NCBI RefSeq assembly: GCF_009914755.1 | Contig: NC_060935.1 | Source: the human T2T-CHM13v2.0 reference genome, Homo sapiens | DNA length: 64,000 nucleotides | Strand: one strand, 5' to 3' | In this document: positions 1 through 64,000 of the stretch, piece after piece | Layout: each line of letters opens with the position of its first letter | Position numbering within the stretch: position 1 is the stretch's first letter | Translations under genes and position numbers: made by a program | Notes under the pieces: generated by a model | Database searches by the model: none | The model's input: the letters and a program-made list of their open reading frames with translations, nothing else | Told to the model about the DNA's origin: nothing

Positions 1-579
1 TGAAAGAAGCTGTGTAAATAGGACCCGCAGCCCTGTTGGAGGGAGGGACCCTCTTGATGAATCTAACACAACAGCGCACTTCAGACAGAGACAACTGGGA
101 CACTGGGCTCCAGGGAGGCTTAGCAGAAATCTCTGTGACCCATGGGTCACTGGGACCTGGTGCACATGTCTCCCAGTCACAGGGACCTGGAACTTCTGCC
201 CCAGCTCCAAACCCTACTTGCTCTGGAGTACTGGCTACTATAGACATAGGTCAGTTAATCTTGATGACACAGTTTCAGAAGCCTCAGAATGTCTTCTCCT
301 GTTTTGAGGTCCCCTTGGGGCCTCCTGTCGGAGTGTAGGCTAGAGCTTGGGCAGTTGGCTGCAAGGCTCAACAGAAGGGAAAGGGAAGCGTTCATCAGGT
401 TTCCCTCATCCCTTGCTTGGTCTTTGCAAGAGCCTCTGCCTTCCCTGCCTAAAAGTGGTTTTGTTCTAGGTGGGAGGAGAGAGAGGGTACGAGGTGTGGA
501 GTATAGGCAGGGCAGTTTGCCGGGAGTCTGGGCCTGTATATTCCTACAAGCAGTACCAGGTTTAAAAGATCTGAGTGGG

Positions 580-992
<413 letters not shown>

Positions 993-2719
993 CTAAAGGG
1001 TACCCAGAAGGTAGGGAGGAAGAAGCAGATGGGGAGTGTCTGGGGAGCTGCCTGAGGATCCCAGATGCCAGGCACTCACCAAGTGGGGGACTGAGCTCCT
1101 TAAATGATGCCACCCCTTTGGGCCATAAATCCACTCACTGATCAAACAGGGCCCACCTTGGGGACATTCAGAAGCCCTTCTCTGTTTTCTTTCCCACCCT
1201 CATCACCTCCCCCAGAGTCACCTCAGTCTTCTGCTCCCCCTCTATTGTGCCTGGCCCCAGCTCTGTTTCAGGAAGGCATAGATTGTATCTACAGTTCCTG
1301 GGACCTCTAAGAAGAGGCTCTGGTCTTTCATAGTCTTCAGAATATGACATCCTAAAAACAAACCTTTCTCTTGCTAATATCAACTACTTCCTAGCTCAAC
1401 TTGGATGACTTGTCTTGCCGACAAAGCCTGTTTGTTTAAGCAGCCACAAAAAAACCCAGGAAGAGGTGAGAAGAAAACTGTCCTGCCACAGCAGCATAGC
1501 AGAGAAGAAACCATCTGAGTCCAGCTGCACTCTAGGGTGAAGGGGAGAACCTTGCCAGAGGGTCAGGGTGCACACTCTCGCTGAACTTTCCTGGAAGGGG
1601 ACACAAAGAGTTAAAGAAATGCATTTAAATGAGCACTGTAGCTTGAAACCAAAGCTCCCAGGCCTCTTTCAGAACCTGGAGCCAGGGAAGTGTCTATTGT
1701 CAACAAATGCCACCACCGGACCAATAGCAAGCCAGAGTGTGGCTCTGAGAGAGGGGCCTCTGGGTGTCACCAGGCAACAGGCACAAAGGAACCTGGATCA
1801 ACTGCCCAGCAGATGATGACACTGCTCCACAGCTCCACCCACTGTCCCCCAGCAGCTTCTGCTCCAGCACAGCCAGGTGGGAGAACAACACGCTCCAGAT
1901 ACTCCCAAGATCAAATGACCATCAGTCTTGGGCTGTGGGGGGAAAGCAGGTGGTACAGAAAAGGCTTTATTTGGAAACTTTATTACAGTTTTTTGAAAAG
2001 GCTGGGCAGACGGCAAAGGTGAAGATTTGTAAGTAAAAAAGGAAGTGTTGCTGCAAACTAAAGCAAGACGCATATGTCTTTCTTCTGTTCATGTTCTTAT
2101 AAGTCAAGAGATGGGCACAACCTGGTGGCTTTCCCTAGATGCTGAGTGAGAAGCTCTGGGCAAATTTTCTAAATTACACTGAAGGAGACTGTAAAGTGAA
2201 ACCTAAGGATGCTTGTTTCTCATTGCCACAAAGTACACTCCCTTCAGGTCACAGAGCCAGAGGAGGGTAAGCAGTCACCCATGCAAAGCCTTCTTATCTC
2301 AAACTAATGAAAAGTTGAAGAAATCCTTTCATTCCATCAGGCAGTTTTTCACTGAACCTTTACAGCAACAGCAGGGCCTGGGCTAGGTTCTGGGGCTGCA
2401 GAGATGAATTGCTCCCTTTCCCCTCAGGAGGTCTGGCCATTCCCAAATGTTCACTGTCTTATCCACCCTATAAGCCAAAGACTCTCAAGTTTATATTCCC
2501 AGCCCATTCCATACCCTCCTTTTCCAAAACACCAACCCAATGTATCAAATACTTTTCTATATATCTTCTCATGGGTTTCCACAGGCTCGCCAAGCTCAAC
2601 ATGCCCCAAGCTCAAGGATTCATCTCTCTATCGGCAAACCTGTTCCACTGCATGAGCTTTCCTCTGTGGGGGTCTTAGGGAATAACAGTACCTTTCCCCA
2701 TTTTGTGGGTTGAATTGAA

Positions 2720-2894
2720 AGCTAAGAGAGAGGCCTGAAACAGATCCTTCCTTAGTGCCTTCAGAAGGTGCATGACTCTGCTGACACCTTGATTTTAAAC
2801 TTCTGGCCTCCAGAACTGTGAAACAATAAATGACTGTTGTTCTAAACCACGAGTGTGGTGTACTTTGTTATGACAGCCCTTGGAAACTAACACA
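2720..2894 (+). mobile_element. MaLR LTR 3' fragment (MLT1C/D-like)
   Basis: gctgacaccttgattttaaacttctggcctccagaactgtgaaacaataaa...ggaaactaacaca, typical MLT1 3' end. Confidence 0.8.
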
Positions 2895-2899
2895 CTCCC

Positions 2900-3670
2900 A
2901 TTAAACATTGTTCAAGAAAGGAGCCTGAGAGCTTCCACCCAGTCTTCCCCTCCATTGCCACCTCTATCCTTCACCTGCAGCCATAACCAATAAGCCACCA
3001 AACCCATCCATTTTACCTGCAGGATACCACTGCGAGTACCCATTTATCTTCATTCCCGCTGTACCCCTATGGAGCAGACCACCATCCCTTCTCATCAGTC
3101 TTTCCTAACTGCTGTCCCTGCCTCCAGTAATATCTCCTGCTTGTCTGTTCTTTGAGTTGCAGCCAGAATTATCTTTCAATGTGCGAATCTGAGATGCCAT
3201 TTCCCTGCTTAAAACTTTTCAGAGGCTCCTCATTGCTCCTAGGAGGAAGTTTAGACTTCTCAAAGGGCTCAAAAGATGCAGAATAATGCAGTCCTTGGTC
3301 TCCTCTCTGCCCTCATCTCTTGCCAGACTCTTGACAGTATTATTCTCTGGTAATACTGAGCATCTCTCTCTCCTAAATGTAATGATATGTGAGGAATGTT
3401 TTCTCTTGCCACCAGCATTCCCATATGCCGTTCCTTCTGCCTGGGGCGTATTTCCCTGCACTCTTCATCTTCAGAACTGCTACTTCTCACAGTGCTTTGC
3501 AATTGCCTCTTGATCTGTTGGCATCCCACCCCAGATCCCAGCTCCTAGGGGAGAGAAGTCTTGTCTATCTTGCTCATGGGGGTATTTGCAGTGCCCAGCA
3601 CAGTGTCTGGGATAGAATAGGTACCCAAGAATCATTTGTTGATGAACTGACTGATTGACTGACTGACTGA
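2900..3670 (+). mobile_element. L2 LINE remnant including 3' end
   Basis: Degenerate L2 motifs (gcagccagaattatctttc, cacagtgtctggg...tttgttgatgaa) ending in a (tgac)n tail; boundaries approximate. Confidence 0.65.
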
Positions 3671-3821
3671 AATATGACTCCTGCCCCCAATGGGTTCAGC
3701 CCAGAGAGTAGACAGTAGTGTGGCAAAGCAGTTCAACAGCGCAGAAATAGGACTCAGATTCAGCTTGAGAACATTTCACATAGTTGACGAGCCTTCAAGT
3801 TGGGCCTTAAAAATGTGTAAG

Positions 3822-4348
3822 TGTAATAGGTTCATTGCCTGATGTGCATGGCAAGTCAATACACTGAGACCCTGGGTTGCAGCAGATAAAGAGGTTTACT
3901 TGTGAGGCTGCTGGACAAGATGATGGGAAGAAACCTCACATCTGCCTCCTTGAGGAGTTTGGGGCTAGGGTTTTTAAGAGTTTTGGAGTGGGCCGAAGTG
4001 TGGTGATTGTCGATCGGTAAGATTGCAGGCTGAAATCATGGAACAAGGAGATAAAGAAACCATATTCTCAGGCTGTTTTTATTCTTCTTTGGGGTCTTTA
4101 AACTGGATGATGTCAGCTGTTTCGCTGGAATTCCGGATGTGAAAAACATCTTAAGCAATTCCCAAATAAAAGCCTTAAGATACTAATATCAGAAACCCTA
4201 TTTTTAGGAACAATAGGAATGCAAATGGTGAGTATCTAGTGTTATCTGGCTTTCAGCTATAAGGAAGTGTGTCAAAGTGCAGCATGATTAATGCTTAATT
4301 GTAACTATATTCTGTCCAGTTCTTGTTCATCCTGTGAGGACAGTTTCA
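3822..4348 (-). mobile_element. ERV1-class solo LTR (LOR1-like)
   Basis: Minus strand begins TGAAACTGTCCTCACAGG; ~530 bp with MER4-group LTR motifs (gggttgcagcagataaagaggttta); subfamily from memory. Confidence 0.6.
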
Positions 4349-4855
4349 GGTGAACAGGAATTGGCCAGAATAGAAAGGGAGCAGGGTGGAGAAGGCCATT
4401 TTACACAAAGAAGATGCTGTGGATAAAGAAACATGTATGTTTGGGGGAATGGTGGGAATATTTTGTGTGCCTAGAGTATGGTCTGCAGAAATTGAGCTAA
4501 TGTAGCCTGGGATTGAAATGTGAATCCTCCAAGGATTTTTTTTTTTTTTCATAAAAACCTCAATTACTTTCCCTCAACGTGAAACAGCATAAAGCAAGTT
4601 AGTGATTCCTTTTTATAATCAGGAGAGTGAAGACACACACTGACTAGAAGCGTTGTTCTGTGATTGTTAGTCTTTTAAGACATAAGAATAATTTGTCTAT
4701 ATCCCCTGCGTAAAATTATTGCTTATCCTTGAGGGCAAGAATTAAACCACCCATTTGCCTTCTCTTTCTGAAGAAAACAAATTTGATTCCTTAACTGTGT
4801 TCTTACCAAATCCATTCCCTCACTCTGAAAACTTAATTCCCTGAGATCATTTTAA

Positions 4856-4897
4856 TCTCTCTCTCTCTCTGTCTCTCTCTGTCTCTCTCTCTCTCTT
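4856..4897. repeat. (CT)n microsatellite, interrupted
   Basis: tctctctctctctctgtctctctctgtctctctctctctc. Confidence 0.9.
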
Positions 4898-6424
4898 CCT
4901 CACCCTGAACCCTATGGTCCAATTGCATGAACCAGAACTGAAGAGGAAACATAAAAGCAAGTGAGTCTTTCCTAAGATTGGTGAGGAGGACCTGTGGGCA
5001 GAGCAGGAAGAGTGATCTATCCCATAGGAATGTCTGCCAAGGTCCAGCAAACCTCGAGAGGAATCCAGGGGCACAGAAGTCACCACGTTGGTTGGAGGCA
5101 GGAGAGAACATCATTGGTCAGACAGCTCATCCATCTTGCACAGCAACAGTTAGTCTCAAAAGCCCTCAGAGGAGATAGGCATAGCCACTCCTGGAGGACT
5201 GCCGACTTATGTGGTGTGAAGCCTAAGGAGGGTGCACTGCTAAGAAAAGCCTGCACCACGCACCACCCTTGCGTCTATAGTCTGGAGGTGGTTTTGTGGT
5301 CAGAACATGGGTGGGCAGGAGCCTAAGCACAGGCACACATGCAACTTAAGCCTGAGGGCCAGCAGCAGCCCAGAGCCACGAAGTCACCCTTTGTGGTATA
5401 GGAGTGAGATTCACTCAGAATCAGCATGTTGGTACTGTTGTTGCAGCTCAATCTCACACAAAAGAAATGTTGTGCAAGCCAGCAGGAACAATCAGATTGC
5501 CAGGTCACTTTCCTGGAAAGGGGGCATCTGGTTGACTCCACGCATGGGGTAGTGGGTCAGAGAGTGACCCTGAGGGACGAAGCAAGGACAGGGCCCACAC
5601 AGGTCCCATCTGGGATCACAGCTCTCCACTTAGGTAGCACTGCCAGCTCTGTCTGTTCCAAGCACCAGAAAGGCACTTAGAACATTTTGAGAAAGTGACT
5701 CTAATGTGTGTTTGTGGTGACCAGGGGTGGAGGGGCGGGGAGTTCTTCCATAGGTGGACCATAACTTGGAACCTAGGTACAAGGCAATATCACTTCCCGG
5801 CAGCAAAGGGCTGGGATGGAGAGCATATGGGGCAGAATCTGTTGAGCAGACCAGAATCAGGGAGAGACCAACTCTGGGGCAGGGCAGGACTTGGAAGAAT
5901 AAATTGAAGATTAGGGTTATATATGTGTCTATTTCCTGCCCTACGCTGTGAGCTATAAATGGAGAGATCATGCCTTATGTCTTCTCTTAACCCTTTATGT
6001 CTTAACAATGCCTGTCTCCATGTGCATGCTGATAAATGAAAGGATAAAAAGATAAATGCCTGAAAAGTCCTGACTTTGCCTATTGAGATTGGCTCAGAAT
6101 TTGGGACAGGCTTGATTGACCCTGCAGTTAGAACCATCAGCAGAACGACCTGCAAAAGGTAGAGAAAGTAGAAAGAGGAGGCAGATCTGAGAATAAATGT
6201 CCCCTTCTCCCACACCCCAGAAACATCTGATCACAGGTTTCACTCCCTCAGTGGTTGTGACTCAGTGTTGCCCTCCTGCCACCACCCTATTTTCTCAATA
6301 ACAACAGCATTGCTCAGGGGCGACTCTGCCTCCCATCAAGACACAAAAGCTCCTATGTTTCCCATTGCACCCCATCACTGTCACAGCAAGTCACTGATGA
6401 ACTGTGGAACAATCCAATGGGTCA

Positions 6425-6727
<303 letters not shown>

Positions 6728-7589
6728 TTACTCAAAATCTCTAGGTTCAAATAATTAACAGCTCCCTTGGAATGCTTACTTTTGCAAAATACTGCATGCT
6801 CATTTGAGCATAAAGAGGCTCCCTAGAGGAATATCAAAACTGCTTTTGAAAACTGGATAATTTATGGGTATGTTCATACCCTTCATTAAGCTCTAGGTGA
6901 CAGCTTGATATGCAATTAACAAAGCAAAGCAAAACCTGGCCTCTGATCTGTTAAAAAGCATGCTGAACAGGCCTATCTCATGGATGGTGACTCTCAGCTG
7001 AGAGTGGTTTTTGGGAGGAGAGTGTCATTGGAGAGGAGATGCAGTAAATATGAAGGCAGCTGCTACCAGCTCTGTTGGGAAAATGAGATTTAAAGCCCAA
7101 AGCTGGTGTCAGGCTGGGGTGGATATCAGACACTATAGCTGGTTTTCGGGGGAAGCTAATGCCTTACTCTATGAAGTCCTTCTCTGAGTTGTAGGGTTAT
7201 AGGATTCCTGCTGTGACTGTACCCACCCAGTTTAGTAGTGCCTGCAGGCAGACCTCAGGACAAACTAGCCATAAAGTACTCCCCCGTAGCAGTACTTTGG
7301 CCAGTAATCAGCTCTACTTTTATATCAAAATTCCAAACAGTTCTAAAGCTGGGTAGTCCCTGCCATGTTCCTCCAGGCTTCTTTTTACATGTAGAAACGT
7401 CTGTGTGTCAACTCCCTCACCCAAAGATAATAAGACTCCCTGGAAATAATATTAATAGTAACAGCTAACATTAATCATGCTCTCAATAAGTATCAGAAAC
7501 TATAGTAAGTTGAAACTACACCAAGAAGCTACACTAAATATTTCTGTAATTATAACTTACTCAGCATGTGCCTAGTTCTTTTGGCGGTG

Positions 7590-7785
7590 CATTACACCAT
7601 TATTACTCATTCAATCTTTACGTTAAGCCTGTAAGCTAATTCCATTGTTATGCCTATTTTTTTGATGAAGACTCTGAGTCACAAAGAGGTTAAGTGATTG
7701 CTTAGGACACATAGCTAATGAGTGGTGGAACCAGGATTTGAACCCCCACAGTAAAACATGTTTTGTAGGGCCTTTAACACTATTC
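7590..7785 (-). mobile_element. MIR
   Basis: MIR core gaggttaagtgattgcttaggacacatagctaatgagtggtggaaccaggatttgaaccc. Confidence 0.75.
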
Positions 7786-7944
7786 CACATTTTCCTAGTC
7801 TTTGCATTCATTGTATCACATATTCTGAACTCTGCCTAATTTTTAGCTCTGTCTTGAACCATCCTCTGCCCTAATCTCTGCATTCTAGCTGTACTGGCTT
7901 TTTTATTTCCCAAACCTGCCAGGCTTCCCCCACCATAGGACCTT

Positions 7945-9485
<1,541 letters not shown>

Positions 9486-9705
9486 TGGCTCTTTTGTTCT
9501 TGTTTTTGCTTCTTCTGCCTGGCCTATGTGTTCTTTGTGTGATATGTCTTCTTCAGAACAGTAAGAATCCAAAGACTGAGGTCATAGCTGGGTTGAGAAG
9601 CCAGGCAGGTTGGTAGTTGTCAGGAGCACAGCGTATAAGAGGTACTGGAGTAAATACAAAATACAATAGCAGTTAACTCAGATTTCTACAGACTGCTTCT
9701 TACCT

Positions 9706-9891
9706 CAGTTGTTCTCAGATTGTAGTGTGCAAAAAAAAAAATCACCTGTAATACCTATTAAAATACTGATTCTTGGTCCAACCCCCAGTTTCCAATTCAG
9801 GAGGTCTGAATGGAACGCAATATTTGCATTTCTAATAAACTTACAGGTGATGCCAATGTTGATGGTCCATGGATCATACTTTGGTAGCACT
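9706..9891. mobile_element. MER5A-like hAT-Charlie MITE
   Basis: cagttgttctca...tttgcatttctaataaacttacaggtgatgcc...catactttggtagcact. Confidence 0.75.
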
Positions 9892-10546
9892 CTCTTACAT
9901 GATTGGCTAATTGTAAGTTGCTTGATTTCCCTCTGGTATACATAGAACCTTCCTAGGGAAGTAAAAATACCTCTCATGTCTTGAAGCAGTGACACCCACT
10001 AGCAAGGAGCACACTCATTATCCAGAACTTGGCTTCTAAGTACCATTCTCCAATACAAGGGAATAAATGGCTGACTTTAGGGCTGGAACATAGAAAATGC
10101 AAGATGAGCTTGGAGCATCTTGTAATGCCGGAAAGTAAGGAAGTGCAAAAAAAAAGAAAAAAGAAAAAAAAGATGGGAGCATATCAAAAGAATAGAAGAC
10201 CTAACCTGAAAAAACTCCACATGGCCAAAACTGGAACAATTTGAGCAAAAAAATAACACAATAGTATTAGATTACGACCTAACAAATTAAACAAATATTC
10301 ATGAGTCCAAACTGATATAAATAAGTGAATGAATAAATAAATAATGGGGGAGAAGGAAAAACTTTCTTACAGAAGAATTTAAATAATATATGGTGATATT
10401 TCTCCTTTCAGGGGGTAGAATTTAATTCTTCTCCCGCTGAGCATGGACTACTCATAGAACTTCCAAGTAACAGAGTTTAGAAAAGGTTTAAAAGACTTTA
10501 TAGGGGAGAGACTTGGAAGATACCCCCATAACCAAGTGGTCAAAAT

Positions 10547-10909
10547 TGCTGTGATCTAAATGTTTGTGTTCCCTTCAAATCCAGAAGTTGAAATCCTAAC
10601 CTCTAAGTTGTTGAAATTGGCAGGTGGAAATTTTGAGAGGTGATTAGGTCATAAAGGTGAAGCCCTCATGCTTGGCATTCATGCCCTTATAACAGAGACT
10701 CCAAAGAGCCAGCTAGTCCTTTCTACCATGAGGACACACCTAGAAGATACTATCTATGAACTAGAAATAAGCCCTCACCAAACACTGAACATGCCAGCAC
10801 CTTGATCTTAGACTTCTCAGCCTCCAGAACAGTAAGAAATACATTTCTGTTGCATATAATCCACCCAGTCTGTGGTATTTTTCTATAGCAGCCTGAACAA
10901 TCTAAGACA
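10547..10909 (+). mobile_element. MLT1A0-like MaLR solo LTR inside old L1M fragments
   Basis: tgctgtgatctaaatgtttgtgttccc...tatagcagcctgaacaatctaagaca, ~360 bp. Confidence 0.85.
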
Positions 10910-11477
10910 AATGTTGACATCACTGTGATAAGTCATGTCAATATTGTGTATTCTGTGATATGATGGTAAGAGAAAGGTACCTCATCTCTGTGATATTCCT
11001 CTATGATTCCCATAATCTTAGTTTGATCATTTAAAAAATCTGACAAAATCTAACTGAAACTATACACTGGAAGAAAACATTTGCAAATTATATAGCTGAT
11101 AAAGGACTTGCTTCTGGAATACATAAAGACCTCTCAAAACTCAGTAAGAAAAAAATAACCTTGACAGTTACGGAAAGCATACTAGTGATCATCTGGGAAC
11201 AGGAAGTTAAGGGTGGCAGAGAAAAGCAGAAAGGAGCAATTACAAAGGAGCATTAGAAAGCTTTGGGGATAATAATGTATTTGCTATCTTGATTGTGGTG
11301 ATGGCTTTACAGGTATGTACATATGTTAAGGCTTATCAAATGGTAACCTTTTAATATGTGCAGCATGATTTACTCCCCAATGACATTTTCCTAACTCTTC
11401 CTAGTTTTCCACAGGACAGGAATGAGGGATGTTATCTTACTGGTTAGATCCAATTGACCACGACCTTTTATCTAATA

Positions 11478-12751
11478 TGAGGGTCTTCAATAAATTCATG
11501 AAAAATGCATATTGTGAAAAACTAGGCATAGAGTTCAATTTTTTCTACCAAAATAAACTTATACTAACTTGTTATAACATGCCTGAACAGAAACTAGTTT
11601 AAGGCACTAAAGAGGATAAGACCTAAGTTTGAAAAGAGCCTCTATTAGAGCAACATTAATTCTGCTAAAATTGAAGCAAGAACAAACATCACATTTATAG
11701 TGAAGTTTGGGTGGAAGAGTGGTGAAATCACTGATGCTTTATGAAAAGTTTATGGGTATTAAGTCATAAAGAAATCAGCAGTTTACAAAAGAATAACTCA
11801 TTTTAAGAGAGGATGAGACAATGATAAAGATGAAGTCTGTAGCGGCAGACCATCCACACCAAGTTATAAGGAAAAAAACTCATCTCGTTTATGCCCTAAT
11901 TGAAGAGGACAAACAATTAACATTAGAAACAATAGCTGTCATCATAGACATCTCAATTGGTTCAGCTTACACAATTCTGACTGAAAAATTAAAATTGAAC
12001 AAAGTTTCCACTTGATGAAACTCAAAACTGTTGCATCCAGATCAGCTACAAAGAGCAGAGCTTTCAATGAGAATTTTAAACAAGTGAGATCAAGATCCAG
12101 AAACATTTCATCAAAAAATTGTAACAGAAGATGAAACACGCCTTTACCAGTATGATCCTGAAGACAAAGCACAATCAAAGCAATGGCTACCAAGGGGTAC
12201 AAGTGGTCCAGCCAAAGCAGATGAGTCAAGAGTGAACATCATGGCCATAGTTTTGGGGAATGCTGAAAGCATTTTCCTCATTGGCTTCCTGAGGGCCAAA
12301 GAATGATAGCATCTGCTTATTATAAGAGTGTTTTGAGAAATTTAGCCAAAACTTTAGCAGAAAAGTGCCTTGGAAAGCTTCACAAGAGAGCCCTTCATTT
12401 ACCACGATGCTCCTGCTTATTTCTCTCAACAAACAAGGGCAATTTTGTGAGAGATGGGAAATCATTAGGCACCCATCTTACAGTGCCGATTTTGTTTTTT
12501 CTGATTTCTTTTTGTTTCCTAATATTAAAAAGATCTTTAAGGGACGCCCATTTTTCCTCAGTTAATAGTTTCAAAAAGACTCCATTGACATGGTGAAATT
12601 CCCAGGACCAGTTCTTTAGGGATGGACTAAATGGCTATCATTGATTACAAAAGTGTCTTGAACTTGGTGGAGCTTATGTTGAGAAATAAAATTTATAATT
12701 TTTATTTTCATCTTTTAATTTTGCTTTTCCACAAACTTTTTGAAGCCCTCC
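11478..12751 (+). mobile_element. HSMAR2 mariner, full length, defective transposase (copy 1)
   Basis: TIRs tgagggtcttcaataaattcatgaaaaatg / ttttccacaaactttttgaagccctcc; TA on both sides (11476-77, 12752-53); decayed transposase with SGRP, IVTEDET and HPSYSAD (YSPDL) motifs; many stops and frameshifts. Confidence 0.92.
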
Positions 12752-12779
12752 TATACCATATTACTGGGAAGGCAGAGCA

Positions 12780-12990
12780 ACCAGCATTTATTGAGTAGTT
12801 ATTATGTTCCTGGGACTTTCAACAGTAACCTTGGTTGATCCTCACAACAACCCTGAGCGTTAGATGACACTACTGCTGTCTTCTAGATTAGGAAAATGAA
12901 ACTTAGGCAGTAACGTAACACTTTTTTTGTCATACAAGTAGCAAATCATGAAAAAAGGGTTCAAAAGAAGTTTATTCCAAACCCAGAGAC
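12780..12990 (-). mobile_element. MIR
   Basis: catttattgagtagttattatg...gatcctcacaacaaccctgag...ggaaaatgaaacttagg. Confidence 0.65.
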
Positions 12991-13296
12991 AGGAGAGGGT
13001 TGGGTAAGAACTTGTGTAACTATGTTATCGTAAATTACCTCAACCCGTGACAAGTAACCTAGTGCTATCCAACTAGGAATGAGAGAAAAATCATTGAAAC
13101 AAAAGAAACGTTTAAATTAAAATAAAATATTATGTGTTTATTATATAACAATGCTTTGTTTTAAAACTAAAGGGGAACTTTTAAGTGCTTTACCATTGAC
13201 TAGGTCACTCTGGTGGCACTGCATTAACAAACCTCAATGTCAAGCCTCACTTCCCTGTGTTTCTCTGAGTAACCATTTACGCTTTGCTGAGAAGTA

Positions 13297-13322
13297 CAGT
13301 CATGCACCGCATAACAACATTT
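13297..13322 (+). mobile_element. Isolated Tigger3 left terminal inverted repeat
   Basis: TA (13295-96) then cagtcatgcaccgcataacaacattt; matches the Tigger3b left end at 14139 (caatcatgcccagcataatgacattt) and is inverted to ...catgactg-TA at 15350. Confidence 0.85.
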
Positions 13323-14038
13323 GTGCAATATCAAATGACGGGCACTTCCAATGGAAATGGAGAGTGGCTACCGTCCAACTCAGCAGAGAGGGAGAGAAAG
13401 CCTCCCCCTATTTCATGTGGTCAGCCGGAACAAAGCCTTCACCACTGGTTAGTTTACAAAGGGCACAACTAAGACAGACACGCATATTTGCATTCGTCAC
13501 ATGGTGTTATTGTAAGCACAGTCAGAAATGCTTCGGGCTAGGAGGAAAATGTAATTTTATTACTTCCCACTGTCAAAGAAACAGCCCGCAACTGAAAGAG
13601 ACCTCACCTTGATGCACTAAAAGCAAACCACTCATTCCTAAAGATGAATTTGGGCAACAACATTTTGCAAAACTTACTGTAACACAAATGATTCCTGCCC
13701 TAAAAGCCCATAACCCTAAAGCCTATAACACTTCCTTTCAGTACCCAAATAATGATGGCATTATCCCTAAAAGCTTGATTGTGAGTGTCCCTTTGGTCAA
13801 GAGGCTGAGGTGGGAGGATCACTCGTGCCCAGGAGTTTAAGGCTGCAGTGAGCTATGATTGAGCCACTGTACTCCAGCCTGGGCAAAAGAGTAAGACCCT
13901 GTCTCAAAAAAAAAAAGAAAAAGAAAAGAAAAGAAAAGTGTCTCTTTGGTGATTTAAGAGAGCTCCCAAAGGGATGCCCCAATCCAGTCTCTCAGCCAAA
14001 GACATTGTGCAGCAGGGCCCCTCTTCCTCTCCTGGTTG
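13322..14038 (+). repeat. Duplicated non-repeat host segment, copy 1 (inverted paralogue of 21710-22282)
   Basis: Hand alignment; also visible as near-identical translations in ORFs 13151-13612(+) and 22007-22240(-). Confidence 0.95.
13798..13936 (+). mobile_element. Truncated AluJ/FLAM-type monomer present in copy 1 only
   Basis: gctgcagtgagctatgatt (J-type); TSD agtgtcc/tctttggt at 13784-13797 and 13937-13950; absent from the 21.8-kb paralogue. Confidence 0.85.
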
Positions 14039-14138
14039 ACTGCCCACTCTTCCTGAAGCTTCCCTGAGCTTCCTGCCTGTCATGATAATGCCCTTTACTC
14101 TACCTATGGGGCTTTCCCTTGGAGTGGCTAGGGAACTA

Positions 14139-15350
14139 CAATCATGCCCAGCATAATGACATTTCAGTGAACTACTGACCACGTATACGACAGTGGTCCT
14201 ACAAAATCATAATGGAGCTGAAAACTTCCTATCCCCTAGTGACATTGTAGCCATTGTAACATAGTCATAGGGCAAGGCATTACTCATGTGTTTGTGAGGA
14301 TGCTGGTTTAAACAAACCTACTATGCTGCCAGTTATATAAAAGTATAACACATACAGTTATGTACAATACATACTTGAAAATAATAATAAACCGCTATGT
14401 TACTGGTTTATGTATTTGTTATAGTATATTTATATCATTATTTTAGAGTATACTACTTGTACTTACAAAAAAATAATTAACTATAAAACAGCCTCAGGCA
14501 GGCCCTTTGGGAGGTACCCAGAAGAAGGAATAATATCATAGGGGATGAGAGCTCCATGTGTGTTACAGCCCCTGAAGACCTTGCAGTGGGACAAGATGTG
14601 GAGGGAAGGCAGTGATATTGATGATTCTCATCCTGTGTAGACCTAGGCTACTGTGTGTGTTTGTCATTGTTTTTAACAAAAAAGTTAAAAAAGTAAGAAA
14701 AAAATGTAAAAATAGAAAAAAGTTTATAGAATAAGAATTTAAAAAAAGAATTTTTTTTTTACAGCTGTACAATGTGTTTGTATTTTAGGCTAAGTTATTA
14801 CAAAAGAGTCAAAAAGTTTAAAAAATTAAAAACTTTATGAATTACAAAAGTCACAGTAAGCTAAGGTTAATTTATTATTAAAGAAAGAAAATATATTTTA
14901 CATAATTTTAGGGTAGCCTAGGTGTACAGTGTTTATAAAGCCTACAGTAGTATACAGTAACATCTTAGGCTTTTACATTCACTCACCACTCACTTACAGA
15001 CTCACCCAGAGCAACTTCCAGACCTGCAAGCCACATTCATGGTAAGTACCCTATACAGGTGTGCCATTTTTCATTCTGAGTACCGTATTTTCAGTGAACC
15101 CTTTTTATGTTTAGATATGTTCAGATACACAAATACTTACCATTGTGTTACAACTGCCTACAGTATTCAGTAGAGTCACATGCTCCAGGTTTGTAGCCTA
15201 GGAGCACTAGGCTACACCACACAGCCCAAGTATGTAGTAGTCTGTATCATCTAGGTTTATGTAAGCACACTGTGATGTTTACACAAAGACAAAATCGCCT
15301 AGCGATGCATTTCTCAGAACGTATCCCCATCTTTAAGTGACCCATGACTG
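14139..15350 (+). mobile_element. Tigger3b (MER7B/GOLEM_B) non-autonomous pogo-family element, full length
   Basis: TA-caatcatgcccagcataatgacatttc ... gcatttctcagaacgtatccccatctttaagtgacccatgactg-TA; 1212 bp. Confidence 0.88.
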
Positions 15351-15399
15351 TACTGAGATTCACAACTCGCTAGTCACAGACTTGGTTCTCTCATCATTT

Positions 15400-15825
15400 C
15401 TTATCTAGTGGTCACAATCTTAACTGAGCAGCCTCCAGCCAGAGTGATCTTTCTAAAATGCAAAGTTGATTGTGAATTTTCCCACTCTAAGCCTTTGTAG
15501 GTGCTTCATCACCCATGAACTAATGCCCAAGCTCTTTGCTTGTATACAAGCATCTTTGAGATCTGCCTCAACCTTATTCTAGTTTTGCTTCCTGTGGATC
15601 TCCCCATCCCATACAGCCTCTGGTCCAGCTACACCCACCTCCCACCACCTCAGGAGCAAGCCTTATTCTCTCTAGCCCTTTACCTCTTCCTCTGCCAGGA
15701 AAGCCTTTTCTCTCTCCTCTCTTGGCAAGCACTCCCTTAACCTTCAACATGCAACCCAGAGGTCACCTTCTCCACAGTGACCTCTCTGACTCTTCCAGCA
15801 GTTTTCTATTCCATGCTCACCTAAC
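15400..15825 (+). mobile_element. L2 remnant
   Basis: cagccagagtgatctttctaaaatgcaaagttgat and downstream L2-like pyrimidine-rich sequence. Confidence 0.6.
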
Positions 15826-15827
15826 AG

Positions 15828-18800
15828 TTCTCAATATAAGCTCCACCAAGTTCAAGACACTTTTGTAAGCAATGATAACCCTTTAGTCCATCCCTAAAGA
15901 ACTGAGGGTCCTGCAAATTTAGCCATGTCAGTGCAGCCTTTTTGACAGTATTAACTGAGGAAAAATGGGCGCCCTTTAAAGATTTTTTTAAGATTAGGAA
16001 ACAAAAAGAAACCAGAAAAACCCAAATCAGAACTGTAAGGTGGATGCCTAATGATTGCCTGTTAAGACTCTTATAAAATTCCCCTTGTTTGATGAGAGAA
16101 ATGAGCAAGAGCATTGTGATGGTGGTGAAGGACTCTCTGGTGAGGCTTTCCCAGGCACTTCTCTGCTGAACATCAATGCGAAAATCCTCAATAAAATACT
16201 GGCTAACCAAATCCAGCAGCACATCAAAAAGCTTATCCACCACAATCAAGTCGGCTTCATCCCTGAGATGCAAGGCTCGTTCAACATACACAAATCAATA
16301 AACGTAATTCATCACATAAACAGAACCAATGACAAAAACCACATGATTATCTCAATAGATCCAGAAAAAGCCTTTGATAAAATTCAACACCCCTTTATGC
16401 TAAAAACTCTCAATAAACTAGGTATTGATGGAACATATCTCAAAATAATAAGAGCTATTTATGACAAACCCATGGTCAATATCATACTGAATGGGCAAAA
16501 ACTGGAAGCATTCCCTTTGAAAACCAGCACGAGACAAGGATGCCCTCTCTCACCACTCCTATTCAACATAGTATTGGAAGTTCTGGTCAAGGCAATCAGG
16601 CAAGAGAAAGAAATAAATGGTATTCAAAAAGGAAGAGAGGAAGTCAAATTGTCTCTGTTTGCAGATGACATGATTGTATATTTAGAAAACCCCATCGTTC
16701 CAGTCCAAAATCTCCTTAAGCAGATAAGCAACTTCAGCAAAGTCTCAGGATACAAAATCAATGTGCAAAAATCACAAGCATTCCTATACACCAATAACAG
16801 ACAGAGAGCCAAATGGAGGGAACTCCCATTCATAATTGCTACGAAGAGAATAAAATACCTAGGAATCCAACTTACAAGGGATGTGAAGGACCTCTTCAAG
16901 AACAACTACAAACTACTGCTCAAGGAAATAAGGGAGGACACAAACAAATGGAAAAACATCTTATGCTCATGGATAGGAAGAATCAATATTGTGAAAATGG
17001 CCATACTGCCCAAAGTAATGTATAGATTCAATGCTATCCCCATCAAACTACCATTTGACTTTCTTCATAGAATTTAGAAAAAAACTACTTTAAATTTCAT
17101 ATGGAACCAAAAAAGAGCCTGTATAGCCAAGACAATCCTAAGCAAAAAGAACAAAGCCAGAGGCATCATGCTACCTGACTTAAACTATACTACAAGTTTA
17201 CAGTAACCAAAACAGCATGGTGCTGGTACCAAAACAGATATATAGATCAATGGAATGGAACAGAGGCCTCAGAAAAAGTGCCACACATCTACAACCATCT
17301 GATCTTTGACAACCCTGATGAAAACAAACAATGGGGAAATGATTCCCTATTTAATAAATGGTGTTGGGAAAACTGGCTAGCCATATGCAGAAAACTGAAA
17401 CTGGACCTCTTCCTTACACCTTATACAAAAATTAACTCAAGATGGATTAAAGACTTAAACGTAAGACCTAAAACCATAAAACCCTAGAAGAAAACCTAGG
17501 CAATATCATTGAGGACATAGGCGTGGGCAAAGACTTCATGACTAAAACATCAAAAGCAATGGCAATAGAAGCCAAAATTGACAAATGGGATCTAATTAAA
17601 CTAAAGAGCTTCTACACAGCAAAAGAAACTAGCATCAGAGTGAACAGGCAACCTACAGAATGGGAGAAAATTTTTGCAATCTATCCATCTGACAAAGGGC
17701 TAATATCCAGAATCTACAAAGAACCTAAACAAATTTACAAGAAAAAAACAAGCAACCCCATCAAAAAGTAGGAGAAGGATATGAACAGGCACTTCTCAAA
17801 AGAAGACATTTGTGCAGCCAACAAACATATGAAAAAAAGCTCATCATCACTGGTCATTAGAGAAATGCAAATCAAAACTACAGTGAGGTACCATCTTATG
17901 TCAGTTAGAATGGTGATCACTAAAAAGTCAGGAAACAAAAGATGCTGGAGAGGATGTGGAGAATTAGGTACTCTTTTACACTATTGGTGGGAGTGTAAAT
18001 TAGTTCAACCATTGTGGAAGACAGTGTGGTGATTCCTCAAGGATCTAGAACCAGAAATACCATTTGACCCAGCATTCCCATTACTGGGTATATACCCAGA
18101 GGATTATAAATCATCCTACTCTAAAGACACACGCACATGTATGTTTATTGCAGCACTGTTCACAATAGTAAAGACTTGGAAGCAACCCAAATGCCCATCA
18201 ATGATAGACTGGATAAAGAAAATGTGGCACATATACACCATGGAATTCTATGCAACCATAAAAAAGGATGAGTTCATGTCCTTTGCAGGGACATAGATGA
18301 AACAGGAAACCATCATTCTCAGCAAACTAACACAGGAAAAGAAAATCAAACACCACATGTTCTCACTCATAAGTAGGTGTTGAACAATGAGAACACATGG
18401 ACACAGGGAGGGAAACATCACACACTAGGGCCTGTAGGTGGTTGGGAGTCTAGGGGAGGGATAGCATTAGGAGAAATACCTAATGTAGATGACGGGTTGA
18501 TGGGTGCAGCAAACCACCATGGCACATGTATACCTATGTAACAAACCTGCATGTTCTACACATGTATCCCATAACTTAAAGTATAATAAAAAAATTTTTT
18601 TTTTAAAAAGCTTTGGCTTTCTCAAAACACTCTCATAATAAGCAGCTGCTATCATTCTTTGGCCCCCCGGAAAGTCAACAAGCAATATACCTTGATCATC
18701 CCCAGAAACTATTGCTGTGACTCTTACTCTTGACTGTTCTGCTTTGACTTTGGCTGGACCGCTTCCACCTCTTGGTAGCCATTGTTTTGACTGTGCTTTG

Positions 18801-19496
18801 TTTTCAGGATTGTACTTATGAGTACAAAAGCCACATTTTATCTCCTGTTACAGTTCTTTGAAGAAATTCTTCAGAATCTTGACCTTGCTTATTTAAAATT
18901 TCCATTGATAACTCTGCTGTTACATGTAGCTAATCTGGGTGCAATGGTTTTGGCACCCACCAAGTAGAAAGCTTTACTCAACTTTAATTTTTCAGTCAGA
19001 ATTGTGTAAGCCGAACCAAGTGAGATGTCTGTAATGTTGGCTATTGTTTCTGATGTCAATTGTTTGTCCTCTTCAATTATAGCCCAAACAAGATGAATTT
19101 TTTTCCTTACAAATTTATGTGGATGGTCTGCTACTGCAGACTTTAACTTTATCATTGTTTCATCCTCTCTTAAAATAAGTTATTCATTTGTAAACTGCTG
19201 ATTTTTCTGGCATCATCCCCATAAACTTTTCACTAAGCATCAGTGATTTCACCATTCTTCCACCCAAACTTCACTATAAATGTGATGTTCGTTCTTGCTT
19301 CAATTTTAGCAAAATTATTGTTGCTCTGAAAGAGGCTCTTTTCAAATGATGTCGTAGCTTTCTTAGTGTTTCATGCTAGATCCTATTCAGAAATGTTACA
19401 AGAAGTTAGTAAGAGTTTATTTTGGTGGGAAAAAAAGAACTCTATGCATAGTTTTTTCATAATATGTATTTTCCATGAACTTTTGGAAGATCCCTG
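15828..19496 (-). mobile_element. HSMAR2 mariner copy 2; lacks right TIR; split by L1 (pieces 15828-16167 and 18607-19496)
   Basis: Left TIR cagggatcttccaaaagttcatggaaaat on minus strand; ORFs 18889-19155, 18467-18685 and 15821-16291 carry transposase fragments; ends abruptly at ...gcttatattgagaa. Confidence 0.92.
16168..18606 (+). mobile_element. L1PA7-like, 5'-truncated (ORF2 RT domain to poly-A)
   Basis: [10 protein letters not shown] and FADD RT motifs; 3'UTR gtagatgacgggttgatgggtgcagcaaaccaccatggcac; ttaaagtataataaaaaaa. Confidence 0.93.
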
Positions 19497-21064
19497 TGTT
19501 TGTGTGTGCGTGTTTGTGTGTATTGCTATTTATAGTAACTGATTTTAAAAGTGCAAATAGAACATAAGGGTACAAAATAAAGTACCCTTTTCCTTTACAC
19601 CCAGTGCTGCTCCCTAGAAATGACTGCTTTGAATGGTTTCTATTCTGAGTTCTTCCGGTGGTAACCATCATAACTTTTACTTCCTGCTTTATCCATCTTA
19701 GAGGATATCTATTGACTCCTTAATATGAAATATGGTGAAATTAGCATACTTGCTTCATTTTCCACTTCTTTTTTCTATTCCCTCTCCTCTTTCTGGATCT
19801 TTGTAAATGACAGTCTTAATTTGAGTTCTGATGGTTATCATTAAATAATGTACTTAAACCTGTTTATCTTGCTCCATTAAATGTATACAAATTTATATAT
19901 TCACTCTCTGTTAAATGTACCTCCACTGTCATCTACTTCTCTTCTTACATCCTCCTTATTTTAGTTAGCTAACCATATGCTAACATGTCAAGAAATTCAT
20001 AACATTTGTTTAGAGTAAGTACAGTTAAATTTGCTTGGCTTATGCATTGATTTTTAAAATAGAAAGCCAATAAATAGAATACAGATATTATACCTAGGTA
20101 ACTCTTTGCTGTAGGAGCAAACGGTATGATCAGGTTATGAGAGAGGGAAATGGAAACCTCTGTTACTAACCTGTGAACCTGTCTGATCCTAGGAACTTTT
20201 TCAATTGTACATCTTCAATTGCCTTCCAAATCATGCTAATTGGCCGATTCAAGTTTTCCTATTCCTCTTGGGTCAGTAATTAATAATACATACTGTACCA
20301 AGCTGTCATCTTTTTCCTCTAAATTCTTGAATTTGTTGCCACAGGATTGGGTCTCCTTTTTTGTTTTCTCTCTTTCTTTAACATATTCAGATTTTTGAAG
20401 GAGTTAGCTATTTCAAGGAACCAGTTTTTAAATAAATGTTATATATATTTAATGCAATTTTAATAAATAAATACATTAAATTATAGTTAACTCATTTAAT
20501 TAATTCTAGCTTTTATTTTTAGATTTCCTTTTCCTAGCTTCACTTGGCTTATTTTATTGTTATTTCACTAATTCCTTAAGACAAGTACTTAGTTCTGTGA
20601 CTTTTAATTTTCTTCTCCTATAGCAAGGACATTATAGGTCATAAATTTTCCTTTGAGTCCAGCCATTGCTGGGTCATTAGTTTTCACTTTTATGTTTCTC
20701 CTTTTTATTGCCTGTTAACAAATAAACACCACCCTTTTGATTTCTTCCTTGAGCCAAAGATTATCTAGTGCATATTTCTGAAATAGTTTTCTCCTCACCT
20801 TTAAGTAATTTATTTTTAATGTTATTAGATTATAATAAAAAATGTTGGCTATAAAACTGCTACTTTAAAAAATCTTTCAAAGCTATCTTATTAACCTGAC
20901 AAGTGACTGTAATCTGTTTGCTATAAGCATGATCTTCAGTGAATCAGGTGGGAAAACAGCTTTCATTGTTCCCAGGATAGGGCTTCATCGCTAGCAAGTG
21001 ATAATTGTGGGGCTCAGGCTCAGTCAGGCAAACAAAATGGACAGAGCTAATTTGCTACTGAAGG

Positions 21065-21385
21065 AATGTGATGTCAGTTGATGGCGACTCCATCTATGTT
21101 AGTTCTCAGCCCGAGGACTTGGAGTCATCCTTGACTCCTCTTATTTTCTTACATTTCACTCAGGTAATCCCACTGGTTCTACAGAATCCAGAAATCTACC
21201 ACACGTCACCACCTCCACTGCCACTACCTAGGTGCAAACCCCCTTTTCTCTCACCTGCACATCAGTGGCTCTAATGGGTCTGTCTGCTGTCACACTCACC
21301 CCTGCAGTGTTTTCCACATAGCAACAATGTGACCCTGTTAAAAGGTGAGGCAGAGAGTGTTGCTTTTCTGCTAGGAACCCTCTAA
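21065..21385 (+). mobile_element. L2 remnant truncated at the Tigger3b end
   Basis: ggacttggagtcatccttgactcctctt ... tctaccacacgtcaccacctccactgccactacc. Confidence 0.75.
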
Positions 21386-21387
21386 TG

Positions 21388-21709
21388 TAGTCATACTTTG
21401 CTTAACAAGGATACGTTCTGAGAAATGCATCATTAAGCAATGTATACACATTTATCCAAACATAGAAAAGGTGCATTAAAGATACAGTATAAAAAGTTTA
21501 AAAATGGTACACCTGCATAGGGCACTTACTATGAATGCAGCTTGCAGGACTGGAAGTTGTTCTGGGTGAGTCGGTGAGTGAGTGGTGAGTGAATGTGAAG
21601 GCCTAGGACATTACTGTACACTACTGCAGACTTTATTAAACACTGTACACTTAGGCCACACAGATTTATAAACTTATTTTTCTTTCTGTAATAAAAAAGT
21701 AACCTTAGC
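21388..21709 (-). mobile_element. Tigger3b right-end fragment with internal deletion
   Basis: tagtcatactttgcttaacaaggatacgttctgagaaatgc (right TIR); body aligns to 14860-15130; region equivalent to ~15131-15294 missing. Confidence 0.88.
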
Positions 21710-22282
21710 CAACCAGAGGAGGAGGAGGAAGAGGGCTGTGCTGCCTGGTGTCCGCAGCTGAGAGACTGGATTGGGGTGCCCCTTTGGGAGCTCTCTGAAA
21801 TCCCCAAGGGACACTTTGAAGGGAGCTATTTATCCATAATCAAGGAGCTGTGGTTAATGCCATCCTTATTTGGGTACTGAAAGGAAGTGTGACCTTCTTT
21901 AGCGGTTATAGGCTTTTAGGGCAAGAATCATTTATGCTACAGTAAGTTTTGCAAAATGTTCTTGCCCAAATTCATCTTTAGGAATGAGTGGTTTGATTTT
22001 AGTGCATCAAGGTAAGCCCTTCTTTGTTTGAGAGGGAAAAATAACAAAATTACATTTTCCTCGTAGCCAGAAGCATTTCTGACTGTGCTTACAATAACAC
22101 CATCTGATGAATGCAAATGTGTGGGTCTGTCTTAGTTGTGCCCTTTGTAAACTAACCAATGGTGAAGGCTTTGTTCCAGCTGACCACATGAAATAGGAGG
22201 AGGCTTTCTCTCCCTCTCCACTGAGTTGGAGGGCAGCCACTCTCTATTTCCATTGGAAGAGCATGTCACCCGATATTGCACA
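21710..22282 (-). repeat. Duplicated host segment, copy 2 (probable native copy); candidate cis-regulatory element
   Basis: Reverse complement aligns to 13322-14038; continues into unique DNA beyond 22282; carries octamer, SOX-, FOX-, TEAD-like and CArG motifs. Confidence 0.9.
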
Positions 22283-22899
22283 GACTGGGATGAACACAAG
22301 AGGCCTTTATCTTGGTTACTGGATCACAGTCCTGTGCAATTTTCATTACCTGATTGGCTGCAAGAGAAGGGAAGAGTTTCCCAAGGAAGCCACAGATATG
22401 AGAGCACTCCCAGGAATTCAAAGACCTCTTAGTTAGGGGCACTGGCCGTCCCTATTGTGAGCAAAGACCAATGCCATTTTTTACCTAACAAAGCTCACAC
22501 TAGTGTATGGGTGCTGTGTGGGGAGTGGCATGTGTATGTGTATGTGATACTCCCAGGATCTATATAGTTTATCCTCTTTTTATACTTCAAAAATATTTTG
22601 GAAAGGAACTTCTCTACAATGTGCCTCGAGCTGCTTCCTGTTCCCATTTCCCTGCATAAACACAGGGTTGCTTCTGTGAATAAAACAAAAACCACCTCAG
22701 AAAGCAAAGTCTAACAGGCACAGGAACCTCAATCCGTGTGCCAGCTGCCTGCCTCCCATCAGGAGGGAAGGATATATACCCCATATATATTGAGCATTTA
22801 TGGTGAACCAGACACTTTGCATGTTACTTACCTTAAACTTTGAGTCTTATGATCTCTTCTATAGGGTGCACTTTTGAGATAGGTTATCTGAAACTGCAG

Positions 22900-23555
22900 A
22901 GCCCCTTCCTTAGCCCAAGCTTCCACCCACTTCTTGCCTGGATTTTTGCAATGGCTTTCCAGGTGATCTCCCCACTCCAAAATCTTTTCACAAGACAGCC
23001 AAGACGAAGTTTTCAAAGTACGTCTGGTCAGGTGACACATATATACTCTTCACCCCCACCCCCACTGCTAAAAAGCCTCTCATATTATCCAGTGCTTTTA
23101 GCACAAAGACCAGATCCCCTACAGTAGCCAGAGCAGCCCTGTGTGATTTGATCCCTTCTCTGTCTTCAGCTTCATGTGGTCCTGCTTTTTCTCAACTCGC
23201 TGAGCTCCAAACACACGTTGCTGTGCCATGCTCCTGTCTGGCACAAGACCTTCCCATGAACTATTACTTCTGCCTGGGGAACCACGCACAGGCCCACTTC
23301 TCTACCCCATCCCAGCCTTCCTCAACCCTGTGCATCCTTAAGCTCACAGTTGCCATGTCACTTCCTTGTCATGCCTTGGAGTCCTGGCTATGCTACCTTT
23401 GCAGCACTTTTCACAATTTTTAATGAACGTTTGATTATCTTCTGACTTTCCTAGTAGACTGGGCCTTTTGTCTTTCTCACCAATTGTATTTTGAGCATTT
23501 AGCACAGTGCCTTATGATTGCATATGAATTAATAAATGAATGCTTGAATGAATGA
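22900..23555 (+). mobile_element. L2 remnant with 3' end
   Basis: catttagcacagtgccttatg...aataaatgaatgcttgaatgaatga. Confidence 0.65.
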
Positions 23556-23605
23556 CAAGCTGGGATTTAAATATGGTCTGTGCTCATCTCATTGCCACAC
23601 ACTCA

Positions 23606-23994
<389 letters not shown>

Positions 23995-24509
23995 CTAATA
24001 AACACCTAGAGTCACTTTTATCTCTTTCAACTGCCTAAAAAAAGGTTGCTGATACCAAAACGTTTGCCTTGGATATTTCTCTTGTTAGGAACTTATGTCA
24101 ACTTTGAATAAAGAAATGCTTTTTCTTTCGCCCCTACTCTTACCCCACACCCCATTTTCCTTCTCTCCCAACCCTCATGGGCTGAGAATGTCCCTTCTTC
24201 TTCTGATCAGGAGTCACAGCTAAGGCACATGTCACAGCAGCTCTCTCCCAAGAGGCAGGGGAGCTGGAAGGGTAAGCCATTATGTACTACAGGTGAGTGG
24301 ACACCTGTGAGCTGGAAAATTAAGGTGCAGATCAGTAAGAGATCTGAGGTTGAAGCACCATCTTCATGCTATGTTTAGGATATTATGTGACAGATTGAAA
24401 AAACAAAAACAAAAAAACAAAGGTACAGTGGACCCAGTCTTCTAGTTCCACAGCAGTTTCCTTGAAAGCATTTAAGTCTTCAAGTCATTATATTTGTAGC
24501 TGGAGCACG

Positions 24510-25230
24510 ACTGCATTGAATTCAACCCAATCAATACTTACTCAATACTTCCTGTGATTCAGAGGCCCTGGGGACACAGGGTTAAACAGAATACAAGCTC
24601 TACCCTCAGTGCAGAGGTGGAGAGGACCCAAGACCAAGGTGTGTTGTACACTATGCTAGAGAAAGGGATGACTGCTATAGGAACATGGAGGAGGGAGAAG
24701 ATAATGAGATCTAGTAGAGAGTGAGGGTGAGGAGACAGCCCAGAGAATGAAGAGAAGGTAACATCTGAGTGGAGTTTAAGGAAAAGATAATTTCACCAGG
24801 TAAGTAAGGCAGGAGAGATTAACCCAGACTAAGGGACCAGCAAGAGCAAAGTGCAGAAGCTGGAAAGTAGAAAGCATTTTTGAACAATGAGTATTTTGCA
24901 TTGCTAAAGCATTAGGTGTATGTTAACAAATAGCATAACTGTATAATTTATTGTCCAAAGTGGATGATTTTGAGAGCGAAGTGGCATGCTATTAAAGAGG
25001 ACAGGCATGAACCAAAACTACCCCAGGCAAATTAGACTTTGGGGCTTCCTAGTTAGAGGGGAGGAAGTTCAAAGCTGGACATCAGACTGGAACACATGTG
25101 GAACGGGGGTTTGAAGGGCTTAAACATGCCAAGGAGTCAGAATAGGTTCCTCAAGGCATTGAAATATCATGGAGGGGTTTTAGCAGGGTAGTGACCTGAT
25201 TGCTCCTGTGTTGGAGAAGCATCGCCAGGA
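24510..25230 (-). mobile_element. L2 remnants
   Basis: Purine-rich L2 antisense motifs (atggaggggttttagcagggtagtgacctgat); boundaries approximate. Confidence 0.55.
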
Positions 25231-25260
25231 TAGCTGTATTAGTCCATTTTCACACTGCTA

Positions 25261-26236
<976 letters not shown>

Positions 26237-26769
26237 TGAGACTGGGTATACAAAGAAAAGAGGTTTAATTGACTCACAGTTCCACATGGCTGGGACGCCC
26301 CAGGAAACTTACAATCATAGCAGAAGGTGAAGGATAAGCAAGCACCTTCTTCACAAGGCATCAGGAGAGAGAGAGAGAGAGCGCAGGGGAAACTGCCACT
26401 TTTAAACCATTGGATCTCATGAGAACTCCCTCACTGTCAAGAGAACAGCATGGGGGAACACGCCCCCATGGTCCAATCACCTCAGACCAGGTCCCTCTCA
26501 TGACATGTGGGAATTACAATTCAACATGAGATTTGGGTGGGGACACAGAGCCAAACCGTATCAGTAGCCATGCTGAGGAAATTCAAGGTGTGCAGAAGGG
26601 AGCTAGCCCGTGAGCCTTGCAAGGGCAGGAATTGCATCCTGATATGTAATTTATATCCAGCGTATACCCAGTTGAGGGGAGCACATTGTCTGGAAGCCTT
26701 AAGAGAAGGAGCTTAATAAAAATTTCAAATGCAAGGGCTTTCCTAACCTTTGTCTTTAAAACTGCAGCT

Positions 26770-26985
26770 GCTTCTGCACCCATTATCACCAATATTCACC
26801 TTTTCCTTCTTGCTTAATTTGTCTCCATGAAGTTAACAACTCTCTGCATGCTATACAGTGTGTCTGTGTCCTCCCTCTAGAACATAAGCTCTGCGAGGGC
26901 AGAAACTTCTTATCTGTTTTACTCACTGCTGTTTCCCTAGTGCCTGGTGCAAGGAAGACACTAAATACATATGTGTTGAAGGAAA
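26770..26985 (+). mobile_element. L2 3' end
   Basis: ctagaacataagctctgcgagggcag...ccctagtgcctggtgc...tgttgaagg. Confidence 0.7.
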
Positions 26986-28454
26986 AGGAGGCAAGGAGAT
27001 TTGTTTGGAGTCTCTGACAATGGTATGGTGGGGGAGGATGAGGATCTGGAAAGGGCAGGCATTGTGGTAGCAAGAAAGAGGAAACCTGGAACTAAACACG
27101 CAAAAGCCTAGGCCATCCCCTGGGACCATCCTGCACAGGGCCTTTTCATCTTTGTGGTTCTTTCTGTGGGCCCCTGTGCCCGTGATCTGCCATGAGTCAG
27201 CGTCTAAGGATCCCCCAGGCCTCCTGTCTGTAAATTATTAACACCTCTCCTGTCCTCTGTTTAACTGCTTAGCCAAGGTCACCATCATTTCCTGCCCAGC
27301 CTGACTCCCCAGGTGCTCATAACTTGCCTATGAACGTTTGATGAAGGATGGCATTTGCCACGTGAGCAAGGGAAAGGAACCAAAGTTCACATAGTTCATT
27401 TTCAAGCACTCTTTTTTTCAGTCCAAGAGGTTTAAGTGCCTTTTCTCTGCTACTAAATAGCCCCTTTCAGTGGCTCTCTGCCCAGGTCTGCTTTGAGGGC
27501 CCTCTCTGTGAGTCGGCAGGCTCCTCTTCCACAGGCGCCTGTTTCTCTTCAGCTCTTCCATTTTTTTATGTGACTTGTTCTTTCTGTGTCTCACCCTTAC
27601 CCCCAAATAAATTGAACAAGGGGGTTTTGGGATCCTCCCTCAGGATAACTCAGCCATGGCCAACCATGCCCCCAACCACAAATGACTAAGAGTGTGAGGC
27701 CCTCCAAGCTGCCCACGTCTCCCTCTAGGCCAACTGTCAATTCTAAGCCATCCTTGCGGTTTCTTCTGGGAAAGCTATGGGCTATCCTTCACATCAACAA
27801 AACCCCTGGCGACCTGCCTGGGCCTGCCTGGTCGTGCTGGGGACTGTGCTGTGGTAACAGACAGGGCTTCTCTGTCCCATCCACATTCTACACCACGCTG
27901 GCACTGGGTGGGGACAGAGGAGTGGGCTGGGGTTGTTGTGATTAGAGTCCAATGCCCCAGATAGTGCCATCTGGAAAGGGCAGCCCCTGGAGATTACTTG
28001 GAAACTAGGGACACCTGGGGACAACAGTTAGCAGGTCTGAGATGGGGAATGCAGGGCTGAGGGTGGAATTTCAGGACATTTCAGTTTTCAGGAATGAGCT
28101 AGAAGCTAAGAGATGAATGTAGACCCTGTGGTAGAGTCTAACATGCCGATTCTGCAGAGGACGACCGATGGAACATAGACGCACATTTTTCAGTGAGGCC
28201 AGTTGGGAGATGAGATTGACAGCCAAAGGCTAAGATTGTGCTGGTGAATGGAGGCTAACAAGAAGGGCACAAGAAAAAAGTGGTGATTCAGGCCCTAGGT
28301 ACAGCTACCGGGGTTCCCTAACACTCTCACTTCATTTTCAGGAAAGCATAGCATTCAATTTCCATTTAGGACCTGTGCTTCCTTAGAGGCGCCCAGATAT
28401 TCTCCCGAGTTCACCCTTCTATTGGGATTGATTCTGAAAGCAGCAGTTAGTGGC

Positions 28455-28680
28455 TCATTCATTCATTCACAAGTTCCCATTGAGTCCATTGGCAGGTCCT
28501 GAGATACAATGGTGAGCAAAGTACAATCCCTAGCCTTCCAAGGTCCCAGGCCAGTGGAGAGGGCCGACTAGCAAACAGGGAATTACAGCTCATTGTGATG
28601 AGCGCTAGCATTGGACAGTTCCTCTGAAGAAAAGTCCCAGCTGCAGGAAGCAAAAGCAGTCCCACAGGGCGGGGGAAATG
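28455..28680 (-). mobile_element. L2 3' end
   Basis: tcattcattcattcacaagttcccattgag...gagatacaatggtgagcaaa. Confidence 0.65.
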
Positions 28681-30878
28681 GAAGGAAGCCGGGAAGCCAA
28701 AGAGGCATAGAGACTAACAGTAAAGGGATGTGAGGGGATTTGGATGGAGCGTCCAAATTCCTGACAGCAGCAGCCAATGCAAGCTTCCTTGTGAAGATAG
28801 ACTTCCTAAGGCGGTCACACCGCGCCCTGGAGCCGGGCAGGAGTTACCCAGGATAGGTTGAGAGGACTGAAGGGATGGGTTGGGAAGACGGTAGAAGAGG
28901 AAGGGCAGCTCAGGAGCAAATGCCTGCTCAGCAGAGCACAGTGGTCCCTCGTTCAAATGGACTCCACCCCCACCTCGGGCGGCTGCTTTTCCATTTGTGA
29001 ATAGCAAGATAACAACCTCAGGATATCTAACATTTTTTTTCTTACAAAACAAAACAAAAACATACGATACTACCTAGTTCCCTTTGAACTAGTTCCCTTT
29101 GAAGTGTTCTTGAGAATAACGTCTGCTCCAGACCTTGGTGGGCAGTGGCGGGTCATGGCCAGCTCCTTTACAGATGACCTTGATGCTGCAAGTCCCGCAG
29201 CATGTCTGCCTCCGCGCGGTCACCCATGAGCACCTGCCGCAGCCCACCGCCCTGGGATCCGAGGGAAGTGACCCCTTTAGAGGAAGAACTGCTCCTTTAT
29301 TGGCCACACCACCCAAATTCCGGTTCTGGGAAGACAGAAGAGGCTCCTGGCTGGGGGAGGAAACAAACCTCCTCAGAATTTCCTTTGAAAACATTTTCTA
29401 AGCGAAGGCAAATTAGCCTGAGGGGACATTTCTCTTGCCTTCTTTCAACTCCCCTTTCAAGTTAACAGAAATCTACACTTTTACACCTTGGTGACTGCGG
29501 CACTGAATGGTTCTGCCTCTGGAACATAAATCTAATATTTCTATCTCTGCCTTGAACAGGGCCACTTAATTTTTTAACCTGTAGAATGTCCAAATATCAG
29601 TGAAACTATAGAGTGTAAAGTGAGACCAATGCGTTTTGCAGATAGGGAAACTGAGGCACAATGTGGGAAAGTGGTTTATGAGGGGCAACAGGGACAGATC
29701 TAGAACATGGTGTTTAGTGGCCTGGTGCCCTTTCCCTTCCACTGTTCTGGGCAGGCCTTTCCAGCTCCAATGTGTGGATGGGAGTGAGAGGTGTAGGAGG
29801 GGCAGAGTCCACACAGCCCCCAAGCTAGGCCTTGTGTTCCCAACCCCTTTCTCTAGAGCTGCTTTTCCCCATTGTGGCCTGGGCCCTGACTCTCAGGGCC
29901 ACAGTGGCAGGTCTGCTGGGTGTATTGGGTAGAAGGCCAGGGTTAAGTTTCCTTTTAAGAAGTGTTGTGATGAAGCAGAATGATGAAGGGGTCTTGGTGG
30001 CAGAGTCCAGGGTCCTGTTCTTGGAACTTCTTCTGTGACATGGGCAAGGGCATTCTCATCCCTGGACGTCAGAGTCCCCACCTGGAAAATGGGAGTACAG
30101 GACCAGAAGACTCTGAAGGAACCAGCTCTGATTGCCAAGGCACCCCTGACTGTGGTGCCCGCTCACTCCTCTTTGCCTCAGACAAGCTGGACTTGTCTCC
30201 TTGCTTCACAGTTTGCTTGCCATTCTTGTGATTCTTGTGATGCTGGGTTCACAGTGTTGGTCCCTCCTTACCCTGGCAGACCGAAGGCTAAAACTGAAAT
30301 CTGAAATGAAGATGCAGACATTGGAGTGGAGAGGAAGTGGATTAGCCACATTTCTCCCACCCAGAGTGGGCTGCAATCCTGCCAAGGGACAGGGACCAGG
30401 CAAGCCAGAGAAACCTGCTTTGCAGCCAAGCCTGCTTATCTGCACTTCCACCTCATAAAAGCTACACTTCCTTCTTGTTCAGGAGGTCATGGATGCTGCT
30501 GAAAATCTTACTCCATTAGTAATGGGGTGAAACCCTTCAAGATGAGCTGGCACTGGGGAGCTGTGGCCATCTCTTAACCAGTCTTCTTAATCCACATCCC
30601 CTAAATGGAAGTATTCTCTTTACTGCTCTACTAGAGGCTAAGTTTCTGCTGAAAAACCCTAAATATAGTTTATGACCAAATGAAACTTCTTGTTATGCTA
30701 AGTACCTCCTTCACAGGTATTTTCTTCAACTTTTTGGGTCATGCACTTGGTTCTTCTCCATCCTTTTCTCAGAAATGTGTGGTTGAGAGGCAGGGAGATC
30801 AGTCATTCACTCCTTAGTGTGCAGACATGCAAAAGTTGTGCCTCACCTCTGGCATAAATGAGTGTTTTTTGTCCCCTG

Positions 30879-30922
30879 TGTATTAGTCAGGGTTCTCCAA
30901 AGAAACAGAACCAATAGAAAGG

Positions 30923-30970
<48 letters not shown>

Positions 30971-31439
30971 AGAGAGAGAAGAGAGATTATTATAAGGAAT
31001 TGGCTTATAGAATTATGGAGGCTGACAGGTCTCAAGATCTGCAGGGTAAGTCATCAAACTGGAGACCCAAGGGAACCAATGGTGTAGTTCCAGTCTAAAG
31101 GCTGGCAGACTCAAGATCTGGAAAGAACTGATGCTACAATTCAAAGGCAGGGGAAACAAACAAACAAACAAACAAACAAACAAACAGCAATGTCCCAGTT
31201 GGAAGGCCATCAGGCAGGAGAAATTCCGCCTCATTGGGAAGAGGGTCAGCTTACTTGTTCTGTTCAAGCCTTTAACTGACTGAATGAGACCCATTCACAT
31301 TAGGGAGGGCAAGCTGCTTTCCTGGGTCTACTAATCTAAATGTTACCATTATCCGAAACACCCTTACAAAATAATGTTTGATCAAATATCTGGGAATCCT
31401 GTGGCCTAGTCAAGCTGGCACATAAAATTAGCCATTACA
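30879..31439 (-). mobile_element. MLT2B-like ERVL solo LTR
   Basis: tgtattagtcagggttctccaaagaaacagaaccaatag ... cacataaaattagccattaca. Confidence 0.85.
30925..30978. repeat. (GT)n(AG)n compound microsatellite
   Basis: About 20 GT units followed by AG units. Confidence 0.95.
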
Positions 31440-33043
31440 CCCCCCTAAAGAAATTCAATTAATTCATAATCCAGGGAATAGAATTTTGGGGAAATTTTGG
31501 GGCCAGCAAAATTACACTATATGGAGATTAGTAACAAAAGTCTTTTTACCCTAATGGTTGGACAGCCTCATGTCCTGAAACATTTTGCTAATTGAGGCTT
31601 AATGGCGTGATCATTCTCATTTTCCTTATTTTGCCGTCTGTGTTTGAACTTTGAAAGAACGGTCTATTGCGCGAAAATGCTTTGTAGGCACAAGTTTTAT
31701 CTGACATTAATCCAAGAATAAGCCTTTTTTGAGTTGTTCAGTCATTTACAATTCCTTTAATCAAGAAAGCCATAGCAAATGATTAACATTTCTCTGTGAT
31801 TCCAAGTTGACTCCCCAAAAAGCAAAAGAAAAATGCTCAGTTGTGAGAACGTTGAACAAGGGTGTGATTACGCTGAAGAAAATTGTCATGTAAGAATCAT
31901 TTCAAGGAAATAAATAAAAGGCAGATGCACCCTTTTCATCCCCACCTAAAGGAGAAAAAAAAAGTGCTATCCTAACATCTACATCAAGGTAAGGAAAGCT
32001 CCAGATGAGTTTGTTGTGGTTACGTTACTAAAGCAGCGGGGTCATGATGCTGCTGACTCTTCATTTAAGCGACTCTGTCTGAGTAGATGTGGGTGACGAT
32101 GATCTTCCCAGGCAAACAGCAGTAGAAAGTAAGCAGGTATTGAATTCCATATTATTAAATATGGGGCCAGAAGTCTAGATGAGGGTCCTCAGACTGTCTC
32201 CACTACCAAATAGAGCAAGAAAATTAAAGCACCGGCATAGGTAGAGAAGTAAACTCAACCCACCTTGCTCCCCTGAATCTTAACTATGCTGCCCCCTGGT
32301 ATGTGAAGACATAATACAACTGTCAGTGTTCAATTGCAGAAAGAGGAGCTCTCCATCTATCTGGGTGGAAGGGTATTAAATTTACAGAAACAATGGCAGG
32401 ACTGAAGAAACAGACTCCTGGTTGAGCTTCCAGGAATGACACCCAAAGCCACACTGCAGATCAAGATCTCAAGGGGCCTGCTGCTCCTGTCACAATCAGG
32501 AGGCCATCTCTGCATCTGCACCTGCTGGCTCCAGAACTATCACGCTTCTGCTGTGGCCTGCATCAGCAAAATAAAATGCTTTGTGAAACAAATGAAATGC
32601 CGCCTCTCTCCCAGAGGGATTCAGTTCCCAACCAGTATCATGAGCGTCAGATTGAGGGTACCTAAATCAAACCCAGAACTCAAGCTAGAAGGAGTCTAGG
32701 AAGTGTAGTGTTTAGTGATCAACCTATGCAGTGCAGAACGGCACTCAGGAGAGAGACAATTTACAACTATGACACAGTGCAGGCACTCGTGGTGTAGCAG
32801 GAGAGCACAGGTTCAGAAGCACACGCTTTACCTTTTTGAGCATCAATTCCTTACTCCTTAAAAATGGAGATAAAACCTTGTAGAATTAAATGAAGTACAT
32901 GTTCAAAGTTTTCATAATACTACTACTTCTAATAATAATAAGTCCCATAAATGTCAGTTTCCTTTTCAACTTGAACTGGAAATCCAGGTCATGACTAATG
33001 TGAATCAGTCAAATTGATTTCTTTTAGGGAAGTTTGTTTAATA

Positions 33044-33334
33044 TTTGTTTTTGTTTTTGTTTTGTTTTGAGACAGAGCCTCACTCTGTTGCCCAGGCTAA
33101 AGTGCAGTGGCACGATTACAACTCATAGCAGCCTCAACCTCCTGGGCTCAGGTGATCCTCCCACCTCAGCCTCTTGAGTAGCTGGGACTATAGGCACAAG
33201 CCACCATGCCCAGCTAATTTTTGTATTTTTTGTAGAGATGGGGTTTTGCCATGTTGCCCAGCTGGGCTCAAGCAATTTGCTTGCCTTGACCTCCCAAAGT
33301 GCTGGGATTACAGGCGTGAGCCACAGCCCCCAGC
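33044..33334 (-). mobile_element. AluJ
   Basis: Alu dimer, J-type cagcctcaacctcctgggctcagg. Confidence 0.88.
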
Positions 33335-33734
33335 TATAATAGTTATTTTGAAGCACAAATATTCAATTCTCAATTCAGCCAACACTGGCTGAATTCTTAC
33401 AGTGTGCAAGGTGCTGCACAAAAGTCCGCTGGGCTACACAGATGGGTAAGCCATGTCTCATCTCTGTCTCTCAGGGTCTCTCACTTATAGAAGGAGGTTG
33501 GGCGATCAGAAAAGCCATCGAAAAGGGAATGGTTGAGATGAGCCTTAACTAAGGTAACTATCTGATTTATCATTCAAGTCAGTCCCTCTGAGAACGATCC
33601 AGGGACTGCTAATAATTACACTAAAGCGACAGGTGTAAACCAGAGCTGTCCTGAAAAAACCAGGATATGGAGTCACTCTAGCCTTAAAGGATGCAGCTAT
33701 CAAGTCTGTCAGTTTTGCAATAATCCCATAGGTC

Positions 33735-34041
33735 TTTTTTTTTTTTTTTTTTTTTGAGAAAGAGTCATGCTTTGTCACCCAGGCTGGAGTGAAGTGCCAT
33801 GATCGTGGCTCACTGTGACCTCTGCCTCCTGGGTTCAAGCAATTCTTGTGCCTCAGCCTCCTGGGTAGCTGAAATTACAGGCCCATGCCACCACACCCAG
33901 CTAATTTTTTTGTATTTTTGTAGAGGCGGGGCTTTACCATGTTGCCCAGACTGGTCTCAAACTCCTCCTAAGCTCAGGCAAACCGCCCACCTTGGCCTCC
34001 CAAAGTGCTAGGATTATAGGCATGAGCCACCACGGCTGGCC
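33735..34041 (-). mobile_element. Alu (J/S)
   Basis: Poly-T plus Alu dimer; TSD ccatagg(t/c)ct. Confidence 0.9.
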
Positions 34042-34347
34042 CCATAGGCCTAACTTAAAATTGCTTATTTCAGGGTCATGTACTGTCTTGGCCTTAGGCT
34101 GAAAATAATCAATAGAAAGAAAATGACATGTACTACACTAGACTTGGTTACAAGTGACAGAAACCCAACCCAGACTAGCTTGAGCAACAAGGGGACCTTT
34201 TTGGATCACATAACCATGGGGTGACATGGGCTCTGGAATTAGAGAACAGGGCACATGAACTTCATCAGTGCTCTATCGCTCATATGCTGTTCTCTGTTTC
34301 TTGTCTCTGCATCTATCAACATATGAACCTTATCCTCTCAAAAAGAC

Positions 34348-34745
34348 TGTATTAGGCCATTCTTGCATTACTATCAAGGAATACCTGAGATTGGGTAATT
34401 TATAAAGAAAAGAGGTTTAATTGCCTCACAGTTCTTTAGGCTGTTCCTGCATGGTGCCACCATCTTCTCAGCTTCTGGGGAGGCCTCAAGGAGCTTTTAC
34501 TTATGGCAGAAGGTGAAGCAGGAGCAGGCACATCATATGGCCGAGCAGGAGCAAGAGAGAGAAGGAGGAAGGTGCCACATATTTTAAATAATCATGTTTT
34601 ACAAGGACAGCACCAAGGGATGGTGCTGAACCATTCATGAGAGATCCCCCACCCCGTGGTCCAGTTACCTCCCAACAGGACCCACCTTCATCACTGAGGA
34701 TTGTATTTTAACATGAGATTTGGAGGGGATATCCAAACTATATTA
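34348..34745 (-). mobile_element. MSTB-like MaLR solo LTR nested in an older MLT1 remnant
   Basis: tgtattaggccattcttgcattactatcaagg ... gatttggaggggatatccaaactatatta. Confidence 0.85.
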
Positions 34746-34974
34746 CTAACCTTCTTTCCAAGGATGGGCCAATGTTCCCAAAAGTTGCAAGCTCATATCT
34801 TCCCTGCATCACCATCTGAGAAAAACTCTTCTCAGCTCCAGTTCAAAAACTCCCAGCAATTATTCTGATTGGTCTGCTTTGGGTCATGTGCCCAGCCCCT
34901 GGACCAGCCACTATGGCCAAGGGGGAGGATATCAGTGCACCCTAAAACTACACTGGAGTGAGGGGGTCAAAGCG

Positions 34975-35516
34975 GTAACCATTACCCCATTTTCCTAAAA
35001 TTTATCTTTACCTTTTCTCTTTTTCCCTGTGTGTTCACCTCTTACTTAGCTTCTTATGAATGCAAATGTAAACTTTACCCTCCTTTCTCTCTGCTGGCCA
35101 GACCACCTGCAAGCATTGCTAGCTCTATATTTGCTTAGAAGTTCAAGGGACAAATTCTTCGAACCAAACCAGGCACCTTCTGGAATTCTCTCCCACCAGG
35201 AGATTGTCTCAAGATGGCAGTTAATCCATAATCTGCCCATAATGGCGCTGGCCAGACCACCGATGACCCATTACTAGAGATAAGTTGTGGAGCAAGTCAT
35301 GTAGACCCTCACCTCCACGCCCTTCTACATAGCCCACATACCAAAATTTCTCTTCTTAAAACCCTGCTTTCTGCCTAGAAAGCTAAAGTGGCTTAGATAT
35401 GAATCTGGCTCTTTCCCATTGCTAAGCTCTGGAATAAAGTCACTTTCTTTATACCACCTCATGCTTGTTATTTGGTTTTGCCAAGTGGCAAGCAGCCGAA
35501 ACCGTGTTTGGTAACA
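34975..35516 (+). mobile_element. ERV solo LTR (MER54/MER73/LTR47-like)
   Basis: gtaacc...aataaagtcactttc...caagtggcaagcagccgaaaccgtgtttggtaaca; near-TSD aagcg/aaggg; subfamily uncertain. Confidence 0.6.
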
Positions 35517-35944
35517 AAGGGGCTATTCCTGGAAAAGAAAGGGAGGCTGGATGAACTGGAGAATACAATTACAACAGGGGGCTTTGAAAAGATCTGCATT
35601 TCCTAAGTATAAACCACTTATCTGGATATCCTCATTTCTAAAGCAAACTCTTCAGTTTAAGTTTCCTTGTTTGATTGTCTACACTGACCAAGGACTCAGA
35701 TGATTACCAAAGATCCACTGTGCTCTGGCCTGCCTAGCAAACTTACAGCAAGGATCAGTCATTCACAAAGTCCAGAATAAGGAATAAATCCCCCAACAAG
35801 CAGACAAGCATTTAAATAGGCCAAATAAATAAATTCAGCCAATGAAAAATACATAAATTTCATAATAATTTCAAAAACATCACAGAGAGGGAGGCATGGG
35901 TAGAGAATGATGGACATACTTAGCATCAGAAAAAACAGACTAAT

Positions 35945-36214
35945 TTATTTATTTTGAGACAGGGTCTCATTCTTTTGTCCAGGCTGGAGTACAGTGGCAT
36001 GATCATAGCTCACTGCAGTCTCCTTCTGTCAGGCTCAAGTGATCCTCATGTCTCAGCCTCCCGAGCAGATGGGACTACAGACACAAGACCATGATTGACT
36101 TATTTTATTTTTTATTTTCGCTGTGTTGTCCAGACTGCTGTCGCATTCCTCAGCTCAAGCAATTTTTTGCCTCAGTCTCCCTAAATGCTGGGATTATAGG
36201 CATGAGCCACCAGC
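35945..36214 (-). mobile_element. AluJ, degraded
   Basis: ggcatgatcatagctcactgcag...gctgggattataggcatgagccacc. Confidence 0.85.
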
Positions 36215-36402
36215 CAGAACTATTTATAGGTTGTTAGATTTTGGAAAAGTTCAAATTCTCTGACCCTCAGTATTCCCATCTCTTAGATAGAAAGATTAAT
36301 ACCTTCCTCATGGGTACTGAGAAGGTTAAATAGGGTAACATCAATAAAAGGATTAAAAAGTGTGCTTTCTTTACTTCTGCCCCATGCCAGTCAGGGAGTT
36401 TA

Positions 36403-36692
36403 TTTATTTAGGGATGGAATTTCACTCTTGTTGCCCAGGCTGGAGAGCAATGGTGTGATCTTGGCTGACTGCAACCTCCACCTCCTGAGTCCAAACGATT
36501 CTCCTACCTCAACCTCCTGAGTAGCTGGGATTCAGGTGTCTCTCACGATGCCCAGCTAATTTTTGTATTTTTAGTAGAGACAGGGTTTCACTGTGTTGGC
36601 CAGGCTGGTCTTGAACTCCTGACCTCAGGTGATCCACCCATCTTGGCCTCCGAAAGTGCTGGGATTACAGGCATGAGCCACCACGCCCGGCC
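36403..36692 (-). mobile_element. AluS
   Basis: Full dimer; TSD cagtcagg(g/a)agttta. Confidence 0.9.
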
Positions 36693-37805
36693 CAGTCAGG
36701 AAGTTTATACGAGCAATCAAGGAAAGCTTCTGGAATATCTATGTCCAGAAAAGTGCTTTGAGAGAAGTAATGCTCTGTTTCCCAGTAAAATGGCATTAGG
36801 GACAACACATGAAGATGACTGATATTTTTTTCATTTATTACAAAGGTGGTTTGGAACCTCTACCTTGTCTGTTTACACCCCTGAAGCAATTACCATGTGC
36901 ACCACTCCCCTGGCACAGACCACAGATGGCATCGTTCAATTAGCTATTGTTTGGTGTGTGTGAATTCCACCCTAACCAGTGACCTAAGGCACTTAATTTA
37001 ACCTCTCAGCCTCATTCTCCAAGTTTTAAAACTGAGTTTAATAATACTTCACAGAGTTGTTGTGAAGACTAAAGATAATGTATGAAAAGTACCGGGTAGT
37101 GTGCCTGGCACATAGGAGTCCTAACAAGCATTTCTGTCTGTTCTCTTCTCCTGTACCCAAACCTAACCAGAGAATAGAGTCTATTAGAAATCTATGCTCC
37201 ATTAACATGAAAAATTTGAAGCTTGTTTTACTAACAAGTCCAGTATGGAGTACCTCTGTTGAGAACTACGGACCCCATGTCCCTCGAGTCACAAAATTCC
37301 CTATGCCACACGTTTATATCTAGCCAGCATGGATAGGTTTTTGCCTTGGATCATGTCAGCCAGCCACTAGATGGATCCTGATCTAAACTCAGTGGACCTT
37401 GTTGCGATTTCCAATGGACTTTGACTATTTCTCTTTGAGATAAATGTAGGAGCCTGTGTTTATCTCCTGTTTGGGATCCTGTTATGTAGACTGTTGATTT
37501 TCTCCATTGGAAGTCAGTTCCTACATTACCATTTTCTTAGTCTATTTTGTTCCAGCTTCTTTTTCTTGTCCACAGACTGACCAGCCTCCGAAGCCCCAGC
37601 AATGCCTAGTGACTCAATTCCTCCAAGTTTTAATAGTGAACTCTGAGTTTAGACAGATAGGATAGTGCATCATCTAGGTTTTTGAAAGACAGTTTTTGTG
37701 GGATTGCTAAATCAGTGTATTTTTATACTATTTGGACTGAAAAGATCATCTATCAATATTGATCGAATCAGATCCTTCCTTATCAATTGCCTTGGATCAG
37801 CTTCT

Positions 37806-38109
37806 TTTTTTCTCTCTCCCTTTATTTATTGAGACAGGATCTCACTCTGTGCCAAAGGCCGGAGTGCAATGGCGTGATCACAGCTCACTGCAGCCTCAAC
37901 CTCCCAGGATCAAGTGATCCTCCCAGCTCAGCCTCCTGAGTAGCTGAGACTATAGGCACATGCCACCATACTGGGCTAATTTTTACATTTTCTTATAGAG
38001 ATGGGGTCTTCCTATACTGCCCAGGCTGGTCTTGAACACCTGGGCTCAAGTGATTCTCCCACCTCAGCCTCCCAAAGTGCTGGGATAGGTGTGAGCCACC
38101 ATGCCCAGC
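37806..38109 (-). mobile_element. AluJ inserted in an old MLT1-like LTR (~37790-38450)
   Basis: Alu dimer; TSD g(a/g)tcagct(t/g)cttt. Confidence 0.85.
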
Positions 38110-38935
38110 AGGTCAGCTGCTTTAGAAACAGACCCTGCGTCAAGCTTTTGTGTGCAAGGGTTATATTAAAGAAGCACTCCCAGGAGAAACCGGTAAGAGA
38201 ACCAGAGAAGCAGAAAAAGGAAAGAAAAGAGGCTCGATCAGGGAGAGACTTGAGACCAAGTCACAGAGTCAGTTTGATGCCACAGGGGAGCCTCAGGGGA
38301 GATAAATTACATCTTAGAGTTTATCCAAACTCAAGGTAAGGGAACTGGGGTCCCCACGACTGCATCATTGGCACAAGAACACAGAAGCTGGAAACAACAT
38401 TTGAGATGGTAAAGAGGATGCAGGGAGATCTGGGCAGAGCCTTGGCACTGCCCTCTACTCCAAGATTTCCTGCTGGAGGGTCATATATTAAATATACCCT
38501 GCTTTCACACCTTTGCAAAAAGGAGAACTTATTGTTTTATGATTCATCACTTTTCAGTGTTTAGCAAGGCTAATATTAGCCCTTATTGGGGCTCAAATAC
38601 ATGTCTCTGTAACTTCCACTCATTGGTTCTAAGCAATTAGTCAATTATCAAAACTCATCAGCCATTTATTGAGCACTATTATGTGCTGAGAAATACACAA
38701 AGTGCTGGTTTATTCTATCACAGACCATGGTCTCTATTCCTTCTAGCTTTACAACATCTCTAAATTTGATAAGTACATCATCAACTTTTGACAAAAGCAT
38801 GAATAAAACCACCACATAGGACAGGGTCAAGGATCATGCCACTTGATCAATATTTGGGAGGGTATAATTTTCAACCAGTTGTTCAAAATTTCCTAACTAT
38901 GTCGAGACCCGTTTTCTCCATCTGGCTCAAAATAT

Positions 38936-39530
38936 TTTATGACTTCACCTTTAGCCCAGATGAGATAAAGCAGCTAGATACCATGAACAAAAATTGGCAA
39001 TATATCATGCCCATGCTTAAGATGGATGGAATGAGGGTCCTAAGAAATTCAGGGCACCTCTGTACCCCTTTAGTTGTACTGAGAGCACAACTTCCTGGCT
39101 TCTTTTCCAGCTCTTCAGCGATGAGGTCCTGTCATCCACAGAACGAAGGACTTAATAGGCCGGGTGCAGTGGCTCATGCCTCTAATCCTAGCACTTTGGA
39201 AGGCCAAAGCAGGTGACTCACTTGAGGTCAAGAGTTTGAGACCAGCCTCGCCAACATGGTGAAACCCCATCTCTACTTAAAAAAAAAAAAAAAAAACAGG
39301 AAAAAAAATTAGCTGGGCATGGTGGTACATGCCTGTAATCCCAGCTACCTGTGAGGCTGAGGCACGAGAATCGCTTGAACCCAGGAGGCGGAGGTTGTAG
39401 TTAGCTGAAATCGTGCCACTGCACTTCAGCCTGAGTGACAGAGCGAGACTCTTCTCAAAAAAAAAAAAGAAAAAAAAGCACTTAATAAAGCTGTTGAGGC
39501 ATCAAAAATAAATACATTAATTACAATTAA
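38936..39530 (+). pseudogene. 5'-truncated processed pseudogene of AKR1A1 (aldehyde reductase): C-terminus, 3'UTR and poly-A, split by an Alu
   Basis: FYDFTFSPDEIKQLDTMNKNWQYIMPMLKMDGMRVLRNSGH resembles the recalled AKR1A1 C-terminus [41 protein letters not shown]; tactga stop near 39080; AATAAA 39484-89; decayed A tail from 39504. Confidence 0.88.
39158..39475 (+). mobile_element. AluS with expanded middle A-tract
   Basis: Full dimer; TSD aag(g/c)acttaata at 39146-57 and 39476-87. Confidence 0.92.
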
Positions 39531-40963
39531 AATATGTTCTTTAAAACATCATTAATTTTTAAAAATACATTATTTATAATGCTGTTTTGATATTTTCTTA
39601 ATCTACACATCTTATAATCCTGCCCCCAAGCAATTTGGTTCTTAGTTAATCCATGCTGCCTCCTAGTGACCATTGCATTTTCTGGATGTTCTAATAAAAT
39701 GTCAAATGGTCATCATCAGGAAATTCTGCTCCCAATATCATCCATAATACAGGAAAAAGTCAGCAACAACAGACTTAATATAAATCTGAATCTCTATGAG
39801 AGAACATCTTTCCACCATGCTCCATGCTGAGAAGTAAGGATTTGTAAGCCTCCCTCCTATGGCTGCTTTCCAAATATCTGATTCCAAAGGCCCATCCAAT
39901 ATGGTGGTGGGGTGGTCCTGATAATCACCAATAGATGCATCAGGGCAGTATTTGAAAGTCTTCATTCATTGAACATTTTCTGAGCCATGTACTGTGCTGA
40001 GTAATTTTACTATACTGAGGAAGCTTAAAGTCAAATCCTATTGTAAAGGAATGACCTCAGGTTTGTTTTTCTTATCTCCTACATCTAACACGGAGATATA
40101 GATTTTACCCTTACAGACTTGTTATGCAACGTGTGTAAGCTAAACACTTAGGTGAGAGCTTTGCATGGTGTAAAAGATTGCTTTTTCCCTCTTTTTAATT
40201 TTTTAAAATTCTTACCCTAGAGCTGATTTTACCTGAAAAATGCCTGTTATATAAGAAGAGTTAGATAATCATCTCAATGAATGCCTGAATGGCTTTCGAT
40301 AAAGTCCAACATCCTGTTTGTAAAAATAGGAGATAAAAACACAAGAATAGAAATAAGCAGACACTGGATTAAAAAAATGCAGCAATAACAATAGCATCTT
40401 CTATGAGCAAGGCACTTAGAGGTTTGCAAAGAAATTTGCATATATTGCTTCATTGAATTCTTACAATAACCTTATGAGGGGAGCAAGGAAGAGGTTATTT
40501 TCCTTCCTATTTTACAAATGATGAGCCTAAGTCACGGGGCTTTTAGGAGACTTGCACTTGAACAGGGTGAGGTTACATCCTTTGAGTAATTGGCATAATT
40601 GTCAGAGTCCTGTGGGGATCCCGGCTGGAACTGATGTTTCTTAGATATGTCCTACAAGACTTAGAAAGCAGCATGAATGTTGAATCTCTAAGTCTTTAAA
40701 TGAAACTAAGGTCAATTTTTAGCCTATGTGCTGCAATTCAATGGGTACAATTTACATGGTGATTCTCTAGTTTTGTGTGATAGGGCCATAATAACACAGC
40801 TAATGCATTTTCAAGGAAAATAACCTACATATAATAATGGAATAATAGATTTGGGGCTATTGGGTGGTACAAAACACTTTGACTTCGGAGTCAGGAGATC
40901 CGGGTTCTAATCATGTCCCTGTCAGTAACTATATATGAACTTGGGAAAGTTACTTAATCTTTC

Positions 40964-43607
40964 TTTCTTTTAACTTTCATTTTAAGTTCAGGGGTACACG
41001 TGCAGATTTGTTATATATGTAAACTTGTGTCATGGAGATTTGTAGTACAGATTATTTCATCACCCAGGTATTAAGCCTAGTACCTATTAGTTATTTTTCC
41101 TGATCCTCTCCCTCCTTCCAATCTCCAACCTCCAATAGGGTCCACTGTGTGTTGTTCACCTCTATGTGTCCATGTGTTCTCATCATTTAGCTTCCACTTA
41201 TAAGTGAGAAAATGCAGTATTTGGTTTTCTGTTCCTGCATTACTTTGCTGTAAATAAGGGCCTCCAGTTCCATCCATGTTCCTGCAAAGGATATGATCTC
41301 GTTCTTTTTCATGGCTGCATAGTATTCCATGATTTATATGTATCACATTTTCTTTATCCAGTCTACCATTGATGGGCATTTAGGTTGATTCCATGTCTTT
41401 GCTATTGTAAATAGTGCTACAATGAATATATGTGTGCATGTATCTTTATGGTAGAATTATTTATATTCCTTTGGATATATACCCAGTAATGGGATTGCTG
41501 GGTTGAATGGTATTTCTGTTTTTAGGTCTCTAAGGAATTGCCACACTGTTGTCCACATTGGTTGAACTAATTTACACTCCATCAACAGTGTATAAGTGTT
41601 CCTTTTTCTTCACAACCTCACCAACATCTGTTATTTTTAGATTTTTTAATAATAGTAATTCTGACTGATGTGAGATGGTATCTCACTGTGATTTTCTTTT
41701 CTTTTTTTTTTTCTGAGACAGAGGGTCTCACTCTGTTACCAGGCTGGAGGGCAATCTCAGTTCACTGCAACCTCCACCTCCCAGGCTTAAGTGAGCCTCC
41801 CACCTCAGCCTCCTGAGTAGCCAGAAGTACAGGAAAGCACCACTATACCTGGCTAATTTTTGTATTTTTGTAGAGTTGGGTTTTTTGTAGCGATGTTGCA
41901 CAAGCTGGTCTCGAACTCCTGAGCTCAAGCAATCTGCTCAACTCAGCCTCCCAAAGTGCTGGGACTATAGGCATGAGCCACAACACTGGGCCTTCCTTGT
42001 TTTAATTTGCATTTCTCTAACGATGAGTGATGTTGAGCTTTTTTTCATATGATGGTTGGCCACATGTATGTCTTCTTTTTAAAAGTGTTCATGTCCTTTT
42101 GGCCACTTTCTAATGGGGTGGTTTGGGTATTTTTGGAAATTTGTTTAAGTTCCTTATAGATGCTGGATATCAGGCCTTTGTCAGATGCATAGTTTGCCAA
42201 AAATTTCTCCCATTCTGTAGGTTGTCTGTTCACTCTGTTGATAGTTTATTTTTGCTGTGCAGAAGCTCTTTAGTTTAACTGGAATGCATTTGTCAATTTT
42301 TGCTTTTGTTGTCATTGTCATGAAATGTTTGCCCATTCTTATGTCCAGAATGGAATTACCTACATTGTCTTCCAGTGTTTTTATAGTTTTGGGTTTTTAA
42401 GTCTTTAATCCATCTTAAGTTGATTTTTGTATATGGTGTAAGGAAGGAGTCCAGTTTCAATCTTTTGCATATGACTAGCCAGTTATCCCAGCACCACTTA
42501 TTGAAAAAAGAGTCCTTTCCCCATTGCTTCTTTTTGTCAGCTTTGTCAAAGATCAGATAGCTGTAGGTGTGTGGTCTTATTTCTGGCTCTCTATTCTTTT
42601 CCATTGGGCTATGTGTCTCTTTTCATACCAATACCATGCTGTTTTGGTTACTGTAGCCTTGCAGTATAGTTTGAAGTCAGATAATGTAATGCCTCTGGCT
42701 TTATTCTTTTTGCTTAGGATTGCCTTGGCTATTTGGACACTTTTTTGGTTCCATATGAATTTTAAAGTAGTTTTTTTCTAGTTCTGTGAAGAATGTCATT
42801 GGTAGTTTAATAGGAATAGCATTGAGTCTATAAATTGCTTTGGGCAGTATGGCCATTTTAATGATATTCATTCTTCCTATCCATAAGCATAGAATGTTTT
42901 TCCATTTGTTTGTGTCATCTCTGATTTCTTTGAGCAGCGTTTTGTAATTGTCGTTGTAGAGATCTTTCACCTCCCTGGTTAGCTGTATCCCTAGGTATTT
43001 TATTCTTTTTGTGGCAGTTGTGAAGGGGATTACATTCCTGATTTGGCTCTCAGCTTGGCTGATGTTAGCTTATAGGAATGCTGGTGATTTTTGCACATTG
43101 ATTTTGTATTCTGAAACTTTGCTAAAGTTGTTTATCAGTTGAAAGAGCTTTCAGTTTGAGACTACGGGGTTTTCTAGACATAGAATCATGTCAACTGAAA
43201 ACAAGAATAGTGTGACTTCCTCTCTTCCTATTTGGATGCCCTTTATTTTTCTTGCCTGATTGCTCTGGCCAGGACTTCCAATACTATGTTAAATAGGAGT
43301 GGTGGGAGAGGGCACCCTTGTCTTCTGCTGGTTTTCAAGAGGAATGCTTCCAGCTTTTGCCCACTCAGTACGATGTTGGCTGTGTGTTTGTCACAGATGG
43401 TTCTTATTATTTAATGGTATGTTCCTTAAATGCCTAGTTTATTGAGAGTTTTTAACATGAAGGCGTGTTTTATCAAAAGCCTTTTCTACATCTGTGGAGA
43501 TAATCATGAGGTTTTTGTCTTCATTTTCTGTTTATGTGATGAATCACATTTATTGATTTGTGCATGTTGAACCAACTTTGCATCCCAGGGATAAAGCCTA
43601 CTTGATC
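40964..43607 (-). mobile_element. Older L1PA (about PA11-PA16), 5'-truncated, inserted in a MIR (40860-43745)
   Basis: Several ORF2 fragments on minus strand ([24 protein letters not shown]); TSD tactt(a/g)atc(t/c)ttc; MIR halves on both sides. Confidence 0.92.
41691..41992 (-). mobile_element. Alu (J-like) nested in L1
   Basis: Poly-T plus Alu dimer interrupting the L1. Confidence 0.88.
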
Positions 43608-43818
43608 TACTTGATCCTTCATTTTAGTTTCCTCATTCATGAAGTGGTGAGTAATACACAGGGTTTGTTGTGTTAAAAAAGAAAACATATGTAAAGGCTA
43701 CTGCCTAGTGCCTGATACATAGTAGGTATTCAATAATTATTGGTATACTTCCTGCTCACCATTTTTCCCGTCTTTGAGGGACTTGATTTTATCTATAAAA
43801 TCAGAATATGTGGTGGAT

Positions 43819-43949
43819 CAGTGGTTCTCAAAGTGTGTGTCCTAGATGAGTAACATCAGCATCACCTGAAACAGTTTTTGAAAAGTCTTGAGCCCCACCT
43901 CAAATCAGAAACTCTGCAGACAGAACCTAGAAATCTGTGTTTCGACCAG
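43819..43949. mobile_element. MER5A fragment
   Basis: cagtggttctcaaagtgtg...catcagcatcacctg...aatcagaaactctg. Confidence 0.75.
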
Positions 43950-43950
43950 C

Positions 43951-45362
43951 TGTGATAGCCAGACTCCGAGATGGTCTCCAATGATGTCCACCTCCTGGAA
44001 TGTATACTCTTGTGTAGTCCTATTCCACCTGGTACCAGAATTGATCTGTCTGATGACTAAAATGCATCAGAAGTTACGGCTATCTCTTCCGAGATTAGAT
44101 TACAAATTACACTATGGCTTGATCATTCTCTTGATCTCTTTCTTGGATTACTGGCTTTGGGAAAGCCAGCTTCCAGGTCTTTAGGATATTCTAGCAACCT
44201 TATGGAGAGGCCCATGTGGTGAGAAACAGAGATCTCACCTTGAGCCATGTATGTGAGCCCATTTGGAAATGGTTCATTCAGCCCCATTCAAGTCTTCAGA
44301 TAACTGCAGGCCCAACAAGCACCTTGATTGCAGTTTCAGAGAGACCCTGAGCCAGAACAACTCTGCTAAGCCATTTCTGGATTCCCGACCCACAGACACT
44401 ATGTGAGACAATGAACGTGTGTTATCTTTTTTTGAAATAAATCTTTTTTTATTATACTTTAAGTTCTAGGGTACATGTGCACAACATGCAGGTTTGTTAC
44501 ATATGTATACACGTGCCATGTTGGTGTGCTGCACCCATTAACTTGTCATTGACATTAGGTATATCTCCTAATGCTATCCCTCCCTCCTCCCTCCACCCCA
44601 CAACAGGCCCCAGTGTGTGATGTTCCCCTTCCTGTGTCCAAGTGTTCTCATTGTTCAATTCCCACCTATGAATGAGAAAATGCGGTGTTTGGTTTTCTGT
44701 CCTTGCGATAGTTTCTTCAGAATGATGGTTTCCAGCTTCATCCATGTCCCTACAAAGGATGTGAACTCATCCTTTTTTATTGCTGCATAGTATTCCATGG
44801 TGTATATGTGCCACATTTTCTTTATCCAGTCTATCATTGATGGACATTTGGGTTGGTTCCAAGTCTTTGCTAGTGTCAATAGTGCCGCAATAAACATACA
44901 TGTGCATGTGTCTTTATAGCAGCATGATTTATAATCCTTTGAGTATATATCCAGTAATGGGATGGCTGGGTCAAATGGTATTTCTAGTTCTAGATCCCTG
45001 AGGAATTGCCACACTGTCTTCCACAATGGTTGAACTAGTTTACAGTCCCACCAACGTGTAAAAGTGTTCCTATTTCTCCACATCCTCTCCAGCACCTGTT
45101 GTTTCCTGACTTTTTAAATGATTGTCATTCTAACTGGTGTGAGATGGTATCTCACTGTGGTTTTGATTTGCATTTCTCTGATGGCCAGTGATGGTGAGCA
45201 TTTTTTCATGTGTCTTTTGGCTGCATAAATGTCTTCTTTTGAGAAGTGTCTGTTCATATCCTTAACCCACTTGTTGATGGGAAACAAATTTACAAGAATG
45301 TGTGTTATCTTAAGCTGCTAATTTTTGGAGTAATTTGTTACACAGCAATAGCTAGCTAATAG
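43951..45362 (+). mobile_element. MLT1F-like MaLR LTR split by L1
   Basis: tgtgatagccagactccgagatggtctccaatgat ... taagctgctaatttttggagtaatttgttacacagcaatag. Confidence 0.75.
44429..45298 (-). mobile_element. L1PA5/6-like 3' fragment with a 17-bp 5' inversion
   Basis: ORF2 C-terminus in ORF 44655-45095(-); TSD gaa(c/t)gtgtgttatctt; inverted aaacaaatttacaagaa at 45282-45298. Confidence 0.92.
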
Positions 45363-45497
45363 ATAACAAGGCCCCCAGATGAGTCTGTTGCATACTTAAG
45401 TGTGAATACCATTGGGATAGATGACAACTAAGCTTTTTTCAAGCTCAAAAATTTTGGAATTTTGTGGCCAATGTTGGAAATTAAAATGCAAGCAAGA

Positions 45498-45874
<377 letters not shown>

Positions 45875-45904
45875 TTAGCCCCTGGAGAACTTGTTGCAGG
45901 CCTG

Positions 45905-46115
45905 GCCATCAAAATTCAAGGAAAAATTGGCAGAGCTGGAGAAATTCCAGAGAAGGGCAACTGAGAGAAGTTGCAGCTGAGTCCCTACCTGCCCATCGAT
46001 TCTAAGACAAACAGGACTCTATTGTTGGAAATGCTCAGAGATGATGTTGCCAAAGTCTACAAAATCACAAGGCACATGGTTAGGACTGTGGACTTATTAC
46101 CCAAGTTCAGGAAAA
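45905..46115 (+). mobile_element. CR1/L3-like ancient LINE fragment
   Basis: gagctggagaaattccagagaagggcaact (LEKFQRRAT) and aaagtctacaaaatc (KVYKI), CR1 ORF2 C-terminal motifs. Confidence 0.6.
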
Positions 46116-47979
46116 GAAGAGTTAATGGCAGCAAATGTAGTGGATGTGGTGGAAAGGACCCAGGCTTCAGAGTCAGACGAACTAGGCTCTGCTTCGTAGA
46201 AGCCAGTCACTTGGGGGAAAATTCTGTCAACTCTGATTTAATCATCATCTTCACCTGGAGAAATGGGGATAAGAATATTCACTTAGTAGCCCTAAAATGA
46301 GAATTCACTTTGCTGTGTTTAAAGAGCATGCCACAAACACATTTTCAAGTAGTGATTACTGTCATGAGAAATGAATGCAATAAAGGGTGGCCTTTTTGTG
46401 AGCATCCCTTCGTACATGTCATCTGTGCTTTCATATCTTTAGAGGTAACCTGAGCTGAACCTTCAACTAGAGTCTATGTGGGTTTAAATGAACTTGGGAG
46501 TTAGTTTATAATGGGCTATAAGGTAAATGACAGGTGTTTGAGTAGTACCATATATTTTAGAGATCGATTTTGCAGAAATTAAACATCCCATCCTTGGGCA
46601 CACAGTCCTTGGTACATTAGGACAAGGATTCAAGGGGCAAAATCCTGAACCAGTGGATCATCAGAATCCCCAAGGCAGCATCAGGATTTTCAATGATCCT
46701 TCAGGCAGATGACAGTGCAGAGGGAAGGATGACATGATAGCATATCAAAACCAAGGGATGAATTTGCTGCTTCAGGCCAGTGTGTCCAGCCAGAGTTTCT
46801 GGGTAGCGACTTTTTCTTCCATTCAAAACTTGGGTTGGAACTGGAGAGTAATTCTTCTAATAATCTACACCCACTGGCAGCTATTTTCCTTGAATATAAA
46901 CTCCTTCTTGCATGTTACAAATATTCCAAAAAATCTGCCCATAGTTGCAAACAACTCCCTTCCCTTAGAAACTATTACAGATTTAAATAAGTAATCACTC
47001 CAGAAAGTAGATAATTCATCCCATTTTCCATTTGTGACCCACCTTGCAGCTGTCCCCCTGACATGCCTTAGTTGTTTTCTGTCACAACCCTATTGTTTGG
47101 GAAAATATTCTCATCTGGTTACACGACTGTTGAAACTTGCCTGTAAAATGATGAGCCACTTGCGGCAATGCCACAGCCTAGGGAATTAGTTGCTATTAAA
47201 ATCGTGTTCAAACCAGGGCGTTGCCAAGGTGCCGACGTCTTGGGAAGCTGCCTGGAGGGCTTTGGCTCTCTAACAAAGACTTGAAGATGGCAGAATCTCA
47301 GTGGGGTTTCTAAATCATGGACAGGCAGACAATTTGAGGCCACAATCGCCTGGAGACCACTCTAAAAGCCTTAGTGAGTGAAACCTCCTGGGTTTTAAAA
47401 GCTTTTAATTCACAAGAGCCAGATGTGGCCAATGTGGGCAGGTAAAGTAGGGAAGCTTTGAGCTGAGAACCAAAGCCAGAAAAAAGAAAGGTGAAGAAAA
47501 GCATGTCATTGACCCATTTTTCACTTTCTCCATCATATGCAGCTATTCATAAACCCAGAACACTTATCCAAATAGCAATTAATACACAGACTAGCATGTT
47601 CCTGCTTGTACCTGAAAGTTGTAAATGGCAGTAAAGTCAGCCGTGTGTAAATGGTGTAGTGACGTGTGTGAGACATACCAGCACAAGACATGCCCACACT
47701 TTTCATTTTTTGTCAAGTCTGGATTAGCCTGAGAGAGGGGACTGTAGGCGTGAATCATACAGCCAAGGACCTGGAGTCTCTCCTTTTGTGTTAGTGTGGG
47801 ATGTATCAGAATAATGGTCCTCGCAGCAGGCTGGTGCTTCCAGTGGCATTTTTCTCAGGCTAATGTTAAAGTTAATTTGCATTCCCTGATCCCACCCAGA
47901 CTCTTCTTTCCAGGGTCAGTGAGGTGGAAGGGGGAGTGGGTTGAAGCTGTCAAGAAGCTCTGTAGACTTGTCCTTGTAT

Positions 47980-48560
47980 AAGTGGTCTTCACATTTTTCT
48001 TTTACTGTCATACTTTCTAAAAGAATTTTGAAAACCTATATGCATTTGCACATTTTTAAGTTGACATCTATAATATTTCATCATTAAGCAGCTGCAAATC
48101 ATGTAATTTATGGTACATTGCCCATATTAATTTTTAAAATTAAACTGACATATGATTATTGTAAATGTATCCAGTGGGATGTAAATATTCTACACCTCAA
48201 TTCCCACCATAGTCTTATGAAGTACTGTATGTATGCAAATCTATGTTAGCTGACAAACATTTAACATTGTTGCTTGCTCTTCTTAAATTTCGACTTTCAT
48301 TTCATTCCACATACTGTATTTTAACCTAGTATATCATTTTAACCTATTTTAAAGAAACTTATTACTCAATATCTTTTCCGCAGCAAAACTAAGACTACAT
48401 TGAAGGTTTTATTTATTTTTATTTCCAGTGAAATAGGTGTTCAATTTATCTGATAATCTTTTGGTAAAAGCAAACAAAAAGGAGTCTAGATAAGTGTTCA
48501 CAATAATATAAAACACTTCTCACTTCTTATGTGTTATTTTTACTTTAAAAAAGGTAACGT
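47980..48560. mobile_element. hAT-Charlie (Charlie4-like) fragment
   Basis: taaaagaattttgaaaacctata...gcacatttttaagttgacatcta; recalled consensus; right boundary uncertain. Confidence 0.6.
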
Positions 48561-50035
48561 TGGTTTGTTTTTTAAGTTAAACATGAAACTTATCACCTCC
48601 TTTTCCTTGAAATACAGAACATGCAAATGAGACATGGACCAAGACCAAATGAATGAGAGTTATCTCCAAGCTCTTTCCCTTTGCAAAAAAATAAAGAAAA
48701 TGCAGAGAGAGCACACTTCCTAGGAAATGAATATTTCCCAGCATGATTTTTATGAATGCTGAGCATTCTAAATCTACAGGAGGGAGACAGAGAGAGAGAG
48801 ATGTTGGAGCCTTGCCCTGTGTGTATTGGTTAGAGAGGAGACAGGCCCAGCTGCTTCTATTACTTCTCACCTGCACTCTCTGCTGTATTCTAACAGGATT
48901 TGCTGTCAGAAGTAAGGCATTCCTTGATAATATTTGCTCCAGAGAAGTGGTTAAGTGAAAAGTGTCACTCCTCCCTCCTGTAACACTCTACAATACATCT
49001 GAATTTATAACATCCCTATGTGTAAAGCCACACCTCCCTAAAAGCCACACTTTTCTCTTAATGAAAATATGTACTAGGCAGGAGAAGATATAAAGCCCAG
49101 TAACAAATAAAGGAGGTTTCATAAATACTAATATTTGAAATTGTCCCCTTCTTTGGAACCCAGGAGGATTTTTCACTCTGGGGCAAAATCCTATAATAAA
49201 ATTGGGATGGATGATAGGTGCCCTCTTTCCTTTGTAAAGTAAGAGAAGGGCAGTGCAACCTCTGTTCAAATGCGAAAAAAAAAAAAAAGGAAAACAAAAC
49301 AAAACAAACGAACAAACAAAAGTCCAACTCCAAAGGCCTGCATGAACATGCTTGCCACCTGAAACAGATGAAGTGTAGCTTCTGTCTCGCCGTATTTCAC
49401 TTCTGCCTTTTGCATCTCATGTGGATATGTCTGATTGGCAGAGCCTAAATCTCATGCAGAACTCTAGCTGTATTGGGTCTGGCAAATACAGACTTTCCCT
49501 TCCAGCCTCTGCATTATAAGAAAGCATTGAGAAGATTGGCATGGATATTGAACAATCCAATCCTCACTCTCCATGCAGCTGGAAAAGCCTATAAAGTGAC
49601 GGCGAGACCTTGAAAGATGGAAAGGTTTAAATGGCCATCTCTAACTCAGCAAGAGATGAATTGAACTTATTGTCTCCGCCCCTGTTTTCCAAACACCTAA
49701 TCATGTACCAACCCTATTCTTCACCTATGCTTCACATTTCAGTGATGACACCAGTATTTACTCAAGAAATCTGAATATCTGTTTTTGTTCTTTCTCCTTC
49801 CTCCCACTCCATTGTATCAATTCTATCCACTCAGATCTCTTATATCTTGTTCCTCCTCTCCTTCCTCATTGCCAATGTCTTATTTAAAGCCTTCATCCTC
49901 TCTCATCTGGACATTTGTACTTACTCTCTCACTTGCCTCCCTGCCACCAGTCTCTGAGCTCCATAGTACTGCCAAAGTAATATTATGAAAACATAAATTG
50001 ATTAAATAATTCAATGATTTTTCCATCTCCTTAAG

Positions 50036-50203
50036 CAACAGTTCTCAGCCCTGGCTGCACATTAGAGTCCCCTGGGGAGCTTTTAAGGTCCCAACGTCCA
50101 AGCCATTTGCCAGTTCAATTCAATCAGAATCTCTGGGTAGGACCCAAACATAAATATTTTTAAAACTCCCCCACCAATGCTCAGCCAAGGTTAAGAACTG
50201 CCG
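50036..50203. mobile_element. MER5A/B-like MITE within an L2 remnant (~49600-50950)
   Basis: gttctcagccctggctgcacattagagtcccctggggagc...aatcagaatctctggg...ccaaggttaagaactg. Confidence 0.78.
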
Positions 50204-50489
50204 TTGCATGCAGGCCATTCTCAGTCCAGCTTCAGAGTCACAGGCTGTCATTCCCCACATGTAAACTCCAACCACACCAAATATCTTTCAGTTCCCAGAC
50301 ATGTTCTGCCCCTCACCTCTCTGGCTTTGCATGGCATGCTTCCTGCCACTGCCTGGAACTCCCTTTCTCCTCCTTTGACCTGGAAAACTCCTACATATCC
50401 ATGAGTACACTTACCCATGGAGGGTGTGCACCCTACACTTTGCACACTTACAATTACAGCACTTCCCACACTGTATAAGAGTTAGTTTA

Positions 50490-50825
<336 letters not shown>

Positions 50826-51849
50826 TTAGATCCGTTGCTCATTGAAAATGGGAAGGAGTCATCTCTCTGTCTCCAGGGCCTAGCACATTTCAGGGGATTC
50901 TCAGCACACATGGGCCAAATGAGTGAGTGAATGAATTAATGAATTAATGAGGCATAGATGAAGCCGTTGACTCTATGCGCTTCACCTACTCCTCCAACTC
51001 ACTACGCTGTTCTAAGGATGTTAATTACAGGGAAGGCCCACGCCCAATTTTTTTCTCCATCAAACATTCTCATTTATATTTCTTGGGCTACAGTGGAACA
51101 TGAAAACAAATGCTAAAAGCAATACAACGCTGATGCGACATTAATATCTGATTCCTCTTCTTTAGGGTAGAGGAAATATGTTGTCTGGTTCTACGTGGAC
51201 GCTCAACTCATTTTGTACTATTATTGTGATTACCATTATTATTGTTATTAGGTAATCCTAATCTGGGTCCATTACATCAAAACACACACCTTTAGATGTC
51301 AGGGCTTTTATACTCCTTATGGAGAACTCTCGGTCTCGTTGCCTGCAATTATTCAAGTATCTTTTACCTGTAATTCAATAACTCTGATTATCCTGTTGCA
51401 AATTCCCTATGGACACCTATGCAATGCTGGAAGTATAGTTATTTTTCTCCTTCAAGATCTGCTGCCTGTATGCTCTTTCTTGACCTTTTCCCCTCTTGCT
51501 CTTCTTCACCCACCTCAACCCACCCCATGCCAACTTTCACCTGAGCACTCCCTCGTCTCCCTGTGTCTTGCTTTTCACAGGGGAGGTCAGAGGTTAGGTG
51601 CAAGTGAGCACTACTTGCAAAAGTCTCTCCACCTTGCAGAAATCATACTTGGGTTACTCCCTTTATTACATGCTCAGACGCTTGACCAGCAATAAAGAAC
51701 TGGAAGCTTTTCTGATTAAGCATTTAGTGACCATCAGAGCAGCACTACATTTAGAGACTGGGTAAAAATCGTCTCTTGAATATATTGCAGGAAGTGCTTT
51801 GAGAACCTCATGACAGCCTCAACCTGGGCATAACACTTTAAAATAAAGT

Positions 51850-52440
51850 TTTTTTGTGATCTTTTCCTTCACTACAAAAAAATGGACATTTTTTAAAACT
51901 GGAAAATACAGGAATGTATACAGAAGAAAATAAAAATCTCATATAATCCTATCAGTAAGAAAAAAACACTGTTAATTGTTAAATTGCATTAAAAAAACAC
52001 TGTTAATTGTTAAATTGTATTTATTCTATTTTTCCTATAAATAGGAGTTTCTTACACACAGAGTAAGTAGGGCTTTATACGGTTCTGTTTCCTGATATCT
52101 CACTGACATTATAATCTAAACACTTCTTCATGCCATTAGAATGTCTTCATAAACACAAATGTAAATGACACATAATATTGTATTTTGTGCAGGTACCAAA
52201 ATTTCCTACCATTCTGATACTGATAAAAATGTATTTTGTTTCAATGATGGTCATAAATGTCTGCATACATTATTATTTCACACATTTCTCACATTTCTCA
52301 TTGTTTCTTTAGGCTAGACTGCTAGAAGTAGAATGACTAGCACAATGAGTATGAATATTTTAAGACAATTGATAAATATTGCCAAATTGCTTTCCAAAAC
52401 CCTCCAGCAACTTATAATGTAAGCAATAGTGAAAGTCTTC
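51850..52440 (-). mobile_element. L1ME-type 3' remnant
   Basis: tagaagtagaatgactagcacaatgagtatgaatattttaag...tattgccaaattgctttccaaa. Confidence 0.6.
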
Positions 52441-54394
52441 ATCTCGTCAAATCATGGCCTAACTTAACTGCATTATTGCTAAAATGAGCATTGTGTGAAT
52501 AAATAAGTGGTAGAGATTTTTTAATGGGCAGTATATAAATAATCCATTCTAAATGCTGGGGTTCTGGAAATTTTAGCCCTTTCTGGCCACTGTAGAATAG
52601 GCTGTAATAGCCTGTGAGGCTGTGACCTCAAATATTCAGTAGTACAGCACCTGAAGTTAGTTTCTCATCAGAGTATTATATGTGTTGGGTGACTCTTCCA
52701 AGCAGCTCTCCTTCTCAAAGAGGCTGGCTCAGGAACCCAGAAGGCTTCTGCCTTGTAACTTGGCCTTCCCAAAGCCCTTTACTTCCAGCCCTATGATTGG
52801 AAAAGAAAGAGCATGGGGGAGGCACACCCACTTTTAGCTGCCCCAAACTGTAATTATATTTCATTCTTCTCTTTCCTATTCCAAAAAGCAATAATTCAAG
52901 CATTCTTCTGGTGTGATATAAAGTTTAGTCTATGTGGTTTCCCTTTCCCAACTTCTTCTGAAAATCTGCCAAAAAACATTCACATGTTCATAAGTCCACC
53001 TTAGTTGCCATTTGTTTACTGAGCTCCCCACCTTACCCTGCCATTGCTCCACTCTCTATTCAAGCCTTTCCAGGACACACAAGTTTCAAGCCTTTCCAGG
53101 ACACACAATTCACCCCATTTGTGGGCACACACATCCATACCTCTCCCATGATGAGCGCTTCTGGTGTTACTGGCTCCAGGCCTGGATGGTCACTCCTGCT
53201 CAGCCTCTGCATCTCTTAACTCTGTCTTCATCTCTGCTTATTGCCTGGCATGTTCTCTCCATGTGGATGCCCTCGTCAGCTAACACACTTCTGGTTTAGC
53301 AGTCTCCATGCTGAAAGAATGCCTCTTTTCCAATACTTCCTAGGCAAGCAGCAACTACAGACGCTTGCTACTGTGTCCAGACTCATGGGAACTCTTTGAA
53401 GATAAGAAGATGGTCTGAGGAGAGCCAGGATCAAGCGAGGGTGGAATATAGGAGGTGGGAGTCACTGGATCGGAGATGGCAAATGTGTGACAAACATGCT
53501 GCCAGCACTCTCCTCACCCACAGCAAACATGGCTAATCAATCCTGGCCCTCTTAATCCTTTCAATACAGACTCTACCAGTGAGTAGTTGAAACCTATTTA
53601 CTGTTTCTACATTAAACTCTATATTCAGCCAGTAGAGTTCTTAGCACATGATAGGTACTTAGTAAATACTGAATTAACAAAACTGAACCAGAGCTTCATT
53701 TAATCCAGGAGTAAGCTTAGTAACAGGGTGGGTCAAAGATTAGGAACCTGAAGGTCAAATCTTTTCACAGAGTTAGGAACAGGTGCAGTGCCAAAAGCCA
53801 GGAAATCAAAATCAAAGCCCCTAGAATGTCAAGTCACTTGGGCCACTGCAGTAATTCCTAATAGGTCCCCCCACCTCTGGTCTTGGCCCTTCCCACCCTC
53901 AACAATGCCTTCTCCACATCAAAACCACCCCTCACTAGCTTCTTTAAAACCTTTGCTGATTTCTCTTTGCTTTGGGAATAAAAACAAGACACTTCCTACG
54001 GCTTCCAAGGCTGCCAGCCCAAGCCAATGTCTCTTCCTGCAGCCTCACTTCCACACATCCCCCACTGAGCTAAGGAGCTTTACACAGCTACCTCATCTAA
54101 TCGCACCACCCAACCATGAACCAGGCTTGATAGTCTAATTTTATCAGTGACAAATTCTCACCTGGTATTCAGGGAGATTATATGAATTAGCCAAAGTCAT
54201 GAAGCTGCCAAACATAATTTGAATCCATTTCTGTCTGGTTCTGAAGACTGCATTCAGGAATAGATGAGACAATTCCCATTAATTCAGCTTTATTTATCAG
54301 GGACTTTCTTTGCTTTTTACTAAAATAAAATCAAAACAAAAGAGAACTGGCTATTGGTCCATTGGAACCCATACACACATATGCAAAGGGAGGG

Positions 54395-54555
54395 GGACAG
54401 AGACACAGAGACAGGGAAACAGACAGAGACAGAGAAAGAGAAACAGTGACAGAGACACAGAGAGATAGAGAAACACAGAAAGAGATACAGAGAAACAGAG
54501 AGAGATAGTGTAAGAGACACAGAGACAGAGACAGAGAGACACACACACACAGAGA
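54395..54555. repeat. GA/CA-rich low-complexity repeat ((GAGACA)n-like)
   Basis: gacagagacacagagacagggaaacagacagagacagag... Confidence 0.9.
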
Positions 54556-55834
54556 TCTCGTTGCTTGGTTCACTTTCAGCCCATTGTGTCTGCATGATGT
54601 AAACAGAGATTTCTAGTTAGTGTGTGTGACTAGCGCCAACTTCCCAAAGAGGAGAATGCCTAAAAGTACTGTTTTCCTTTATGTTCCATTTTTTCTTTTT
54701 CTTCCTTTTTTTTTTTCATAGTTTTTCATACCTTCAAGTCTGAAGAGAAGGAATTCCAGGAAAGTGTCCCCCTCAATGAGTGAGCCATTTCTGAACGGGG
54801 CCAGAATAGCCACAACTAGGATTTTCCTCTCTCTCACCCCTCTTTCTACCCCCTACCTCCCATAGATTTGATTATGAGTGAAACTTTGCTCCTACGCACA
54901 GGGAGGTCCTCTTCCATCGGGCTGGGCCCTCACTCAGAATGCAAATGCCCCAGGGCTGAAAAGCACCTTTCACCAGAAATGTCCTAGCTGGAGTCTTTTT
55001 AGCCTTGACTGACAAGAGCATCCACACATTACAGGGCAGTGCCTTCTCCCTGGCACTGCCATTTGGCTTAGCTCCAAAAACTAAAGAAATCAAGCCTCAA
55101 AGGACGCACAGTGTTGCCTTGCTGGACGGAAGCCCACACTGACCACATGAAAAGTACCATTTCTCCTGTCCAGCAGCCCACTGTGGCACTGCAGGCTGGG
55201 ACCTGACAGCAAGAGGCTGCATGTCAGAAGGAAGCAATGCAAAAAGGGTGTGGAGCTTGCAGCCTTAGCATTCACCACCATGCTGGCGGACTCCAAAGAT
55301 AAACAGCGCACCCTTTCCCAGAAGGGGTTCAGGGTTGTTGCAACATCCCCCAGCTATTTATCTCAGGTAAAAGGTGCAGCAGGTCTTCCAGTTTCCTTCT
55401 TCCAGAGTAGGTATGCTTGCTTTTATAAACTTGGTATGACTAACATGTAAACTTTACACATCTGAGCAGGGCTATCCCTTTAGGTAACTTTTCCTATGCT
55501 CCTTGGAGGAGCTGAGTTTTCATCTGTGCTAGGAAAGGTCTGATTGAAAGGGAAGAGCTTCAGTGGCCACTGCAGAAGAAAGTCCACCTTTGACAGTCTT
55601 TTTTAAAGATCAGTCAAAGCAAGAAGTGGGCAGATCAGAGAAACAGTGCAGAGACACCAGGGCCCCGGATCTCAGTGCTAAGAAATTTTACACGAGGTTT
55701 TGGGATCAACCATGGCTCACCATGCCCTGTGGTTGACAAAACACAAGCTGTAGGCATCTTAGGGTTACCAGAGCAAGAGATCTACAAAGGAGGCCAGTGA
55801 TTGTCATGGGCTTGAGTCTTAAGAAGCTTCTGGG

Positions 55835-56130
55835 GAGACATTTGTTCAAGGGTACAAAATGTCAGTTATGCAGGATGAATAAGTTCTGGAGATCTATTGT
55901 GCAGTGTGGTGACTACAGTTAATAATGGGCTGCTATATACTTGAAAATTGCTAACAAAGTAGATTTTAAATGTTCTCACCACAAAAAAAATGATAAGCAT
56001 GTGAGACAAGGGCATGCTAATTCACTCAATCTAATCATTTCACAATGTGTACATACACTAAAACATCAAGTTGTACACCATACATATATATATAATTTTA
56101 ATTTATTGATTATGCCTTAATAAAGCTGGA
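55835..56130 (+). mobile_element. L1MA9/10-like 3' end
   Basis: gggtacaaaatgtcagttatgcaggatgaataagttctggagatcta...ccttaataaagctgg. Confidence 0.8.
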
Positions 56131-57154
56131 CAGGGGAGAAGAAAAAGAAGCTTCTGTGAGGAATGGATGATCTGAGCAACCACTGTGTTATTCTCTGAAA
56201 CGGGCACATCTTGGCCTTCCAGTTCAGGTCATAAGCATAAGGAATCCAAATTCCACCTGGGTCCATGCATAAACCTAAGATCATTGAAGTCATGTATTTT
56301 AGGAGGCACCATCTATACAGAACACAATGTGATCTACTGTACAAGCAGTAAAAATATTCTTGATTTATATCATTAGAAACCAAGGCTCAGAGAATAATTT
56401 GAACAAGAACACAAGGATAAAGTAAGGGCTAGAACCTTGCTCAGTCTGCCCACTGATCTTTCTACCTGACCGTATATTCTCTTGTGGCCTGACATAAGGC
56501 TTTACATGCAGGAAGCACTCCATAAATGTAAAATGGAACTGGGGCCTTCTGGAGGCTTTCCAAATATCTAGGGCCTTCTGAAGGCCATGACTCAGCCACT
56601 GGGAAAAAGAGAGTGCAAGCAGATCTTCAGAAGAATTGGGAGTTTTTGGAACAAAGCCCAAACCAGCAAGTGAGAGACTCCAAGCTGCCCGGTTGCCCAG
56701 CTTCTCTCATCCTGGGTAGGACCACAGGCTCTCTCTGAATTGCTGACTTCTCTGAGTTCCTGAATCACCTGCAAACACTTCAAAACATTGTCTGCCCTCC
56801 TGATAGAAGAGAAACTTTGACTTTCTTTGGTTAGTTCTCAAAAGCCAAAATCTCCTAGATGTCTGTCTCTTTTCTCAATCTTTGCCTGGGATTTGTGGCT
56901 ATAATTTCTATGGTCACCATAAGAAAACTTTTTATTTTTTAATGTTACAAATTTTTGCTGTGTGCATCCTATGTGCTAGGACTAGGTTGCGTATGCCTAA
57001 AATACATGTGGCTCTTCCTGGGTCCATTTCACATAAGATAGCTGGGAACAGGGAGGGGAAGCTCTACAAACTTAAGCTATTATGGGTATTTTTATAATGT
57101 TCTTCTTTTTTTAACACTGAATGTGAAACTTAAGAAAAATAAAATAGTTAATTA

Positions 57155-57476
<322 letters not shown>

Positions 57477-58544
57477 GAGAGGAGGCCAACATGGCCAAAG
57501 AGCAGTGGGAAATGCAGTACCGGCTTAGGCTGAAGAGGTGGACAGTGGCCACCGGTGCAAGGGCTACTCTAAGTTACCATAAAACGGGTGGGTTTCATTA
57601 GATTTTAATTCTACACGTAAAAGTAAGATCTCAAAAACTAAAATTAAAAAGAGAGCTAAATCCTTATCTTCCATAGTGGGAAGTAAACATATAACATCTA
57701 AACCAAAAAAATAGGAAGTAACATTATAAACGTTATTTAGAGATAAGTACATTTCTAAAGAATTAAACAGGTTTAAAGTGGTCCCTCCAGGGAAAGGGAA
57801 ATGGGGGTGTTCCTTCTACCCCCAGGTATTCTCTTACCTTATCCTCTTTTTTCCCCTCAGAGCACCTAACTATCTGAAATCACATTGTCTACCTCACTCC
57901 CTTGTGCCTGAAGTGAGAACAAGCTCATGAAGAAGAAACGTTTATTTTCTCCCCTTTAGGATTTCTTCCAGCCTAGCTCCTCCTACACCATAACTTGGAG
58001 TTTCTGTCTGTCTCCGCCATGGAGCTATGCACTCCAGGAGAGAAGAGGCTGTGTTACAGTCATTTCTGTATCCATTGTGCCTAGCACGAAGTCCAGCAAA
58101 TAGCAAACCTCAATTTATTGAATCAGGTTAAATTGCATTGAATTGAATTCCTTTCTGGGTCCCAGGCTACAAGAATCAGTAGCTCTGCTAATGTGTAGCC
58201 TTTTAGCCTCACTGCAATGTGCTTTATTTCAATTACTAACTCCTACTTAGCAGGCAATTTTATAAACACACCTCAACAAGAGAAAGGTCAATTGTTTCCC
58301 CTTTGACTACACAGCGCATGTAAAGTTTGGAAAGCCGCAGAGGTATCATTTAGTAGAACAAAGGCATACACAAATAATCTGATTTTTAACTACTAATTAT
58401 ATAAATAACAATCTCCTTTCTCCCTGGGTATAACTGGGCGTTGGGTCTTTAGTGCCTGTGTAAGTGCTACCCTTCCTGCTACAGAGGCTGAGAACTTGGT
58501 AGGGAAAGAACCCAGGAATGAATGAATTAGAGTTCTTACATCCT

Positions 58545-58750
58545 AATAATGTTAACAATTACCAACAGTTACAAAGTACTTTATGGTTTGCAAAGTACTT
58601 TTCATACGCATCATCTTGTTTAATTTCTACATTTACCCTGTGAGGGTAGAGCATCATTCCCATTTTATATACGAGGACACTATAAGTTCAGAGGTGAAAT
58701 TAAATGGGCAGAGGCAGGGATTAGGCCAGATCATCTAACTCCAGAAGAAA
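58545..58750 (-). mobile_element. MIR
   Basis: taatttctacatttaccctgtgagggtag...cccattttatatacgaggacact. Confidence 0.65.
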
Positions 58751-59136
58751 TTCGTGTTCCCCTACCTCATTACTCGCTGGGGAGGAGGGAAGCAGAGAGA
58801 TGCTCAAAGATTCATGGGAGCTCATGGTCAAAACGAACCTGGTAAACTTATGAAGGATGCTGTTGAAGTGACCTACCTAAGTAATGAGCAAATGCATCAA
58901 CCATGGCCCCTGTTAGCCTTTGAGCATATCCTCCAAATAACCTACATCAAGCCTCAGGCATCTTACGTGTATGGAATAGAGGGCAAGACAAGGAACAGCT
59001 AAAGACTAACCTCATGTAGAGCTTAATATCTGCCAGGACTTGTTCTGAGAATGTTACAAATATTAGCTCATTTAATTATCATAACAACCATAATTTTATA
59101 GTAAAACATAAAGAGGGAATAAAAGTAATAGCTAGA

Positions 59137-59443
<307 letters not shown>

Positions 59444-59459
59444 AATAGCTAGAACACTG

Positions 59460-59568
59460 GTCAATAGGCTGCAGCCAGTGAACCAAACTGGCCCACTGCC
59501 TGTTTTTGAAAATAAAGTTTTATTGGAACACAGCTGCAAACATTCATTTACATATTGTCTATGGCTGC
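59460..59568. mobile_element. MER58A half element
   Basis: ggcccactgcctgtttttgaaaataaagttttattggaacacagc...catttacatattgtctatggctgc. Confidence 0.8.
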
Positions 59569-59569
59569 A

Positions 59570-59697
59570 TGTATTTTTTAGTAGAGATGGGGTTTCACCA
59601 TGTTAGCCAGGATGATCTCGATCTCCTGACCTCGTGATTGACCTGCCTCGGCCTCCCAAAGTGCTGGGATTACAGGTGTGAGCCACCGCGCCCAGCC
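59570..59697 (-). mobile_element. Alu left arm only (AluY/Sc-like)
   Basis: tgtattttttagtagag...ttagccaggatgatctcgatctcctgacctcgtga...gcgcccagcc; no right arm or tail. Confidence 0.88.
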
Positions 59698-61295
59698 AAA
59701 TCAATTGTATTTCTGTATACTTGCAATGAACACGTGGACACAAAAGTACTGTACTATTTATAATTGCTATAAAAGCAGGTATAAATCTAAGAAACACGTA
59801 CAAGACTGGTATGCAGGAAACTACACAACACTCATGAAATCAAAGAAGAGAGAGAAAAACTGTAACACTGGCAAAGTGATAGACACATAGATAAATGAAA
59901 CAGAATAGAGAATCCAGAAATAGACTCACACAAATATGCCCAACTGATTTTTACAAAGGTACAAAAGCAATTCAATGGAGAAAAGACAGGCTTTTCAACA
60001 AATGGTGCTGTGGAGAAACTGAACACCCATACATACAAAAAAACTAAAACTAAAACTGAAATGTCACATCTTATACAAAAATCAACTCCAAATGAATCAT
60101 GGACTTAAATGTCAAATGTTCAATTACAAAACTATTAGAAAAAAATAGGAGAAAATCTACAGGATCTAAGGCTAAACAAAGGGTTCTCAAACTTGACACC
60201 AAAAGCACAAGCCATAAAGGAAAAACTGATAAATTCATTAAAATTATGAGCTTTTGTTCTGTGAAAGATCCTGTGGAGAGGACGAAAAGACAAGCTATAG
60301 ACTAGGAAAAAATATTTGCTAACTACTTACCTGACAAAGGACTAGTATCTAGAACATATTTTTTAAACTTTCAAAATTAAACAGTAAAAACAAATCCAGT
60401 TGGAAAATGAGCAAAAGACATAAACAGACATTTCACTGAAGAGGACATAGAGATGGTAAATAAGCACATGAAAGGATATTCAACATCATTAGCCATTAAT
60501 GGCATGCAAATTAAAACCATAAAGAGATATCACTGCATACCCATCAGAATGACTAACGGAAAAAATAGTGACAACACCAAACGTAGGCAAGGATGCAGAG
60601 AAACCAGATCATTCACACATTGCTTTTGGGAATGCAAACTGGTATAGCCACTCTGGAAAACAGCCACTTTCATTAAAAAACAACTAAATATCCAACTACC
60701 ATATGACCCATCAATTGCATTCCTGGACATTTGTCCCAGAGAAAGAAAGCTTATATTCACTCAAAAGTCTGCATATAAATATTTATAGCAGCTTTATTTG
60801 TAATTGCCAAAAACTGGATGTCCAGATGTCCTTCAGCGGGCGAAAGGTTAAACTATATCCATACCACAGAAGATTACTCAGCAATAAAAAGAAACAATTA
60901 ATCCACACAACCTGAATGAATCTCTAGAGAATTATGCTGGGAGAAAAAAGCCAATCTCAAAAGGCTAGACACATTGTGCAATTACACTTATGTAAAATTC
61001 TGGAAGTGACAGAATTACAGACATAGAGGACATATTAGTGATTGCCAAGGAGGGCATGCGGGCAGATGGGAAGGGGACGTGACTACAAAAAGGCAACATG
61101 AGAGATCCTTGTGGTGATGGAAACGTTCTGTATCTTTCATTTGAATATTAATATCCTGCTTGTGACATTATACTGTGGTTTTCAAAATGTCACCACTGGC
61201 GGGAACTGGGTAGAGGGTACATGGAATCCTTCTGTAATGTTTCTTACAACTGCATGTGAATCTATAATAATCTCAAAATTAAAAGTTTAATAAAA
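59698..61295 (+). mobile_element. Old L1 (L1MD/MC-like) ORF2 3' part and 3'UTR
   Basis: ORF 60453-60647 MVNKHMKGYSTSLAINGMQIKTIKRYHCIPIRM; 3' end cttacaactgcatgtgaatctataataatctcaaaattaaaag. Confidence 0.85.
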
Positions 61296-61559
61296 TTTTG
61301 ATATCTTTCATTTAGGACTTCATAGGCAAATTAAGAATAAGCCCTTATAATTGTATGATCTTTACAGTCTTAAAGGATGTTTCACATTCATCATTTTGCA
61401 GAACAACTGACTCATTCATTCATTCATGAATCATTTAAACAAATTCAGGCAATTACTAAAAATGTATTATTAAATTATTTAAAAATTATCAAGCATAGTG
61501 CTTAGGCTCAGATTACAGTTATAAACTCTCTAATTCTTTATCTCAAGCTGCTCACAGTC

Positions 61560-61975
61560 TTTTTATCCTCACTAACTACCTGAGGTGAGTAGAGTGGGTA
61601 TTATCATTTTTGTTTTGTAACTGAAGAAACTGAGAACCAAAAGGTATGTGACTTGTCCAAAGTCACACAGCTACTTCACCATGAGGCTAGCAGTAGAACT
61701 GGAGTCTTCTCCCTGTCTTATATTCTCTCCATTTCACCCGTGTTCAAGCAAAATGGTAAAGAATACAGGCTTTGGAGTTCAGATAGGCTCAGTTCCATAA
61801 TTTATTAGCTGTTTGCCCTTGGGTAAGCACATCAATGGCTCTAGGCATCAGTTTCTTCTTCTGTAGAATAGAAATGATGGTTCCCACCTTACAGAATTCT
61901 ACAAGATTTCAATATGTTAATACAGGCATTATGCTTAAAATAGCACCCAACACGTAATAACAGCTAAAAAAAATG
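61560..61975. mobile_element. Two MIRs in opposite orientation (~61560-61715 minus, ~61745-61975 plus)
   Basis: gaagaaactgagaacc...gtgacttgtccaaagtcacacagct and gaatacaggctttggagttcaga...tcagtttcttcttctgtagaatag. Confidence 0.7.
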
Positions 61976-63129
61976 CACCTGACATTAGATATTGCCCTTA
62001 CACCAAATAAGTAACACAATGGGAACTATAATAATCTAGAATTAATAGCTCATACAAATACATGGCATGTCTTCTGTAAGTCTTCCAACTGTCATTAAAC
62101 ATCAGCTAATATCCATACATTGCTATAAGGCAAATGGGTAGAAATATTTAAGGTTTCCGTTTGAGAGAATAGAGAAGTAACATGTGTGGTAGGGCATTAA
62201 AATGTCTCAAAGACAGTATTGAGACTGAAGTTAAAAGCCCCTTTTGTTCATGATTATTTTTAAGGAAATTTAAACACAAAGCCCATTTTAAACCATCTCA
62301 TATTGGCCACAAAGAGAAGCTGGGGTGTCCATTCCTCGTTTGTACCTTGTAATTCTGTACCTTGTAATTCTTTAACTGGTGACCATATGTCAGGATGTGC
62401 ATGTGTTTTATGCAGCCAGATGGGTGAGACATAAAGACCGTAATCAGTTCCCTCCCATAACAATACCCTATTTTTTTTTACCGTCCAACAATCACGGATT
62501 AATTATGAGCCTCGTCTCCCCAACAGGTGGTGCCTGTGATCCCATGACCATATCAGATCCATCTTCGAAATCAAGCAGGTAAATGGTCTATCCAGAATTT
62601 CTAGTATAAGTGTTCATCAGCTGTATATGCAAGCAGGTAGGGCAGGTGCGGTCATTAATTTACCAGACTGTTCTTTGACTTGGTATTTCAGTGTCTGGCG
62701 TCTGTTGACAGAGTTGACAAGGCAGTTCTAAGCAGCCCCATTATGGATGTCAACTTAAATCAGGCCATACTAGGTCTAACATTCAAAGATTTGCCTAACC
62801 ATTTCCAAGTGGGACACTGACATGATCCCTTCTCTCCTCACTACCTTCTTGCAGGCACCTGGCACTCACCAGTTTCCCTGGTGGCTTATGTCGGGGATGC
62901 ATAAAATAGTTCCAATTTCAAACATTCTCTTGGTCAATCACACAAACTACCAGAGCCATTGAAGCACGTACCTTTCAGCCTGTCTCTTGTATCTCTAAAT
63001 GGCACAAAAATTCTTTTTCAAACTATGTGTTCTAAGATTCAGAATATAAAGTCACCATAGTTTAAGGCCCACAGACTAGAAATAGTTGAGGTTAGATGTA
63101 AAAGGAAAGCAAGTTATTTTTCAGCCATG

Positions 63130-63400
63130 ACACTGCTGAAAAGTCATGTAGGATGCTGCACAACCAAGGAAAAGCTCATATGCAATGGCTTAACTTATGA
63201 GCTAAACTAACTGCATTCTTCATGGAAAACGACTTTTACCTGAAGGACTGACAGTCATTCGGACCTCTGTATTTGACACACATTTTCTTGAAAATGAATT
63301 AAGTGAGCCTCTCACTTCAAGGAAAACAAATGACTTATTTATTTGTCAATATCAAAAGTTGATCTGTCAAGAATTAGAATTTTGGAAAGCTTTCATCAAC
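63130..63400. mobile_element. Charlie1-like hAT fragment
   Basis: cattttcttgaaaatgaattaagtgagcctctcacttcaaggaaaacaaatgac...attagaattttggaaa. Confidence 0.7.
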
Positions 63401-63409
63401 AGCTATGTG

Positions 63410-63720
63410 ACTTATACAAATATGATAGATGAACATTGGGACCTATGAGTTTGAATGAGATCCCCAAGCAGATAGAAAAGAAGAGGGTTGTGAAAGCGTC
63501 CTAGAGGATGGAGAGGGAAAAGAAAAAGCAGAAAGAGATTAAAGATGAGCAGTCAGGGAAGTAGAAGAAGAACCAAAATAGAGTCATGGAAGGCAAGAGA
63601 GGAAAGAAATCAATAACACCAAAGGCTGCAGAGAGCAACCACCATTTGTCTACACAGAGGACTTGGCCAACAGAGCCTGAAAGGCAGTAAATGCTGGGTT
63701 CTGTTTTTGAGAAATGCTGA
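63410..63720 (-). mobile_element. L2 remnant
   Basis: ggaagtagaagaagaaccaaaatagagtcatggaaggcaagagagg. Confidence 0.55.
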
Positions 63721-64000
63721 GACATCTGGCTGGTAGGCCCAAAAGGGATGTGAGACGGTGGCCTGTTGAAGAAGCAGGAGCATGGGAGACCCAGCTTGCT
63801 TGTTGGTCTTTGTGGATGATAGCTCAGGCAAGATCCAGAACTGAGATCAGACTTCAGATCTTCTTGTTTCCGGCCCAGGACTCGATTCTTATTGCGTTTC
63901 AGAGCTGTGTCTCTTGCTTCTAATATTTGAAACAGATGTTGTGAAATCTATAATTTCCAGCTTTGAAATGAATTAATATGTTAACCTCCTACTTCTCAGA

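What the first reader, a model, noticed from the sequence alone, without database searches (positions are those of the whole stretch)
13295..15352. Pack-type Tigger3 composite that captured ~800 bp of neighbouring host DNA
Seen: TA, then a lone 26-bp Tigger3 left TIR (13297-13322), fused with no spacer to the first base of homology with unique DNA at 22282 (tgtgcaatatc). Next come ~715 bp of that host sequence including a later Alu, a ~100-bp spacer, a complete Tigger3b (14139-15350) and TA. The duplication starts exactly at a TIR and ends at a TIR, and the reconstructed empty site is gagaagTActgag (palindromic AGTACT). Known: pogo/Tigger elements duplicate TA, and template switching during gap repair makes P, Ds and Mutator elements pick up nearby DNA. 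Such capture is well known in plants but, to my knowledge, rarely documented for primate DNA transposons. Inference: repair of a Tigger3 excision gap copied the TIR, switched to the flank of a second Tigger3b about 8 kb away and read through that element. The junction resembles both templates (copy 1 tcaaatgacggg vs copy 2 tcgggtgacatg vs recalled Tigger TCAACGACGG).
Basis: partly seen in the sequence, partly recalled or inferred. Interest (0 to 1): 0.85.

Follow-up and report, generated by a model that had tools for sequence, protein, structure and literature searches.

The report
Host DNA copied into a Tigger3b
An ancient human DNA transposon carries about 670 bases of ordinary neighbouring DNA between its two ends, most likely a one-off scar of DNA break repair that used a second, inverted copy of the transposon 8 kb away as template, not a new kind of mobile element.

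Summary
TA, then a 26-nt Tigger3b-type left end (13297-13322), joins directly to X (13322-14033, later Alu inside). A 105-nt spacer S, TA, a full 1212-nt element E1 (14139-15350) and TA follow. X recurs inverted at 22282-21720, joined to a truncated second element E2. X has only these 2 places in the whole assembly; S and both outer flanks are unique. So X is host DNA, and homology stops exactly at the novel end/X joint. That points to copying from the 22-kb locus into the 13-kb one.

- E1 and E2 are no more alike than random family pairs (79.0% against means of 79.4% and 80.2%).
- X-X' is clearly less diverged (87.4%, p=0.0025). So the right part of E1 was probably resident, and the event probably postdates both insertions.
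- The "hybrid junction" is not significant.
- The composite never spread, so "Pack-type" is structural only.

The donor later lost 828 nt. A transposase role is open. Orthologue tests could not be run.

The parts
13295..13296 (+). TA flanking the composite on the left
   Evidence: Read. In control copies TA flanks 13 of 20 left ends.
13297..13322 (+). Orphan 26-nt left end of the Tigger3b-type family. In my model it is the original left end of the resident element E1.
   Evidence: Top weight-matrix score in the window, 36.2 bits. It matches 15 to 24 of 26 positions in each of the 18 control left ends used for that matrix, 17 or more in 16 of them.
13322..13797 (+). X, first part: copy of unique host DNA, ending with the first copy of the Alu target-site repeat (13784-13797). 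Base 13322 is shared with the element end, a 1-nt overlap.
   Evidence: 86.3% identity to 22282-21852 on the opposite strand. Only 2 places genome-wide. Alignment.
13798..13936 (+). 5'-truncated Alu piece of the older type with an A-rich tail, inserted after the duplication
   Evidence: Absent from copy 2 and flanked by a 14-nt direct repeat. Groups with the older-type Alus among 29 compared. The name AluJ is recalled.
13937..14033 (+). X, second part, beginning with the second copy of the Alu target-site repeat
   Evidence: 81.0% identity to 21817-21720 on the opposite strand.
14034..14136 (+). Spacer S: unique DNA, inferred to be the stretch of donor flank that lay between X' and E2 and was later deleted at the donor
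   Evidence: No other place in the genome: the second match for query 13936-14138 covers only query bases 1-98. No window match longer than 12 nt.
14137..14138 (+). Internal TA beside the left end of the full element, inferred to be the donor element's own target-site copy
   Evidence: Read.
14139..15350 (+). E1: complete 1212-nt non-autonomous Tigger3b-type element
   Evidence: Matches other copies end to end, positions 1-1212 in L006, L009 and L024. 6223 first-look candidates, 40 scored. 13.8% from the family majority.
15351..15352 (+). TA flanking the composite on the right
   Evidence: Read. TA flanks 11 of 16 control right ends.
21388..21709 (-). E2: remnant of a second, inverted element. 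It aligns to E1 positions 719-1013 and 1176-1210. Its first ~720 nt and ~160 internal nt are missing.
   Evidence: Family alignment. The right end is seen at 21388 by the weight matrix and in the sequence.
21720..22282 (-). X': the parental (donor) copy of X, embedded in unique DNA
   Evidence: The outer flank 22283-22900 is unique in the genome.
22283..22287 (-). CAGTC on the minus strand just outside X', identical to bases 1-5 of the element end and preceded by CC, not TA. Unexplained.

Best explanation
This is a fossil of a single DNA repair event, not a working element.

Starting state (inferred). Two copies of a ~1.2-kb Tigger3b-type element had inserted independently, in opposite orientation and about 6-8 kb apart. 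E1 sat at the TA now split between 13295-6 and 15351-2. E2 sat next to the unique DNA X'-S' at about 22 kb.

The event (inferred). E1 was later broken near its left end, or was excised and partly refilled from the sister chromatid. The 3' end on the element-body side invaded E2 through Tigger-Tigger homology. It was extended out of E2's left end, through E2's TA, through S' and about 565 nt of X'. The new strand was then released and joined, with only 1 nt of overlap, to the other broken end, which kept element bases 1-26.

The product. TA, end(1-26), X, S, TA, full element, TA: about 670 nt of host flank duplicated in inverted orientation inside transposon termini.

Afterwards. An older-type Alu landed in X. 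The donor lost 828 nt (S', TA and E2 bases 1-721) and a further ~160 nt inside E2. The composite never transposed.

What is shown: the anatomy, the uniqueness of X, S and the flanks, the position of the joints, and the divergence figures. What is inferred: the direction of copying, the homology-primed step, the later donor deletion and the cause of the break. The divergence figures lean towards a break that came after the family's active period and owed nothing to its transposase.
For: 1. X has exactly 2 places in the assembly. S has 1. The flanks 12756-13296 and 22283-22900 are unique.
2. X-X' homology starts at the end/X joint, a junction that exists in no ordinary element. That is expected if the joint was made by the event that brought X in.
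3. The orphan 26-mer is unmistakably a left end, in the right orientation to pair with E1's right end. TA sits on both sides.
4. In both loci X is followed, in the same relative orientation, by the same family. So a Tigger-Tigger homology step is available, and the insert is inverted relative to its source.
5. E1-E2 identity (79.0%) equals that of random family pairs (means 79.4% and 80.2% over 25 copies each). It is lower than X-X' (87.4%; p 0.0025, or 0.00095 without CpG sites; transversions 23 of 516 against 22 of 267, p 0.036). So E1 from position 719 on was not copied together with X, as expected for a resident element repaired only at its left side.
6. 0 of 29 control loci of the family, each with 1.5-kb flanks, carry a second orphan left end in the same orientation. 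The structure is therefore not a common by-product.
7. Homologous invasion ended by microhomology or end joining, with template switching, has been shown in mammalian cells (PMC5104497, abstract read).
Against: 1. The donor today lacks S' and E2 bases 1-721. The key prediction, that S once lay between X' and a full E2, rests on an assumed extra 828-nt deletion. The homology-primed junction itself cannot be seen.
2. The 5 nt just outside X' read CAGTC, the first 5 bases of the element end. The chance of that exact 5-mer at that spot is about 1 in 1024. Simple annealing there would have removed end bases 6-26, which are present.
3. Identity along X is uneven: 94% at 13371-13470 and 79% at 13948-14033. 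Later gene conversion or constraint may have lowered X-X' divergence, which would weaken both the dating and point 5 above.
4. Two Tigger copies about 12% diverged at the time would be poor partners for homologous invasion if the event was really late.
5. No outgroup sequence was available to confirm the empty site or the donor's original state.
Confidence: 0.55

Rival explanations
1. Tigger3 transposase excised the resident element. The left gap end copied 26 nt of the end from the sister chromatid and switched by microhomology to X' 8 kb away. It then read through S' and the whole second element, giving a Pack-type (transduplicating) Tigger3 composite that could in principle be mobilised.
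For: It gives the same product as the best explanation, and all the anatomy fits. The break lies within 26 nt of the element's tip, where a transposase acts. TA flanks and both family ends are intact, so the composite has what a transposase would need. Abortive gap repair with filler DNA is the classical source of rearranged P, Ds and Mutator elements (recalled; one search returned only a search listing).
Against: - X-X' is about half as diverged as E1-E2. Its per-lineage divergence (about 5-6%) is below every one of 25 sampled family copies (10.9-22.6% from the majority). That suggests the family had stopped moving.
- E1 positions 719 to about 990 show no special kinship to E2, so the element was not read through entirely.
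- The proposed first switch has only 1 nt of overlap, and the "hybrid" patch is not significant.
- There is no sign of mobilisation: X has 2 places only.
Confidence: 0.25
2. The composite moved as a unit. An element of the form end-X-S-element transposed between the two loci, and the 22-kb copy then lost 20 nt of its end (leaving CAGTC), the 828 nt and ~160 nt.
For: CAGTC sits directly outside X' where the element end would begin. The right end of E2 is present with a TA-like flank.
Against: - It predicts equal divergence for X and for the element part, but they differ (p 0.0025).
- CAGTC is preceded by CC. Only 1 of 36 control ends has a flank differing from TA at both bases.
- The original host copy of X would have to be lost, since only 2 places exist.
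- It needs one more deletion than the best model.
Confidence: 0.04
3. Reverse direction. X-S is native at the 13-kb locus, next to a stump of an older element, and the 22-kb copy is the derived one, made by repair of E2 from E1.
For: The mechanism is symmetrical. CAGTC could be the stump of E2's left end.
Against: - Copying would have had to stop, to the base, at the pre-existing end/X joint of the other locus.
- The CC flank argues against it.
- An extra event is needed to create the 26-nt stump.
- The same 828-nt deletion is still needed.
Confidence: 0.05
4. An inversion made by staggered breaks. The 7.7 kb between X and X' was inverted, and X was duplicated by fill-in at the two ends. Ancestrally, one filler-bearing element (end-X-element 722-1212) existed.
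For: Inverted duplicates flanking a segment are the known signature of staggered-break inversions (recalled). No 828-nt deletion is needed.
Against: Both nicks would have to fall exactly on the two Tigger/non-Tigger joints. X would then have no parental host copy anywhere.
Confidence: 0.03

Closest known systems
Homologous repair with non-canonical termination: long-tract gene conversion ended by microhomology or end joining, with template switching, in mammalian cells (PMC5104497, abstract read)
   Same: One homology-driven step. Copying runs on into DNA that has no homology with the second break end. The final joint has 0 to a few nt of overlap (here 1 nt).
   Different: Here the template is an ectopic, inverted, diverged repeat 6-8 kb away rather than the sister chromatid. 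The event is an old germline fossil, so the steps are inferred.
Inverted-repeat-mediated two-junction rearrangements of the human genome, DUP-TRP/INV-DUP (PMC4352052 and PMC11293582, abstracts in the search listing)
   Same: A pair of inverted repeats supplies one junction, and a second junction forms without homology. The new copy is inverted.
   Different: The scale is hundreds of bases rather than tens to hundreds of kb, with no triplication. The repeats are old transposon copies, not low-copy repeats.
P-element-induced gap repair from ectopic templates, and abortive gap repair with filler DNA in Ds and Mutator elements (recalled from memory; no paper read here)
   Same: A transposon's ends are kept and foreign nearby DNA lies between them. 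The template is another copy of the same element plus its flank.
   Different: Involvement of a transposase is not shown here, and the divergence figures lean against it.
Pack-MULE, Pack-CACTA and Pack-TYPE elements of plants (reviews and papers seen only in search listings); Turmoil-1 of C. elegans (PMC2572040, abstract in the listing)
   Same: Family termini and a target-site duplication enclose DNA that has a parental copy elsewhere in the genome.
   Different: No amplification or movement of the composite. The captured DNA is non-genic flank. A whole second element is enclosed as well.

Membership tests
   E1's left end (23.0 bits) and the reverse complement of its right end (12.8 bits) are found by the same left-end matrix. 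The ends are shared with 18 or more other copies.
   TA lies on both sides of the composite and beside E1's own left end. In the controls, 13 of 20 left ends and 11 of 16 right ends have TA.
   6223 first-look candidates, 40 scored. Long matches are 75-80% identical, and 3 of them span positions 1-1212.
No repeat library is on hand. Repbase does list a Tigger3b (PMC5753468, passages read).
Pack-type (transduplicating) DNA transposon | Family termini and a target-site duplication enclosing foreign DNA | tested here: met
Pack-type (transduplicating) DNA transposon | The enclosed DNA has a parental copy at a host locus | tested here: met
   X' at 21720-22282 lies in unique DNA.
Pack-type (transduplicating) DNA transposon | The composite has moved or multiplied: further copies with their own target-site duplications | tested here: not met
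   X has only 2 places in the whole assembly, the parent and this one. S has 1 place.
Pack-type (transduplicating) DNA transposon | The enclosed DNA is a gene or exon fragment | not tested
   The hub's annotation lists no gene in the window. I ran no search of my own on X for coding or RNA content.
Ectopic homologous repair ended by end joining (inverted-repeat-mediated templated insertion) | A homologous repeat pair at recipient and donor, with the insert inverted as the repeats are | tested here: met
   E1 is on the plus strand and E2 on the minus strand. X and X' are inverted likewise.
Ectopic homologous repair ended by end joining (inverted-repeat-mediated templated insertion) | One junction lies inside the shared repeat, making a chimeric element | tested here: inconclusive
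   E2 bases 1-721 are deleted, so the left part of E1 cannot be compared. The part that can be compared (719 to about 990) looks resident.
Ectopic homologous repair ended by end joining (inverted-repeat-mediated templated insertion) | The other junction has no homology or only microhomology | tested here: met
   1 nt (T at 13322) is shared between the element end and X'. A longer hybrid patch is not significant.
Ectopic homologous repair ended by end joining (inverted-repeat-mediated templated insertion) | The donor is left unchanged by the event | tested here: inconclusive
   The donor lacks 828 nt that the copy has. A later independent deletion explains it but is assumed.

The most novel reading that the evidence does not exclude
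The break was made by the Tigger3 transposase. On that reading, this locus is a caught-in-the-act fossil of a pogo/Tigger element picking up host flank by abortive gap repair from an ectopic sister element. That is the birth of a Pack-like composite with intact ends in the primate lineage, which my searches did not find described for mammalian cut-and-paste transposons. Searches looked for it; the only paper holding both 'Tigger' and 'transduplication' is an unrelated Arabidopsis study.
Probability: 0.25. Interest if true: 0.55.

Novelty: new member of a known kind. Interest (0 to 1): 0.35.

Why it matters
It is a clean, base-resolved example of how two old, inverted transposon copies a few kb apart can seed a small inverted duplication of unique DNA in the human germline. 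One junction uses repeat homology and the other is an end join.

It also shows how a structure that looks like a gene-capturing transposon can arise without ever being mobile. That is a caution for anyone scanning animal genomes for Pack-like elements.

If orthologues showed the event fell within the family's active period, it would document host-DNA capture by a Tigger element in primates. That would interest transposon specialists but would not change the field.

Tried and rejected
- X as an interspersed repeat: rejected. It has 2 places genome-wide.
- A larger inverted segmental duplication. One search showed further inverted matches: 11481-12355 with 19493-18607, and 12353-12685 with 16170-15828. 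These belong to a family with 1133 first-look candidates. Their identity (81-84%) is close to that of other members (76-80%), and their order is not colinear with X and the element. Rejected as part of the event.
- The "junction resembles both templates" idea. Local alignment of 13323-13352 against 20 family copies gave shuffle p of 0.05 and 0.29. Control 30-mers scored equally. The mismatch cluster there is one of four. Not supported.
- Shared derived changes between E1 and E2: none evident, and each is closer to the family majority than to the other.
- A search for S near the donor found nothing longer than 12 nt.
- Pace and Feschotte 2007, for the family's published age, is not held under the PMC id or the DOI I recalled. 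I saw no published age.
- No other mammalian genome is held, so the orthologue test was not run.
- No genome-wide scan for other orphan ends was attempted beyond the 29 control loci.

Rows dropped before counts:
- 4 of 29 control copies (L020, L027, L031, L032, spans over 1300 nt) were left out of the family alignment.
- The weight matrix used 18 of the 25 aligned copies, those with a recognisable left end.
- The E1-E2 comparison used alignment columns 978-1262 only. It leaves out the last ~24 nt before E2's internal deletion and the 35-nt terminal block.
Full report
**What is there**

The left locus reads as follows:
- TA at 13295-6;
- a 26-nt element end at 13297-13322;
- X at 13322-14033;
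- spacer S at 14034-14136;
- TA at 14137-8;
- a complete 1212-nt element E1 at 14139-15350;
- TA at 15351-2.

The matches to the second locus come from a BLAST of 13000-15700 against the window:
- 13322-13766 matches 22282-21852 on the other strand, 86.3% over 446 columns, E 1.4e-153.
- 13935-14033 matches 21817-21720, 81.0%.
- 14860-15117 matches 21709-21453, 81.6%.
- 15304-15326 matches 21431-21409, 23 of 23.

A global alignment shows the gap between the two X blocks is a 5'-truncated Alu with an A-rich tail, about 13798-13936. It is flanked by a 14-nt direct repeat, 13 of 14 identical. The second copy lacks the Alu and has the repeat once.

The same alignment shows no similarity left of 13322. 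Read on the minus strand, the second locus is: unique flank, X' (22282-21720), then directly element positions 719-1013 and 1176-1210 (E2, 21709-21388).

**Is the 26-mer a real element end?**

I took 29 other copies of the family from the window's own assembly (6223 first-look candidates, 40 scored, long matches 75-80% identical). I aligned 25 of them; 4 with spans over 1300 nt were dropped.

A weight matrix from the 18 copies with recognisable left ends puts 13297 first among all 127,950 positions of the window, at 36.2 bits. E1's own left end scores 23.0 and E1's right end on the other strand 12.8. The 26-mer is of the left-end type and points the right way to pair with E1's right end.

TA flanks 13 of 20 control left ends and 11 of 16 control right ends.

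No repeat library was available. Repbase does list Tigger3b among Mariner/Tc1-type families (PMC5753468, passages read).

**Is X host DNA?**

Yes.
- 13323-13766 has 2 places in the 3.1-Gb assembly, itself and X' (2 candidates, both scored).
- For 13936-14138, the second place covers only the X part, so S occurs once.
- A sensitive search finds nothing of S longer than 12 nt in the window.
- Left flank: only the first ~80 nt of 12686-13296 belong to a repeat, and the rest is unique.
- Outer donor flank: 22283-22900 is unique.

The third, comparison with other mammals, could not be run.

**Other inverted matches nearby**

The self-comparison of 10-25 kb also pairs 11481-12355 with 19493-18607 (80.8%) and 12353-12685 with 16170-15828 (84.3%). 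This is an interspersed family with 1133 first-look candidates whose members are 76-80% identical. Its order relative to X and the element differs between the two sides. I treat it as two independent insertions.

**Direction of copying**

The joint between element base 26 and X exists in no ordinary element, so it was made by a rearrangement. X-X' homology begins exactly there, with 1 nt (T) of overlap. This is expected if X was brought in from the 22-kb locus by the event that made the joint. It would be a base-perfect coincidence in the reverse direction.

**Was the whole second element copied too?**

Over E1 positions 719 to about 990:
- E1 and E2 differ at 56 of 267 sites (79.0% identity).
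- E1 against the 25 other copies averages 79.4% (range 75.7-81.9%).
- E2 against them averages 80.2% (range 74.6-84.8%).
- Each of E1 and E2 is closer to the family majority than to the other.

X and X' differ at 65 of 516 sites (87.4% identity). Leaving out CpG-type sites, that is 50 of 494 for X-X' against 49 of 259 for E1-E2. Fisher p is 0.0025 for all sites and 0.00095 without CpG sites. Transversions are 23 of 516 against 22 of 267, p 0.036.

So this part of E1 was not copied from E2 together with X. It looks like a resident element.

**Timing**

- E1 lies 13.8% from the family majority (13.0% without CpG sites) and E2 14.4% (13.9%).
- The 25 others lie 10.9-22.6% from it, mean 14.1%.
- X-X' per lineage is about 6.3% (5.1% without CpG sites).
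- The Alu piece groups with the older-type Alus among 29 compared. By eye it differs at about 9 of 106 positions from their majority.

These figures place the event well after both element insertions, and probably after the family stopped moving.

The caveat is that identity along X is uneven, from 94% at 13371-13470 to 79% at 13948-14033. Gene conversion between the inverted copies, or constraint on the parental copy, could make the event look younger than it is. I saw no published age for the family.

**Mechanism**

The simplest path that gives the observed order has these steps:
1. E1 breaks near its left end.
2. The body-side 3' end invades the inverted paralogue E2.
3. Synthesis runs leftwards out of E2 through its TA, through S' and through X'.
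4. The strand is released and end-joined to the stump that holds element bases 1-26.

This needs one homology-driven step and one end joining. It explains the internal TA, the second complete left end, the inverted orientation, and why the rest of E1 looks resident.

In that order the stump switches to X' first and homology is used last. But its first switch has only 1 nt of overlap. The proposed hybrid patch is not significant, and the mismatch cluster there is one of four in X.

Either way the donor must later have lost 828 nt: S', TA and E2 bases 1-721. That is why X' now abuts element position ~719.

Mammalian cells are known to end homologous repair by microhomology or end joining, with template switches (PMC5104497, abstract). 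Inverted repeats are known to seed two-junction inverted duplications in human DNA (abstracts in the listing).

**What does not fit**

Just outside X' the donor reads CAGTC, the first five bases of the element end, preceded by CC. As chance this is about 1 in 1024 for that exact word, or about 2% if any 5-mer of the 26-nt end counts.

It could instead be the stump of an element end. That would favour a transposed composite or the reverse direction. Several points count against this:
- Only 1 of 36 control ends has a flank differing from TA at both bases.
- Those models predict equal divergence of X and the element part, which is rejected.
- They need a lost third copy of X or a base-perfect stop.

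I leave it unexplained.

**Is it a Pack-type transposon?**

Structurally it is: family ends and TA enclose DNA with a parental copy elsewhere. But the defining sign of mobility is absent. There is no further copy of X or S anywhere, and 0 of 29 control loci show a like structure.

My searches found no report of such capture by Tigger elements. One search returned one unrelated paper, and searches listed plant, fungal, nematode and bat Helitron cases. One abstract states that transduplication of coding genes was unknown in animals in 2008 (PMC2572040, listing). These searches cover only the held library.

**Verdict**

The role of the transposase, the read-through of the whole element, the hybrid junction and the Pack label do not, or stay open. 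This is a new instance of a known kind of repair scar, of moderate interest. Orthologous loci would settle the open points.

Noticed in passing
window 11481-12755, and 15828-16170 plus 18607-19493: Two inverted copies of an interspersed repeat: 1133 first-look candidates genome-wide, with members 76-80% identical. The second copy is split by about 2.4 kb (16171-18606), which coincides with the stretches NCBI masks as repeats. The two copies are 81-84% identical to each other, at or just above the best other members. I guess it is an L1 3' part (recall only).
   Followed up: partly
window 21388-21709: Besides its missing first ~720 nt, E2 lacks about 160 nt matching E1 positions 1014-1175. Its terminal bases are ambiguous: either the end starts with T instead of C and has a TG flank, or 2 nt are lost and the flank is TA.
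   Followed up: partly
window 13578-13592 and 21830-21850: There are two indels between X and X': 15 nt present only in copy 1, and about 20 nt present only in copy 2 just before the Alu site. Without an outgroup it cannot be said which copy changed.
   Followed up: no
L034 (G000:C4:92823390-92827461), locus positions 808 and 1501: In this control copy the only left-end match lies about 560 nt further out than the aligned body predicts. Something is inserted between the end and the body, either an ordinary later insertion or a second case of foreign DNA inside the family's ends.
   Followed up: no
window 13371-13470: This is the best-conserved 100 nt of the X/X' pair, with 6 mismatches of 100. 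That could mean constraint on this piece of unique DNA or a later gene-conversion tract.
   Followed up: no

What the first reader, a model, noticed from the sequence alone, without database searches (positions are those of the whole stretch)
21915..22260. Core of the duplicated segment is better conserved than co-duplicated DNA: candidate twin enhancers
Hand counts: 13345-13558 vs 22046-22259 has 15 mismatches in ~214 bp and no indels (~93%). 13607-13713 vs ~21905-22012 has about 6 in 107 (~94%). The co-duplicated Tigger body is ~88% at best with indels, and the rest of the host segment is indel-ridden. Motifs intact in both copies: octamer ATGCAAAT (22111-18 / 13486-93), SOX-like ACAATAA, CTTTGT and AACAAAG, FOX-like TGTAAAC, TEAD-like GGAATG (21981-86), palindrome TTTTGCAAAA (21947-56) and E-box CACATG. 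Inference: a regulatory element was duplicated by a transposon and both copies stayed under constraint. Gene conversion between the inverted arms, or faster CpG decay in the Tigger, are alternative explanations.
Basis: partly seen in the sequence, partly recalled or inferred. Interest (0 to 1): 0.7.

Follow-up and report, generated by a model that had tools for sequence, protein, structure and literature searches.

The report
Transposon-copied DNA with slowly changing core
About 0.8 kb of non-coding human DNA upstream of the clock gene BMAL1 is present twice, 8 kb apart and inverted, with one copy sitting inside an old DNA transposon; a 320-base core differs between the copies about three times less than the rest, likely because selection has kept a predicted regulatory element in both copies, though gene conversion could also explain it and no enhancer activity is shown.

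Summary
The segment matches only these two places in the genome search. Copy A lies inside a TA-flanked Tigger3b-like composite: 26-nt terminal piece, host DNA, whole element. Copy B (22 kb) is the likely parent.

With CpG-type sites masked the core differs at 13/307 sites, the rest at 40/214, unrelated Tigger copies at 16.9%. The excess is therefore not CpG decay, but it weakens to p=0.07 when clustered mismatches count once.

The Tigger pieces share no excess derived changes, so 'co-duplicated Tigger' is unproven. An old-class Alu inside A dates the duplication as old.

'Parent conserved, copy neutral' fits poorly: total divergence is below one neutral branch, and most changes map to B.

Motifs are present but not kept or enriched beyond chance, and RefSeq lists no element at either copy.

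Verdict: real, old, Pack-TIR-like duplication. Constraint on both copies about 0.40, conversion 0.27, captured copy only 0.17, other 0.16. Orthologue trees and chromatin data would decide.

The parts
13295..13296 (+). TA at the outer left end of composite copy A (likely target-site duplication)
   Evidence: sequence
13297..13322 (+). First 26 nt of a Tigger3b-like element (5' terminal repeat piece); absent from copy B
   Evidence: matches the majority of 38 other copies' 5' ends except at CpG-type positions
13323..13344 (+). Junction zone: 10 nt of host, then a patch partly resembling the element's continuation (possible second template switch)
   Evidence: 6 mismatches in 23 to B; only a 6-nt exact match to the element; inferred, weak
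13345..13558 (+). Core block 1, copy A (captured copy); holds 5 CpGs, none shared with B
   Evidence: 15/214
13559..13606 (+). Diverged linker with 15-nt indel
   Evidence: 11/33
13607..13713 (+). Core block 2, copy A
   Evidence: 6/107
13714..13782 (+). Flank 1; mismatches mostly in two clusters, one repeating a 10-mer from 13698 (local templated replacement, inferred)
   Evidence: 14/69, 4 events
13798..13936 (+). 5'-truncated old-class Alu arm with 14-nt target duplication (13784-13797, 13937-13950); site empty in B. 'AluJ-like' is a recalled name
13937..14038 (+). Flank 2; neutral-level divergence, several TG/CA swaps
   Evidence: 19/101; total branch 0.18
14039..14136 (+). Unique host DNA kept only in A (likely deleted from B)
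   Evidence: 1 match in the genome search
14139..15350 (+). Whole 1212-nt Tigger3b-like element with TA on both sides (14137-8, 15351-2); family name recalled, length agrees with 1231 in PMC8277862 supplement
21388..21709 (-). 3' remnant of a Tigger3b-like element joined directly to host DNA, with a further internal loss of about 175 nt; exact outer end uncertain by 2 nt
21710..21905 (-). Flanks of copy B (likely parent), without the Alu
21906..22012 (-). Core block 2, copy B
22046..22259 (-). Core block 1, copy B; runs on past 22282 into unique DNA with no transposon end

Best explanation
A host segment of about 0.8 kb is duplicated, inverted and 8 kb away, into a Tigger3b-like transposon, likely by template switching early in primate evolution, and its 320-base core has changed about one third as much as the rest, likely because purifying selection acts on a predicted regulatory element in both copies. 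Steps: (1, shown) A = TA, 26-nt element end, host segment, TA, whole element, TA; B = the same host segment joined to a 3' element remnant and running on into unique DNA. (2, inferred) Two elements lay inverted about 6-8 kb apart; synthesis that began in A's 5' end switched to B's flank, copied the host DNA and the start of B's element, and resolved on element homology. (3, order inferred) An old-class Alu entered A; B lost about 100 nt of host and about 720 nt of element. (4, shown under a simple model) Core divergence is 0.062 against 0.18 for flank 2, the Tigger pair and a neighbouring mariner-like pair, with most core changes mapping to B. (5, inferred) Both copies, A more strictly, were kept as redundant distal enhancers; the target (BMAL1 141-150 kb away, or a nearer lncRNA) is untested.
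For: Only two places match in the genome search. Junction anatomy. Masked core 13/307 vs 40/214 and 16.9% for 150 unrelated Tigger pairs. Simulations with post-hoc core choice at per-lineage rates 0.067-0.095: P(core<=13) is 0.52-0.96 for both copies at 30% of neutral, 0.03-0.34 for parent frozen, 0.003-0.05 for parent at 30%, 0 of 400 for neutral. The Alu clusters with 13 old arms (6/89 from their majority, 0 of 9 CpG kept) rather than 39 younger arms (13/89), so a very young duplication is unlikely. Placing all core changes on A costs 3.7-8.7 lnL units while both control pairs peak at an even split; bootstrap 1, 0 and 0 of 400. Two slow blocks separated by a fast linker are natural for constraint. 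No conversion signal in the Tigger arms (3 shared-derived sites vs mean 3.5) or the inverted mariner-like pair (lowest 29 in 307 columns).
Against: No outgroup or chromatin data could be reached. RefSeq lists no functional element at either copy (hub annotation). Motif retention is at chance (4 lost vs 5.2 expected, P=0.37; 3 vs 4.6, P=0.30) and density is ordinary (19 vs 14.1 +/- 3.7; 14% of 180 tiles as high). Mismatches are evenly spread (longest run 34 vs 49.9 expected), not patchy. The event-level contrast is only p=0.07. An even split between copies is itself reached in just 1, 10 and 4 of 400 bootstraps, so symmetric constraint fits only moderately. Block sizes and about 4% divergence match published conversion tract length (250 bp) and plateau (4.5%) (10.1101/135152). 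At a per-lineage rate of 0.05 the models cannot be told apart.
Confidence: 0.4

Rival explanations
1. Gene conversion between the inverted arms reset the core at about one third of the duplication's age; indels, the Alu and the ends of homology left the linker and flanks unconverted. GC-biased repair from B into A would leave the excess of A-strong/B-weak differences. No function is needed.
For: Blocks of 214 and 107 nt and 4.2% masked divergence resemble a mean tract of 250 bp and a 4.5% plateau (10.1101/135152). Conversion among neighbouring Alus acts within about 10 kb (PMC8230782 citing earlier work). Even spacing of mismatches and no motif protection. Fast patches lie next to indels and ends. 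12 A-strong vs 5 B-strong differences.
Against: The same paper finds conversion slows and stops as copies diverge, and its local-threshold model (400 bp of perfect homology) behaves like no conversion; uninterrupted homology here is at most 460 nt. Two tracts or a later scrambling of the linker are needed. No homogenisation in the Tigger arms, flank 2 or the mariner-like pair. Clear Alu conversions were 98 of 68,097 loci.
Confidence: 0.27
2. Hand-over: the captured copy A took over a predicted regulatory role and stayed near the ancestral sequence, while the parent B, which also suffered a deletion beside it, relaxed towards neutrality.
For: Best fit puts 0-25% of core changes on A. The bootstrap reaches the observed polarity in 167 of 400 with an A-like ancestor and all change on B. 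ABC accepts 43-53 of 2500 for B-only at 0.042-0.067 vs 7 of 2500 for an even split. A keeps 5 CpGs, B 1.
Against: B's branch (at most 0.062) is shorter than a neutral branch (about 0.09); a one-copy-frozen model gives P(core<=13)=0.03-0.18 at rates 0.075-0.095 (read by symmetry). Polarity without an outgroup can be mimicked by GC-biased conversion or germline hypomethylation of A. It is one test among several; flank 2 leans the other way.
Confidence: 0.17
3. Ordinary history: a younger duplication (about 5% per lineage) whose flanks are inflated by clustered templated changes and CpG loss, with either no constraint or constraint on the parent only.
For: Flank mismatches are clustered and one cluster copies a nearby 10-mer. 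Event-level contrast p=0.07 and scan not significant. At rate 0.05 neutral gives P=0.045 and parent-only 0.49-0.85. The Alu date rests on 89 columns. PMC8277862 finds 22 of 33 human Pack-TIRs arose after DNA transposons went silent.
Against: At rate 0.05 the observed 36 flank mismatches together with the low core are reached in 1 of 400 (neutral) and 0 of 400 (parent-only) runs. Flank 2 gives 0.18 like the transposon pairs. Old-class Alu. Parent-only constraint is contradicted by polarity.
Confidence: 0.16

Closest known systems
Single-copy Pack-TIRs formed by gap filling (PMC8277862)
   Same: Host DNA between two pieces of one TIR element, TA at the outer ends, single copy, parent within 15 kb on the same chromosome; Tigger3b is a recurrent carrier there.
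   Different: Older and more diverged (87% overall); the parent abuts the same element family; the right-hand piece is a whole element with its own TA; the breakpoint lies at the terminus. The published pipeline excludes such cases, and this locus is not among the 33 human entries.
End-bypass (transduction) by TIR elements (as described in PMC8277862)
   Same: Parent copy is linked to the element; the flank travels with it.
   Different: A's outer end is a true 26-nt element terminus that B lacks, not a flank sequence used as a surrogate end.
Duplicate or shadow enhancers (10.1101/2025.04.09.648062; PMC13345019)
   Same: Nearby homologous non-coding pair; 3,336 human duplicate pairs with 30-40% of those tested evolving asymmetrically; duplication signs in 33.9% of mouse shadow sets.
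   Different: Those are defined by chromatin or activity data, absent here; birth by capture into a DNA transposon is not among the routes named in the abstracts and sections I read.
Non-allelic gene conversion between duplicates (10.1101/135152)
   Same: Tract scale and residual divergence.
   Different: Estimated for long duplicates under 5% diverged; here the arms are short and the flanks 18% diverged.

Membership tests
Pack-TIR (PMC8277862 criteria) | Two pieces of the same TIR element flank the insert, each covering at least 10 nt of a terminus | tested here: met
   13297-13322 and 14139-15350
Pack-TIR (PMC8277862 criteria) | Insert 100-5000 nt with a unique parent | tested here: met
   about 815 nt; one other place in the genome search
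Pack-TIR (PMC8277862 criteria) | At least 90% identity and 80-120% length relative to the parent | tested here: not met
   72/550 mismatches; about 815 vs 573 nt because of the Alu and B's deletion
Pack-TIR (PMC8277862 criteria) | No TE within 100 nt of the parent | tested here: not met
   Tigger remnant abuts B at 21709; so it works like a Pack-TIR but is outside the published set
Pack-TIR (PMC8277862 criteria) | Microhomology at the switch | tested here: inconclusive
   1 shared T at 13322/22282 and a mosaic-looking patch
Pack-TIR (PMC8277862 criteria) | Empty element at the orthologous site of outgroup primates | not testable with these tools
   no other mammalian genome held (header)
End-bypass transduction | Distal end derives from the parent's flank | tested here: not met
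   B has no element end at 22283-22308
Tigger3b | About 1231 nt, terminal inverted repeats, TA duplication, dispersed copies | tested here: met
   1212 nt, TA both sides, many copies at 72-84%
Tigger3b | Match to the library consensus | not testable with these tools
   no repeat library; the name is recalled
Duplicate or shadow enhancer pair | Homologous sequence near the same gene | tested here: met
   hub annotation
Duplicate or shadow enhancer pair | Binding motifs kept beyond chance | tested here: not met
   (low power: 21 differences)
Duplicate or shadow enhancer pair | Enhancer chromatin or activity in both copies, same target gene | not testable with these tools
   no RefSeq element at either copy; PMC13333887 supplement unreadable
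Duplicate or shadow enhancer pair | Slow branches on both copies | tested here: inconclusive
   total branch 0.062 vs 0.18, but no outgroup
Gene-conversion tract | Paralogues cluster within a lineage | not testable with these tools
   needs primate orthologues
Duplicated coding exon or structured RNA | Frame open in both copies, or an Rfam match | tested here: not met
   0 of 12 block-frame combinations are open in both copies; no Rfam match in either core

The most novel reading that the evidence does not exclude
A DNA transposon captured a working distal enhancer of the BMAL1 region in an early primate, and the captured copy was not only kept but became the more constrained one, giving primates a second or replacement enhancer that other mammals lack.
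Probability: 0.25. Interest if true: 0.68.

Novelty: new member of a known kind. Interest (0 to 1): 0.4.

Why it matters
Captured DNA in animal TIR elements has been studied for transcripts and proteins: the word 'enhancer' does not occur in the main text of PMC8277862, and a search for Pack-TIR with enhancer returned one plant review. A dated case in which both a captured element and its parent stayed constrained would show a transposon-linked route to redundant enhancers. Its position 141-150 kb upstream of BMAL1 makes it directly testable. If it is conversion instead, it is a clean example of late conversion between short inverted arms, of modest interest.

Tried and rejected
CpG decay in the Tigger as the cause: rejected, the contrast persists after masking. 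Core as an unannotated repeat family: only two places match (the search can miss old or common words). Coding exon or RNA family: rejected. One large inversion including the mariner-like pair: rejected, the order of parts differs. Tigger as co-duplicated clock: no shared-derived excess.

An attempt to confirm B as parent by showing that an old repeat (L2-like by eye, name recalled) runs from B's left flank into A's 14039-14136 piece failed for lack of power: the model drifted into Tigger or stayed at 4 sequences and did not recognise even B's flank (one search found only the self match). It is no evidence either way.

Templated origin of the linker changes: no match over 9 nt. Pfam on 4 mariner-like frames gave no informative family. 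Alu dating from 20 best genome hits was set aside as biased toward the query, in favour of 52 unselected arms.

Searches for this locus in print gave listings only and none describing it. Supplements of PMC13333887 (unreadable) and of 10.1101/2025.04.09.648062 (not seen) list duplicated human elements and could hold it.

Full report
1. Observation. Self-comparison of the window shows inverted matches 13322-13766/22282-21852, 13935-14033/21817-21720 and 14860-15117/21709-21453. The genome search with the host segment finds only these two places. All eight named motifs are in both copies.

2. Anatomy. Copy A reads TA (13295-6), the first 26 nt of a Tigger3b-like element, host DNA (13323-14136), TA, a whole 1212-nt element, TA. 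The family name is recalled; the length agrees with 1231 nt in the supplement of PMC8277862. A 5'-truncated Alu arm with a 14-nt target duplication interrupts A, and B has the empty site. Copy B, on the minus strand, runs from unique DNA through the host segment into a 3' remnant of the same element family, and has no element end where A's begins. About 100 nt of host are present only in A. The simplest reading (inferred) is that B is the parent, that synthesis starting in A's element switched to B's flank and resolved on element homology, and that B later lost the host/element junction. My attempt to confirm direction with an old repeat spanning the site lacked power.

3. Clock. I aligned A's and B's Tigger pieces with 55 other copies (58 loci fetched, 3 exact duplicates dropped). 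A is 157/1195 and B 43/322 from the majority; they differ at 71/322 and share 3 derived bases, against a mean of 3.5 in 1315 unrelated pairs. So they are either independent insertions or were copied while the family was active; co-duplication is not shown. The Alu falls with 13 old arms (6/89 from their majority; members average 10.7%), not with 39 younger arms (13/89), and keeps 0 of 9 CpGs. In a CpG-aware pair model total divergence is about 0.18 for flank 2 and the Tigger pair, 0.185 for a neighbouring mariner-like pair and 0.062 for the core. The duplication is thus probably about as old as the element, though the Alu date rests on 89 columns.

4. Is the slow core real? With CG sites and TG/CA swaps masked: core 13/307 (4.2%), rest 40/214 (18.7%), Tigger A/B 35/246, 150 unrelated Tigger pairs 16.9% on average, mariner-like pair 123/838 and 39/322. 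Scans that allow post-hoc boundaries give p=0.007 and 0.003, and 1 and 0 of 150 control pairs reach them. Against this, flank mismatches are clustered: merged within 3 nt the contrast is 12/307 vs 15/195 (p=0.07) and the scan is null (p=0.91, 0.82), though the merging also halves the control divergence. One cluster repeats a nearby 10-mer. I take the slow core as real but its edges as partly shaped by complex events.

5. Which copy is slow? In simulations with the core chosen afterwards (400 runs each), at per-lineage rates 0.067-0.095 neutrality never gives 13 or fewer; parent frozen gives 0.34-0.03; parent at 30% of neutral gives 0.05-0.003; both at 30% give 0.96-0.52. At 0.05 the models are not separable on the core alone. 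Direction of change adds information: 12 differences are strong in A and weak in B, 5 the reverse; A has 5 private CpGs, B 1, none shared. Placing all changes on A costs 3.7-8.7 lnL units, an even split 0.7-1.5, while both control pairs peak at an even split and flank 2 leans toward A. In bootstraps with three assumed ancestors the observed polarity is reached in 1, 0 and 0 of 400 (all on A), 1, 10 and 4 (even) and 3, 167 and 57 (all on B). The default story, parent conserved and copy decaying, is therefore disfavoured, and the captured copy looks closest to the ancestor. This is a composite-likelihood result without an outgroup; GC-biased conversion into A or germline hypomethylation of A could mimic it.

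6. Motifs. With 40 recalled consensus motifs, 13 of B's 17 and 13 of A's 16 instances are shared; losses equal chance (P=0.37, 0.30), density is 19 against 14.1 +/- 3.7 in 180 tiles, and the longest perfect run is 34 against 49.9 expected. No frame is open in both copies and Rfam finds nothing in the cores. RefSeq lists no element at either copy (hub annotation). 'Enhancer' rests only on slow non-coding evolution.

7. Conversion. 10.1101/135152 (passages and section 7) gives a 250-bp mean tract, a 4.5% plateau under continuous conversion, and escape as copies diverge. PMC8230782 (abstract and passages) reports 98 clear cases in 68,097 Alu loci and cites a range of about 10 kb. The block sizes fit. 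But two tracts are needed, homology is short, and neither the Tigger arms, flank 2 nor the inverted mariner-like pair (lowest 29 in 307) show homogenisation. It remains the main rival.

8. Known systems. PMC8277862 (abstract, sections 7, 8 and 14, passages, supplementary file 10 whole, file 7 rows for all 15 chr11 and 23 of 27 Tigger3 places) describes single-copy Pack-TIRs made by gap filling from nearby DNA. This locus works like one but fails three of its filters (identity, length ratio, element beside the parent) and is not among the 33 human entries. Duplicate enhancers are common: 10.1101/2025.04.09.648062 (part 1 of 5 and passages), PMC13345019 (abstract and section 11), PMC13333887 (abstract and passages; BMAL1 and ARNTL do not occur in its main text; supplement unreadable). 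PMC5753468 (passages) only lists family names. Searches returned no listing describing this locus; unseen supplements could.

9. Verdict. The feature is real and better explained by constraint involving the captured copy (both copies 0.40, captured copy only 0.17) than by conversion (0.27) or an ordinary young duplication or parent-only constraint (0.16). These odds are my judgement from the tests above and rough priors. New member of a known kind; interest 0.40, rising to about 0.68 if the captured copy proves to be an active enhancer of the BMAL1 region.

Noticed in passing
window 11481-12733 (+) and 15828-19493 (-): Two mariner-like elements (HSMAR2-like, name recalled) face each other around copy A; the second is split by an L1-like insertion at about 16165-18610. 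They are 81% alike over 875 nt, at the top of the 76-80% seen for long matches elsewhere, so a local hop is possible. No low-divergence block.
   Followed up: partly
window 578-891 and 50483-50803: Two Alus 50 kb apart match at 302 of 305 columns: two young insertions of one subfamily, or a conversion.
   Followed up: no
window 13323-13344: The left junction of copy A looks mosaic (element, host, element-like, host), suggesting more than one template switch; only a 6-nt exact match supports it.
   Followed up: partly
window 13937-14038 and 21710-21816: Several TG/CA swaps between the copies suggest a CpG-rich ancestral patch that decayed independently in both.
   Followed up: partly
window 13697-13775: In copy A a 10-mer at 13698 recurs at 13765 and a similar unit follows at about 13715, where B has other sequence: local templated replacements.
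   Followed up: partly
window 21110-21387 and 14039-14136: By eye B's left flank looks like an old L2-type repeat that may continue into the piece kept only in A, which would fix B as the parent; profile tests lacked power.
   Followed up: partly
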